Assembly (NCBI GenBank): GCA_907165135.1
Contig: OU015567.1
Span: 14,322,001-14,386,000 of the forward strand
Reading direction: 5' to 3'
DNA length: 64,000 nucleotides
Source: Oikopleura dioica
Taxonomy: Eukaryota; Animalia; Chordata
The position numbers and the translations under genes were made by a program. Of this stretch, positions 1-64,000 are shown in pieces (positions within the stretch are counted from its first letter, which is position 1; each line of letters begins with the position of its first letter). The notes under the pieces are model-generated. The model saw nothing but the letters and a program-made list of their open reading frames with translations. It did not search any database and was not told the origin of the DNA.

Positions 1-3000
1 GAGTTGTTGTTTCTTCATCTTCCTCAAGCGCCAGCATGAGTTGAACGGCCGCGACTTTTGTATCGACATCAAAAATTTTCGGGTTGCTTTGGAGAGTTTC
101 TTCGGAGTCAGCAATATTTCGTGCTGTTTCGAGGTAGGTTGTGGCGGAGTCTTCATTTTTCAGCGCTTGATACATCCAAATATTCGCCCAGGCAAGTTCG
201 TCCTTGAAATTGCTCGTTTGATACATTCCTGCTTCAGGAACATGTTCGGCAAAAAAACCTTCATTATTCTCTGCGAATTGCATGACACTTTCTGCTTTTG
301 AGATGAGTTTCTGGGAGTATTCTGTGTCGTCAGCAAAGACAATACTGGTCGATGCAAGTGCACAGACTATTTGCGCAGCTAAATCGGTTCCTTCTTGATT
401 GTCTGTAACTGAGTAAATTGGCCGATTCGCTTTCATATCTTCGGCGCGACCCCAAAACTCATTCTCGTACGTCTGGTTTCCGATAGAGGCGACGATTTTG
501 GTAGAACGAGCTGCATTGTGAAGCCAGTCAGCACCATGCTTGATGATGTCTTTTACTTCTTCCAAATGTTCCCCGTAAGAATCAGGGTACTCGATGACGC
601 TCCAAGCAAGCATGGTGATGGAATAAGCCATTGGGAAGGTGTACTTCATGGTTCCTCCGCCGTCAAAGTAACCACCTGTTAAATCTGTATCGTCTCCATC
701 AATGTCTTTTGAAAATTTTAATCAGGATCTTTATGAAGTACTATACCTTGGATTGTAGCAGTCTTTCTCCATCCTATCGGAAAGTCTTCTGGAATTTCAC
801 CTGCTCTTTGAGCGTGATAAAACAGGAGCGTTTTCTGAAGCGCATGGAAGTAATCGATTCTATTTCCACTGTCTGGTCTGTCCGGATCGTAACCTTCAGG
901 ATCAGCTTGACTTCTAGCACCAGATTGACTCATGTCGCCCACTTTAAGACCTTTTCCTGGAGCTAACCGAGGTGGAGGCTTAGCGCCGTATGTCTCGTGG
1001 TCAATCTTGCCAAGAAGCGAGAATAAAAACATCGCATTGTAGTCCATAGCGACAGATGACTGCTGTTGCTTCCAGGGATCATCGTCATATCTATCAAATT
1101 CATCGGGACCACCAACCAATGCTCCATCAAGCTGATGTCGATTTGGAATTCCTGTAAACGAACCGCAGGGCTCTGGCTGCTCGGGACAGAAGGATTCTTT
1201 GTGATAGTAGCGCGTCGGATAGTCGTTTCCGTATCCAACAACATATGATCTTCCATTGTCCCCAAGAATGTAATCAAGCTGACTTTGTCCGAGAACAAAG
1301 TTCGCATCAGGATCAATTTTCATTTGAGCAGCCATGAAGCATAAACCAGCAGCTGCAGCAGCATGTCGAAGAGGTCCCCAATCGTTGAGATAGAGTAAAC
1401 CAAGGGGAGTTCGCTTAGCTTTGCCACCGTAACCTTTATCTCGGCAGAAAAGACGGAAAGTATTCTTATATCTGGCTGCTTGTGCTTGCTTTGAAATCTC
1501 CGCCATCAAGTAGTGAACAGCTGGTGTCTTGTTTTCCCAAGAAAAGGAAGAAATGTCTTTCTCAAGATGTTGATTTTTGTAGACTCCGACGGCATTGATG
1601 AGATATCTCTGCTTTCCAGTTGCTTTATAAAGCCAAATAGCAGCCCAAGCAAGCTCGTCATAAAATCCCTTGAAGGATTTGTACGCTTTTGCTGCCTCTA
1701 ATCAATAATTATAAATTCGATTATTTGAATTAAGCAAAGTACCTTTGAAAGTCTGGTCATACTTTCGCCGCTGATCAGGTTTCCACGCCATCTCAAACAG
1801 CTCCATAGCATGTCTTCGACAATCATCAGCGTAATAAGCATCGATTTCAGCAAAAACAATTGACGTGGCGGCCAAAGCAGCGGCAGCCTCAGCAACTGGC
1901 TCAGTTCCTTTGTGATTTACATCAACTTTGTAGCTCTTTCTTTGGGATACCCTCCGTGTGCCGGGAAAACCTCCGTGTGCCGGGATTCTCGGTCAAAATC
2001 CCGGCACAGGGAGGGTGGTGTTCTATAAATCCCAAAAAGCCGTTGATTTTGACCAATAAACTCTTCATATCGAGTGTTTCTGGAGGAAAACTAATTGTTA
2101 AATAAAATTCAAGACAGTTTTTGTCATATTTTACCTAACCCTAACCCAAATAAAAGAAGAATACAGTCGTAAAAGATTAAAAATCTGCTTGACCGTCATT
2201 AGAGTGTAATACATATCTGAAAACTAATTTCATGGATTAAAATTCACCACACTATTATCAGAATAAGAGACTGATTTATCCTTTGCATTCGTAAGCATCG
2301 CGAAAACAATGTCGATCTCTACCGTGACCAAATACTAAAGAAAAACTCTTCACAAAACCTTTAAAATACCGGAAACAGGAGATTTCTAGAACGTTTCGGA
2401 TTTGACCCTCCGTGTGCCGGGATTTCAGGGTTTTTCCCGGCACAAGGAGGGTACCCGCTTTCTTTGGTAGTTCAGTTTTTCGCCGTCTTCAATTCTTCCC
2501 CAGAAGTTTTCGTCATTTGTCTTGTCAGACACCTGGATGTAGAAAACGCCGTCCTCGGGGTGGCATTTCATCAAGTAGTCAGCTCCCCAGCGCAGCGTTT
2601 CTAGCGCAGCTTTTGTTTCGCTAAGTGAGTGTTATATAAATATAAAAGGCGCTTAAATTTCGCCCATTGCTATTTTTGGTTCAATGACTTCCAAGAGCGA
2701 GAGAATGCTTACCCGACATCTTTCAGGGTTCTCCAATAGTGAATCGTCGACCAAGCCATCATCGTAGTGGAAAACGCCATTGGAAAGCCATATTTAATGA
2801 ATCCACCGCCATCGTAATAACCGCCAGAGAGGTCGACACCATTATCTTTCCCGTCGTTCAACGCCGAATCACCGCGCCAGTCCAGTGGGTGGTCCTCTGA
2901 AGCCAACTTATTAGACCCGCATGATTTACGAGCATATGGGAAAAGGTTTCGCTTGCCATTGTAAATCTGACAATTACGCGAACAATTTCTGCATAATTTT

Positions 3001-3334
3001 CGGCGCTCTAGGAGATTTCCTTACCAGGAAGTTTGCCGCTCATCTGCGCGTAGAAGAATTTATAGCAGAGTTTAAGTGCCTTCGTATAATCGTGTCCGAA
3101 GCCTTCCTCATCAACTTCGACTGGGTCATTTGACTAGTTTATGATTGAATAGAGTGTTCGAAATGATTTCATACAGCATTTCTCTTAATTGACGTTTATT
3201 CAATCGCGTTCCTGGTCAAAGACGTTCCAATCGGTCTCTTCGTTGATTCCAGCGAAGGGATCAATCTCTGGTACAGCATCTACTTCTTGTGCAAGGACAG
3301 CTCCACAGCTGAGGTAGTAAAGGAGGAAAATCAT
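1..3334 (-). CDS. Secreted protein with at least two tandem GH9 (endoglucanase-fold) domains, catalytic residues substituted; multi-exon, runs off the window start
   Basis: Signal peptide [15 protein letters not shown] (ATG 3334). Hand-joined exons give GH9 motifs [108 protein letters not shown] second domain starts [20 protein letters not shown] and continues [11 protein letters not shown]...[11 protein letters not shown] in an exon (about 710 to 1) missing from the ORF track. Confidence 0.9.
1945..2457. mobile_element. Non-autonomous DNA transposon (MULE-like MITE) inserted in a GH9 coding exon
   Basis: 9-bp direct repeat ctttctttg at 1936-1944 and 2458-2466; TIRs ggataccctccgtgtgccggga / tcccggcacaaggagggtaccc; internal repeats of cctccgtgtgccggg. 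Confidence 0.85.
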
Positions 3335-3839
3335 CTTTGCATAGTAACTGACTGATAGAATCGGGACCACGGAATGTTGTGAACAGAGAGCAAGAAACGC
3401 CCCGGGGTAGAGCAGCTGCTGCATCAATTGGTACACCTCAATTCCATTCCGGCCACGGTTATTTGACCGAGTTATTATAGACGTTAAAAGCGGTAATTGG
3501 GTGGTAATTAAGAAAGTGTGAAAGATTTCTCTTCCGATTTTAGAAGAGTTGTAAAAATAACGAGATAAATTTTAGTGATAATGATAAAAAGTGATAGAAA
3601 TAATTTTTTATGAACAAGTTGTTAAAAGGAATTTGGAAATTAACATACAGAAAATATTATCAAATATCAGAAAAAACGTCATAAATGTTGAATGGCAATG
3701 AAAAAGTAATTGAAAATTGAAAAATTAAGTGTCAATAAAATGAAGGTATTGAAAGATCCAAGTTTGATGTTCGTCGAGACGATTTTAACAGAGGCCACAC
3801 TCCTTCTAAAGCAAAAGTTAACTGATTTTTATGATAGTT

Positions 3840-4588
3840 TTATACCGCGATTCTTAAAGCTTCAAGAGCATCTTCTACTGGGTCATGCTTTTTTTTCGAC
3901 GAGTGTTTGATTGTTCCGTATCCATTGGTACAAATATAGGCAAAGGGCTCAATATTGAATCCCAATGATTCAAGTCTTTAATCGTATCATTTTTATTGTT
4001 CCACTTGAGGCTTTCCTATCCGTCGTAATAAAAATGATACTCCTTTAAACCTTTCGAAGTCAGATCCAGCATTATGCACAATTAAAATCTTATCGAGGAG
4101 CAAGTCTTCAACCGCCTTTATGTTCTTTTTGGTAACAGGTTGATCAACTGAAATATGTTGGATGATATTTAAAAGCAAGAAAATTATTAACTGATTCTGA
4201 GGAGCTCATTTCCATTGTAATCCACAGCAGCAAAAGAATAAAGTCCTTTTCTATTGAGTCCTTCCCTATCTATAGCGAGCATTTTCTTCCTATCTTCTCT
4301 GATATATTTCTCATTGAAAATGCGAATGTACTTGTAAGGCAGATATCGGTGAATGTTCCTTGCTAAAAATTTCCCCATTTTTGTTCTCAAATGGCGGCCA
4401 ATAAAAGCAGAAAGCAAAAAGAACTGATTTTGACAATTCAAGATGTGTGCGCCTTTACGGAGGCAGATCCGATAATATTTTCGCGAGGGATTATCACCAA
4501 AGTTTGGGAGCGAAGGACATTCAACTTCATCGGTTGCGCTTTTTTGGTTGAGATTCATCCCAAAATAGATCAATAGAGTTTGATACAA
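3840..4588 (-). CDS. DEDDh 3'-5' exonuclease (REX4/ISG20-like); 5' end uncertain
   Basis: ExoI MLAIDREG..YSFAAVDYNG, ExoII ILIVHNAGSDF, ExoIII KHDPVEDA across three exons separated by introns of about 45 nt (one needs a GA donor); stop TAA at 3840-3842. Confidence 0.75.
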
Positions 4589-4914
4589 CTTGATAGAAGC
4601 TTGATTTAAAAAGAACTACCAACTCAAAATTCGAATTTCAAGCAAATTTCAATTAAAATACCCCTAGATTAATCTTATTCATATATTCCCAGTATGAGGT
4701 TTTGTTCAGTCAAAATAATGAAATTAACGAGTATTTCCCTTTTATCATCTGCGAAAAGTTCCATAAAATCAAATCACCGAAAAATCTTCACCCCTTTTAA
4801 TCTTCATAGAAGCGTAACGGTACATAACAGGTGCACCAAAAGCTTATCGTCGCTAGAATCGAACCTTATGACCGACTTTTCACCGATATAAGAACCGACC
4901 AACGTCAGATTTGA

Positions 4915-5238
4915 ATGGAACTCGAGACAAAGTTTTTAGTTTCAATCCTCGCTCTTCTCGCCGGAATATTTTTACTCCTCGCGTCAATGTGGTGGTATGC
5001 AAGAAGTTTGATGAAAAATTCCAACGTTGCGCAAAAGTCCTTTCCCGTGGACCAACATTTCTCCTCACAAGTCCGAAGCCAACCAGAGGTTCAGAATCGA
5101 TTCTACATGAGCTTCAAGGAGCAATTGACGCCTTCAACTTCACCGGAAAGAGAAATCCAAATCCTCGGTCATCAGCGTGGAAGTACTCCTAGACCAAAAG
5201 CCGTCCAGGTAATCCATCTGCAATCAATGCAGTTTTAA
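4915..5238 (+). CDS. Possible small protein with an N-terminal hydrophobic segment
   Basis: 107-aa ORF with ATG and hydrophobic FLVSILALLAGIFLLLASMWWY; no recognisable family. Confidence 0.25.
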   Translation: MELETKFLVSILALLAGIFLLLASMWWYARSLMKNSNVAQKSFPVDQHFSSQVRSQPEVQNRFYMSFKEQLTPSTSPEREIQILGHQRGSTPRPKAVQVIHLQSMQF

Positions 5239-5250
5239 TGAAGGCACTAC

Positions 5251-6386
5251 TAAAATAGTTGGTGGTCTAAACTTTGAAGTTCGTATGTGCGATAAGAATT
5301 TCGGGTGGCCTAAACTTTGATCGTTCTCATGTGTGACTCTTTGAGAAAGTGGCCTAAACTTTTAATTTCCCCGGAGGCGCTTCTGCCATCGGTGACTAGA
5401 GCACTGCCTGCTAAGGCCACTACGCTTTAAGGGACCCGGGCGAGTGACGCGGAGCTGAAGTTCACGCGCTCGCCGTTACTCTCAAACATAATATTTTTGA
5501 AATTTCTTTTGCAAATAATATCTTCAAGTCTTCATCTTTCATTTCCGACTCTTAGTTTTACTCTATCATAAATGGCTGATGAGCTAGAGATTAAAGAAGC
5601 GCAACTTCGAAAGGATTCAACTCCTGCAAACTTTATTTTATTTTTCTGAAACCGGTACCATTGAAAAGCCCATTAAATTTTGAACAGATTCCACGTAATG
5701 CGCTAAGTTGAAACTGTACTTATTGGCGATAAAGGTTAGATAAACAAGATAACTTAGCGCGCGCTCAGCGGGAATTGTATCCCGGGACCCCAAAATAACC
5801 CGATCGAAGCGTCCTGCCGTACTAAGAGCGCTAAGTTCTTTTGTTTATCAGCGCGCTAAGGGCAATCGGTAGAGTTTCAGCTTAGCGCATTACGTGGAAT
5901 CTGTTCAGAATTTAATGGGCTTTTCAATGGTACCGGTTTCAAAAAATAAAATAAAGTTTGCAGGAGTTGAATCCTTTTGAAGTTGCGCTTCTTTTAATCT
6001 CTCTAGCTCATCAGCCATTAATGATAGAGTAAAACTTAGAGTCGGAAATGAAAGATGAAGACTTGAACATATTATTTGCAAAAAGAAATTTCAAAAATAT
6101 TATGTTTGAGAGTAACGGCGAGCGCGTGAACTTCAGCTCCGCGTCACTCGCCCGGGTCCCTTAAGCAGGCCAATTAGGTTTACGGTTTTCATTCAAGGTG
6201 ATGACAATTGGAACTTGTCAGAGCGCCTCAGGGGAAATTCAAAGTTTAGACCACTTTCACACATGGAAAGAATCAAAGATTAGGCCACTTTCTCATAGGA
6301 TCACACATGGGAAGAATCAAAGTTTAGGCAACACAAAGTTCTTATCGCACGTAAGAACTTCAAAGTTTAGACCACCACCTATTTTA
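5251..6386. mobile_element. Foldback element: 1.1-kb near-perfect palindrome
   Basis: Arms about 5426-5710 and 5880-6164 are near-identical reverse complements; more diverged outer arms (repeated ggcctaaactttga motif) extend to taaaatag at 5251 and ctatttta at 6386. Confidence 0.85.
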
Positions 6387-7253
6387 TTCAGGTGATTGTC
6401 TAACTTCTGCTCAAACCCGCTCGATCATGGTTAACGAATATGAAGACAGTTTTATTCTTTCGCTGTCTCGGCAAATTAGCTTATTTATTGCCGGAAAATG
6501 TCCGCACCCACTTGTGTCCTGTTAACGTAAATCTAAAATCTTAGCCAGAAAGATTGTTTTCTGACTTATTTTAATCCTTATAAAATGAAGCAAATGTATT
6601 TCTAGGGATTCTCAATTCCAAAGGCTCGATTATTTTTATGTTACATGAATCGAAAATAAAGAAAAATCAAAAATATTTTTTTATTAATTTTTTTCTGAAT
6701 AAAAGCGCAAAGAAAAAGATTTCTGTGAGAAAGTTAGATGTAACGTATTCGGTGGGAGGGCTGAATTGTCTCACCTCTTCGATCACCGTCCTCAAAGGTC
6801 AGCGGCGAGGGGTAAATAGAACTCGTGACAGATCCGGAAGTAACGCAAGATTAATGTTTTCCTACTGATATTAATTATTTATAGAATATTCGACCTGTTT
6901 TTTTATTTTATTTCAAAAGCGTGACTAAAACAGGTCTCGGCGCAAAATTGGCAAGTGTCAGTTTCCATTCTCCCACACCGGGCGGTGGTGTCTGCAATCG
7001 ATCTGCCTTTTTCTCCCTTTGCGGCTCCTTTTTGTTTTTGCTGCTCGCAGTTGTCATGTTGAAACACCCGTTATTGGTAAAAATAAGACGGATGGCGCAA
7101 AAAATCTGACCTCCCGAGGTGGCACCAACATCGATCGATCGAAGAATCGAAGTTTTCTCAAAAGTGATCCATCAACGACGAATCATGCTTTGAATTGGGA
7201 GTGTTGGACGATTCCAGAAGGGGGCCGGAAATTGTCAGACAGGAGGAGTCAAA

Positions 7254-7436
7254 TCGGCAACCCATGCTACAAAACCTGAGTCAGGATTCTGAATATTTAA
7301 ATTAAATGCCGCGCAGCGGCTTTTTTACGAACAAAGCCGCCAAGCGGCTCCGCCAAAACTACCAACTCAATCAATTATTAGAACTTACTGTCTCAGAACC
7401 CTGACTCAGGTTTTCTAAACAGGTTGCCGAGCCCAG
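7254..7436. mobile_element. MITE, family A (TIR ctgggctcggcaacctgt..gaaaacctgagtcagg)
   Basis: Inverted termini aacctgagtcagg / cctgactcaggttttctaaacaggttgccgagcccag; same TIR recurs at 8 or more other sites. Confidence 0.8.
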
Positions 7437-7849
7437 ACGTCACGGCAACATTTCTTTCAGATATTTTATTGATCAGAAAGTTTCTGTTTGCGATTCAAGA
7501 ACAGGGAATAAACCTATCACATTTATTGTTTTACCACCTGCCAAAAAAATCACGGGTGCAGGTTCTGTTGCGCGCATCCTGAGAAATACGGGCCGCTCGG
7601 CCGTCACGATCAAGTCAGGGGACGTCCGGCAGTTGCCGACAATCCATCTCCTGACAGTGGCAAACACGCATCACACACACACACATCTATAGCCAGGGAG
7701 AACTAACATCCGCTGAAAAAAGATACTTGCTTATCTCGACCGCGCGGTTTTGCCGGTCCTGTTTAGAGTGACTTGAATTTCTGCTGACCAGTGACTGGAT
7801 GGTCCTTCTATTGCATTTATTTTCATTCGAAATACAGTGACATTACAGC

Positions 7850-8345
7850 TTAGAGATCGTCAATGTCGAAAGAGTCCTCCGCATTTCGTTGCGGAGACAT
7901 TTGCTGAGACGATTTCGTGTCCGGAAATCCACCGAAATCTACAAGAAAAGGTCTCAGAAAAAAAATCGCCGAGTAAAGCACTCACCGTCCATCGCTCTCT
8001 TCACCCGGACGCGGGATAAAGGCCAGCACATTTCCGCAGAAGGAGGGCGGATGTTTGAGAAGTCGATGAGGGGATCAGCATGCATTCGCTCCCACTCATC
8101 CTCCAGAAACTTTGCCGAAGTCGCTCGCTCGACAGGTTCAACGTCTTTTTTCTTCGTCTCCGTTTGCGCTATTTTCTCCGTCGCGTTTTGAACCACCTGT
8201 TTGTTCTGAAACAAATTTTCTTAACAAAAAGCTCTTTTCGTTTTTACTTCACCTGTGTCTGATTTTGGAGAGGTTTGATCAGACCCTTTGATTTAAGTGG
8301 GCGAATTGGGGTAGCGTTAGGAATATTCTCTGCTTGCAAATTCAT
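7850..8345 (-). CDS. Putative 3-exon gene of unknown function downstream of Hox1
   Basis: Open frames joined in phase by short GT-AG introns (gtaaaa..ttcag; gtgagt..ttgtag); ends ...DSFDIDDL-TAA. Start uncertain. Confidence 0.4.
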
Positions 8346-8844
8346 GATCGTTCTCTTATTTCGCTCTCTCGCCAAAGTGAGGCCGGGGACAAACTTAACT
8401 TTGTCGTTTTTGAGATGTTTATCATTACGGTTTTGTTTTCATATTTTCGTCTTGCATCGCATTGACCCCGCCCCCGTTTGACCGAGCGGTGTTCTTCGTA
8501 AAAGGAATCAAAAAGAGGACAAAGGGGCTAAGAATAGCAGACTCTTCTCGTTGACGATGACGGATGAACCTTACGCGGCTCTTCAAATGACTTTTATTTA
8601 TTCCTTCTGATCATGCCTGACTGTGAAGCCTCGCCGCCAACAAAGGATCTCCTCGTTTGTCCGTTGCTACTCGAGCGGAAAAATGTTTTAGCATGCAGAT
8701 GTTAACCTAAAATCAAAAATACAAATTGAAAAAGTTACAATTTACACGAAACAACAAATAAACTCCTTGAACTCGTGTCTAAGTAAAATTAAGGCGAAAT
8801 TGTAGGTGTCAGAGTGTGTGACATAATTTGCCTAATTCCAATTC

Positions 8845-8862
8845 TGATGGATGGGCACTGCA
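8845..8862 (+). promoter_or_regulatory. Candidate Pbx/Hox1 bipartite site 3' of Hox1
   Basis: tgatggatgggcactg, close to the vertebrate Hoxb1 autoregulatory repeat 3 (TGATGGATGGGCGCTG, from memory). Confidence 0.4.
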
Positions 8863-9700
8863 GTCATCGTTGACGAGGATGATTTTGATCTATCGCGGCT
8901 CCATCACGTTCATTTTACTCCTTGACTACCGCAAAAGTGTGCGCCAAAATCAAGGTGACAAAAACACAAACTCGCTAAACTTTTCAAAGAAAAAGTTGAC
9001 CACTTTAAAATGTCAATTAAATTATTTGGACGAAAACAAAATAATTTGGTCGCGCCCGATTTTTATATGAAGATATTCTTTTGAATCAGGTACGGTTATA
9101 AGGGAGGTCCCCTTAATTTTGAGCCCCGAAGGTAGCTCTAGAACACTAAAAGCGATAATTATCGTTCAAAAATGTTGATTTTGGCAAGTGAGAAACACGC
9201 TGAGAAACACTGGTTATTCTAGCGATTCCCATTTTTTCTCGATACTCTAGTGATAATAGAATTCCTCTCAGTCAAATAGTAATTCGTTTAATAATTAGGT
9301 TTAGCTTTAGAACTGGCTTTGAAACAAAGAAAAGTGAATAATTTTGTTCTCCATCGAAGTGATTATTTCAGCGACTCTCTGGTCGCCCGAGCGTCGCGAC
9401 TGCTTCCGAAAATCTCAACGCAGCCAAGAAAACTTATTTTACAACCTGTCTCCAAAAGTTCTATATTTACTCTTGATTAAAAAAAACGAGGCAGTTCCAT
9501 CTTTACTTATTAATCTTATTTATTGATGATTTCCCGCAGTTTGAAAAAAAAGGATAGTATTCTGTACAATTTACATAAAAGCAGCAGTGTTCTAAAATAG
9601 CGGCTCTTTTTTCTATAAAGTGGTTGATTTTTGGAATTGCAGAATTGAATATTGCGATTGTTGAAAAATAGGGCTTCTTCGTTGATTCCAGCGATCGCGT

Positions 9701-12515
9701 TCAGGGTGACTGGGTTGGCTCCAATTTGGTCTCGATCTCTGGCCGCTGGTCTCTCTTCTCCGCTTCTTTATCTCGTTTCTTCTGCTTCATTCTTAACTTG
9801 ATTGATTACTCTGGAAAATCTACACGCTAAGATCTTAATACTATGCCGCTAAGCTTCTAGCCTTACAATTCAACAAAAATTGAATGGGCACAATTTTCAA
9901 TTCGCCAATTCAATTGTAAATTGACCAAAAAGAGTGATCGATCATCTTCGTCGAGCAAAAAATACGCCCGTAATTACGATTTTCACAGAGAAATTATGCC
10001 GTAAAATTAATACGAAAACGGATGATCAATTGCGAAACTGACATTGCGCTTGATTTTAATTCGAGTGCCGAAAATTGAATCTTCCTACGATTTCAAATCG
10101 AAACTTACCGTCTATTTTGGAACCAGATCTTCACTTGAGTTTCGTTCAGAGCAAGATTGGAGGCGATTTCCACTCTTCTAGCTCTCGTCAGGTATTTGTT
10201 GTAGTGGAACTCTTTTTCTAATTCCGTCAGTTGTCGTGTTGAAAATGTCGTTCGACCGCTCCCGTTTCCTCCAGCCTGGGGTTGAAAGGCGCCGTATTCA
10301 GGGATCTTCGGAGCTGAAGCAAAATATTAAATTTATTTTCAATAGAATGAAGCAGGATTAAAGCCTCGTGAACTCTCAAAATTATGCTCGCATGAGGCCT
10401 TAGGTCGACGTTCTCAACTCGAAAACCTGTCAAGAAAACCTGAGTCAGGGTCTTAAACAGGGTCTGAGACTGAGATTTTAGTCATAGCAAAGCTGCTTCG
10501 CGGCTTCGTTTTGAATAAGCCGCTACGCGGCTTTTTATTTAAGCTCTTTCAGAACCCTGACTCAGGGTATATCTCCATGTTGCCAAGCCAAGAATGAGGC
10601 CATTTTCGAAGAAACACGAAAATATATGTCTTGAACAAACGGCTTTGTCTGCTCCATTTCCGGGAGGGCTGTTTGAGTACTTCCAAATACTCATCTTCAA
10701 CTCCACTCGACAATTATCTGTTTATTTTTCTCCCCATTTTTTAATATCGAAATTTTGGCGAGGAGGGCTGAAGAATGAAAATTGTGAGTGCGCAGGGGGC
10801 CGCTTACATCAAAGACATTCGAAAATTATTTTCGCGAAACACACTCGCGGAATGTTCCCAGCAGGCCAAGCTGCTGGTGGCGAAGGCACTCATTACACCC
10901 AGTTTTCCGGCGTTAGATTGACTTTGAAGAGAGCGAGACAAGAATTTTTCTATTCTGCCAATTTCAGCCTGGCTCCTCAAAAATATCCACCGCCGGAAGA
11001 GTTGAAACGATTCCGACGGGAGCTGTCTGTTTTTAGCTCTCTTTTTTTTTGGAAAGGGAAAGTAAAAAGGGGAGCAAGGCGCAGTCACACTTTTCATGTT
11101 TTACGATCGGAAACGGAAAGATACCCATAAATCAAGTTCTTGCGATGGCGGCCCGCCCGTGCGCCGCGTATGTAATGCTGCACGTCATAAAATGCGTACG
11201 TTTCTGACTGCTGTCCTGGGAAGTTTCCAGCGCTTAGGTCTACCCGTGCGGCTTTCTTAAAAATGAAGCCGCGAAGCGGCTTTTCATTAGAGCCCTCAAA
11301 ACCTGACTCAGCTTTTCAACAGAAATTCTTGAGCCTAGATTTCTAGCATCAAGCCACAGTAGGCGGAACAGTGGAACTGTTAGATTCTGAAGTTCACAAG
11401 TAGCTAGACTGTACACAGATTGACAATGGCCGACGAGAACTCAGAGTTGTCGTCTGTCGCGACCGAGCAGCCACTTCTCGGTCGGCCCGCGCGTTTCAAG
11501 CCACAACAAGTGTTTGCTACTTGGGAAGTACGAAGACTGAAACTGAACTCGCTGCCAGCAGCTCGAAAAAAAGTGTGAGCAAGTCCACAATTGTGCCATT
11601 TATCTCATTACGGGGCCAAATTAACTCAATTTGGAGTTGAAAGGACGATATGGTGTCAAAAATTAAATTTCGCGAGAGAGCAAAAATCGCGAAATTGCTC
11701 TGTCACATTTTTGGCGTTTTCTAACGCCTAACGCGTTGACATTCTGGCGCTATAATTTCTACTCCGCCGTGGACATTTGGGAATGTCGAGAATTGCGTTC
11801 GCGAGCGCAAACTCGAGGTGCGTCCCGTCTGACCTTGTCCCATCCATCAAAAATTGTGCACCAAAAGTGACATCATAACCCCTAACGGGATAGGCTCACT
11901 ACTTAGCCCGATGAAGGAGCCAGATCGGGTGAACACTTACTCTGTGGTCGGGGCAGACCCAAGAGCCCGGTTCCCAGTAAGAAAGAAAAAGTATTCACTT
12001 GGTCCTTCTAAGTAGCTTACTTTTGAAAACTGATATCCCCACGAAAATAAAAACGAAGACTTACGAGTTGTTTTCGGAGGGTTTCGCTTGATTTTCATCC
12101 ATTCGTAGGTCGGCCCATCATCTTTTCCTTGAAGACCAGTCGGCGACGATTGATCAGATTTGAGTCCGATGCTGTCTTGGCCACCAAAAGTCACGGGGCC
12201 AGTCGGACTCAGCGCGGCGTTGAGATGGGAGTTTCCGTTCGACGGGGTCGAGTAAGGCCCGTTGGAGTAGTAATGCGAGTAGCTCTGGTTATAACTTTGA
12301 GCGAGGTCGAGGGAGGGCTGTGAAGGCAAAAACGGCTGGTAGGAAGTTTGGTAGAGGGAGACGTCGACAGAGGAGATGTCGGAATAGCTGGCAGGTTTGC
12401 TGACGCTCGGAGTGGGCAATTGGGACAAGGCGGAGGTCGAGGTGTAGTCAGTGGCTGGGTAATGCACCAAGGGAGCACCGATGTAGTGCTGGTCGTAGAG
12501 AGAGTTTACCGCCAT
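9701..12515 (-). CDS. Hox1: Hox1 (labial/PG1) homeobox protein; exons about 12515-12065, 10313-10109, 9791-9701
   Basis: Hexapeptide [13 protein letters not shown]; homeodomain [50 protein letters not shown]|RMKQKKR with PG1-type residues; all junctions GT-AG and in phase. First in-frame ATG is 12515 (MAVNSLYD); an upstream exon is possible. Confidence 0.95.
10418..10570. mobile_element. MITE family A copy in Hox1 intron 1
   Basis: gaaaacctgagtcaggg ... aaccctgactcaggg inverted pair. Confidence 0.7.
11215..11338. mobile_element. Degenerate MITE family A copy in Hox1 intron 1
   Basis: Right TIR aaacctgactcagcttttcaacag..gagcctag and internal gccgcgaagcggc shared with other copies. Confidence 0.55.
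11839..11850 (-). promoter_or_regulatory. Candidate Pbx/Hox1 site in Hox1 intron 1
   Basis: TTGATGGATGGG on the minus strand; Meis-type TGACAG at 11700-11705. Confidence 0.35.
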
Positions 12516-13158
12516 CTGAGGATGAGGAGGATTTTGTTGATTCGGATGAGGAGCACCAAGTGGCGTCAAAGTCAACTGAATCGCCGAGTCTGCTTCTGAC
12601 GGGCCTTGCTGATCAGCAACTGTGCCGGAGGAAGTTGTCTGCACCGAGTTCTGGTCCTCTGGGATCGAGACTGGCGCCCTGGACAGGCCAAAGACTGGCC
12701 CCGCTTCGTCAGCTTCGGCCGTGATGATTCGAAGTTCTCTTACGTTTCTCTGTCTGTCGAGTCTCTTTGCTTGCGTTATTGTTGAGGATCAATCCGTTCG
12801 CTTTGTTGTGAGAATGTTTTGTATACGTTTTTCTAGGTGATGAAATAACTAACTGAAGAGGCTAGCAAGTCGAATCCATCATCGACCAACGAGACACGAG
12901 GTTCGAGAGCGCCAACCTGCGGCCAGCACCACAGCGCCGCGCCGAGCCCTAGGTTTGCGCGACTCGCAAATTGACGCTAATTAGCCAAATCATATGAATC
13001 TATACATTCCGGTCAATATCACTGCCACCGGAAAATTATGAAAGAGGGAATCATGATCATTTTCATCTTGATTTGTTTCCAGGACTACACGCTTCAAAAT
13101 ACAAGCAGATACAAACAATGATCAAAATCAATTCAATTCTCAGTCACGGAATTTCCTA

Positions 13159-13276
13159 GTTCGAAACCTGTGTAGAGAACCTGAGTCAGCGCCTCAGAGA
13201 TCTTCAACGAAAAGCCGCATCGCTAAAGATCTTTCTGGTCCTGACTCAGGTTTTCTACACAGATTGACGAGCTCAG
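13159..13276. mobile_element. MITE family A copy upstream of Hox1
   Basis: acctgtgtagagaacctgagtcag ... ctgactcaggttttctacacag. Confidence 0.75.
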
Positions 13277-13912
13277 AATGAAATTCAAAAAGGTGATCGA
13301 AAAGATATCAAACTCGAAATGGGTCCATATCAATTTGTAAATCCATTAGTAACTTAATTTCCTGCCATTCACAGCTGATTAGTCTGCAACTTGGCAAACA
13401 AGCTTTCGTTACGGAAAGAGCTCGTGGCCTGGAAAATTCAGCTCCGAGAAGCCACTTCTTTCAGTGCTGATCAAAGTGCGGCTGCATGACGCTTGCTTTG
13501 CTGAAAAACGCGGTCAGGTTTACTTTTGCCACGGTCGGCGAGCTTGAAAGACGCCCAGCCGAACTCTCCCAACCGGCTCAGCCGAGCAGCTAATGATTTT
13601 CAATAGCCAAATTTCCTGCAGCTCTGTAATCCCTTTCAAGGTCAGAAGAAAAGAAGAGAACTTGAAAGTTCTGGCGACTTTTATGAAAATGGATTTTATG
13701 AAAAGAATGAAATCATCAATCGATGAATATTAATCGGCGATTTGAATTAGTGAAAATCATGGACATCGTAAATCAAGTGATGGCATAGGCGGAAAAAGGT
13801 CAGAACATGATTAAATTTATGAAAATTATGATTTGATTGAGAATTTTTCCTCAAAACTTCCAGGAAATGACATCAATCCACGAAAAATACGTTAATTTGA
13901 GCAAAATTTTGA

Positions 13913-14317
13913 AGGTGAGAAACACTTAATCATTATGTTTCTAGATTTGACTGTGTTTCTCAGTTAAAAGTTGAACAAAAACAAGGTGGGAAACAAAGTG
14001 AGAAACACAGTTTCATTTTTTTTCTAGAGCAAGAGGTGTTTCTCAGTTGATTTTTGTTGAAAAAAAAGGAGAATTTCTAAGTGAGAAACACACTAGGCTC
14101 TAGAAAAAATTCCAGAAGTGTTTCTCACTTTGCTTCCCACCTATCGTTTTTCTTCGAAAATCAACTGAGAAACACCTCTTGCTCTAGAAAATAATTAAAC
14201 AGTGTTTCTCACATTGCTTCCCACCTTGTTTTTGTTCAATTTTTAACTGAGAAATACAATCGAATCTAGAGAAAAATGAATAAGTCTTTCTCACCTACTT
14301 TCCACTCTACGGTTTTT
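13913..14317. repeat. Modular foldback repeat (gtgagaaacac/tctaga/gtgtttctcagtt units), copy 1
   Basis: Left half is the reverse complement of the right half; related copy at 15035-15430 and a fragment near 9188. Confidence 0.75.
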
Positions 14318-14363
14318 CTGCTGAGAAAGAAATAATTTAATAAAAAAAACGACCACTCTCGTC

Positions 14364-14775
14364 GGGAAACGGTCGGACTCATTACCAATTGGTAACCCAT
14401 TACCAATTTTGGTAATGCATTACAGTGGGTTGCGCAGGTACTGCACCCCTAAAGAGCGGGCAAAGGGTGCAGCAGTCACGCAATCACTTTGAGCGAGTCT
14501 AGAAAGAAACAATAGAAAATGTGCGGGCGAAGGGTGCAGCAACGCCTCAATCACAAAGGGTGCATTACCTGCGCAACCCACTGTACCAAATTCGTCAAAA
14601 AAGTGCCAATTTTTTTATTCAAAGAGCGAGTGTGCGCTCCCCACCCGTATAAAATAAAACTTGTGGGGTGTTTAAATTATTGACTTGGCGAAAAAGTAAA
14701 AATAAATTGATAATGGACTATCAAAAATTGGTAATGGGTTACCAAAAATTTTGGTAATGAGTCCGACCGTTCCCG
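14364..14775. mobile_element. TIR element with 8-bp TSD carrying a nested TA-flanked MITE (14421-14585)
   Basis: TSD ctctcgtc at 14356-14363 and 14776-14783; TIR gggaaacggtcggactcattaccaa / ttggtaatgagtccgaccgttccc; nested tacagtgggttgcgcagg...cctgcgcaacccactgta. Confidence 0.85.
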
Positions 14776-15034
14776 CTCTCGTCCATGGTGGGTCAGTCGG
14801 ACCGACATTCTCAAGTCTCAGTGTTAGATCTTGAGCAAAATGTTGCCGCTACATTATAAACTTCAAATTTAAAATTTGCCTAATCAAATGTAACGGCCCG
14901 ATCCCATAAGAATTAACGACAATTGTCAGTTGAGCGACTTTTATCAAAAGTTAAAGCGACGAAAATTTAGAGGATTCAAAATAAATGTTTGAGAGAAAAT
15001 TGGTCCAAAAATAGAAACAAAGTTTCAATAAAAA

Positions 15035-15430
15035 GCAGGTGGGAAGGATAGTGAGAAACGCATTGAATAAAGTTTCTAGAGCTGATGTTGTTTCTCAGCT
15101 AAAAATTGTCAAAGACCGAAGTGGGAAGCAAAGTGCGAAGTACTGCTTCAATTTTTTCTAGAGCTAGGGGTATTTCTCAGTTGATTTTTAGAGGGAAAAA
15201 GGAGGAGTTTTCAAGTGAGAAACACACTGAACTCTAGAAAAGCTTCTCACTTTGTTTCCCACTTGTTTTTCTTTTTCAAAAATCAACTGAGAAACACCTC
15301 TTGCTCTAGAAAAAATTAAAGCAGTATTTCTCACTTTCCTTCCCACTTTGTTTTTATTAAATTTTTAGCTGAGAAATAACACCGACTCTAGAAAAATTCT
15401 TCGATGTGTTTCTCACTTTCCTTCCCAGCT
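15035..15430. repeat. Modular foldback repeat, copy 2
   Basis: Same gtgggaa..gtgagaaac..tctaga modules in inverted arrangement. Confidence 0.7.
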
Positions 15431-16927
15431 AGCTTTTTTGCAACATTTATCAATTTTTGGAGCAATTTTTATGCAAAAATAAGTTTTCAATTCTCAAAAT
15501 TTTTGTCGCTTGAATTTTTGATAAAATAAAGTTGGTCTCTCTTATGTCTCAAAGACATAGTAATGATCTAGTGTCGTGCATGACACAGTATCTCGATCGG
15601 AAGTCAGAAGCCACATCCGGAAAATGATGGAGTAGATGTTCCTGTCGCGGTTCTGCTGACATGTTCCGGCGGACATGGGGATTCTAGTGCTCGTACTTTT
15701 TGCTTTGGGAGGAAAGTTCGTCTATGGATTGTTTTATTTTTTATCACTTTTCCGTAAATTTAAGTGTATCGGCAAGAGTGGGTCAAGGACATCCCGGCGC
15801 TGTCGAAACGGATCACTTCCGTTTTAGATAATTGATCTTGACTCGGACGGACGGGCGAAGTTTTTCATCCCCTTTCCGGCGAAAGGAGTCAGGAAGAAAA
15901 CAAAGGGAGAAGAAAAGGGCTATTTCGGAGTGCGGCGAAGATTTATCATCCAAACTACAGACAGACGATGTCGTGGGAGTGGGAAGATGGATCCACGGGC
16001 GCGGGTCCGGCCATGTCCGGCGAGTTTGCTTTTCTGGGCTCGGCAACCTGCGTAGCCTGCGTCAGGGTCTTGATAAACTTTAAAAGCCAGAGGTAGAAAA
16101 TAGATCGAAATAGTAATTTTGGAGAAGCCGCTTAGTTTTCTGCCAGTATTTCTAACACAATGTTTAGTTTCCTTAAACTTTGCCTATGGCTTCTGCTTGA
16201 GGAAACACTGTAATCCGTAGTGCTGCCCTGAAACTGTCACTCCTGTGGCTTTCTAACAGACTGGCAAACAACTTCCGAAGGTGATTAATTCCTTCCTGCG
16301 CTTGATTCTCTCCAGCTGAGTCCTGATTTTTCGCCCCTCTGAGTTTTGGAACGCGAGGAAATCTGAGTTACTTTATTGATCAATTTGTCGGAGGTATGAT
16401 GATTGATGGCCTCTGGCTTAATTTGTCCGATACCCTTGACGGACAGCCCGTAACGGGGCGAAGAGCTAAACTACAGAATCAGTCGAGCGAAGCGGGAACT
16501 GTACAATTTTAGTTGTTTAGTGGATCTTAAATCCATCAGACTGCAGCAGTCCTTCGTTTTCTTCGTCGCCAGCTGCGGGTGCTTTTGACTTCTTCTTGTC
16601 AATATGCTTGTAGGCGAGCGATCGAAAGTACAGTAAGAATTTGGAACCAACGACCATCCAACCAAAAAGTGTCAGTATCAACCAACCTATACATAAAGGT
16701 CAAGTTTGAAATGAATACTTACTGAATAGGTACTGTTTTTACAGTGTTTCTAGTGTTTGAATCACTTGACTTTATAGTGGTCTGATTCATTGTTCGCTTC
16801 CGTTTTCGGAGAGAAAAAGCAAATACATTTACCTTTATGATTTTCTTCCATACAGACGCAATTGACAAAGCACTTGCTCGCTGGATTCATTTTGACATAA
16901 GCCCTCGGCTAATGACAAACAATTAAT

Positions 16928-17427
16928 CTACTGTATCGCCGTGTTACTCGCAGCTTTGTGTGCCCAACGAGAGCGATAATAGCTGGCCAGAAAGTCCTCC
17001 GTCAACATGACTTCTGTCCCTATTTCATCACTTACGTTTTTGCCACCTTCGGAAGCGATTGTGCAAGTTTCCGCGCAGAACTCGACGAGTTCCTTGCCCT
17101 CGCCAATGTTTTTCTCGGGCGCGTGTACGTGCACGAATCCTTCATAGCAATTATCTGAAATTGTCTTTTCAAATTTGTGGCATTCATATTGCCTCGATAT
17201 TGACAGTCTCTGAGCGCGAAAGGAATTATTTATAAAGGGATGAGCTGCTCTTTGCCGATGAAGGCAAATGAACGGCACTCTCTCTTGTCTTACGTAATAA
17301 TCGACTCTTTTCTTGGTTCAAAAAAGGGTTGAGGGGGGTGCTTACGTTTGCCGATTTTTTCGTCTGAAAGCATACTGGGACTGTTCGCCAAGACTGCAAA
17401 GATTAATTGCGAGCCAATTACTCTCAT
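16928..17427 (-). CDS. Small probably secreted Cys-containing protein, unknown family
   Basis: Exon 1 MRVIGSQLIFAVLANSPS.. ending at a gtaagc donor; last exon ECHKFEKTISDNCYEGF..FCAETC..AIQ-stop. Middle splice not resolved. Confidence 0.45.
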
Positions 17428-19045
17428 TTTGAATTCTTTTCTTCAACTCGATTCTTTCTTCACTGCTGCTCGTTTTCGATTTATTTTAGTTACAGAGAGA
17501 CTATCAGATTCTCGCTCGTTTCTTCTCTGTTTGCTGCAAGACGGCGGTGTCGGTGACGGGAGGTGTATCTATCTGTATGATAAGGATACGTATTGAATAA
17601 TTCGACGGGGGATAATTTTCTCAAGTCACAAAAACGCGGATTCAGCTCATGCAATCGCCAATCGGGCAATAAAGGCGAATGTAGGACGGTTTTATGCCGA
17701 GTTTTTTGGGTGTATTTAAAGAGGGAATAAGACAAAAAAGACAAAAGGAATAAATTCACCTTTGAAGGGTCGCCTACGACGCAGTTACAAGCTCAAGACA
17801 AGGAGGCACTGTGAGACGAACGAAAAAATATTAAAACAGGGCTGCGCTTTTCAGTTAGTAGCAGCGGTAATTAAAAATTAATCTCATCAAAAGCTTACTT
17901 CTGTCGTGGCGTTGGGGAGTCCGTTACATTAGTCATTGAATAAACTACTCAACCAAAAAGATCTACCTGTATAAAATGCTCTAATCGACTCTTTAGGAAC
18001 TCTTCAAAAAACACTCCATCCACTCTTTCTCTTTATTTTCAGACGCTGATTACACAAATAAAGGTCTCTGTTGAATAAAACAGGCAGCTGTCATTCGTCT
18101 GTCCATTTATTTCTGATTAGCAAAGTAGAGTATTCATCAACAAAGTAATTATTTATTCAAACATCTGGGCAACTAATGGTAATAGTAGTCTTCGAGATGA
18201 TTCAAAGTCGAAAATCTCATTCATCATTTTTTACGAAATGGATTACAACTGTGATATGCCGTAAGAATCAGTTTTTTTGACAAAGTGCTAGAGTTTATTT
18301 AAAAGGTTTGAACCAGCCCCAAAAGATGTTCTCGCTGAACTGATGAAATACTCCGACTCGTGCCCGGACTACAACGAGAAATTTGGGCATTTTTGTGTGG
18401 AAGAATTTGAGATTTCAGGCTTGATTTCTCGATAGAAACTTTCAAAATTTCCAAATCATCAAAGAAATCACGATTTTTTTTTTGCTGAAATCAACAAAGA
18501 AAGACTCCGAAACATTGTTCTAAAGCGCTTTGTTGGGTCATTAACGATTCTTGCATCGAACACAATTGCAATAATTATTCTCACTCTCACCTTGGCGTGC
18601 TTTATTATCTTTGGCGGTAATGCTGTAACGTCTGGCCAAGTAAAATAACGAAATTTCCTTTCAGTTCGCGTCAAGTTACGAAACTCGAGGCCTCAAATTC
18701 ACCACTCTTCTGCTGCCACCAGCACAATGTGCTTATAACTTTAATCTCTTACAAATAGGCAAATAAAAGTGCAAACTCTAAAAGTTTTTTCTAAGCGCAA
18801 TTTACTCCCGATGGACAGCAGGCCCTCGGGCGCCGTTCTAAAATTGATAGCAAGTGCAAAGTTGAATATTCTTTGTGAAACCGGCTCCTGGAACGGGACC
18901 ATTACGAACCTCATCCGGAATGCCATCGTCGAGGATGGCTGCTTGATCTGAATTTGAGCGTGTTAGTGTCAAGAAAGAGTATTTATTTTTCACAATGGCG
19001 ATACAATTGAAGAAGCGAAAGAATTCATAGGCCTCAAATTAGAAA

Positions 19046-19786
19046 ATGTCTAATCAAGAAAGTAACGATTCAAGTGAAAGTATGAAGGACTTTCAAGAGC
19101 TCAAAAATAAAATTCACCATCTACTTGAAGAAAAGCAAGAAGAGACCGCGTCTCTCCGCTTGCAAAAAAAATCTCTTCAAGAAGAAAACAAGAAAATAGA
19201 GGAAGAAATTCTACATAGAAAAGAAGACATTCAGAAATATCAAAAACTCCAAGAAATTCTTGATGAAGAATATAATTTGTTTGCTAAAAAAGCTAAATTA
19301 ATTAAAACTGACCCTTCATTTTATAATCGCTTGTCCTATTCAACGGAGGAGCTCCAACGTGAAATGCAACGTCTCATAAGCAGAACATTACCGGATACGA
19401 GGGATGAAGAGTTCTGCTTGCTGATGCAATCAAGTAGCCGTAGAGCCTTGTACGATATCAAAAAATTAATAAGGGTTTATAGTGCTAAAAATCTAGTTCT
19501 TTCCATAAATTACAAGAAAAATGTAAAGAAAATTAAAGAAAAAGAACTCGTTATTGAATCAAATTTATCCCACCTAAAAAGTATTCTTGAAAGGGAGCCA
19601 GAAATCCATTCATGCTGTGTATGTTTCAATGAATACAACCACGATAAAAACAAAAAATGTTGCCTTAAAGGTTGTGGCCATCAATTCTGCTTTTCGTGTT
19701 TAGAAAGAATTTCTAACTCCGATAGTAAAATGTGCCCTAAGTGTACCAAAAACTTTGAACCTGACTGCATTATCAAGCTTTACTGA
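19046..19786 (+). CDS. Coiled-coil + C-terminal C3HC4 RING finger protein (putative E3 ligase), single exon
   Basis: 246-aa ORF; heptad-rich N-terminus; CCVC-x16-CGHQFCFSC..CPKC. Confidence 0.9.
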   Translation: MSNQESNDSSESMKDFQELKNKIHHLLEEKQEETASLRLQKKSLQEENKKIEEEILHRKEDIQKYQKLQEILDEEYNLFAKKAKLIKTDPSFYNRLSYSTEELQREMQRLISRTLPDTRDEEFCLLMQSSSRRALYDIKKLIRVYSAKNLVLSINYKKNVKKIKEKELVIESNLSHLKSILEREPEIHSCCVCFNEYNHDKNKKCCLKGCGHQFCFSCLERISNSDSKMCPKCTKNFEPDCIIKLY

Positions 19787-20164
19787 ATAAAGAACAACCT
19801 GGAGTGAAATCAACGTTGTAATTCTTTGCAATCTCAATCAGATAGTTCTCCACCAGTGACCTCTTCGACGTGCTGTTTCAGCTTGTCCTGTTGTTTCGTC
19901 GAAATGTGTTTTCGACAATTCCCTGTCGAAAATGCTGGATGTGTTCCTTGCCGTATTTCGTCATGAGCTAATCTACGACTGTTTTTCGTCCTCAAAGTGT
20001 ATCTACTGTAGGATTGGTCCCTCGTCTATTAGACGTCTAACATATTCAAAACGGATTAGTAGCCCTTAAAAGGGCTTGTTTCTGGGCATGTGAAATGCTT
20101 CGAGATAGAGGATGCAGAGGACAACTGAATCAAGTGAAGGATGAACTAGGGAACCCTAACTCGC

Positions 20165-20553
20165 TGAACGAACCTCAAGACTACACAGAGAACCGCAATT
20201 TATCTAAGCTAACGAACCTGCAAATAAATGAGACAAACAAAGTATTTAAAGAAAATTGATTTTATTCAGGATACTTCAGCATGTCTGCCATTAGCAGGAA
20301 GTTTATTCTTCACGATTTTCATTTCCCTTTTCTTGGGTAAATGTGAAGGCGATTGATCTGCTAAACCGCTCTCTTATTGAGAACGATTTAACAGGATCAG
20401 ACATCCCGTCCTAAAATTCAAAAGTCAGCAAAATCTTCCAAAGAAACGACTTTCTTACCTGGAGATAGGTCCTGTTCGGACTGTCAAAATCCGAAGACTG
20501 ACCTGCCCCTCGGCTTGAGCCCTGACATCAACAAAAATTCTAGAGATTTTTTC
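20165..20553 (-). repeat. Segment duplicated in inverted orientation at about 38291-38680
   Basis: Near-identical stretch of about 380 bp including a gtaaga..tttag intron and an aataaa. Confidence 0.9.
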
Positions 20554-20952
20554 GAAAAATAACAAATCTGTGCAATTTTTGAGTTTCCTCGAGAAAATCG
20601 TCTTTGAATGACTCTTGTTCTTGTTTTGATGAATTCATTGAAAAAAAGCTGCTTCAAGTCAGTTTTTCTGAAGAGTGCATGAAATAATTTGTAAAAATAA
20701 AAATTTTTCATAATTATAGTTGATGAAGCTATCTCGTTCACGTAAAACACGATTTAACAAAGAAAATTTCAATTCTTTTAATTGAAATCATGGAAGAACA
20801 CACGAAACGCTTCTTTGGACGATACCATTGCCAATTGACAAGTAGCCAGCTATTTAGATCAGTTCTGTTAACACTTGTTGCTCAGATAATGCCACATAAA
20901 ACATGAAATGCAGCAATCAGGTATGAAAAAGTGGGGAATTTTCAGTAAAGTC

Positions 20953-21030
20953 TCTAGAATTGTTTTGAAATTTTTGCCAAAAATTTCATCGAGGGTTGTC
21001 TCCCTCACATCACTCCCCAGAGTATATAAA
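20953..21030 (+). promoter_or_regulatory. Histone H1 promoter (tctaga, agggttgtctccctcac, TATA)
   Basis: 17-mer at 20992-21008 is identical to 59622-59638 upstream of H4, with the same 22-nt spacing to the end of the TATA box. Confidence 0.75.
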
Positions 21031-21086
21031 CCCCGGGAGCATCAAATTTTCACGATCACTCTCTGATAGTATCTACAAAAGCAAAG

Positions 21087-21590
21087 ATGGTTCCAACTCC
21101 AGCTACCGCCGCCAAGGCCAAGACCCCTTCCCGACCCACCTTCACCGTCATGGTCCGACGGGCCATTGCCAACCTCAAGGAACGCAACGGTTCTTCCCGA
21201 CAGGCCATCGAGAAGTGGATCATCGCCAACTACGGCGTCGAGAAGGGTGGCCATCACCTCCGACTTGCTCTCAAGAAGGGCGTTGAAGCCGGAACCCTCA
21301 TCCAGGCCAAGGGTGTTGGCGCCAACGGTTCCTTCAAGCTCAAGAAGGTCGCTGAGCCAAAGAAGCCCGCCAAGAAGGTGATGAAGAAGAAGGCTCCCGC
21401 CAAGAAAGCCACCGCCACCAAGAAGAAGGTCACCAAGAAGGTGCCCAAGGTCTCCGCCGGCAAGAAGACCACCGCCACCAAGAAGGCCCCAGCCAAAAAG
21501 ACTGTCGCCGCCAAGAAGCCAGCTGCCAAGAAAGCTGCTCCCGCTAAGAAGGTCGCCGCCAAGGCCAAGCCTGTCAAGAAGGCTAAGTAA
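21087..21590 (+). CDS. H1: Linker histone H1
   Basis: Winged-helix core (KERNGSSRQAIEKWI..LRLALKKGV..GVGANGSFKL), K/A/P-rich tail, intronless. Confidence 0.97.
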   Translation: MVPTPATAAKAKTPSRPTFTVMVRRAIANLKERNGSSRQAIEKWIIANYGVEKGGHHLRLALKKGVEAGTLIQAKGVGANGSFKLKKVAEPKKPAKKVMKKKAPAKKATATKKKVTKKVPKVSAGKKTTATKKAPAKKTVAAKKPAAKKAAPAKKVAAKAKPVKKAK

Positions 21591-21617
21591 ATCTTCCTCG
21601 GAAGAGTTACTAAAACA

Positions 21618-21633
21618 GGCCCTTTTAAGGGCC
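21618..21633 (+). terminator. Histone 3' stem-loop (H1)
   Basis: ggccct-ttta-agggcc followed by acaaa. Confidence 0.95.
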
Positions 21634-22136
21634 ACAAATTCTAAAACATTATCGAACTCATAATCTCTTGATTTGGCTCGTGCAAGCAGTGAAGAAACTC
21701 TTGTTCATATTGACCAGAATATGGTCTTGAAGTTCTTTCAGAACCCTGATTCAGGCTATTGAGGGCAGCTGTTGAACCTATTTTTTCTAATGATTTCGTC
21801 TTCTTTGAGTGTGTCTTCTATCGAAAGGAAAGCAAGGTTGATAACCTACAGCACCTTTAGTAAACCTCGTTTGCACCGGTCCTCCACGCGCTAGTCTTCC
21901 AGCAAAAGCGCTGGGGTCCTCCGCGCGCCCACCCAAGCGCCTTTAGCAGAAAGAGGAATCGTCGAGAAAGGTCTTCGTTGAACACAAAAATCGCAGTTTC
22001 ATTCACTTTTCAAATAACTTGAATGTAAGAGAATATCAAATTATTATTTTATTTGCAGAGAAATTCGGTTCGAAAACTAAATTAAGTACATTTTTTATTG
22101 TTAAATTTATTAAAAATTATGGTTCGTTAATTTCAG

Positions 22137-24518
22137 ATGCCCGCGACTCGTTTTCTATCAGACGATTTCGGGCCGCCGTTGCCTCCAGCAGATTCGGACA
22201 GAAGAACGAGGAGAAAGTCGTCAGACAGTCGAGATGGACGAAATCGTAAGCACAGGAGGCGATCCTCGAGAAGCAGATCCTCATCACATGATCGTTCAAG
22301 CCGATCTAGTCGTCGGAGAAGATCGAGATCGTCTTCGAGAGACCGGCGAAGATCATCCGGAAGCAGCAGTAGAAGGATAGGTCCATTTTTCATCCTTTTC
22401 AACCCTTTCTGAACATCAAAAATGAACCAGAAAAAGACGCAACCGAGACAGCCGGTCTTCCTCTCGCGATCGTCATTCTCGTTCGCGCGAGTCTCGCGAC
22501 CGAGACACCCGAAATCGCCGAGAATCTCGAAAAAGAAGCGTTCCCAAAGAAAAAATCACGATCACCACTTCCGCAAATTCAAAAGACCTCGACATGCGTT
22601 CCGTAAATATGAAGCCAAATGCAGAGAGCACTCCTCGAATCAGCAAAACAAAACCAGTGGCTCTCAGTGATCCATTCGCTGATGAATCGTTTGACGCGTT
22701 TGACTCTTTTGGCGGCGGAAATCTCTCGAGGCAGAGAAAGGATTCAGACACGAGGAGGAAAAATAGAACGAATAACGATTCTGACACGAGGAAAATCGCA
22801 CTTTCCACGAATCCACTCGCGGGAGAATTCAAACCAGCGGAGAGAATGAGAAAGCCGCCAACAGAAGAAGTTGCCAATCTATCTGGTAAATAAAAATCTT
22901 TCTCATTCTAGAGATAAAGCAAACACCATCTGCAATCTGCGTAGAAAACCTAAGTCAGGCCCTAACTGTTAGGGTCATGAAATTCAAACAAATTTTCAAT
23001 TCTGGCAAAGCCCCTTCGCCGCCTCGTTTTTCTTATGAACCCGCTACGCGACTAAGGACGCTGACTCAGGCTTTATAGACAGGTTGCCGAGTGCATACAA
23101 TATTTTCTCAAAACCAGCTTCATATATTCTGAGAATCCCTTTTAATCTTGATCTCTGTTTAGCTCCGTCATTAACCCTTCTTTGCGACCCATATCCGAAA
23201 AAAGACACAGCTCAAGAAAGTGAACCGAAAGAAATTCCAATCACATCCGACTCATCTGTGGACTCCACTTCCTCGGCCAGCAGAACGACGCCGAAGGATG
23301 TTCCGAACATTGAACTGCCAAATACATTTGTTACCAACGATTACGATTCTGGAGAGGACGATTACGATCCAGCTAATTGTGCCTTTAGCGGTTAGTTTTC
23401 ATAAAAACTTCTTGTTTCATATTTTTCCAACTAGACCACGAGTCAGATGACAATCCAACAAATCCACTGGCGCGAGCGCTAAACGCTTTCAAAGAAGCAC
23501 CAACGTCAAATCGTTCTTCAAGCAGTAGCATGGTTATGAGCCCTGTAACTCCTCCAACAGAAGATGAGGTTTGGACCTTCTTCTACGTTCGAGGGCTTAC
23601 TTATTTCTTTCAGGGAAGTGGAGCGCTGAAAATAGATTCTGGATCAGTGACGGACATAAGCCCAAAGCCAATGAGTGACAGTGGAAGCCTTAAGCCACAG
23701 GTGAGTCCAGTTGAATTCAGTTCTTCAGTAACACGACTAATTCAGGCAGTAGTACCTCCTCAAAAGCCAGCGCCGCCGCCAATGCAATCGCTTCTGACCT
23801 CGCAGCTTTCGCAACCCTCCTCATCTCTATTCGCGCCACTTCAGATGCCTTCAAGACAGCCACCGCTAATGTCGCCGAGCGGAGGAATCACGAGATCAGA
23901 TTCGAAGGCAGGATTGCTCTCTGCTCTTCAGAACTCGTCTTCGATTGAAAATCAGCCTCTTCTCAATATTGTTCAAAATTTGTCAGAGATTAAAAATCAG
24001 GTAAGCCTCAAGTCTCTCCGGAAAACAGAAGAATTATCGATAAAATTCAGCTGAACTTGAACAAGTCTCTTCACGACATGATAGCCCAGCAAGATAAAGA
24101 AGACAAAAAGATGAAAAAGTCGAAGAAAACCAGTTCTGGCAGAGAAGTTTTCAAGGTACTTATTTCTGAGTTCGGCAACATCTACAATCCATTATAGAAA
24201 CGAAAAGATTTCCAACGCGCGGTGGTCAACTGCTCCAAAGAAAGTATAAAGCCGTAAGTAACTGAATTTTAATGCGATAATAGTTGATTTAAAACATGGT
24301 TTTTAGGTTTTATAAAAGCAGAAAAATCGACAAAGACCAGTACAAGAAGATTATGAAGGAGTGCGTGTCCAAAGTGAGTCGTTTTCTTCAACAGCAGCTT
24401 CGTTAATCCGTCAATTCAGATTGTGCATAGCTCAAAGAGCTATACTCTGGATAAAGCAAAAGTCGCACACACGATCGAGAAATATGTGAATAAGTACTCC
24501 AAGAAATCAAGGTTCTAG
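22137..24518 (+). CDS. RS-rich protein with C-terminal SRI-like domain (SCAF11/PHRF1/SCAF1 type), multi-exon
   Basis: Long RS/RD dipeptide N-terminus; C-terminal exons KESIKP|FYKSRKIDKDQYKKIMKECVSK|IVHSSK..KVAHTIEKYVNKY resemble the PHRF1/SCAF11 C-terminal CTD-binding domain. Confidence 0.75.
22930..23092. mobile_element. MITE family A copy in an intron of the RS gene
   Basis: gtagaaaacctaagtcagg ... ctgactcaggctttatagacaggttgccgag. Confidence 0.75.
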
Positions 24519-24991
24519 CGCCATCGAACCTTTCGAAGCCTCTGAAACTGCCACAAAAGCCCTCGCGAGAATCCTTTCCGGACGAAAATGATGATAAAAT
24601 ACACTTCTTATTTTAAAAATTATTCAAAACGCACTGTCATGTTACTGAAATGAGCCTTTATCTAATTCTTGCTTTTCAAAAACTTTCAACCATCTTCGAG
24701 GCGTCTATTTTCAGCTTTAGCTTCATTTATCTCTGCTTCAAAAAGAAAAAAAAATGAGCCACGATCCCGAAAAACTATGATTCTACGGCGATTATTAAGA
24801 GCAATCGTTGCTCTTCAAATTTGCTCTTCATTTTAAAATATACTTTCATAATTGAATTGAATATGTTTGACTAATGCAACTTAAATTATCGCATTTTTTA
24901 CGATATTACGTCAGAGTTCGTAACGAATTATGCTTGCAGCTAATTGCGCCTTGAGGCCTCAGGTTCTTTACGAACATGTCAATAACGATGA

Positions 24992-25225
24992 ATGTCGCAA
25001 TACCAAATAGAGAAGAAATATTATGTTTCAGAAATGTCAGAGATCCATGCACCTACCGCGGAGAGCTCCGATAAGGAGCAACTCAAGTGCATTCTCCCAG
25101 GCTGCGTGAATCCAGCTGTGCTGCGCGATCTCTACTGCTCGGGCGATTGTAACTTGAGTTTCATCACGCAACTCTTCAAGGCCCGCTATAACGGGAAGAA
25201 AAGGGACGAAACGTCTGCTTCATAG
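24992..25225 (+). CDS. Small protein with a DIDO1/PHF3-like Cys finger; 5' structure uncertain
   Basis: KCILPGCVNPAVLRDLYCSGDC resembles the C-x-x-PGC...YCS-x-DC motif of DIDO1. Confidence 0.45.
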   Translation: MSQYQIEKKYYVSEMSEIHAPTAESSDKEQLKCILPGCVNPAVLRDLYCSGDCNLSFITQLFKARYNGKKRDETSAS

Positions 25226-25661
25226 AAAATACAAAAAATATTATCCTTGTTAATTTCCAATTATATTATTTCATTTTTGCACTTCTATTTTTCTTGCTTT
25301 TTTACATGTCAAATTTCCGTACTAACTATTGAAAAAAACATTCTAACCCGCCAGTCTCGCTTTTTTTTACTGATATTTTTTGTGTTCCAAATAAATATGC
25401 CAAACAAACCCATATCGTCTCCCATATCGTCCTGCGTTACCTGCCAGACCTGAGCCCAGCTATTTTAAAAGATGGGCAAAAGCCTTTAGGGGTCCTTTAT
25501 CGAACCATAGCATGACGAAAGATTTCTTACGTCACGCCGCAATAGCGTGGCCCTGAAATTAATCTTCGCTGAATATTTCTAGATCTTTTCAAAACCCCCT
25601 AATCGATTCTTTCATCCGTGGAAAGAGCTTGAGCCAAGCCTTAAAACCGGATTTCAGATAA

Positions 25662-28256
25662 ATGCAATTTGAAGAAAACGAGAACTTTGAAATTGTCCTG
25701 CCACGAAAGAAGAAATCGAACTCAAAGAACATCAAACAAATCAATCTTGACGAGGTTAAAGTTCCTGTTAGAAAAAGTTCCAGTTTTCACGACGATGAAG
25801 GCATCGGTTCTGCTTCGCCAACATACGAGTCTGATGATCATCGTAATCCCTCAGGTTCGCAAGCACAGATAACGGGTCTTAAATCAACTTCAGCTCCAGT
25901 AACACAGCCAAAGAAAAAGTCAAAGCCTTCGAAAAAGAAGCAAGGAAAGAAAAACGCCAAGAAAAAGGCCAACAAAGCCAACAATTCAAAACCGAAGGAG
26001 ACCCCGAAAGAAGAAGAAAACCACTCTGAAGCGAACAACAACAATCATGAATCTTGCTCCGCAACAGCCAGGTATTTATAGCGGCTATTCTCAATCCATA
26101 TATACAAATGAACACGTGATTAACGGTTTCAAAAGCCCGGAAAGCGATGCTGAAGCCCCGTCGGAACATCGTAGAAGACGAAAGTCATCGAGATGCGATG
26201 GGGACGGAAACGAGGTGAGATAGAATATGTTTTATATGCCGTTTATTTTCTCGGATTCTTTGCCTAAAACTTGTATTTTCAGATTCGCCACCGTCGAATC
26301 AGCTGGGCTGAGGAGCTGGTCTTGGAGCCTTCTCGAGTGCGGACATGCTCTGAAGGGTCGATCCTGAACAAAGATGGCAATGACTGGTCAGTTGATCATT
26401 ACGTCTGCGACTGCGGATTTGCCGGATGCGATTGTGACGAAACTTCAGGAGCGATTCATCCTGAATGGACACCTAGAAACATTCAGGAAATGGTTTCATT
26501 TTGATATCGTTTTGCGGAGGTTCAATATATAAAAAAACTCCTTTTATGAACCATCTTGAAAGTGGAACTGCCGGTACCGCTCGTTGAGCTCAATGAAAAA
26601 GTCCGAGCTCAATTTCATTGAACAAAAGTTCTACTATTGTGACTCCCAACGGCATTTAAAACTCGGGACAGGTAAATCCGCCGAGTCAGGTAATTCAATT
26701 CATGTAGTTTTTTATCGTATGATTGTAGCATGTTTTACTTGTGTGTTTTCTTTCGTCCAGAGATAAAGAAGCGTTTTTTCAGGGACTTCGGTTTACTTCG
26801 CGCTGGGCGTAGATGGACAGGAACATGTGGCACGAAAGCTCAAGACGAAACAACTGCCGCAGCTCAAGCCAAGCCTCGTGAAAAACTTGCTCAAGATTCG
26901 ACACCCGAATCTGATCAAATATCAAGAGTTCATCATTCTCAAGGTGCCTATTACTTTTCCAATTCGAATCTAACAATGTATAGAACCAAACGTATGTGCT
27001 TCAAGAACTGGTTGACTTCTCTCTCGGCCGATGGCTAGAGAACAAGACAATCTGCCAGCCGCTCGACAAACTCAACCTCTGCCACCAACTCGTTGCCGGG
27101 ATTCAGTATCTTCACGAAAATGTAACCCTAAATTTTATCCCCCCGTACTTAAAACTTCTACTTTAGAACATTGCACACAAAGATTTGAGACCGGTAAACG
27201 TTTTGCTCAATCAAAGTGGCAGACTTATAGTTACCAACTTCGGCATTGTGCCCCATATTGCACCAAACAAGGTACTGATAGAATCTTTGGGAAATAGACT
27301 AGCGAGGTTTAGGGAAAAACGACTGACCAAAGACTGGACGAATTAAGAACGAGTAGTGCCGAATGTTGGAGAGCCTCCGAGACGATATGGCAGATAACCG
27401 AGGACTTTCAAATTGAATCAGGTAAGAAATCATGGAAGAGAGTCTGAATCAATCAATTTTAAGATATCCCGCCTCTTGGAATGATGATTTACACAATTTT
27501 AACCGATGGCCAGCATCCTTATGGATTGTCTGGGAGAAGAGAGTCCGTAAAACTTTGCATCAAGGTAAAAAAAACAACCAAAAACTTCAGTTCAAAAACT
27601 CGTCTTCAGAACATGATGACGCCAAGATACTGCCTAAACTTGCTGAACGGAAATGTTTTCGCCAAAGAACTCGTGCGTAAAATGCTGCAGAAGGACCCGA
27701 AGTCGCGAATTACGGCTACAGATGCGTTCAAGGACTCGCTTTTCTGGACGAGACAACAAAAGCTCGAGCACATTGAACACATCCTAACAGGACCGAAGTC
27801 GAGTGCTCTTGAAAACCAGGTACAATTTTAGGGTCAACATAATGTCGAATTTTTTAAGCTTTTTTTCAAGCTTGAAAACGGTTTCAAAGATGTAAGTTGT
27901 CTTTGATGCAGTGGCAAAACTGACCAACATTGAAAGTTGTTTGAAAAGCCCACTAACAACACTATGAACCCTGCCCTTTTATTAATTCTCATGCTCGTTT
28001 TCAGAGTTCCCGTTGCTTCATTCCAATCTGCGGGCATTTCGGGAACCTTCCCGCCATCCTATCATCCGCCCACGACGCCGACACCGGCCACGAAGCTCTC
28101 GACAACCTAGCTACCGCTTTCGCAGAGATTTCGCCTATCGACTCACCAAATCACAGAGAGCACTTTCTCGAGGGAATCCTCGAATCTCTCCCTCAACTCG
28201 TCCCACTCACCCAGCAGCATGCGAAGATCGAGATCGAATGCGCACTTGAGGTTTAA
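25662..28256 (+). CDS. IRE1/RNase L-like (pseudo)kinase with K-rich N-terminus and degenerate KEN-like tail; 3' splicing uncertain
   Basis: Exons read KLGTG|SGTSVYFALGVDGQEHVARK, LCHQLVAGIQYLHEN, IAHKDLRPVNVLL..VTNFG, CWRASE, DIPPLGMMIYTILTDGQHPYG, AKELVRKMLQKDPKSRITATDAFKDSLFWTRQQKL, an IRE1-family signature. Confidence 0.7.
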
Positions 28257-29377
28257 TTTTCAATAGATGAGTAAGAGATTCATCAGTGCCCTTTTAGATC
28301 GGAGAAGTGGATTACGAATCATCCGAGTAAAGAGCCGACTGTCCTTCTTGCTGAAAGATTATTTCCGATTTTCACAATTGCCGAAAACAAATCAACTGAA
28401 ACAAAACAACTATTATTATTTATTCTCCTCGTCCCACTGAGATCCATCGCTAGAACGCTAGGATGCTTTTGGCGTGTGTTTAGACACCTTCTTCAGATTA
28501 ACCTAACTTTACAGTACCGCTGCTTGATTTAGGGTAGTTTTAGAAACAACAATCGACCAGTAAACTCGCGGTACTGACGCTGCTTTTTAACTTTTTTGTT
28601 CCTTGTAAGGTTCGCTTTTCTATTAAAATTGTGCTTAAGTTTGAAAGTTTTCTTTTCCGAAAGAAATCTAAAAGTACTTTTAAATGAAAAAGAAAATGGT
28701 ACGATCGTCTGGTATGATCTGCCGCTGCTAAATATTTCAGAAGAAATATTTTCCTAACTACGCTTGCTTTAAAAAACTCGAAATTCGACTGACAAAAATG
28801 AAATTAGGCATGATTTTAAAAGATTAAATCATCAGCTCATCTCTCGGTGGCGTTCCCTGAATTTGCGTTAGCGTGACAGTTATTACTATTATTGCCGTAT
28901 TACTGACATTAAAATGAGTATTATTCTAATCGCGAACCTTGAGGGTTCATTTTCACCTTGCACTCATAAAAAAACTTCTCTTTCAACATGTGTCTTTCAA
29001 AAAAAGAAAACTTATTCTTTGTTCAATATCATGGAATATATTCGAAAAAAAAGAATGACGCATTTGGCTGAAGAGTTGAAACTTTCAACTGGAAGCTTTT
29101 TTCAGGTTGTTTGCAGATTATTCTTACATAAAGAGTGGCTTGTTAAAAATATCTAACATGGCAAGAGTTGGAAATTTATTGAGCAAGTACTGTACAAGAA
29201 CTGTAAGAGCAAAAGTCTGAGCAAACAAACACAGTAACCACAAAACAAATGAAGTCTGATCTATAAAAGCCGTCCGATTTGAGAATTTGAGTACCAGTGG
29301 TATTCGAATGATGATGAGATCAATTTTTCTTTGTTAGTATTCCTCGATTGTTTTCATACCTGAGGGTATCATTAGGC

Positions 29378-29525
29378 TTATTAGATCAGGTTGGAACATT
29401 CGGCTGGGCAAATTGGTCGGCGCGAGGCTCATATTTTGGGTAAAAAAACAAAATTTCTTGGCATCGACGGGCAATCGGCCGGCCTGACTCAAAATTTTTG
29501 CTCGAATGTTCCACCCTGATAAGAC
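29378..29525. mobile_element. Small inverted-repeat element
   Basis: atcaggttggaacattcgg..aaatt / aatttttgctcgaatgttccaccctgat. Confidence 0.5.
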
Positions 29526-30013
29526 AAAAATTCGGGTCATTTTTCTAGCTTAGTTTATGTGTCCTTTGACATAAATTTGGATAGCCCAAGACCTGAGCTA
29601 ACATTTGAACACCATAACGAGGGGTATGGGTTATTCCCGGAAACCAAATTACTAGACCGAAAGTTCCGAAATCGGCACAAGAACTGTTCAATCAAATTTT
29701 TGGTCGCATTTATAGCTCGTGATTAGGTGCGTTGGAAAGCTCTGCGTCTGAGCTTTCTAAAAAGCCAATGAAATAACGCTGTCCTTCCATCTAGTGGCCG
29801 CTAGATCATACCAGTATAGATAAATTTACAGTTTTTCTAGTTTTTTGCATGGCTTGCGTCGTTCACTCGTTTATCTGTCCAACCGGCGGGCATGACTCAT
29901 ATAATATGAGTCATATTACTCAAATTGTGGAAAATATTGGCCCAGTAATCCTACGTGGGTATCATAGTTTAATGCCAAAGTCTTCAATTTATTATATGAA
30001 AAGTTTTTACTTA

Positions 30014-31481
30014 CAGTGAAACCCCAACTTAAGGCCGAGCAACTTAAGGCCACTTTTTGAAAAATCCTCGAAATCTGTCATCCGAAAAAAATCCAACTTA
30101 AGGACCCCCCCATCAAGATGAAAAAAGTCAAAATTTTCAAATTTTTTTTGCTTTTTTGGGTAGTTTAGACCACGAGGAACAACTTTTATTCAGAAAATTT
30201 TTTTGATCTTATAGAAAATTTTGGCAGAAATTGAGTTCAAAAATTGAAGATTAACATTTTACATTTCATAAAAATCTTGAGTTCGCTATTTTTTAATGGT
30301 AATTAAGGGTGTACCAACCATAAAAACTATTTATATCATAAACACGAGTATAAAAACGTAATTCATGGCAATTTAGGCAATAATTACTGAAAGTTTAAAT
30401 CTGGAAATTCGACTTAGATTCGACTTATAAAATTTTATAGGGGCTGTCCTCCTTAAGTTCGTAGACAAAAAACTCTCAAAAAGCAAACGGTCGTAGCTAA
30501 GGGCCTTAACTTTACCATAAAAAAAAATTGAGGGTATACCCCAACGAAAACCCCAAAAAAAAACGTTCACTAAGCAACTTTACCTTTAACGGCCTGTATA
30601 ACCTTAAATTTGGCATCGAGAGATCATCTTAAGGGGAACGGTTGCAGTAGAGGGTTTGATCTAAAGGATGCAATTAAAATTAAGGGTCTAGCTAAGATAG
30701 TTTTGGAGAAAAACTTTCACTAAGATGCCCTATTTTCGCGATTCTTGATGGGGGGGGTCCTTAAGGCCACTTTTTTTGCAATTTTTATTCACAGTGAGTA
30801 AATTGCAGATCCACTGCAGAAAAAACTCGTAATTTTCGGCTGCTTCTTTGGCGATTTGAAGTCGATGGCTTTTCGGCGTCGGCATCTTCTCTCACTTAAA
30901 CTTGTGGTACTTCTTCAACCTCCATCGGAGTTGCAGCTCGTATTTCATCAATTTGATGCGCCAAGAAGTGCTGAGACATTTGAAACCTTCGTTTCGAATC
31001 GAAACTTTCGATTAAGAATCCAAGATTTTGAACCGCTGATCATAGAGTCGAGAAAATGTCCGCGTCGGAATGTCTTTTCCATCATGTTTCTTTCGAAATA
31101 GCCCATTGATAATCTTCTTTGCATCACTCTTCTTCGGCTTCACTAGAATCTCTGCATATCTTTTTTTCTCGGCAAATGTCATGTGGATTCTCTTTTCTTC
31201 TTGCGACATGTTTGCACCAAATTAATTTTTAAGAGAATGAAAAAATAACCGAAGGTTTGATTTTAATGGCGCATTCAGTTTTTACAATTCATACTTGGTT
31301 CGTGCGGGAAATTTCTGATAAGGCCATTCGCCTTTCATTTTTGATTCCCATGATTCAGTCCCTTACTCCAGAAATAGAAAAATTTTAGCGTCATCCAACT
31401 TAGTCGGAGAATCAGCCAACTTAAGGCCACTTTTCAAATTAGCTGTCATCCAAAAAATGGCCTTAAGTTGGGGTTTTCCTG
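30014..31481 (-). mobile_element. Pogo/Tigger-like DNA transposon relic with truncated transposase N-terminus (ORF 31012-31209)
   Basis: TA|cagtgaaaccccaacttaaggcc ... ggccttaagttggggttttcctg TIRs; ORF KRIHMTFAEKKRYAEIL..IPTRTFSRLYDQRFKIL resembles a CENP-B/psq HTH; stops downstream. Confidence 0.7.
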
Positions 31482-31989
31482 TTTAAAATTTCATGAATAA
31501 TTTATATTGTAAATTATATACCCCAGAACTTCAGCGGTTGCCGATGGACGAATGCGAAGTCTAGTTTTAATTATGGTGATTGCAGCGTCCCAGATAGTCT
31601 TCGAAACTCCTTCACGAATGGATATAGCCGTCTGTTTGATAAGGCGTGGTAATTATTGTATTTAGTAAAAAGATGAACTAAATTTCTCGATATGAAGTAA
31701 AGTCCATGACGCATGTTTAGGTAAACTTGATGAAAAATGAGCTCATTTTTGAGCCTTCAATATAGAGAGTATAATACAGTCTTAGAATCCCTAGAAGCTG
31801 GGGATAATTTTGACTATGAATACTTGGGGGTTTCGCTCATGCCCTAAGGCGTTTTATGCCTCCCAGAGTCAAAAAAATGGGCGATCTCAGTTAAATGGGC
31901 ATAACTTTTCTTCTCCCCACTTTTCTGATGATGCCCAGCATCTCAACTTGTAGCGGAGGCTCTGACGATTCAAAATCTGTGTAGAAAAC

Positions 31990-32393
31990 TACCGGACACC
32001 CCCCATTTTAGGGCCCCTAGAACCTCTAGAAGTTAGTGAAGTCCACCGAAAATCGGTACTTTTCAACTGAAATGTGGTAAAAGGTGTAAATTTTTGTCCG
32101 AAATCGATCATTCTCGATATCATCGAGTTTCCTATGTCCAAAATATAGTTACAGGGCATCGAAGGTCACTTCAAGTCAAATTATGTTCTAAAAAAATTTC
32201 GTAAAAACTCACCCGAGGTACTCCAAAAATGACCCTAAATATATTTTTGAGGTCACATAAACGATTGTATTATTCCTAGATTGTTTTCGTTCAGAAATAT
32301 ACGTGTTTTACCATATTTATGTAAAAATTACCGATTTTCGGTGGACTTCCCTAATTTCTAGAGGTTCTAGGGGCCCTAGAATGGGGGGTGTCC
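31990..32393. mobile_element. Foldback MITE
   Basis: ggacaccccccattttagggcccctagaacctctagaa..gaagtccaccgaaaatcggta mirrored at 32329-32393. Confidence 0.8.
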
Positions 32394-32760
32394 GAAAAAA
32401 TTCGTCGATAAGATATTGCGCTGCCGTTTAGAATTCATGAAACTGCACCGGCGATAAGATTCCGTTCTGATTACCCATTTTTTTAGAAAACTTACAACTG
32501 GCCCCTGCAAGATGCAACCAATCCAGAAAGACACTTGATAACTTTTAGATATTACGGTTGTTTCCGTTGAGCATTATTTTTCTTTTTGAAAAAGAGAACA
32601 GTGATAAAAAATTCTGGAAGGGATGAGGGTTTAAACAGGTGACGGGGAAATGAGAACAGATCAAAAATACCGAACTAAATAGCAATGAGAGAAAAGCGAA
32701 ATAAGTAGAAAAAATTGAAAGAGACCCTACAAGTCGACATAATTAGACTTTCCTTTGAAA

Positions 32761-35700
32761 CTACGTTCTTTCGCGATAAACAGCATGAATTGTTGATCCA
32801 CGGTCAATTTTTGCATAGGATAGAATAGTACTATCATCAAGAACTCTTCCACACCAAATCAGCTGAATAAAACCGGTTCTTTTTCTCGATTCTTCTCTGA
32901 TTCGGTTTTTGAGAGTAAGAACAGTGTCGGTCAATTCGATTTTCTCGCCGATTTTTAATTCGATTTTTTCCCCATCAACAAATTTTACAGATAGAAAGAT
33001 AGATTCTTCTCTCTTTAGAATAAGCCAAATTTCAGAATCTTCTTCAATTTTCGCATCCAGTAAAGATAAAGTATCAGGAAGATATATCCCATTATAAATC
33101 AGCGTTTGCCCAGCAGGTGGTATTCCTTCTATTTCCTCGACAAGTTTTTTTAGAGTGTGCACGGCGTCAGTTAATTTTATTTCCTTATCCAATTGAAATC
33201 TAATGATTTTCCCATTAATCTGCTTTAAATATATTTCTGGTCTTGACAAAAGGTTCAGTCGTTTTTCTGAAGGAATTTTCATAAAAATCTGATTTTTTTA
33301 AATCGAAAATACAGAACAATTTCCTGATAGATAAATGAATGACAGATCCATCTTTGATTGCATATTTGGACAAACTAGCATCACGACAGAGCGACTTTCC
33401 ACCAAAAATCAGCAATTGATCACAAGTATTAATTCCTGTTCTTTCGTTGATCTTCTCTTTAAGAAAAGAAATGCTGTTTGACATTTTGATTGCAATTGCA
33501 AACTCCAAGCCCGAGACAATTCGAATTCTAACTGTGTCTTTTCCATCTTTCATATCAGTTCGCTAGTTTTTTAAATAATGCGAGCTAAACCGCGTGAGAC
33601 GAATCCCCGCGTATGAGCGCGGGACGAATTGATCATTTTGATGTCGTTTTAGCGAAAACTGGAATAAATCGCGACTGGCTTATCCGAATGTCGCAAAATT
33701 TACAGACAATACTAATTCGCATAAGAGCTTTCATAATATTGAGTCAAATTTTTGATTAAATTTTATAGACATGCTCAAATTCAATTTTTCTTCCGCTAAA
33801 AAGGGTTTAACTTTTCAAAAGAGCGCTGGTGGTGCGCGATAATTCGCTGAAATATTCAAGAGCAAGGGAATAAGGCAGTGCAAAGGTGCATTGAAATTTT
33901 CAGATTAATAGGATAAGAAGTTTTCGAAATAGACCCCTACAAAGTCTTAAGGGTACTATCTTCGATTTCTCCAACTTGAGCCTTGAATAACTCGGAACTT
34001 GTAAATGATTGCTGAGTCCATATGGGCTCATTCAATAGACCTGTCCTAGATCTTAACTATTACAGAGGGGTTTATTAATTGCTTGACAGAAAAGCGGCTA
34101 AATGTTGGCTTGAAGTGGTCATCTTCGCCAAAATGGCCTACATAAACGGTTGAATAACTCAAAAACGAGTCCGAAAACTTGGCCTTATTATATTTTTTAT
34201 ATTTAATTTGAACCTTAATCTTTAAAATTACAGAAGGAATTTTTAATTGAAAAACTTAAAATACCGAAAATTATTTTTGAAAATTGTGTCTCGCAGATTT
34301 CGCGAAAATTGAGCATTTTTTAAAATTTTCTGGAAATCGAAGATAGTACCCTTAAACGACATCAAAATGATCAATTCGTCCCACGCGGTTAAGAATTTTA
34401 CCTTTATCATCGCTTTCATAATTTTTTTGCATATTTTATTTTCGAGCATTAACTCCTTATTTTGATTTTGTAACTCTTCATTTGAATCGTCTTTTTGAAA
34501 ATTATCTACTCTGCGCTTCTGAGCTTCTTCATCTGCGTTTGGAAACGGGCAAGGGACAATTCTTGCTGGTTGTTCACCATTTTCAATACGCCTCAAGAAA
34601 TCCCCAAAAATAGCTTCATAACGAAGGTCAATAGCATTTCTGAAGCGGCTTTTGCGATCAAGATGAGTGCATTTAGCAATAAGATTCTCAAGCTCCTCAT
34701 ATTCGTCACTTTCCCCAAAGATTTCAAATAGAGAAACGCGGTTTCCAATTTGTATATTCGTCTCTATTCTCGTTTTTTTAATAATTTAAGTAAGTTAATC
34801 ACTAACGAATTTGTGTCATCAAAGCTGGTCGACCATTAACACGGCCAAAAGCATGCTCCAGAGTCGCCAATTCCTATTAAGGAGCATTTTCTTCTAGAGA
34901 TTTTTCTTAAAAAAGCAAACCTGCAATATAAGTCCAAAACCCCACACATCCATTCTCGGTGATTTTTTTACATCTTCGTCTGTGTAGAATTCTAAAAATA
35001 AAAGTCAAATCGATAAGCGCTATAAGATATAGACTATATCGTCGAGAAGTGCTCACCAGGGGCAGCGTAAAGAGGCGTGCTTCTAATGGCATCTGGAGAT
35101 GTTGATGTTAAAGATTGTTTCACTGATTTGATTGAGAGTGCACTCCCAAAATCGCCGATTTTTATCTTTGCGCACGTAAGTTTAAGGCCAAGATGATATT
35201 TACTTACTGTTAGGAAATCGGCTAGAAGAAAAATATTTGCAGGCTTCAAATCAAGGTGAAGCTTTTTCTTATGGTGACAATAGCTTAGTCCGGAAATAAT
35301 TTGGGCACCCAAGAGTTTCACTTCTTCTTTCGTAGGCATTCGCCCAGCAAGTCTTATCTTATTTATCCAATTTTCTAAATTACCGCCAGCACAGTTTTCC
35401 ATGATAATAAAACTCATTTTTCCAAATGCCCATTTGAAAGATTGTTGATCGAGAAAGTCGACGAACCGAACAATGTTAGCATGATCTGAATTTTACGAGA
35501 ATACATAGTTAGAAAATATCCGTACTGAGCTCCTGAAGAGTTGAAGCTTCTTGTCTCGTGGTGTTTGCATGGTCCGGGCCTCGCAGAAGAATTGCTTTGA
35601 CGATGACTGTCTCTCTTGTTACTTTATCAAATGCTTCCGTCACTCCTTGGTTAGACTCAAATTGAGTCTCGTCGATGTTCGCATATCTGCCATCTTTCTT

Positions 35701-35918
35701 TAAAAGGGGTACAACTTTAGTTTTACATAAAATTTAATTCAAGTTTTATTATTTTGAATATGTTTGTAACCTTAACAGAGAAACAGTCATCAACTCCCTT
35801 TAAAACTGATTCTCTAAGTTCAAAATCAAGAAGACTTGTTAGAAAATAAGAAATCGCAAGCCTCGTGTCAATATTTAATATTTACAATTCTGATACGCAA
35901 CAAGTAAACTTGCCTCAT
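32761..35918 (-). CDS. Ser/Thr kinase (NEK-like) - coiled coil - three ubiquitin-like domains, predicted single gene
   Basis: Kinase motifs VIVK, HANIVRFVD, LHLDLKPANIFL, IKIGDFG, TPLYAAPE, DVWGFG; phase-0 join AAG|gt(34401)...ag(33563)|CGA ACT GAT ATG puts UBL1 in frame; UBL2 and UBL3 lie in ORF 32761-33282. Confidence 0.7.
33590..34388. mobile_element. piggyBac-like non-autonomous element in the kinase-UBL intron
   Basis: Termini ccgcgtgagacgaat / attcgtcccacgcgg, subterminal gggacgaattgatcattttgatgtcgttt inverted pair, TTAA on the right (34389-34392), taaa on the left. Confidence 0.75.
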
Positions 35919-36309
35919 CTGTCACACTGAAATAGCACTTCTTTAATTGTGGCGTTTTCTTTAGAATCTCCTAACTGCGATTTTCGCGGTGCTTATCAGC
36001 AAGCTCAAAAGCTCATTCGGAATGGAAAGCCCACTATATGAGCTTGTAGAGGAGGCTCTGACAGATCACTATATGTATAGAAAACCTACAAGACACATAA
36101 AAATTGTACCGTTCGACTCTTCAGAGCCTGCGGTACAAGACAAGCACAAAAATAATGAGGTCCCGATTTTGCTCCGCAAAAGCCATTTTCATCTATCTAG
36201 TGGGGAGACCATTTAGCTCTTGAAAATTTCCATAAGCTTGGTCGATATTCGCTTTTGAAACATAGACGAGACCAGTTTCCCGCTCCTTTCCATTTGATTT
36301 TAATCTGAT

Positions 36310-36510
36310 TGGCTATGTACGTGTAACTTTGGTCGATGTTTATGAGCTTGTTTAAAAGACTTTGTATTTCGAATTGGGGTTATCTGGGTATAACCCCTCA
36401 AGACTTTGTTTTTTGATTCTAATTTGCCAGGGGCATGTAACTTAGGTCGATGTTTATGAGTTTGTGTGTAAGACTTTGTATTTTGAATTGGGGTTATCTG
36501 GGTTAAAACC
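36310..36510. repeat. Direct tandem duplication with a unit of about 115 bp
   Basis: gtaacttt/aggtcgatgtttatgag..aagactttgtattt..gaattggggttatctggg occurs twice. Confidence 0.75.
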
Positions 36511-37066
36511 AGTGAGACTTGTTTTTTGAGTTGCGATGCATAGCTGTTGGTTTTTCGATTCAATGTTTTTCCTTGAGGCAATGAGCGATGATCAAAAGTT
36601 CCATGATAATTCTCCGTGGTTTTTAGTGAAATACATAAAAAACTATCTAAAGTCGTGCACTTAGATCCCATGAAGCACAGACTTGTGTGTAACTGTCTTC
36701 CCTGACAGTTTAACCAATGTATCATAGTGTTTTCGTTTTGACAGCGGAAATTTCCCTTCTTTCCGATATAAAAATGAATTCTTGAGTTTCCAAACTTTTT
36801 CCAATATTTTCTTCCTTGCTAAGTGACAGGGTGTCCTCGACATCCCAAAAGTGAGTGCCGAGAGTTGAACTTATACGGAAAAAGTAACTATATGAATCGA
36901 GTTACTTTTTGAAAACGTGGCGTTCTCTATCGCGCGATCTCTCTGGATGAGTGTTGTTGAAGACACCCACTCAGTTTTCCCTTCAGTGAATCATTAACCG
37001 TCAGTTTAAATTTGTCTTCTCGGCTTGATATTTTTCACAACAAAAGAGATTTGACAAAGGCAAGAA

Positions 37067-38162
37067 ATGGATCTCCTCTTGAATTTGCTAAGAAGCGAGC
37101 CATCGAAGAATTTGGTTCTCTCGTCAATCAACGTTGAGCATGCATTTGCAATTTTAGCAACGGCTGCTGCTGGAAAAACAAGGTTTGAATGCTTTGATTT
37201 CTTAACCCTAACTTACAAACAAGAGATGAAATTCTCAAAATGACGTCCCAAGAAGTCGCCAAGACCGCCCAACGAGTCAAGTCGTTAGAAGCCCTCTCCA
37301 CCGTCCAATTGGACTCGAAAATGTTCACTTGCTTCAAACCAAAAACTGATTTTTGGAAGGCTCATTTCACAGCTTCGCATGACTACGTCGACTTTACGGA
37401 TCCCAAAACAGCGGACGAAATCAACTCCTGGATCGCGAAATCAACGAAGAATATGATCAAAAAGCTGGTCGATGCTTCTGATTTAGATGCATTAACAAGG
37501 ATGATTCTCGTCTCAGCGATTTTCTTCAAGGGCTCTTGGCAAACACCTTTTCGAAGAACATTTGAAGGCAAATTTGATGGTGGAAAGCACACGGTTCAGT
37601 ACATGCGGCACAATTTCAAGGGCGTCATGTACAATCAGACCGGACAATTCCAAGCCATTTCCTTGCCCTATTCAAGCGACGGTCTTGAAATGACTGTTGT
37701 GCTGCCGAAATCCGACCTTCTTTCTTTCGAAACATCTCTCACCGGTGGAAAGATCAAAGAAGTATTCGCTGGTTTGAGAAAAACGCGAGAGGTGAACTTT
37801 CAAATGCCAAAGTTCGCGATCGAATCCGAACTAGATCTCAAAAATATCTTTGAAAAACTGGGCTTTGGGCATGTCTTCTCTTCTGCCATGGACGACTACT
37901 CTCCTTTGACCGACGAATCCGTCTTCCTTTCAATGGCTAAACACAAGGCGAAGATTGAAGTCAACGAGGAAGGAACAGTGGCTGCGGCGGCGACAGTCGC
38001 GAAAATTATGGCAAGAGTAAATATTCCCCCATTTTATTCATGATCCTATTTCAGCTCAAGTGCATGGTGATTCCAGAAGAATTCGTGTGCGATAGACCCT
38101 TTCTATACTTCATCCGAAAAGAAGACGAAGTCATTTTCGCCGGGCGATTTATGCAACCCTAA
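37067..38162 (+). CDS. Intracellular serpin (no signal peptide), 3 exons
   Basis: NLVLSSINVEHAF, INSWIAKSTKNMI, MILVSAIFFKGSWQTPF, MPKFAIES, hinge EEGTVAAAAT, FVCDRPFLYFI..IFAGRFMQP-stop. Confidence 0.95.
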
Positions 38163-38290
38163 CTCAAAAACGAAGATTGTGCTCTATTTTTTACTATACC
38201 TTTTTTCTTCGAAATAAAAAATTTCCATCGTTTTTGAAGTAGAAGAAGAATCATTCGAAGCAGATTTTCTCTAGAAAATTTAAAGTAGCA

Positions 38291-38680
38291 CAGTTATTTT
38301 TCGAAAAAATCTCTAGAATTTCTGTTGATGTCAGGGCTCACGCCGAAGGGCAGGTCAGTCTTCGGATTTTGACAGTCCGAACAGGACCTATCTCCAGGTA
38401 AGAAAGTCGCTTCTTTGGAAGATTTTTCTGACTTTTGAATTTTAGGACGGGATGTCTGATCCTGTTAAATCGTTCTCAATAAGAGGGCGGTTTAGCAGAT
38501 CAATCGCCTTCACATTTACCCAAGAAAAGGGAAATGAGAATTGTGAAGAATAAACTTCCTGCTAATGGCAGACATGCTGAAGTATCCTGAATAAAATCAA
38601 TTTGCGTTAAATACTTTGTTTGTCTCATTTATTTGCAGGTTCGTTAGCTTTTGCGGTTCTTTATGTAGTCTTGAGGTTGT
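38291..38680 (+). repeat. Second copy of the 20.2-20.55 kb segment, between the serpin and its pseudogene
   Basis: Reverse complement of 20165-20553. Confidence 0.9.
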
Positions 38681-39004
38681 TTCAGAGAGACAGAGAGAGA
38701 TACTGACTAGTCGCACTTATCTTCCTATGCGGATATATTTAGGACAATACTGCAACAAGTAACAGTATCTTCTTCGTTGATAGCAACCATGACAACATTT
38801 TTATTCGCCCCAATTATTGCCCTTTCCTATATATCACTATCGCTATAAATTTGAGCGAAAATTCGAAAGTAGTCGACCCTCTTACCTAGTTCGAGCATTA
38901 GTAGAGAGTAAAGACAAATACGAATGGTGATGGTCAAAACGCAATATTACGTAGGGAGCGTAATATTACCACTGATTATTTCAGTGATACTCACAAGGGT
39001 GAAC

Positions 39005-39990
39005 CTTTACCCGGAAGAACCTAAAGAGCTTGATCTGCGCCTGAATTTGCTTCGAAGCAAGCCATCGGAGAATTTGGTCTTCTGGCCTATCAATGTTGAG
39101 CACGCATTCGCCATTCTAGCGTCGGCTGCAGCTGGAGAAACGAGGTAAAGAGAACTTTATATGAGCTTTTCTATTTACTTTTATAATAAGACGGGAAATT
39201 CTCAAAATGACGTCTCAAGACGAAATCGCTAAAACTGCTCAACGAGTCAACTCATTAAAATTCCTTTCCACCCTCCAAATGGACTCGAAAATTTTCATCT
39301 TCTTCAAGCCAAAAACTGATTTTTGGAAGCCTAACTTTACTCATTTTCAAGGCTACGTTGACTTCACGGATCCGAAAACAGCGGATGAGATTAACTCCTG
39401 GATCGCAAAATCAACGAAGAATATGATCGATAAAATGGTCGATGCTACTGATTTAGATGCATACACAAGGATGATTCTAGTCTCGGCGATTTTCTTCAAG
39501 GGCTCTTGGCAAACACCCTTTCGAAGAACTTTCGAGGGCAAATTTTAAGGGCGTGATGTTTATTCAGACCGGAGATTTCCAAGCTATTTCCTTGCCCTAT
39601 TCAAGTGACGGGCTTGAAATGACTGTTGTCCTGCCGAAATCCGACCTTCTTTCTTTCGAAACATCTCTCACCGGTGGAAAGATCAAAGAAATATTCACTG
39701 GCTTGAGAAACACGCAAAAGGTTTTAACTTTCAAATGCCAAAGTTCGCGATCGAATCCGACCTAGATCTCAAAGAAATCTTTGTGAAATTTGGCTCTGGG
39801 CGTGTCTTCTCTGCTGCCATGGACGACTACTCTCCTTTGACCGATGAATCCGTCTTCCTTTCAATGGCTAAACACAAGGCAAAGGTTGGAGTCAATGAGG
39901 AAGGAACTGTGGCCGCAGAAAATTCTGGCAAGAGTAAATAAACTCACAATTAAATCATGATCCTTATTTAGCTCAATTGCATGGTGATTT
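39005..39990 (+). pseudogene. Serpin pseudogene (tandem duplicate)
   Basis: Colinear with 37067-38162 but with a deletion giving a stop at 39546-39548, a frameshift near 39720, a deleted RCL hinge (GTVAAENSGKSK-stop) and a truncated last exon. Confidence 0.9.
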
Positions 39991-40059
39991 TCTCTTCTTT
40001 ATTCGAAAAGGGGAGGAAATCATCTTTGCGGGACTTCTTGTTGAACCTTAGCTAACAAA

Positions 40060-40550
40060 AATAAAATACTGCATTTCTTATTCTACGCTTTTTCTTTATA
40101 CAATTATTTTCCTCTTTTGTGGACATTTTTTGTCCCAAATTTTCATAAAAATGTGCACAAAAAAGGGCAAGAGTCTTCCGAAAAATGTCCCGCCGTAGGG
40201 GCTTAAAATTTTTTCTTCGATAAATTTTTCTTCGAAAAATGGCAAATTTCATCATCGAAACGCATTTTTTGCCTGTTTTACCATTTTGGTCAATTAAACA
40301 GTATAACTTATATTATACTGTATAAGCCATTGATTTCTTATAAAAAAATCCTGATTTTTGAAAAAGCACCCTATTTTTTCTCTTAAGTTTTCTCTGCTGG
40401 ATAAATGTCCACAAAAGTGGAAAGTTATCTTTGTAAAAGCGTCCCACGAAAACCCCTTAAAATGAAGAAAATGTCCACAAAAATGGGGTCCACAAAAGAG
40501 GAAAAAAACTGTATGCATGAAGAAAAATATCATTGTTCTATTTCGATTTT
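40060..40550. mobile_element. MITE-like inverted-repeat element
   Basis: atttttcctcttttgtggac (about 40106-40125) mirrored by gtccacaaaagaggaaaaaa (about 40487-40507); internal tgtccacaaaa repeats. Confidence 0.5.
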
Positions 40551-41444
40551 TTTCGTCTGGAGATACAATTATCGTACATCGCTGAGCAGCGCTCTATTAT
40601 TCGGTGCCTGCTCCGCATGATACTAAGTGCTAGGAAACTCTGGAAATTCGCAGATTCCACTTCTTTTTATGGTTCCTGTGCACCGTAGTTTTGACATGGC
40701 AAATATCAAGCTGCTCAGCGTGGTCCAAAAATTGTAGTGTAAGTATTTTTCTTCCTCTTGAAAAATTTGCACTTAGTTGAATTGCATCAGATATAGTCTA
40801 TATCATATAGATAACCCGTTTTAATGCTTCCTACCCGGCAACGCGAACATAAAGGTCAAATATTTTCCGAAAAAATGTTTTCGTCAAACAGTAACGTGTC
40901 AGTTTAGAATAAAAAGCCCATTTTCAGAGAAACAAAAGTTACAGTTAATTATGGAATTTCTGGACATTTTTGTCCCCCATTTTTCCCAAAAATCTCCAGA
41001 AATTTGATGCAGAGCCTTGAGAAAAATGTCTTAACAAAATTGCTTAAAAATTTTTCGAGAAGGAAAAATTGACGATTTTTTTCAAAAAAAATCACTGAAA
41101 AACAATAGAAGAAACACGCTGTAGCCGCCTATCTTGGCATATCATAAGATTTTAGAAGAAACACTGCTCTTTATAGATAAAATTGGCATCAATAACTCAA
41201 GATTGACCATAAATATAGATGTCGGAGATATCTGATGAGAAAAAATGTCCAGAAATTTGATACTCCCTATCTGTGAATTTGTTCCCAGAAAACCCCGAAA
41301 AATGTCCAGAAATTTGATGTATAGAAATTCCATAAAAACTGTATAGACATCGCTGTTTTTGCTGCATTTATTCAATTGCACTATTTTATTCATATTCATT
41401 AAACTATTTCAATTTTTTCATAGTTTTTCATGTATTTTTAGAAA

Positions 41445-42789
41445 ATGAGCTTTTTTGAAAAGGAAATAGAGCGACTTGAGCAATTAAAAATTGAAGAAGA
41501 AGATATTCAATACGAGATTCAAGACAAAGAGGACGAAATAAGGTGTATCGAAGAAAACATACAAGAATACAAAGAAAGTATCCAGGGTGAAAAGGAGCAC
41601 ATGAGGGAGCTCCGAGTAAGATTTGATGAAGACATGAAAGAAGCAAATGAGCAAATTGGAACATTCGATCTGGGATAATTATTTTATTTTTACAAGAAAA
41701 TAGTTATTCTTGAAAAACTTAACCCTATGCGTGACGCGGGTGCACTCCGTTTACTGCTCAAGGTTTTCTGTCCATTTCTCTCTCAATTTTCGTCCAAATT
41801 CAAAAATTTGAAAAGAATAAGAATCTACGTCAAAAAACGCGTCCAATATGCTTCGTTAAATTTTCGAAAAATCTTTGATAGTAACCTAAAAACGAAGAAA
41901 ATGTCGTAATTTTGCTATTTTTCGTCTCGAGAACAGCTATTTTGATGCAAGTTACGATACTTCCAGCCCGTTTCGCCGCCGAAGAAGGGGGTATTCCAGT
42001 CTCCGAGACAATAACGACAGCGTGATTAGGCCGTTTTTCTTCAAAAAATGGCAGAGAAGAGCAAAAAATTGTTCTAGATGGGTCGGGTGCACTGAATGCA
42101 CCCGCGTCACGCATAGGGGTAGTTCTGATCGTCACGCAGAGGGTTAAATGTAAAACTTCGATGGTCTTCTCATCCAGAATATATCATAAGACATTTCCTT
42201 TACTTACGCAGACAATTTTTATCCTTATTTAGTCAGAGAAATGAACGAACAATATGCCGAACTTAACAAGCAGAAGACTGAGCACAAGAAGATGAAAATA
42301 AAAATGGCCCAACTAAGATCAGGTTTTTTCAGGAAGAAGATATGGATAATTTATAACACGCTTATTTATGAATTCTTTGTTTAAATTAAATTAAAATTTT
42401 TTCTTGCTCAGAACGCTTTTAAAGCATATTTTAATCTTTATTAGGGATAATATACTAATTTTTTTATTTGAAGGTAAAGTATATGCAAATCATCAGCAAC
42501 CTGCTCCTAACAGATCCGTATCGACTGATTCGTGTGGTGTATGCCTGGAAAATTTTAACGATGGCAGGATTGGAGTGATAGATGAGTTTATATTTTGGAA
42601 ATTCATTCTTTTTTTTCTCAATTTCTCGTCGCAATTATATATTCATTCACTCTTCTCAGGAATCAAAGAGCTTGCATATCAACATGCTTTCATTCTTTCT
42701 GTTACGATTGTCTCTCGCGACTCTCTCCACAAAATTGTCCAAAATGCCGACGACCCTTTTCTCATCAGAATATTCAGCGAATTTTCTGA
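41445..42789 (+). CDS. Acidic coiled-coil + C3HC4-type RING protein, multi-exon
   Basis: Exon 1 coiled coil; RING CGVC-x16-CFHSFCYDC..CPKC assembled over intron 42568-42659; same architecture as 19046-19786. Confidence 0.75.
41723..42143. mobile_element. piggyBac-type MITE in an intron of the RING gene
   Basis: TTAA|ccctatgcgtgac ... gtcacgcagaggg|TTAA; internal inverted tgcacccgcgtcacgcatagggg. Confidence 0.9.
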
Positions 42790-44302
42790 TCCACAAATCA
42801 GTGTGCAATTTTTGATTTAGTCCTTTGCAATGAATACAATATCAAACTTAATTACAATTCAGCTTTGTTTACTATTTATTTTTCTTTTTCGTCGGTCTTT
42901 AGGTCACTCCAAAAAAAGACGAAGTCATCTTTGCTAGACTATTTATTCAACCAGAGTTGTACAGTTGTGCAGTCCGCTCCGCTACGCGAAAGATACCATG
43001 AAGTTTAACTCTTTTAGGAGAAAGTCTCAGGCCCCCTTCCCCGTATCCCGCGCAAATCACTGTCGGGGAACTCTAGAAAATTTCTTTAACGCTTGCTTGG
43101 CGGCTTAGAAGAATCTGGAGCTTCTGAAAAGCAGAATCTGGATAGTCCGAGCCAATGAGAGAGCCAAGAAGGTTTTGTGCGGCTTCTCCCCAAATTTAGG
43201 CGCGCCCAGAATGAGCTACTGTCAGTAGCCTACTGAAAAAGTCAGCGCATTTTTCAGTAGCTCAGATTCTCGATCTCCCCTTAGAGCTCAATTCCATGGT
43301 AAATTTGTTTCAGCTCCGCTATTGTCCATAGGCTATGGAGAATAAAATTTTGATCAGCTCCGCTACGCTCAGCTACGGCTAAAATGATTTTGACCAGCTT
43401 CGCTGGGCTTAGCCAAGGGGAAAAAATTAACCCCACGAGTCTAAGTCGACATTTTTTGTCGAAATCCGGTTTTAATCAGCTGTACTGATCTATCTGTGAT
43501 CCGGATCGAGCTGAAAAATGTAATGTGTATTCACACTGGTATTAAGCACCTCTGACCAAAAAAAGAGCGCGCTAATCTCTTTTGGTGGCGTTTGGTACCG
43601 GATTAATCACTTTCTGCACCAACGTGAAAGTACGTGCGATAACCTTCCGACAATTATTTCGGATCAAAGAATCGGATTTATTTCGTTCAAAAAGGTACAT
43701 ATAGGTTTTCAAATGCGTAGAATTCAAATAAGATATTTACAATAAGATAAAATGGAGAAAAGCTAGCCTGGGCTAGGAATCGAAGTGATGTTTTCAAGTG
43801 GTGAAATTTTTAAGAAGGCAGACAGAACAAGTTGAATATAAACTGTAAATCTACAGAATATATAGATAGGAGGTGAACTACTGGCAATTCTAGATTCACT
43901 TCACACAATTCTCCTTGTCATCATGGATTGATGGACAGTTTGTGATAATAAGAACCGGTACTACAGGCAGCACAAACGGAAGCATTTTATACATCAAACA
44001 CATTGATCAAACTACGACTTTTATATTTTATATCTAATATTTGCGCTGTTCGTTATACTCCGCTGAACTCGGCCCGGGCAATTACGCTCTCAATTTTCTA
44101 TTCTATTCATATAACAAGAAGAAAAAAAACCCGCGAGCTCAACATTCTACTTTTTAGAGCTTCTTTCTTTCTAAAAAGATGAGCCATCGATTTTGAGGCA
44201 TCGGGGTTTCATTTTTTACGACTTTTTATCTTCGCGCGTTTATCATCATTTTTTGAAGACAAAGAGATTTTAGCGTCTGAAATTTTCGTTTGAAAAGGAA
44301 AA

Positions 44303-45434
44303 ATGTGTCCAAAAAAGAGCGCAAAAGAGAGCATAAGAAAGTGGAAAAAAGCTGTTGGCAGAGGTTTGTGCTCAGAATTTTCAACAAGCGTTAATTTTTT
44401 TTAGAAATATGGGCATTTTTCTCGACCCTGATTTTCTTCCTTTCTACTTTTTGTATCATTTACTATGCAACTGCAAATAATGCTCGTAAGTTCCGATTTT
44501 CCTAAACACCGAAATAATCATCACTAGAAACGTATAAAATCGAGCTGGCGATTCCATACGATTTCCTCCTTGATTCCAAATCTTCATTAAAACTACCTAA
44601 GTTTCTGAAAAAACCGAAGACCTGCAGCTCTGATAATTTAATCGTCATATCCATTGAGCCAAGAAGATCGCTAGAGAAGGATGATGAAATGGAAGAAAAT
44701 GAGACTGGGAAATTCATCGAAGCCGCAGAAAAATCAAGAAAAGAGATTCTCTCCTTAGCGCCAGCTGATTTTTCCGGGGTACAGAAGCTTCCCTCTATCA
44801 TATTTTTAAGATACTTTTAGCTGTACTTCATGACAAATGAGTTTGCAGAAGACAAGGCAAAAGACTACGGGGACAATTTCCTCGTCACTCTCTCCCGAAG
44901 CGAGGCAAAACTCAACTCAACCCTGGCCATGTCCGCGATCGACTGGTTTCTATCGAATTGCTCTGAAGAAAAATCGCTGATCATAACGAGCTTCCCGTCG
45001 AAATTGAATTTGACGGAGGTGATGGAAGGACGCAACGTGAGAATGAGCCGGAGAAAGCCCGATAGAAGGCATCAGAAGGGATTGATTGAGTGCTTATTTG
45101 GATTCTTTCAAAAGTAAGTGACTTTGACAAAGGTTTTTATTCTAAAATTTCAGGCCTTCGAGAAATAAGAAACCGCTGCCAACTGCCTGCGCTCGTGGAG
45201 GATATTTGATTCCTTACCGGGAGCTTCAGAAGATTCAAAAAGTTTCAGAGCAGACCAAAACCCACCTGAATCCAGAAATGGCGATTACAGGCATTTTCCG
45301 AGAAAAAGCCGAATTAAAAATTCATGACGCGTAAGAATACGAATTCATTATTTTCAATTTTAACTGTTTTGCCTAGAACACCAACGATAAAGCTTCCCGG
45401 CCGTCACTCAATAATGAAAAAGCAGCCAGAGTAA
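44303..45434 (+). CDS. Type II membrane protein, possibly a divergent GT31/galactosyltransferase-like enzyme; 6 exons
   Basis: Basic N-tail, TM segment WAFFSTLIFFLSTFCIIYYA, GT-AG introns in phase; PTACARGGYLIP..EMAITG weakly resembles GT31 motifs (PPF-C-SG-GY..EDV-x-x-G). Confidence 0.6.
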
Positions 45435-45568
45435 GAAAACTTCAATTCGATCGCCATTTTTAAACTGCCATTTTTTACCTTTTTTTTGCCAGATTGAGTA
45501 TGCAATAAACCAGAAATTTTGTTTCAGGAAGAATCGAAATTTATAAAAGCAAAATACAAAAAGAACAT

Positions 45569-47274
45569 TTATCTTGCAGTTGATGAAGATTTTCGATGAA
45601 GCCGTTTAGTGATGACTGTGTTCTTTCTTCGTCGTTGGGCGCATTTTTGACAAACAAAGTGACCTTCGAATTCAAATGGTCCGCCAGAGTTTGGGTCAAA
45701 GAGCATTATTTTGCAGTCCTTATCAATTAGGAAATTATGGGGAGGGGTTGATTACCTTGCAAGAGAAGCACGATTTATGCAAATTCTTCCCGGCAATCGT
45801 AATCTGTTTCGCTTCCTGTGCACCGTCTTCTGGAACTATGGATTTTCCGCATCTTGCACAAGTATTCGCACTCTCATCTTTCATTTCAGATAAATTTGAC
45901 ATGAGTTTGTCGATTCCCACTGATGATATTTGCGGTCCTTCGGTAACCGTTCTGAAAAATGAATTATTTTGGAGATTTTCAAATAGAGCTACCCTGTTTT
46001 CAAATTTTTCATTAGCAACTCCAACTGTCGATCAACCTCATCAGCGGACTCTTGAGATCTTTTCGTTGTTTTCAAAGGAGTTGTTTTCACCGACATTTCG
46101 GGTTCTTTGGGAGGCAAATTCGAGGGGATCGGTGTCGGGCTTGGAGGCTTCGGCGATTTTACTCGATCAACTGAAGTTAGAAATATTCAAATAAATGAAC
46201 ATGCTCTTTATTATACGTTTTTTTATATAGAAGTTGGATAAATTGTCAACCTTGAAGAGTACCGGTGCGTGATTGATCCGTAAAAGAAATCTCTGGCACT
46301 TCGATTTCGAACTTCTCGATTGCAGCAGACTCCAGCGTTGGTGGATTTCTAATGCACACACTCGCTTTAGGGCGCTTTGATTTTAACTACTTTGTTAATT
46401 ACCGTTTGAGAATTGATTTGAGCGGACGGGGCGAGTGCTGCGGCGAGTTCGATTGGTTGCTCCAAAGGTCGACGTCTGTGGCGAGAGCACGTTCGTCGAC
46501 GAGCTCGTCGGCGACGCTGTCCACGTGACCAGAGTCGACCGACAAGTCGAGGACAAGCGGCTCCGGCAGCGGGATCGAGGAGAAATCCAATTCATCTTCA
46601 AAGACGGGAGGCGGCGTCGGCGGATTTGCACGAGCGGCCTGAAAGGGGAATTATTTATGCTGATCTTTTGTCGGAGAAAATTAACCTTGAGCTCGTTCAT
46701 GGCTTCTTCGAGCTCTCTTTGGACCCGTTCGGATTTTGAGAGGGAGTCTCGACGCTCCCTTATTGGCGGTGGAGCAACTTTCTCTGGTGCTTGGGATCTG
46801 GTTGATTTTTCCGATGCCGATATGCTTGGTGTTGGACTTTGAGCGCTGCGAATTGACGGTGATTTTTGATAGACTTCTTGAGCTTCTTTCGCTCGCCAAT
46901 CATTATAATATTCTTATCAATAATTTAATTTTTTATCAACAAAAACATCGATTACCCATGAGGTCAAGATCCGGTTGATTTCTACTGCTAATCTTCACGA
47001 CTGTATTCATCTCCTCGCCAAGTTCCTCTGCCTTCTTTTCCGCTAGAAAATGTCAGCCATAATTTTTGCTGTACTGATTGGCAAAAACAGATGTGGAAAA
47101 GATGAGAATGTGGTTTTGGTACCCCGAGGGTGGTACAGGACGCCCTGTGGAGAACGGAACAAAACTCCCTGTTTTTGACATTTTCTTCTTCTTACCTTTA
47201 ATATCGGCGTAAGGGTGGGATTTTCTCTGCATCATTTCTTGGTGAATTTTCGCTCGTTGCTCTTTATCCATCAT
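45569..47274 (-). CDS. Protein with a single C-terminal zyxin/LPP/ajuba-type LIM domain
   Basis: CARCGKSIVPEDGAQEAKQITIAGKNLHKSCFSCK|DCKIML..FEGHFVCQKC; low-complexity N-terminal exons joined by short introns. Confidence 0.75.
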
Positions 47275-48006
47275 TTCTTTTCTCTTTCTCTTTTAGTTTC
47301 GATTCCTGCAGAAGACTTTTTCTGAAAACGTTGTTTGAAAATGTCAAACACAAATGTCACATCCTGCTGAAATCATATTTTCAAGAATCGGCTTTTCGTA
47401 AATAATTATTTTACAATTAGCTTTCAATTTTGAAAATTATTGAAAAGCGGCTCTGAAAACTGGAAAGAGTCAGAGTTTTTTAAACAACAAAAGACAGATC
47501 AAACAAAAAAGAGACCTGAAGTCACCTGGATTTCCGCTTTCTATTAATTATTTGTCGCTAGAAAAAACTTGCTCTTAGATTTGAAAACTGAGTTTTTGAG
47601 GAGCAAGAGTTAGTGGAGAATTTAACGACTGTTTATCAAAACTGCATAAGGGGAGCTTCAAAAGAAGAAAAACTCGTAAACTACGACCCAGCAAAACCCA
47701 CATGAAAAGAAAGAGCTCTTTATTTTTTTACCTTTCTTCATCAAATGTCTCTCTTTTTCCTGATCAGTGATCGAACTCTTCCTAATTTTTTTTCTTAAGT
47801 TTTTTTGGGCTCGAGGTCTAGTCGCTAATCCCTCGTCATTTGCTGCCTTCGACAATAGTAGCCACCTGGTGATAAACCAATTTACAAACTGTAATTTATT
47901 GCATTTACATTGAACAGCTGGGTATTGAAAGTTTTCAAACAGGAGGTTTATAAAAATACCCGCCGAGTTTTCTGACTATCACGGGATCAACGTAGTTATT
48001 CTGCTC

Positions 48007-48128
48007 CTGGGCTCGGCAACCTGTCTCGAAAACCTGAGTCAGGGTCTGAACTTCAGACTCTGAAGGATCTTTTTTTTTCAGAAGATCACTCAGACCCTGA
48101 CTCAGGTTTTCTACACAGGTTATCGGAC
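48007..48128. mobile_element. MITE family A copy
   Basis: ctgggctcggcaacctgtctcgaaaacctgagtcagggtctga ... tcagaccctgactcaggttttctacacaggtt. Confidence 0.85.
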
Positions 48129-48582
48129 CCTGTTCTGCTCTTTTCTCGGCTCTAGCATCAGATACTTATCTTTGGAGCTTATGATTACGTAGCAGAGCCA
48201 AATTAATCTTATTTCTGCTTTCAAAAATTTTTGAAAATCATCATATTTTCTTTTGAAAACATTCATGACAGTCCAAAAAATAAAAATCGTCGCCAAAATC
48301 GTATGATCTCTTATACACATTTTTTTCTTGACAACTGCTACTAACACTGTTATCTTCAACTTCGCTCTTTCCCGTTTTACCGTTACCATCAACCCTGTTG
48401 AATTATTGATCGCAATAATTTCCAATGGTAAATTTGGACGATCACTTGAATGGAAAAATTATCAAATATCTTATGCAAGGGAAACGTTCCAAAACTGGCA
48501 GCTGTCGCGATTCTCGCATCAACTCAGATGAGCAACTTGCTTCATTTAGCATTCAGAAAAGTGCAGACAGAGATAAAAAAAT

Positions 48583-49710
48583 ATGAAGCTCAAGGCCTTC
48601 TGGTTCATTTCGAATTTAGTTAATGCAGTCCAGTGCGATCAAAATTGCTTAGGAAAGGAGAAAATAATAACTGTCAATAAAAAGGGATGAACTTTTTCAC
48701 AAGAAAAGAATTATTTTCCTAAAAAAAAAGCTCTTCAAAAATGTCAAAATGCCTGCTTAGTCCGGGATACTAAATGTCTTGAAAACTGCACAAAATGGTC
48801 CAACAACTCGGTCGATTCTGATGGAAGATACGCGATTTTGCAGCAGACCAGAGTAGTCGGCATCAACTTTCGTCAAGACAAGTTAGAGTCTGTCCATGGA
48901 TTCAACATGAACGGACACGAAGTTGACTTCGCCACATCTGTGGAGCACAATGGAGAGTTCTACGTAATCGGTGGTCTTGTTATGGACGTCATTTCGAAAG
49001 TTGGCAGTTGTGGGCTTCAGCCGATGTTGGAGCTGACGGACTCGTTGGTAATGGGAAAGGCGGCATCTTGGAATGGAAAGATTTGGATGTGTGGGGATAA
49101 GGACAAGCCTGAAGCCTGCTTTTCAACTGATTTGGCATCGATCAAGGCTGAGCCAAGTAGTGTTCAGGGACATTTGACAGGCGGCTTGGTTGTCACTCAG
49201 GACACGAATGTTTTACTCCGGTAATTGATGATTGAGTCATTCTTTTCTGAGAAGTTTTTTTAGAATTGCTGGATATACCAGAATAACAGAAGTTTTCGAT
49301 GAAAAGAATCAAGTCTGGCATTCGAATCTCATCGGAAACATGACGGATAGAATCCGAGGATTCAGCACGATTACGACGGGGCAGGAAGTTTACTTGCTCG
49401 GTGGATTCTCAGACATCCAAGATGATTACACGCCAAACATCTGGAAGTGGGTTTCTGGCCATCCAAAGGTACTAACATTGGGGTTCTCGATTGTACAGTT
49501 TTTCAGTTTGACGTTGTTGGAAAGTTGTTGCAGACGAGAATGAATTCAGCATCTGTGCTTGATCAAAATAAAATTTATACTATTGGCGGCCTTGACAACC
49601 TCAACAACGAGTACTTCGACCTTGAAACAAAAAACTCAAACTCAATGAAGACAATGTCTTCCCCGCAAATATTTTCTCAGCTGATTCCTCTTGCCAGTAC
49701 TCAGTGCTAA
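48583..49710 (+). CDS. Secreted protein: Cys-rich N-domain + kelch-like beta-propeller repeats
   Basis: Signal MKLKAFWFISNLVNA; CDQNCL|ALQKCQNACLVRDTKCLENC; repeats FYVIGG, IWMCG, VYLLGG, IYTIGG; first intron 48653-48730 is GA-AG. Confidence 0.8.
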
Positions 49711-49943
49711 TACTGTTGATATCTTGACAACGCCTCATATCTGAATAAAGCGGATACAAAACTGACAATTTTTAATTGTTGGCCATCTTGCTTGTTAGTT
49801 TAAGCATCGCGCCCTCAAGAGGCGATTGTAGGTATAACCTTATATGTTCATATATTGATCTACTCTGAAGTTCCAGCGCATCCTTTTGACTTTAATAAAC
49901 TTCTACGAAAGAAAGTAAATCAATCAGAGAAATTCCGACACTG

Positions 49944-50832
49944 ATGAGCGACGAAGCAATTTGTTCCATTTGGGAGCAGGCTAGAACTCCTCCTAGAATG
50001 ATTTTGGTCGATCTGTGGAGATTCTTGAATTCGAACAAGATTGACAAGGAAAAGACACCCAGCCTCGCTGCTGGCAGGCTCATTCTTTTTCAAACCATCA
50101 TCAATCGAAGTTCACGAGGACTCAGTTTATTAAAATAATTAGAAATATTTACAGAGAGAAAGCGCTCGAAATTAACTGCTTAAAGACGAAATGATTAAAG
50201 CGATTTGTGTCTATAAAAACTCAGGGCTGCGATTGGCAAAAATGACGACGGTTTTGCTTTGTTCGGGTTATTCCATGAGGCCCGTGGTTTAATCTTAACG
50301 AATGTGTATTTTTTACTAGTATATAAACCTCCTCGAAGCTAGAAGAACAACTCTACCGCATCGACCCCAAAGAGGAGACACTATATCTCCCTGGAGGATA
50401 CGCAGGTCTCTTTTTGGTCATGAATCAGAGTAATCGTGAAAACGAGTTCAAACCTCAAAGTACCGATTCGTTCATTTTCGAAGAACTCATGAAAATCGAC
50501 CTCGAGAATGGCGCCTGTGCAAGCCATTTCCGAGTTGTTGCGAGTTTTACTTTCAACTTCGAAATTCTAAAAAGCTCGCTTTGGGAAAAATGTAAGCAAA
50601 TTTTTTCAAATAACAAAGAAATCCGTTATTTTCTTCAAAAGATGAGATAAACTGGGCGTATAAAATCGGCGGCTACACCGTCTTCACAGCGCCAAATGAT
50701 ACAGTTCAACGAACAATGGTTGGAAATAGTCCTTATTCAAAAGAAGAAATTTATGAAATGCTCTATTCGACAGATCAGATGCTGATTTACTTGCTAGAAG
50801 ATATGCTAAAGGAGGTTGGCATCGTTCTTTGA
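49944..50832 (+). CDS. Multi-exon gene of unknown function
   Basis: Several open exons with plausible splice sites ending ..LLEDMLKEVGIVL-TGA; no recognisable domain. Confidence 0.5.
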
Positions 50833-50877
50833 GAATTGAAAAAGAACCAAATTTATCAATAATAATGCTAGGTAGTA

Positions 50878-51030
50878 GGGGTTATCATTCGAGCCGCCCC
50901 TAACCCAAAATCTAAACCAGGGGCTACGCCCCCGGGACCCCCTTAAGAGTTCCGAGTCCCTAACCCTAACCAATAGCTCAGATTCTAGAGATATTGGATG
51001 GCTCGAATCATAGGCTCGAATGATAACCCC
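50878..51030. mobile_element. MITE carrying telomere-like cctaac repeats
   Basis: TIR ggggttatcattcgagcc / ggctcgaatgataacccc; related sequence at about 61735-61890. Confidence 0.75.
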
Positions 51031-51546
51031 TCTCTACGTAATGCTAATCTGGAGACCAGAGTCAATGTCTTTAAGATTGCTAATAAAAAACCGCTAATAA
51101 TGATTCATAAATGATGTTGTCAACCTCTTGAAGGATCTTACAGTCGACGAAGCGCACGACGTTGTAATGATTCCATCTCAACTTGCTTTCACATTGCCAA
51201 GCTACGCGAGTAGTTGCTATTATCACTGCTTGATTTTCCTTTTGGAGACTTTTCCAAAACTGCAGTTCAACGGCTGCTCATTTTTCAACCACACTTCTCT
51301 GCTTCTTTTCAAACCGCTGGTGAGGAAACTCCTCAATAGAGGCTTGAATCCTTTTATTCCTCCGAATTATGACTCTGCAGGATCGCAATACTTCAATTGG
51401 TACATAATGGAATACAGTTTCGAGGCACACGAAGAGCTGCAAGAATGCACAATACAGGTCAAGGTTTCGCAAAGTGGCGTTATACAATTTTTGGAACAAT
51501 TAAGCTTGGACGAGTAGTTAAAGGAATTTCTAAGGGTGGACGACGA

Positions 51547-52047
51547 AAAAATGACGGACAGAGATGGAAATTTTCTAAACAGAGCCGAGCAACTTTGCGG
51601 GCATAATACAAATTTTGGAACTTTTCAGCCTTGGACGGGGAAAAAAGGAACTTTTAAGCTTGGACGAGGAAAAAAGGAACTGTTAAGCTTTGAAGAGGAA
51701 AAAAGGAACTGTTAAGCTTGGACGAGTAAAAGGAATTTTCGATTTGGAAAATTTTTTCAAATTGAATTTTAAGGGTGTTAGAGGCCTACCGGCCTAGAGA
51801 AACCCCTTAAAATGTTCCTTTCGATCCCCTCTTTCATTTAAACGGGGTTTCATTAGGCCGGGAGGCCTTAAAAACCCTTAAAATTTAATTTGAAAAAATT
51901 TTCCAAATCGAAAATTCCTTTTTTCCTCTTCCAAGCTTAACAGTTCCTTTTTTTCCTCGTCCAAGGCTGAAAAGTTCCAAAATTTGTATTATGCCCGCAA
52001 AGTTGCTCGGCTCTGTTTAGAAAATTTCCATCTCTGTCCGTCATTTT
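51547..52047. mobile_element. 500-bp foldback palindrome
   Basis: aaaatgacggacagagatggaaattttctaaacagagccgagcaactttgcgggcataatacaaatt.. is mirrored exactly at about 51980-52047; subrepeat aaaaggaactgttaagcttggacgag. Confidence 0.9.
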
Positions 52048-52055
52048 GTTGAACC

Positions 52056-55000
52056 TTGTTGCAGCGTGATTTATTCTGGGAAGAGCCAGTCTTCTTTCAG
52101 AACAAAAAATATATCGAAGAACTGGACATTTACGATGACCTGGTCAAAAAGTACGTCACCGGATATTCAGTCGATGGTGTTCCTTTAACCACAACTTATA
52201 ATTCGTGGTACGATATATCATGCAACAAAAGCTGCGATGATAATTGTGATCAAGCTATTCCCGCCATGCAGTTCTTTTTCGGCCAGCTGATCGACAAACA
52301 GCCTACGAAACTTCTTGGAAACGGTGGCCAAGGATCTGTTTTCGAATGCACATGGCACGGAACAAAAGCTGCGGCGAAATTTATTCCCAATCCGAAAATC
52401 CAATTATTCGAAGTTTTCGAAGACGCGCCGCATAATCTCATGGATCCGCTGCGCGAGAAAAAGATGAGACAGCTTTACACAAGCAAGGCCTCTGAGTTTT
52501 ACATCGCCAGGGAAATCAAGCATCCTCATGTCTTGCATGTGTTCGACTTTTTCTTGCAGCATAATAATGGCGAAGACGAGTTTGTCATCGTCTCTGAGCT
52601 CTGTGACTCGAAATTGAGCCAAATCAATTTCAACATTTCAGCCATTTTCAAGTTTTTCCTACAGGCTCGGGTCAGTATCGATCTATGCTCGGCACCTGTG
52701 CAGAAAACCTGAGTCAGGATCTGAAAGATTTACGAGACCATTTTTCATAAAAGATCTCTCGGACTCTGACTAAGCTTTTTTCACAGGTTGCCGAGCCAAG
52801 AGTTATACCATGAGGATTATTCGGCAAGGGAGAAAAGTTTTCGCCACCTTTCTCGTTTCCCGACAAAATCAGTGATTTCAGGGTCACTGATTGGTTAAAA
52901 TACCCATTTTTGCGCACTTCTGAGGCAGCGTCTAAAAACTTTCTACCTTTCCGAATCAACCTCATGGTACTTTGAGCTTATTTTTCGCGGTCCCAAGAAG
53001 CAATATGATACGTGAAAATCACTTTTGCGGAGCAAAATTCTAACCCCCATATTTCTTGTGCTCATTAGATAGAGCAACTCCTTAGGAGTCGAATGGTATA
53101 GTTTTAAGGGTCTGAGTCATCATCTATGACGTCATAAGGCCCCCCTTTGAAAAATGGGCATGTCCCCCTGTATCTCCGAAAATTTTCAGAAATATATGGA
53201 GATTTTGGCATCGTTAGAAAGCCCAGCTCAAACTGGCTATGAGCACAAGGTGTGCAAGAAAAAATTTCGACGAAAAAAAAATTTTTTGGGACAAAAACTT
53301 TTCTCAAAAAATTTTTTTTCGGAATTTTTTATTGCGCAACTAGTGCTCATAATCAGTTTGAGCTGAGCTTTCCAACGATACCAAAATCTCTTTATATTTC
53401 TGAGAATTTTCGGAGATACAGGGGGACATGACCTGACATTTTCAGGTACTTTAAGCACTAGAATTAGAGATATTCCGTTGCTTGGACACATAAAAATTAT
53501 ACCAATCGACTCCTCAGAACCCGCGCTACAAGATCAGCACAAAAAATATTGGGGTCCCGATTTTGCTCCGCAGAAGTCATTTTCATCTATCATATCGACC
53601 CTACAATAAAGGTTACATCAGCGATCAAAGCAATCGGAGAAAAGGGCCTGTCACATGGAGACGTGAAGCCGGAAAATATTTTACTGAAACGAGACAGTGT
53701 GACTGGTGAATTTTCCGTCCGCTTGGCTGACTTCGGAATGGCTGGCATTATAGGAGGAACACCTTTATTTATGGCGCCAGAAGTATTGAAAAAATCGATA
53801 CCTTATTTTTCTGATATATACTCGCTTGGCATTTCGATTCTCTTTACTGTCTATGAGATACACTTGGCGTTCAAGCTCTTCTTGATTCCAGGTTTAGTAT
53901 AAGAAAACTTTGTCGTTCTAGTCCAAATTCTTTAGTTGACAGCAACGTCCTTCGATCAGCGAAAAAAATCGCCCAAAAACATGAACTGACGAATTTCATT
54001 TCAAAAATGATCTCGGACGATCCCGCGATCAGGCCAAACATCGACCAGGTGAAGCAGTTTCTTTCGCTCCAGCGGTTCGCTTTTGCCGACGAAAAAAAGA
54101 TATCGGCAAAGGATCTCGGAATAGATGACGACCTGGAAGTCATACAGTCGAGTGTTGACAAGGATGTGAAGAAACGAGCTCTTAAATTTGAACATTCCCC
54201 ATTTTCCGCGGTGAACATTATGAATTCATTCAATCATTTGACATCGTATGAGGAACTATCAAAGGCAGGATAAAACTCATTTCTAATTTTTCATTAGAAA
54301 TAAAATTTATTAAAATTAAATACAAACTTTATTTATCCTTTGAAGGCGACGAAAATGATCAGCAAAACAATCCATGACCAGGTTTTGTTTACCCCATAGT
54401 ACTGTATTATTTGATAATTCATCAAATAGGGCGACTCTTTCAAATGTTGGGCTTTTGCTACAGCAAGTATGCTTCGATCTTCAATCCGTAAAATGGTAAA
54501 AGGATCGTTTACAGAAGTCTGTGCACTTATCCTTTATCAGCTTTATAATCGATCAAAAGAGTTGCAAAATTTCTCGGAGAAGGAAAAGGCTGACTTTATG
54601 GCTGTTCTCGATCATCCATCACACCATAAGGTAAATAAGATAATTGGTTCTTGCTTCAAGTATTTGCAGACTCTGAGATCAGAGCTGATGATGACTGTGA
54701 TTCCAACAAAAATGAACGCGAATGAACTCGAATCTCAAGCAGCACTGCTTGATCACGTGATGCACAGACTTTCAAAGGCCACATTTCTCCAGCGAGAAGG
54801 TAAAATTGTCTCATTTTTCAGCGCTTTCAGAAATTTTAGGCGTTCATCTTCTTGGCAGCTTGAAACCAATTTTCGATCGAATAAGCCGAGTTGAACCCGT
54901 CTTGGAAATATTCTTCCATCCTACGGAATATGATAAAAGCGGATCGAGTTTAAAGTTCTGGGCTCATCAACCTGTGTTGAAAACCTGAGTCAGGGTCCTG

Positions 55001-55328
55001 AAAAGCCCCTCGCTACGCAGGTTTTCAAAACAGGTTTTCGAGTCCAGTTGAAGTCTTATGGGGTTGTTGGCGACTTTTTCAGTGCTATAAATCAGAAAAA
55101 GACACTTGTTTGCCCGGTCAAGTAACGACTGTACAATTTATAACTTGAAATTGACGAAATCCTAGTACTGGGTCGGTTGAGATGAAGCATGCAATGTGCC
55201 TGTATGAATTTGATGAAAACGATAAGTCTTTTGTTTTCAAAAACAGCTCCATGGAAAAAACGACGATGAAAATTCCATTGACATCTTTCCAGGTCGAGGT
55301 TCTTTCTTTTAGTCATTTAAATACTTAG
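52056..55328 (+). CDS. Protein kinase fused to a C-terminal papain-like (clan CA) cysteine protease domain; start uncertain (possible upstream exon about 51167-51460)
   Basis: Kinase: LLGNGGQGSV, AAAKF, HGDVKPENILL, LADFG, GTPLFMAPE, SDIYSLG. Later exons: HDQ|GDSFKCWAFATASML, MKHAMCLY, FVFKNSS. Confidence 0.8.
52685..52800. mobile_element. MITE family A copy in kinase intron
   Basis: gctcggcacctgtgcagaaaacctgagtcagg ... cacaggttgccgagc. Confidence 0.8.
53085..53515. mobile_element. Foldback element in the same kinase intron
   Basis: catgtccccctgtatctccgaaaatt mirrored by aattttcggagatacagggggacatg; outer aggagtcgaatggtata / tataccaatcgactcct. Confidence 0.8.
54958..55047. mobile_element. 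90-bp MITE family A copy interrupting a protease-domain exon
   Basis: tt|ctgggctcatcaacctgtgttgaaaacctg ... caggttttcaaaacaggttttcgagtccag|tt; contains an in-frame TGA. Confidence 0.85.
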
Positions 55329-55486
55329 TTGAAATATTTTAATTCAAAAAATGAACCTTAAATTGAGACAAAGCTTGGGTATCACATTTCATTTGTTCAA
55401 AAACTTCTCTGAATCGACAGATGAGATAACTTTCATACGAACACCAATAAAATTTCTTACATGTTCTCTTCACTTTTTGCACTATT

Positions 55487-55656
55487 CTAGCAATAAAAAT
55501 TCTATTGCGATAAAGCAAAACAAACAGTATAAAAAGAAGGGAAAGAAGGAAAATTGTCTCTAGAAGGATGCTTGTTGTTCTTCTCAGCTGACAGTATATA
55601 AGCGTGTTTTCTAAATTTTCAATCTCATTTCATTTTGTCGAAAACAAGAAAGACTG
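55487..55656 (+). promoter_or_regulatory. Duplicate of the H2B promoter and 5' UTR
   Basis: Colinear with 57398-57573, including tctctagaaggatgcttgttgttctt..ctgac.gtatataagcg; the H2B ATG context aaagatg reads aaagactg here. Confidence 0.85.
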
Positions 55657-55780
55657 AAAATAATAGGCTGAAAATAATAATTGGAAAGGAAACAAAGTGA
55701 TACAGCGACTTCTCGGAACTAAACTATCGCTAAGAGTCAAGATCGCTAGGAAAGAATTCTTAGAAAGTGAATATTTTCAT

Positions 55781-56318
55781 ATGGCAAACAGCAAAGAAAA
55801 TAACCTGAGCAATATGGTAAAATAGGACATTAAAAGTCATGATTGTATTTTGCAGCAAAATTCCCAGATCGACGGGATCATTATCGCCAAGTGGTTTCTC
55901 CTCACAGGTTTTTTCCATTTCGAGATAGAGAAGTATCGTTTAGTCGTCTTTATTTTGTCGGCGGTTGCCATTATCCTCGTTCCAATGCTAGGGCCGGTTT
56001 TCTTTATGTCTAACGTTGGACTGGTCATTATCGGAATTGGTTGTACTCTCGGCAGAAGTGTATTTTGCTCTGAAAACGGAAAAAATTTGTGGTTGTTGAC
56101 TATCGTAAGTTAAGAAATTTATGAAAAATACCGAGAGAAATGTCATTCAGAGAATCTTATTTCCTCTTGCAATCCTTTGGAATATGCTCGTTCTGGCGTT
56201 GATGTCCCTAGACTTTTTGATAACCCAAGAGTTTGGCGAGTATAAAAGCGCAGTGATTCCTGCCATCATCCTTTTCATTCTCTATCTCGCTCTTTTATAC
56301 ATGTCGCTGAAACACTGA
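55781..56318 (+). CDS. Small multi-pass (4-5 TM) membrane protein, paralogue 1
   Basis: Exon 1 MANSKENNLSNM|gt; hydrophobic segments; short GT-AG introns. Confidence 0.7.
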
Positions 56319-56618
56319 TGCTGTACTTCGATCATAAAACCGAAAATTCAACCTCCAAATATACTATCAGCTGATTTAGAAGCAGTGATTCTGTTTGCAA
56401 GTATTCCAACTATAATCTTTGTTGAAAGCACAAAGAGTCAGCTTAGCAGGGACCTAAGTAAGCATAAAAGAATTTCTTTTCCGGATAAGATCAGAAATAA
56501 AATATAGAGCAAACAAATAGTTACAGTGTCCTCTTCGAGTAAATCTCCAACCTACAGAAGAAGTATTCAAAAATAAATTGTTTCAAATTGCGAGCAGCAA
56601 AAAGATAACCTGAGAAAT

Positions 56619-57230
56619 ATGGTAAAAGAGAAAATATGTAACTTATTAGTTATAACACTAGTCGCGGGAGAATTCCGAAAATTCATGGGGATGTGCTGGG
56701 GAAATGTCTATGCGTCGATTTCGGGGGATCATCATCGCCCAGTGGTTTCTTCTTATAGGTTTTGCATATTTAGAAACATAATTTCTATATTTATCTTTCA
56801 GCCGTAATTATTCTATTCATAACTGCTGTCACTCTTGTTCCACCCCTTGGAGACGGCTTCATTATATCGAACATTGGACTTGCCATCATCGGAATGACCG
56901 CATCCGGTCTTGGCAGGAGTGTTTATACTTCCAAAAATATGAATAGCCAGGACTGGTTGTTGAAGAAAGCGCTGTTGAATGTAACCGTAAGATGAAGAAT
57001 GAGGTCGAATCAGAAAGAGAAGTTTTCTTTCAGAATTTATTCTTCGTACTCGCAATAATTTGGAACATGCTCGTTGGTGCTGGAGCAATTGTATTAACAG
57101 CCTTAAATTTCGGTGAAAATCTGACTCTGGAACGGATTATGCCTTGTATCATCTTGTTCATTCTTTATATCGTCCTTTTCTTCATGTCTCTCGTTACTCT
57201 CATTATGCAGGTAAGCATAACAAAGCTTTC
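56619..57230 (+). CDS. Small multi-pass membrane protein, paralogue 2 (exon 1 appears decayed; 3' end approximate)
   Basis: Same motifs (GIIIAQWFLL, SNIGL.IIG, LAI.WNML, IPCIILFILY) and intron positions; the paralogous ATG reads ATT and exon 1 is 1 nt shorter. Confidence 0.55.
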
Positions 57231-57570
57231 ATTCCGTTTAACTTCATCGAGACATGCTGCGTATGGAATAAAAACGAACGAAACTCGATTAATGAATCAT
57301 AAAAAGAAACAAGAAAAAAACTTTCTTCCTTGATTTCAAGTAAAAAAATATTCAACAAAGTCTTCTGTCTGTTCCTCGTTGTTAAAATTCTAGCATTTCT
57401 AGACTAAAATTCTAGTGCGAGCTAAAATCAAAACAAATATTGAAAGAAGGGTTGAGGAAAGAAGGAATTATCTCTAGAAGGATGCTTGTTGTTCTTCCCA
57501 CCTGACTGTATATAAGCGCGTGTTTTTCCCATTTTCAGTCACATTTCATTTTTGTCAAAAAACAAAAAAG

Positions 57571-57915
57571 ATGCCCAAGAACGTTTCCAAAGCCGCCAAG
57601 CCCGCCGCCGGTGCCCGAAAGTACCGAAAGGCCCGAAAGGAGTCCTTCGGCATCTACATCTACAAGGTCCTGAAGCAGGTGCACCCCGAGCAGGGAATCT
57701 CCACCAAAGCCATGTCCATCATGAACTCGTTCGTGAACGACATCTTTGAGCGAGTCGGCTCCGAGGCTTCCCGATTGGCCCAGATCAACAAGAGATCTAC
57801 CATCTCTTCTCGAGAGATTCAGTCGGCTTGCAAGCTCCTTCTCCCCGGCGAGATTGGCAAGCACGCCATCTCTGAGGGAACCAAGGCTGTGACCAAGTAC
57901 CAAGCTTCTAAGTAA
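57571..57915 (+). CDS. H2B: Histone H2B, divergent short-tailed variant (114 aa)
   Basis: [71 protein letters not shown]; intronless. Confidence 0.97.
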
Positions 57916-57942
57916 ATTTTCAATTTACGAAGAGCTAAAACC

Positions 57943-57958
57943 GGCCCTTTTCAGGGCC
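57943..57958 (+). terminator. Histone 3' stem-loop (H2B)
   Basis: ggccct-tttc-agggcc. Confidence 0.95.
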
Positions 57959-58449
57959 ACAAATAATTCCCCAAAAAGCTACAGACATTGCGTCATTTCG
58001 TGAACATTGTGTCCTCACTGACGAAGTAGAACAAGTCGGAGTGCGCAAGGCGAAAGCTTACAGAGCTTGAATTCCGTAGGAGAGATTATTTGCCACAGGA
58101 TGTGACAGCCTTATCAAACCTCAGTCGGAGATGGAACTGCTGAATGTTAAATACGGTCTATTTACAGAACTCATAGATAAGTCGCTTTGATCCTATAGTA
58201 GCGTTGAGTAAGGAGGACCTGACCATTCCTACCGCGGTACAGTTATTTACTGATGTCCTCTTCTCAAGGGTCATTATTTTCATGTTACTATGGTTATTTC
58301 GTTTCTTTTTAGGGGATTCCCTAAAGCAAGTGACATGCTGCGTGTCTCCCGGACAACAATCAGTGCATTAGTATGGTTTCCCTAGCTTATAATTAACCAA
58401 TGGAAGATATAAAATCTGTGTTCGATGAAAATATTATACCGAGAACAAG

Positions 58450-58869
58450 ATGGATAAGTTTTTCGAGCAAGACCACCCTTTTCAATCCGTTGTAGAAAAT
58501 GCAAAGAAGGAAAAAGGGGAGTTCCTTGCTAAGGATCCAAAGCATGAAGGAAAAATTTGCGAATACGTAGATGAATGGCTTGACAGGCTTGAAAGTAAAT
58601 AAATGATTTTTCAAATTAACTTTATAACTGCTTATTTAGACAACTACGATTGCGCTGAGTACGAGGACAGATTCGATGAAATTCAAGGTCAGTATCGACG
58701 ATTGATGAGTAGTGTTTGACTGTGAACCTTTATATAAGATTACCTTGACTATACCGCCGATTATTACGGATGCGGTCTTGAACTTTGTGGCCTCACTGCT
58801 GGAGCGGAACAAGTCGCAACAACTACTGCGCCGCTCTTCTTGACTCTTCTGCTTTGGCTTTTCAAGTGA
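58450..58869 (+). CDS. 3' exons of a probable GPI-anchored/TM small protein; 5' part (about 57990-58450) unresolved
   Basis: Three exons in phase via GT-AG introns, ending CGLELCGLTAGAEQVATTTAPLFLTLLLWLFK-TGA. Confidence 0.5.
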
Positions 58870-59017
58870 ACAGCTTCTTGAAGAAACCTTCTTCTACTCG
58901 CTACTTCTGAAGTAGAACTTCATACTTACGTATGGCTTTCATTCATTTATTCCAAATAAATCAGCTTTGATTATATGTCGATAGCTGTCAACTCGACGAT
59001 AGCTGTTCAATTTTTGT

Positions 59018-59033
59018 GGCCCTTAAAAGGGCC
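59018..59033 (-). terminator. Histone 3' stem-loop of the H4-like gene
   Basis: Minus strand ggccct-ttta-agggcc-acaaaaa about 35 nt after the stop. Confidence 0.93.
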
Positions 59034-59067
59034 GATTTAAAGACCCAAAGGTGCAAAATCCTCGAAT

Positions 59068-59349
59068 TTAGCCACCGAGTCTGTAGACGATTCGTCCTTT
59101 TTGTTTCAGCGAAGTTAGAACATCCATGGGAGTGATCTTCTTACCCATCTTGTTCTCAAAGCACATTTCCAAAACGCCAAGAGATTCTTTGCAAATTAGA
59201 CCAGCTACTCGCTTGACTTTGTCATCTTTGAGTATCGAAGAGAGTGATCTTCCTTCAACCTGGGGTCGCTTTTTTACCAGTCGATAAATCTTAGAGCCTC
59301 CTTTGCTTGATCCCTTTTTCAAGTGTTTTTTCCTTGGTCTTCTACCCAT
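59068..59349 (-). CDS. Highly divergent histone H4-like protein (93 aa) with internal deletion
   Basis: VKRVAGLICKESLGVLEMCFEN and KKITPMDVLTSLKQKGRIVYRLGG align to H4 [22 protein letters not shown] and [24 protein letters not shown]; intronless; stem-loop present. Confidence 0.85.
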   Translation of the reverse strand: MGRRPRKKHLKKGSSKGGSKIYRLVKKRPQVEGRSLSSILKDDKVKRVAGLICKESLGVLEMCFENKMGKKITPMDVLTSLKQKGRIVYRLGG

Positions 59350-59399
59350 TTTTGTGGTTTTAAGAAAATCAAGTTTCAATCTTTGTTTTCCATCCCTAC

Positions 59400-59660
59400 T
59401 CTAGAAACAGCGCTTATTTTGAATTCTTTCAAGGAGTAAACAAGGGTGAGAAGAGATTTTCTCGGCGGGTTGTCTCCCTCACCGTCTTCCCCACTTGTTT
59501 TTTTCCACAATTGCTCTAGAAACAGTCAGCTACAGTTAATCCATCAGTTGCAGTAAACAACAATATGAAGCGACTCTATCGCTCTCTAGAACTGCTTGTT
59601 GTTTTGTCAAAATCGGGCAGCAGGGTTGTCTCCCTCACAGACTTCCCCTCGAAATATAAA
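59400..59660. promoter_or_regulatory. Bidirectional histone promoter region between H4-like and H4
   Basis: gggttgtctccctcac at 59467 and 59623; tctaga..tgcttgttgtt; TATA at 59655-59660; minus-strand ataagcgctgtttcta resembles the H2B promoter motif. Confidence 0.7.
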
Positions 59661-59711
59661 CAACAGCCTAAGCCACACTGGCCACACTTCACTCAAAGTC
59701 AAATTTAGTGA

Positions 59712-60026
<315 letters not shown>

Positions 60027-60057
60027 GTTCACTTGTCTTTCCTGTTAGCGAAAAACC

Positions 60058-60073
60058 GGCCCTTTTAAGGGCC
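60058..60073 (+). terminator. Histone 3' stem-loop (H4)
   Basis: ggccct-ttta-agggcc-acaaaaa. Confidence 0.95.
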
Positions 60074-60897
60074 ACAAAAAATGGAACCGAGATTATTTCT
60101 TACACTTGCTTTTTGATAAATTGGTACGAAATGTAATTTTAAATTTGCAAATTGCAATAACAATTCTAGAGCAACTAATTCGGCCTGGACATAACAAATG
60201 CTGCATTTGTCTTCTCTCGTTTTGTCGAAAAAACTGCAATTGATGGAAGGCTTGAGCAATAACTTATTGCTAATGCGGCTATCAATTTTAATTTGTTTAT
60301 TCTTTTGGAGCACTCTTTTGCATTAATTTGCGAGGCAGCCCGCGACGAGATAGATGAGGCAAGCTCTGCAGATGCGCGGCCGCGTCGGTTGCCCCGGATA
60401 AATCGGCTTTCGGCAACGCGGAGTAAGTCGAATCGCAGTGCAAAGTTGACAAGTGTCGACTCCATCTTCCTTGATTTACAGTAATTTGACAGCTTTCTGT
60501 AAATCTGCACTAACCTCTTCAAAGCCGATTTCTTCCAAAAAAGCAGAGTCTTTTTGCGGTTCATTCAGATTTTATCCATATTATACGTTTTTTGCTTTTT
60601 AGAAAAGAAATCTCAAAAATGAAGAATCAACTTTTCTAAGAAATGTCTCCGTAAAATTCTTACCGTATTTGGACTGTAGTTTAGTCTAGAAGGACGCTGT
60701 ATAAATCTTAAATTGCCAATAAAACTGACTATATTAAACCCTTAACTTCCTTTAACAGCTTATTAAACCTTCCATAGATATTAGAATATGTCTACTTTAG
60801 AATTAGAATTTCAGAAAAGCAGATCTTAGGATCTAATAGCTGTGAACTAGCCCTGTCTCCCCGGATAGCATTTCCATAATATCACCCTAAATGTTCA

Positions 60898-61128
60898 TTA
60901 GCCTGTTATCTCAAGCAACTCAGGTTCAACCTCAATAATATCAACCTCAGTCGTCAATTTTTCGATAATTTCAGTAGCAGGGTTCTCGTGTGTCATCACC
61001 ATTTCCATGAACTGCTTTCGGATCTCATCATTGAGGCCCTTGAAAATTCCTGTTACGACTGACTTTCAGGAAGATCCCTTTACCTTTGCGAATGCGAAAG
61101 AGATCAGGAAAACGGAAAAGAATCTCAT
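60898..61128 (-). CDS. Small signal-peptide ORF interrupted by one in-frame TGA (61066-61068)
   Basis: MRFFSVFLISFAFAKVKGSS*KSVVTGIFKGLNDEIRKQFMEMVMTHENPATEIIEKLTTEVDIIEVEPELLEITG-TAA. Confidence 0.4.
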
Positions 61129-62549
61129 TTTGTGAAATTGAGAAAGTTGATGCTTTTTTCTTCGTTAAAAAGGCATTTGGCAAGTTTCACAAGCTTTTTC
61201 GTCACTCAAATAGTGATGCTCCAGGAAAGAGGAATGACTATTATTGCACCCTGGCGGTACTTTAAGCAGCAAAATTGCGTTATTTTCGGCCATCAAAGCA
61301 GGATTAAAGACATGGACAAGAAATAATACCGTTGATTAAAACTGTCTGTAATCGCAGAATGCTTCAATAACAGTAGTTAATCAAGTATAACCCCCGCAGC
61401 CCCGCTTGAAAGATTGATTGTCTTTTTCGGGAATTTCCATATTCATAATCTGCCAAAAGTAGACACGGAACATGTTTATCCGATTCCACGTCCTGTTCGT
61501 TTGTCGTCAGGCGCGAAAAGAAGGAGCCACGGCGTCCATCCCTTTTGCTGCCAGTTGAGCGAACTAAGGCGCCATAGACGCGCAGTTCAGATCCTGAATC
61601 AATCCCACAGTTTGCGGATAAAAAGGATTCCAACACAGAGAAAGTTAATGGATAGAACTTGCGATGACAAATTGAAAATACAATGTGAGCTTAATATTTT
61701 TATATGCACAGTTACTTTGCATTTTTTATTCTCAAGGGGGTCGCAATTCTTTAGACTAAGGGTTCTTACGTCAAAATCTTGGGGTCCGGGGGGCGAAACC
61801 CCCTGGTTTAGGCCTTAGGTGGTAGGTTCCGGGGGCGTAGCCCCCTGGGTTAGGTTAAGGGTTAGGGGCAGCTCAAATGATAGCCCTCTACTATCATTTT
61901 ATTTAATTAGGTTTTTAGGCTACTACGTGGAGATTTGTTTCATCACAATTTCAATCGGAATCACTTTTGGAATCATTATTTGGCTCATGGCAAAAGTCAA
62001 GAACATACCAACGGAATGGATCCAAAAACATAGAAATATATTAAATATTTTAATAAAATTTAGTAAAAATAATAATTTAAAACATCCGCGCGTGAGTTTA
62101 ACGATGATGAAGACAAAGACGAGCTGAAGTTCTATGAAGAACTTTAATTTATTATTTTATTTTTTTGTTTACTGTAAGATGCACGAAAAACGTATTTAGT
62201 CCTTTGTCTTATACCTCATATATACTCGTGTGATTTTGTGGCTTCAGAATAGTTTGGATTCCAACTTGAGCAATCAAGGAAGCGAGATAACTTCGAAGAT
62301 TTCTTGTAAATCGCCAGCTGCGCAATGTGATTATCTGTAAATAAATAATTGGGTTATAAAACCAATAATCACTCACTCACCTTTCAATTAAATATTCAAA
62401 AGACGTTATTCGCGTAATAAATAGCGTAATGACCAAAGTTTATTTTTGCATAATTTCCGCAATATTTCAAGAACAAGATTGTTGGTTCTCATTTCCATTT
62501 TCATGTTCTGGTACTATGAATTGCTTCCAGATTTCTTATCCGTTCGTGT

Positions 62550-62695
62550 AGCGGGGCTATCGGTCGGGCACCCATAAATTACTGTTCGTTTGAACTCCTT
62601 TCTCGGTTAGGGGTTAGGGTTAGAACAGGGAGTACAGGGGTCAGGCTTAGGCTTAGGGCCCCTAAGTAAGGGGCTGCCCGACCGATAACGCCGTA
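62550..62695. mobile_element. MITE with internal TTAGGG-like repeats
   Basis: gctatcggtcgggca / tgcccgaccgataac TIR; internal ggttaggggttagggttag. Confidence 0.65.
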
Positions 62696-62712
62696 CAGTA
62701 TGGCCCGTACTA

Positions 62713-62872
62713 CAGTCAGGTCTTGCAATTACGCGGTTTTTATTTTCTGGATTTTCGCTAAAAAAACACGTTATTGCAAGCCCTAAAATGCACTAAATAG
62801 TGCAAATTGTGTATCGGATTTTCCCAAAAAAAAACGCGCAATTGCAGGTCGCGCAATTGCAAGACCAGACTG
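62713..62872. mobile_element. Tc1/mariner-type MITE with TA TSD
   Basis: TA|cagtcaggtcttgcaat ... attgcaagaccagactg|TA. Confidence 0.8.
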
Positions 62873-63329
62873 TACCCATCCATCAAATGGGCTTTGCAGA
62901 AATTCAAGGGCCAGTAGCATTTGACCTCCGAATGACCCTGCACATGAAAACTTTGCGCAAATATTTTTATTGGCAGTATTTGTTCTGCAGTTGTACTTCG
63001 ACATAATAGCAAAATTCTAGAACTAAGAACACAATCTTGAGCGGATAACAATTCCTTCTTCCGACAACCAGTTCATCATTTACTCCTTCAACTTATCGTA
63101 AAAAATTTTGAGTGCCAAAGATCGAGAACATTATGTAAGTCCACATATTCGGTTTACTGGTTCGTAAAAATTCAAGTCTCCAAATAAATATTCTTTTGAA
63201 TAAAAGATCCGCTAACATTGTAAACTTTTATGGCGTAGGCAGAAGTAATTCCAGTGCTCGAAGATCAGTATTTTTGAGAATTCAATCAGAGGTAAAGAAG
63301 ATCAGAGTTGCAAATTTTGCTATATTCTC

Positions 63330-63653
63330 GCTGAGCTGAGCTGAGTTGAGCTGCCCTTTTTTAGGTTGTTGAGCTGGAGCTGAGCTGGATGAGCTGAACT
63401 TAGCTGTTTTTTACTTTATTTTCAGTATTAGAATTTTGTTAAAATCATTGAACTGAGCTCAGCTGAGTGATACTTGCCTGAGCTGAGCTGAGCTGAGCAG
63501 AACTGATCATATTCGAAAATATTTGAGCTGAGCTGAGCTGAGTGATAATTGTCTGAGCTGAGCTGAGCAGATCAGATCATTTTCGAAAATGACTGCGATG
63601 AGCTGAGCTGAGCGACTGCTCAGCTCACTTAGCCAGCTCAGCTCACTCAGCTC
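63330..63653. repeat. Interrupted (GAGCT)n pentamer array, flipping orientation at the right end
   Basis: Clusters of gagctgagct separated by AT-rich spacers; related cagctc repeats at about 43250-43410. Confidence 0.8.
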
Positions 63654-64000
63654 AACAAATTTGCAACTCTGAGGAAGATTATAGAGGGTTTTTTTCATCT
63701 GATTTTTGAGCTTTTCATTAATGAACTATTATTATGGCCCGTAAATTATGATGAACAATAGAGAAAGTTTTTATTTGGAGAATCATAATGTCGGAACATC
63801 AAAAACTAGACAACACGAAAATGTACCATAAAACTCAAATATTTGACCCCCTAGTATTGCGGCACGGAAATTCTCATTCTCTAGCGAGGTCATTCAAACA
63901 ACACGGAAATTTTACGCAAACGAAAAGAGGGCGTCTTCAGGGCCGAGAACTTTCTTCACAGATCAATTGTTTATCAAACAATAAAGCTGAGTTTAGCACC

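Follow-up and report, generated by a model that had tools for sequence, protein, structure and literature searches.

Does this locus of Oikopleura dioica join a protein kinase to a thiol protease in a single polypeptide, and if so, how is the joint between them read? The sequence-only reading of the whole stretch of DNA analysed here (64 kb, hereafter the window) had proposed a kinase fused to a papain-fold cysteine protease with a complete catalytic set, linked through an intron with a GC donor. We evaluated this proposal against a set of relatives made up of contigs of marine-metagenome ORF fragments plus one JGI contig, representing several lineages.

The locus and its kinase half

Joining the proposed exons by script gave an open frame of 644 codons that runs from the acceptor at 52064/65 to the TAG at 55326-28 and contains no internal stop. 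The TTG at 52056 is not a start codon, and a search upstream of 52065 for the 5' exons and start codon of the gene did not find them; a 500-nt palindrome lies directly before the first acceptor. The catalytic codons were found exactly where they had been placed (Cys TGT 54445-47, His CAT 55188-90, Asn AAC 55242-44), with the Gln codon CAG at 54379-81, six residues ahead of the Cys. When the 64-kb window was translated in six frames, CW[AS][FY] and H[AG][MVIL]x10-22[KRQAV]NS each turned up once, at their proposed sites, and a tblastn search for paralogues inside the window returned none. Introns of 44-48 nt had been described; most are in fact 39-48 nt long, the exceptions being one of 81 nt at the junction and one kinase intron of 941 nt, and the 39-48 nt range is consistent with the published median of 49 bp for introns of this assembly (PMC8008620).

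The kinase half is laid out as follows:

52065 to 52670, forward strand: kinase exon K1, Pfam Pkinase at 25.3 bits, homologous to relatives L007 and L014
52671 to 53611, forward strand: kinase intron, 941 nt, GT-AG, nearly all nested inverted-repeat elements
53612 to 53891, forward strand: kinase exon K2, Pfam Pkinase at 51.7 bits, E 1e-13 (cut-off 31.7)
53936 to 54264, forward strand: kinase exon K3, the C-lobe end and tail, ending ...NHLTSYEELSK, with dN/dS 0.07 against L015

The kinase assignment was borne out, with the Pfam Pkinase profile matching K1 and K2 (and also the relatives L006 and L007) and with the G-loop, AxK, HGD..N, DFG and APE motifs all present. K1 contains a conserved N-terminal region, the G-loop (GNGGQGSV, 52317-52340) and the AxK lysine (AAAKF, 52368-52382), and may end at 52664 given use of a GC donor; K2 contains the catalytic loop (HGDVKPEN, 53654-53677), DFG (53729-53737) and APE (53774-53782). 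Judged by these motifs, which it shares with non-RD eukaryotic protein kinases (PF00069), the kinase is a catalytically complete, non-RD (HGD) Ser/Thr type. It differs from eukaryotic protein kinases of PF00069 in three respects: Gly takes the place of the Arg of HRD, the N-terminus is extended by a conserved segment (VTGY..G.PLTT.Y.SWYDI), and a protease-like domain follows at the C-terminus. The 941-nt intron holds inverted repeats I1, I3 and I8 together with a MITE copy at 52687-52801, and no intron is present at this position in L014, whose kinase tail end is nearly identical to that of the window.

The junction between kinase and protease

A word search recovered three metagenome ORF fragments, and whole-library HMMER search with 54430-54798 recovered seven short ones; the same HMMER search returned no annotated proteins or distant relatives of this segment, and a word search with exon 7 gave no candidates. 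By sequence, the family is so far seen in Oikopleura-type DNA only. Its lineages stand at graded distances from the window, with L009-11 and L015/16 at 92% DNA identity (the sister lineage), L005 with L014, L001/2, L003/4 with L017, L012 and L013 at ~70-80%, L007/8 at ~65-70%, and L006 at ~50% protein identity.

Evaluating these lineages across the junction, we found one ORF that runs from the kinase tail into the first protease exon in L007 and L008 (reading ...GITELSKMISRTIHDQ|gt) and again in L017 (reading ...SYAELSKGTKIISKRVHDQ|gt), and a Pkinase ORF ~900 nt upstream on the same strand in L006. Because tail and exon share single ORFs in L007/8 and L017, we regard the kinase-protease fusion as real, and because the Met of the window is replaced by Ile in L017, a separate start is impossible there. 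Most simply, the fused ORF would be the ancestral state. The window departs from these relatives by one element:

54265 to 54345, forward strand: junction spacer, 81 nt, with GC...AG ends, representing a GC-AG intron or else an intercistronic region, delimited by comparison with relatives

The splice-site letters of the proposed link are present (donor AAG|GCAGGA at 54264/54265, acceptor ...TTTGAAG|GCG at 54345/54346), and the spacer between them holds an in-frame TAA (54271-73) and AATAAA (54299-54304). The donor GCAGGA is a weak one. The spacer sits exactly between ...ELSK and [AT]TK-MISK in the window (81 nt), L015/16 (73 nt) and L014 (61 nt), and is absent from L007, L008 and L017. Its ends are conserved in the three lineages that carry it (AAG|GC[A/C/G]GGA and TTTATCCTT(T)GAAAG|), its middle and length being variable, and the 9 nt after the acceptor are conserved at 8/9 and match the GTK codons of L017. 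Against L015, the spacer differs by indels and at 19% of aligned sites, the figure for kinase intron 2 being 11%. Excision of the spacer as a GC-AG intron would give ELSK-ATK-MISKTIHDQ, the counterpart of ELSK-GTK-IISKRVHDQ in L017. The spacer was inserted at an AAG|G proto-splice site with AAGGC direct repeats on its flanks, a layout resembling that of transposon-derived new introns (introner or MITE introns) and of the G*-AG introns of Oikopleura, with splicing predicted; a point of difference is that no further copies of the spacer were found within the 64-kb window.

Both a GC-AG intron and an operon junction carry real prior weight at such a site, since introns of non-canonical type account for 11% of those in this genome (PMC8008620) and trans-spliced operons number in the thousands (2379-3124, holding 6653-9543 genes; PMC11067885). 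If the gene had undergone fission into an operon pair, the kinase would end at TAA 54271-73 and be followed by a poly(A) signal, the AG at 54345 would serve as spliced-leader acceptor, and a second protein would start at ATG 54355, such that two proteins arise from one polycistronic transcript. The spacer stop codon and the AATAAA at 54299 of the window fit this arrangement, as does an AG acceptor followed after 9 nt by an in-frame Met, as found at operon junctions in Oikopleura, where the median intercistronic distance is 31 bp (PMC7986045). The +3 base of the donor also varies (A/C/G) as the third position of an Ala codon would, such that a coding Ala-Gly-stop fits equally well and GC[A/C/G] GGA varies at this synonymous-like position only. 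However, the ancestral state appears to be a fused ORF, and the poly(A)-type signal is not conserved (AATAAA in the window only, ATTAAA in L015), with the L014 spacer having no A[AT]TAAA and a displaced stop. The ATK/TTK codons ahead of the Met are conserved, and coding in L017; the NHLTSYEELSK stretch up to the break is more conserved than the remaining tail, as expected for part of the next domain; and intron turnover in this genome is high (PMC11067885), all of which speaks against fission, a reading that we consider unlikely. The spacer is probably a non-canonical GC-AG intron, i.e., the fusion would be retained. For the GC donor claimed at this joint, the ends kept in three lineages and the 11% of non-canonical introns make it plausible, with the operon or fission reading left as the unlikely alternative to it.

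The putative papain-like domain and its exons

Beyond the spacer, the protease-like half is made up of the following features:

54346 to 54381, forward strand: protease exon E1, ATKMISKTIHDQ, with ATG 54355-57 and Gln 54379-81, delimited by relatives
54430 to 54495, forward strand: protease exon E2, GDSFKCWAFATASMLRSSIRKM, with Cys 54445-47; CWA[FY] kept in relatives
54541 to 54630, forward strand: protease exon E3, the helical insert, starting at 54562 in an alternative model; uninterrupted stretches in P0009 and L007
54670 to 54799, forward strand: protease exon E4, TLRSELMMTVIPTK...LQREG, 78-81% identical to P0001-P0003
54840 to 54973, forward strand: protease exon E5 as modelled in the sequence-only reading; its last 16 nt (54958-54973) are MITE
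54958 to 55047, no strand: 90-nt palindromic MITE, inverted repeat I10, with 33-nt arms that are 82% complementary
55021 to 55121, forward strand: protease exon E6, ...SYGVVGDFFSAINQKKTLVCPV, with 27 nt of MITE sequence at its start
55166 to 55328, forward strand: protease exon E7, with His 55188-90, Asn 55242-44 and stop TAG 55326-28; invariant columns in 7 sequences

Intron-free stretches in relatives confirm the exon content, with E2 to E4 running without interruption in P0009, E2-E3 in L007 and E4-E6 in P0002; E1 matches GTKIISKRVHDQ in L017 and MISRTIHDQ in L007/8, each inside an uninterrupted ORF. The donor proposed at 54496 is doubtful, as it would delete a [VI]KG tripeptide encoded by all relatives and reads AT in the sister lineage (L009). 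E2 probably extends to 54516, as read from the sequence, and an alternative GT-AG intron of the same length (54517-54561) is kept in the window and the sister lineage.

To place this domain, we compared its motifs with those of known thiol proteases. Q-x5-CWAF, HAM and KNS stand in papain order with a His-Asn spacing of 18; every relative that covers them retains the Gln, Cys, His and Asn, 10/10 relative contigs covering the site retain CWA[FY], and in E7 the His, the Asn and a further 18 columns do not vary among 7 sequences. As in papain family C1A (PF00112), a predicted long helix opens with Cys-Trp-Ala-Phe, whose Cys is preceded by the Gln at a distance of six residues, and a His-Ala strand, a turn and a Lys-Asn-Ser strand follow with the 18-residue spacing. 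Unlike C1A, the window domain has no signal peptide or propeptide and no exon-wise Pfam match, carries a helical insert after the Cys helix, and is positioned behind a kinase. That signal peptide and propeptide are missing, as had been claimed, agrees with a domain that directly follows the kinase tail, which in relatives runs unbroken into IHDQ|G.., and the claimed insert is likewise recovered by prediction, in which a long helix carries the Cys and is followed by ~100 helical residues.

Other thiol protease families are closer in setting. Bleomycin hydrolase/PepC (C1B) and calpain (C2) are intracellular enzymes without a secretion signal that possess QG..CW-type Cys motifs and HA.. His motifs, and the calpain protease domain is part of a multidomain chain. 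The window domain resembles them in having no secretion signal and in its QG..CW-type and HA..-type motifs, and differs in showing no detectable sequence similarity to them and in belonging to a protein without EF-hand or C2-like parts. To our knowledge, no member of the bleomycin hydrolase/PepC or calpain families has a kinase partner.

Profile and structure searches gave weaker signals. Pfam and PDB searches of the separate protease exons (phmmer/hmmsearch) returned nothing at E up to 10, and exon-by-exon searches of PHROGs and NCBIfam returned no significant match. An exon-7 piece from L001 gave a sub-threshold NCBIfam match to NF045837 ('putative cysteine peptidase', E 0.025) at the corresponding part of the profile. 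Those language-model neighbours of exon 7 that carry a name all belong to clan CA (mostly Peptidase_C1, with C39_2, Mac-1 and GtgE) at scores of 0.83-0.88, which, being below 0.9, make them a lead only. The N-terminal half alone (P0009:8-92 plus alignment) folded as four helices with pLDDT 71, for which Foldseek/VIA-align returned generic helical matches only. Of the proposed combination, the kinase and the order of the Cys, His, Asn and Gln stood, and the papain fold itself is left without an exon-wise profile or PDB match. We interpret the domain as a putative cytosolic, very diverged papain-like (clan CA) thiol protease, the leads to clan CA being weak.

Alternatively, the Q/C/H/N set could be a convergent or chance likeness within a mostly helical, lineage-specific domain with some other function. 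Such a domain would explain why no family or solved structure was matched by sequence or profile, as well as the departures within the motifs themselves: papain has Trp after its Asn-Ser, where the window domain has Ser, the Cys-motif glycine is absent, and disulfide cysteines are not evident. Yet the order and spacing of three motifs are correct, strong purifying selection has kept the putative catalytic residues invariant, the named language-model neighbours are all clan CA, and the sub-threshold cysteine-peptidase match falls at the corresponding profile positions, such that we hold a non-papain domain to be rather improbable.

Selection, the MITE and the proposed product

Within the protease half, one exon boundary is occupied by a transposable element. 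This element has terminal inverted repeats, is small, occurs in multiple copies (at least 6 others in the window) and is missing from the orthologous site in relatives, being absent from P0001-3 and P0010; the residues FWAHQPVFKTGFRVQLK, MITE-encoded in the window, are likewise missing from relatives. The 47-nt intron proposed here (54974-55020) is GT-AG and restores the frame, but it lies inside the MITE and the sister lineage has lost its AG, which leaves this intron doubtful. The L009 copy of the MITE is 17 nt shorter, is ~20% diverged, has lost that AG and contains an in-frame stop. No canonical splice solution around the MITE was found in the sister lineage; many non-canonical ones are possible. 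As with transposon-derived introns (introner/MITE introns), the MITE of the window interrupts a coding exon and contains a GT-AG pair that restores the frame; its splicing is predicted.

Comparisons with the sister lineage revealed strong constraint on both sides of this element. Against L009, the protease exons carry 17 synonymous and 5 non-synonymous differences (dS 0.15, dN/dS 0.07, p 3e-8), with 4 and 0 in E6, 6 and 1 in E7, and 10 and 1 in the last two exons, downstream of the MITE. Against L015, K2, K3 and E1 together carry 18 synonymous and 5 non-synonymous differences (dN/dS 0.07). A dN/dS of 0.07 in the kinase and protease halves implies that both have been translated in frame since the lineages split, and the constraint on the exons beyond the MITE in both lineages means that it must be bypassed by some splice.

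These values bear on whether the locus is instead a decaying copy, in which spacer and MITE are unspliced disruptions and the product is a kinase ending ...ELSKAG, or none at all. Its heavy transposon load (the MITE in a coding exon, nested elements in the kinase intron, the 500-nt palindrome before the first exon) and the 5' exon and start codon that were not found are what a decaying copy might show. Set against decay are the dN/dS of 0.07 in the kinase and in the protease exons, including those past the MITE, the lack of any frameshift or stop in any exon, and a spacer and MITE common to the lineage at dS 0.15, hence old and tolerated; we judge decay to be very unlikely. Transcription adds a separate observation. 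There is no read depth at the locus, and the few RNA reads touching 53993-54023 match L017 at 30/30 on both flanks, showing that the L017-type fused gene is transcribed. Silence of the window locus was rejected as a reading of these data, as the few reads there belong to the L017-type homologue, and the RNA runs probably come from another lineage than that of the window.

Taken together, we favour as reasonably likely a single chain made of a kinase and a very diverged papain-like thiol protease, with the spacer removed as an intron. On this single-chain reading, the kinase and protease halves would have begun in one uninterrupted ORF, into which a spacer of 61-81 nt was inserted exactly at the ...ELSK / [AT]TK-MISK boundary in the clade of the window. 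Removal of the spacer as a non-canonical GC-AG intron would leave the product a single chain of at least 644 residues, and the MITE would be spliced around such that the last two exons, under strong constraint, are read. In the cytosol, kinase and protease may then share a target or act upon one another, with phospho-control of the protease, or self-cleavage that frees the kinase, as candidate modes within a lineage-specific signalling process; the defence or cell-death role put forward in the sequence-only reading would be speculative. A broader and more doubtful proposal is an appendicularian-specific kinase-thiol protease family that serves as a self-contained signalling/conflict module, with re-engineering of the junction (by a new GC-AG intron or by operon fission) and a MITE becoming an intron.

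A literature search turned up no paper that describes a kinase-papain chimera, whether in Oikopleura or in another animal. By sequence comparison, what is specific to this copy is the junction spacer (common to three lineages) and the MITE in the exon. The locus is a dated natural experiment in which an insertion at a domain boundary leads to an intron or to a gene split, and it also informs on the tolerance of an exon to a MITE within it. Kinases and papain-fold proteases each hold a central place among signalling enzymes, and a conserved and expanded family of their chimeras in a chordate model would, if true, represent a new signalling architecture that is directly testable.

Sequence upstream of the recognised kinase exons and a possibly related locus

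Evaluating the sequence 5' of the recognised kinase exons, we found several open stretches with a coding look across window 49940-51520 (e.g., 50420-50595, 50650-50827). They could be missing 5' exons that belong to the kinase gene, or they could form a gene of their own; a family match was sought for these stretches and none was found. Further upstream on the same strand lie Kelch-repeat ORFs (48838-49710, Pfam Kelch matches sub-threshold), and these terminate close to an AATAAA at ~49745. Elsewhere, DNA located 3' of the gene on the metagenome relative contig L007 (2081-2272) is 75% identical to window 29516-29707, and this may represent a second related kinase gene. Window 29516-29707 is close to kinase-like ORFs at ~27-29 kb.

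Repeats in and before the recognised kinase exons

Nested inverted-repeat elements make up the kinase intron (52671-53611), a position that is intronless in relative L014 and holds a short intron in L007. The palindrome just 5' of the gene's first recognisable acceptor possesses 99-nt arms that are 99% complementary, with 29-nt repeats internally. We also observed a single MITE family (sequence pieces ..CTGGGCTC..AACCTGTG..GAAAACCTGAGTCAGG..) with copies dispersed across the window.

Repeat elements in the window
7393-7437, MITE copy
10417-10566, MITE copy
13165-13278, MITE copy
22929-22958, MITE copy
48007-48121, MITE copy
51548-52047, palindromic element, ~500 nt, directly 5' of the kinase gene's first recognisable acceptor
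52687-52801, MITE copy inside the kinase intron
52806-52969, inverted-repeat element in the kinase intron
53003-53595, inverted-repeat element in the kinase intron, enclosing 53156-53433
54958-55047, MITE copy inside a coding exon

The L009/L015 lineage carries an additional copy of the MITE family within the intron between protease exons E1 and E2. In the L017 lineage, the intron between E2 and E3 (region L017 880-1330) has grown to ~400 nt through tandemly repeated sequence.

RNA reads and the fused homologue

RNA reads from runs X4-X6 touch 31 nt of the window (53993-54023; region with flanks in L017, 406-496), and both of their flanks are identical to L017 at 30/30 positions, with the exception of the trailing flank in run X6 (28/30). 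On this flank identity we assign the reads to the L017-type homologue, and the L017-type fused gene, in which kinase tail and first protease exon share one uninterrupted ORF, is therefore transcribed; the source of these runs is probably another O. dioica lineage.

Follow-up and report, generated by a model that had tools for sequence, protein, structure and literature searches.

Genes and signals at the locus

The window (the whole stretch of 64,000 nucleotides that was analysed) comes from the Okinawa Oikopleura dioica assembly GCA_907165135.1. It contains an H1t-type linker histone gene, an H2Bt.2-type testis H2B gene, the testis histone gene H4t and, as divergent partner of the last of these, an open reading frame for a 93-residue derivative of histone H4, here called the variant (Table 1). 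The preliminary description of this DNA, made from the letters alone, had placed an intact, intronless frame of 93 codons head-to-head with an H4 gene at a distance of 365 bp. The frame is indeed open from start to stop on the minus strand and requires no intron, and the spacing from ATG to ATG is exactly 365 bp; the partner, however, is the published H4t and not a plain H4. Its translation has Ile21, Met22 and Ser69, the three substitutions that define H4t, and includes both of the published H4t sperm peptides (16 and 11 residues long). H4t is testis-specific and differs in three residues from canonical H4; mass spectrometry has detected it in sperm (Moosmann et al. 2011, PMC3156773). Equating the variant with the already catalogued H4t can be dismissed, as H4t is the adjoining gene.

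Table 1. Features of the histone locus and their positions in the window.
Feature	Positions	Strand	Evidence or remark
H1t-type linker histone gene	21087-21590	plus	promoter element at 20994-21008, stem-loop at 21618-21633
H2Bt.2-type testis H2B gene	57571-57915	plus	translation; stem-loop at 57943-57958
AATAAA, possible downstream poly(A) signal of the variant	58946-58951	minus	sequence reading
Histone 3' stem-loop element of the variant	58994-59038	minus	exact pattern match and Rfam RF00032
H4-derived variant, coding sequence with stop codon	59068-59349	minus	open reading frame (ATG at 59349, stop at 59070-59068), matches to H4, alpha2 gap, core pN/pS
Divergent spacer shared by the variant and H4t	59350-59714		365 bp, ATG to ATG
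GGTTGTCTCCCTCAC, distal copy	59468-59482	plus	119 nt from the variant ATG, antisense to the variant
GGTTGTCTCCCTCAC, proximal copy	59624-59638	plus	91 nt upstream of the H4t ATG
H4t, published testis- and sperm-specific H4	59715-60026	plus	translation, substitutions, sperm peptides
H4t stem-loop	60058-60073	plus	pattern match, Rfam

The variant carries a hairpin of 16 nt, GGCCCTTTTAAGGGCC (59033-59018, minus strand), 34 nt 3' of the stop codon and flanked by AAATC and ACAAA. This hairpin, described earlier as a perfect histone stem-loop, matches the histone pattern exactly and is recognised by the Rfam Histone3 model (RF00032) with 31.8 bits and an E-value of 6.6e-07; the H4t stem-loop scores about equally (33.4 bits), and both lie below the gathering score of the model, which is 34. 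Together with their flanks, the stem-loops of the variant and H4t are identical in 25 of 26 bases; elsewhere, the two 3' untranslated regions cannot be aligned by eye. An AATAAA sequence is located 67 nt beyond the stem-loop on the minus strand. O. dioica histone genes are reported to combine a stem-loop with a poly(A) signal further downstream, and the AATAAA may act as the latter. With its lack of introns, a stem-loop near the stop codon and a short, divergent, shared promoter, the variant has the features of replication-dependent-type O. dioica histone genes, and it keeps this apparatus, canonical stem-loop included. Its base composition (GC 0.43, GC3 0.42) is near that of intergenic DNA (0.41), compared with a GC of 0.59 and a GC3 of 0.67 for H4t.

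The H2Bt.2-type gene, 1.1 kb from the variant, aligns at 83% with the gene directly upstream of the Norwegian H4t. Both H4t and H2Bt.2 are published as testis and sperm histones (PMC3156773), and the variant is located in a cluster of the male-specific set described by Moosmann and co-workers in 2011. The genomic setting fits the male-germline connection made in the preliminary description.

Other elements were observed nearby. Between H2Bt.2 and the variant lies a small intron-bearing gene (58450-58869, plus strand) with acidic, cysteine-containing exons and a hydrophobic C-terminus; the Norwegian spacer lacks it. A public 777-residue gene model crosses this region, ends at 58869 and looks like several fused genes. 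The sequence just upstream of H2Bt.2 (57405-57570) recurs with 79.5% identity some 1.9 kb before it, at about 55496-55653. The H2At.3 partner gene of the Norwegian locus has no equivalent in the window. At 20061-20076 on the minus strand there is a weaker histone-type stem-loop, AGCCCTTTTAAGGGCT, with a GC stem of 5 bp, similar to what the published table gives for H2A.3 and H2A.4. It lies downstream of minus-strand open reading frames (20100-20990) that are arranged head-to-head with H1t and have no histone similarity.

Relationship to histone H4

In a BLASTP alignment with a single 11-residue gap (E = 9e-12), the variant is 38% identical to H4t across the final 60 aligned positions. An exhaustive phmmer search of 1.84 billion cluster representatives returned 61 matches, all containing canonical H4, many of them in fused or extended gene models; the best match (E = 1.4e-11, 42% identity) pairs residues 12-93 of the variant with residues 9-103 of H4. 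Against the Protein Data Bank, HMMER matched 84 sequences, and all 60 among the matches listed were named histone H4 or H4 chimera. H4 clusters were also the nearest to the variant in the language-model Atlas. Identity to H4 is 36-41% in a MAFFT alignment and reaches 43% over the stretches matched by phmmer. No Pfam family was found in the variant at E-values up to 1; H4t matched PF15511, PF02969 and PF00125. With 93 residues, the variant departs from the near-invariant H4 length of about 102-103.

As judged from these matches, the variant is a descendant of histone H4 by gene duplication. That H4 alone was found among the 1.84 billion representatives and in the listed structures upholds its earlier assignment as an H4 paralogue, and an identity of about 40% deserves the term radically divergent that it had been given. 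A word-indexed homologue search gave no match to the variant, an exact look-up of protein products had no record of it, and scans of metagenomes and viruses with six peptide patterns revealed no relative. In none of the collections searched was anything nearer to the variant than canonical H4. An origin from a viral or transposon histone was rejected, the nearest sequences being canonical H4 and not viral histones.

Catalogue status and distribution among O. dioica lineages

An earlier listing as a known variant would have spoken against the preliminary description, but the variant is not in the O. dioica histone catalogue. The list of 2011 comprises 47 histone genes, among them six for H4, namely five H4.1 genes and H4t (PMC3156773). 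For O. dioica, a paper on chromatin from 2017 and a review of H4 variants from 2024 name H4t alone, a further literature search found nothing else, and the reading frame of the variant is not covered by any public gene model. Three oligo-dT bulk RNA runs and one single-cell run, searched at 85% likeness, yielded six reads, all on stem-loops; the variant, the spacer and the intron-bearing neighbour were equally free of reads. A stretch of 401 nt was matched by no indexed RNA run. The published list of sperm peptides, from the Norwegian population, has none from the variant (PMC3156773).

A look-up of the H4t protein retrieved ten loci, including the Norwegian reference (L001), a second Okinawa copy (L002), the window itself (L003) and a metagenome contig (L004). 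The Norwegian O. dioica reference is GCA_000209535, according to a published paper. In it, and in the identical contig L004, H2Bt.2 and H4t are separated by 640 bp, and neither tblastn (E-values up to 10) nor sensitive blastn picked up any remnant of the variant in this spacer. The short metagenome contigs with H4t have the Norwegian arrangement upstream of it, not the variant. No orthologue was found in any collection searched, and the variant has so far been seen only in the Okinawa lineage of O. dioica. In the Norwegian reference, which is an older assembly, the frame of H2Bt.2 (L001:4830-5330) appears to shift and only a 67-residue product is called, probably through an error of assembly.

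The second Okinawa H4t copy (L002:5763-6368) is located on the same chromosome, about 0.17 Mb from the window, and encodes an identical protein; the published catalogue lists a single H4t gene (PMC3156773). Its pS to the window copy is 0.086, it has both GGTTGTCTCCCTCAC elements, and its divergent partner is a gene for a TPR protein. Neither a second copy of the variant in the window nor a relic of it upstream of this H4t was found. The pS between Okinawa and Norwegian H4t is 0.17, against 0.73 between the variant and H4t. This difference may reflect an old duplication followed by loss of the variant in the Atlantic lineage, or else faster synonymous change in the copy after relaxation of codon bias. 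On the evidence of its sequence, the variant is an uncatalogued, lineage-restricted, shortened H4 paralogue.

Retained and lost parts of the histone fold

The 11-residue gap follows a Glu-Asn pair and corresponds to Val65-His75 of H4 in both the MAFFT and the HMMER alignments, and BLASTP places a single gap as well. The loss of about 11 alpha2 residues is thereby confirmed, as are the deletion of Tyr72 and His75, which fall within the gap, and the change of Tyr88, which has become a threonine; Arg92 is replaced by glutamine. In nucleosome structures, alpha2 of H4 has about 28 residues, Leu49-Ala76. That of the variant would have around 17, and its histone fold is not complete. The retained parts are the Val-Lys-Arg of L1, the first half of alpha2, L2, alpha3 and the C-terminal GR-x-x-Y-x-x-GG; all the short motifs listed in the preliminary description (VKR, GL, GVL, EN, T-x-MDV, LK, GR, Y and the terminal GG) are present. 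The alpha1 region keeps its hydrophobic pattern, and Arg35, Arg36 and Arg40 are lost from it.

The first 11 residues of the variant are new and very basic. After these, K-G-S-S-K-G-G-S-K aligns with Lys8-Lys16 of H4 by MAFFT and HMMER, although the alignment is weak here (pN 0.77). In the same weakly aligned region, the basic patch Arg17-Lys20 reads I-Y-R-L, with Arg17, His18 and Lys20 replaced by Ile, Tyr and Leu. The tail is therefore not wholly rewritten, as had been claimed, since a remnant K-G-x-x-K-G-G-x-K of the Lys8-Lys16 segment persists; what has gone is the Arg17-Lys20 patch and most of the alpha1 arginines. Overall, the protein contains 26 lysines and arginines against seven aspartates and glutamates, has a pI of 10.7 and includes two cysteines, where H4t has none.

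The variant might be a true nucleosomal H4 that pairs with H3, perhaps H3t, and forms an altered, less stable nucleosome in spermatids or sperm, as the short H2A variants of mammals do. Arg45 in L1 and the L2-alpha3 block with its T-x-x-D cap are retained, and so is the C-terminal motif, which in nucleosomes pairs with the H2A docking domain. A deletion of 11 residues takes out about three helical turns (1100 degrees), so that the helix face would be kept, as the preliminary description had pointed out, and the sperm nucleosomes of O. dioica contain many testis variants. However, an alpha2 of about 17 rather than 28 residues would put L2 and alpha3 where alpha2 of H3 crosses in the handshake, and both the H3-H4 handshake and the H4-H2B four-helix bundle should fail. 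The contacts to H2B made by Tyr72, His75, Tyr88 and Arg92 are deleted or changed, the basic patch and the alpha1 arginines are lost, and no Pfam histone-fold model matches. AlphaFold2 models of the monomer do not yield a confident fold either; with pLDDT values of 46 (from a 10-row H4 alignment) and 52 (from the single sequence), they are too poor to favour or exclude one. We consider such a nucleosomal H4 unlikely. From its sequence, the variant is best read as probably a male-germline H4 derivative that would be incapable of forming a normal H3-H4 pair.

Signs of selection on the reading frame

The variant was compared codon by codon with its paralogue H4t over a well-aligned core of 49 codons, in which 20, nine and 29 differences fall on the first, second and third codon positions. 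The core pN is 0.28 and the pS 0.73; synonymous sites are saturated, replacement sites are not. Among 26 core replacements, 13 have a positive BLOSUM62 score, where neutral drift would give 6.3 (P about 0.001), and the summed BLOSUM62 score is +1, against a neutral expectation of -18 (P = 0.013). When H4t was allowed to drift neutrally to the observed nucleotide distance, the reading frame stayed open in 0.3-0.6% of the runs, which simulated substitutions only; the variant also has several insertions and deletions relative to H4t, all in frame. The 44 N-terminal residues, on the other hand, have a pN of 0.77 and are as diverged as random sequence. In this paralogue comparison, the variant shows signs of selection, not of decay.

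Taken together, the codon-position skew, the conservative replacements, the survival of the frame and the match of the stem-loops argue that purifying selection would have acted on the frame, the protein core and the 3'-end signal of the mRNA through most of the history of the gene. As no orthologue was found and the Norwegian spacer is empty, the case for selection is built on a single comparison, made with a paralogue and at saturated synonymous sites. We regard the variant as likely to be a real, selected gene.

A duplicated H4 that has lost its function, perhaps through the alpha2 deletion itself, and has not yet acquired a stop codon or a frameshift would explain several observations. The Norwegian locus has no variant and no orthologue is known, there is no transcript or peptide on record, the gene is unannotated, its GC content has fallen to the intergenic level (0.43 against 0.41), and its N-terminal half has diverged to randomness. 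Loss of 11 residues from the central helix would be expected to kill a histone. There is also a precedent in the same species: H3sh, a truncated H3 gene of cluster VIII, is like the variant a truncated core-histone gene inside a histone cluster, but its expression was undetected and it was called a likely pseudogene, whereas the sequence statistics of the variant point to selection. A relic of this kind is hard to reconcile with a frame that neutral drift would keep open in less than 1% of simulations even when insertions and deletions are ignored, with core differences of 20, nine and 29 over the three codon positions, with conservative replacements at P values of about 0.001-0.013, and with a stem-loop that, flanks included, keeps 25 of 26 bases despite saturated synonymous sites. 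The stop codons, frameshifts, equal change over codon positions and decayed signals that mark pseudogenes are not seen. Since frame, core and stem-loop are all preserved, a relic would fit only if its function had been lost very recently, and we judge it improbable.

The shared spacer and the expected site of expression

The spacer contains two copies of the 15-mer GGTTGTCTCCCTCAC and two CTCTAGAAACAG boxes. Exactly three copies of GGTTGTCTCCCTCAC are present within the 64 kb. Two of them precede start codons, that of H1t by 93 nt and that of H4t by 91 nt; the third is the distal copy in the spacer. Of the ten H4t loci fetched, eight have the proximal copy, among them the Norwegian one and several on metagenome contigs; the other two have no match. 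The proximal copy lies about 90 nt upstream of the ATG wherever the distance could be read. The distal copy occurs only at the two Okinawa H4t loci among these ten. The histone-type promoter motifs of the preliminary description are thus real, with three exact copies of GGTTGTCTCCCTCAC in 64 kb; because both spacer copies are oriented towards H4t, they are not specific to the variant.

Short bidirectional promoters are reported to co-regulate the histone clusters of O. dioica. By this rule, and since the variant has the apparatus of a histone gene, including a divergent promoter in common with H4t and a stem-loop, it would most likely be co-expressed with H4t in the male germ line. Its expression in testis is, in our estimate, slightly favoured. 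The loops of the stem-loops add a small hint of co-expression in the male germ line. Those of H1t, H4t and the variant in the window read TTTTA and that of H2Bt.2 reads TTTTC; all seven genes with a TTTTA loop in the Norwegian table are male-specific or testis-enriched (Supplementary Table S1, PMC3156773). The Norwegian H4t and H1t have TTTTT in that table.

The orientation of the two GGTTGTCTCCCTCAC elements would also suit a gene that is functional without being germ-line specific, whether expressed at another stage or in another tissue, or acting mainly as a transcribed partner that shapes the activity of the H4t promoter. At the second Okinawa H4t, the same two elements stand opposite a TPR-protein gene, so genes without any relationship to each other can share the spacer. 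The signs of selection, which cover both the protein core and the stem-loop, nevertheless favour a translated mRNA processed by SLBP, and co-regulation within clusters is the published rule; we regard this reading as very doubtful.

Proposed origin and function

The best explanation of these data, to which we give a probability of roughly one half, is that the variant is a selected gene, derived from an H4 duplicate, that is used in the male germline and acts outside the canonical octamer. The gene would have arisen by duplication of an H4 gene and been kept by selection in the Okinawa lineage. It would be transcribed with H4t in the testis from their common divergent promoter, and its mRNA would be processed at the 3' end in an SLBP-dependent way through the stem-loop. 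The protein could then enter the nucleus by means of its basic N-terminus, which resembles a nuclear localisation signal, and act outside the canonical octamer as a small basic chromatin protein. Alternatively, it may serve in spermatogenesis as a mimic of H4, or as its competitor, towards factors that read the H4 surfaces it has kept.

A role outside the octamer is suggested by the shortened alpha2 and by the deletion or change of Tyr72, His75, Tyr88 and Arg92. That the variant acts outside nucleosomes altogether is plausible, if somewhat short of an even chance. More speculative is the full proposal of a lineage-specific, stem-loop-regulated 'half-fold' H4 derivative of the male germ line that forms no octamers and either packages sperm chromatin or acts as a decoy for H4-binding factors; we mention it as a tentative possibility.

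The preliminary description had envisaged an H4 paralogue that forms no octamers and destabilises or replaces nucleosomes, for example in sperm chromatin transition. Its account of H4 ancestry, divergence, alpha2 loss, gene signals, selection and setting in a male cluster holds; the proposed part in octamers, nucleosomes or sperm is a reading of the sequence. The term sperm chromatin transition needs care, because O. dioica sperm is reported to retain nucleosomes and to have no protamines.

Comparison with other histone variants and significance

H4 variants are rare, and the known ones keep the whole fold; an internal deletion in alpha2 is unusual for the most invariant of the histones. H4t has the same species, locus and H4 origin as the variant, the same intronless structure and stem-loop, and the same male-specific cluster. 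It differs from H4 in only three residues and has peptides in sperm, whereas the variant is about 40% identical to H4, has an alpha2 shorter by 11 residues and is known from genome sequence alone. Human H4G is likewise a lineage-restricted, shortened H4 paralogue, but it is 85% identical to H4 and is missing only a C-terminal tail, while the variant keeps its C-terminus, has an internal deletion and is far more diverged. Fungal H4E and trypanosome H4V are H4 variants with diverged tails; in contrast to the variant, they have a full core domain without an alpha2 deletion, and H4E has its own intron pattern.

The mammalian short H2A variants (H2A.B, H2A.L, H2A.P and H2A.Q) are shortened, fast-evolving, lineage-restricted proteins of the male germline, thought to loosen or replace nucleosomes. 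The variant resembles them as a shortened, fast-evolving, lineage-restricted histone paralogue that is probably tied to the germ line. They belong to another histone family, however, and have a complete fold, having lost the C-terminal docking region and the acidic patch, where the variant has lost half of the central helix of the fold.

Histone complements differ between the cryptic lineages of O. dioica; what was catalogued in Norway therefore cannot stand for the Pacific animals. With a life cycle of five days and sperm that retains nucleosomes, O. dioica offers a tractable case in which to ask what binding capacity is left to a truncated histone fold. If the proposed reading is true, an H4 member would be added to the short, fast-evolving histone variants of the germ line; even H4 could be recruited for a new job, and the variant would be the first H4 remade by losing half of its central helix.
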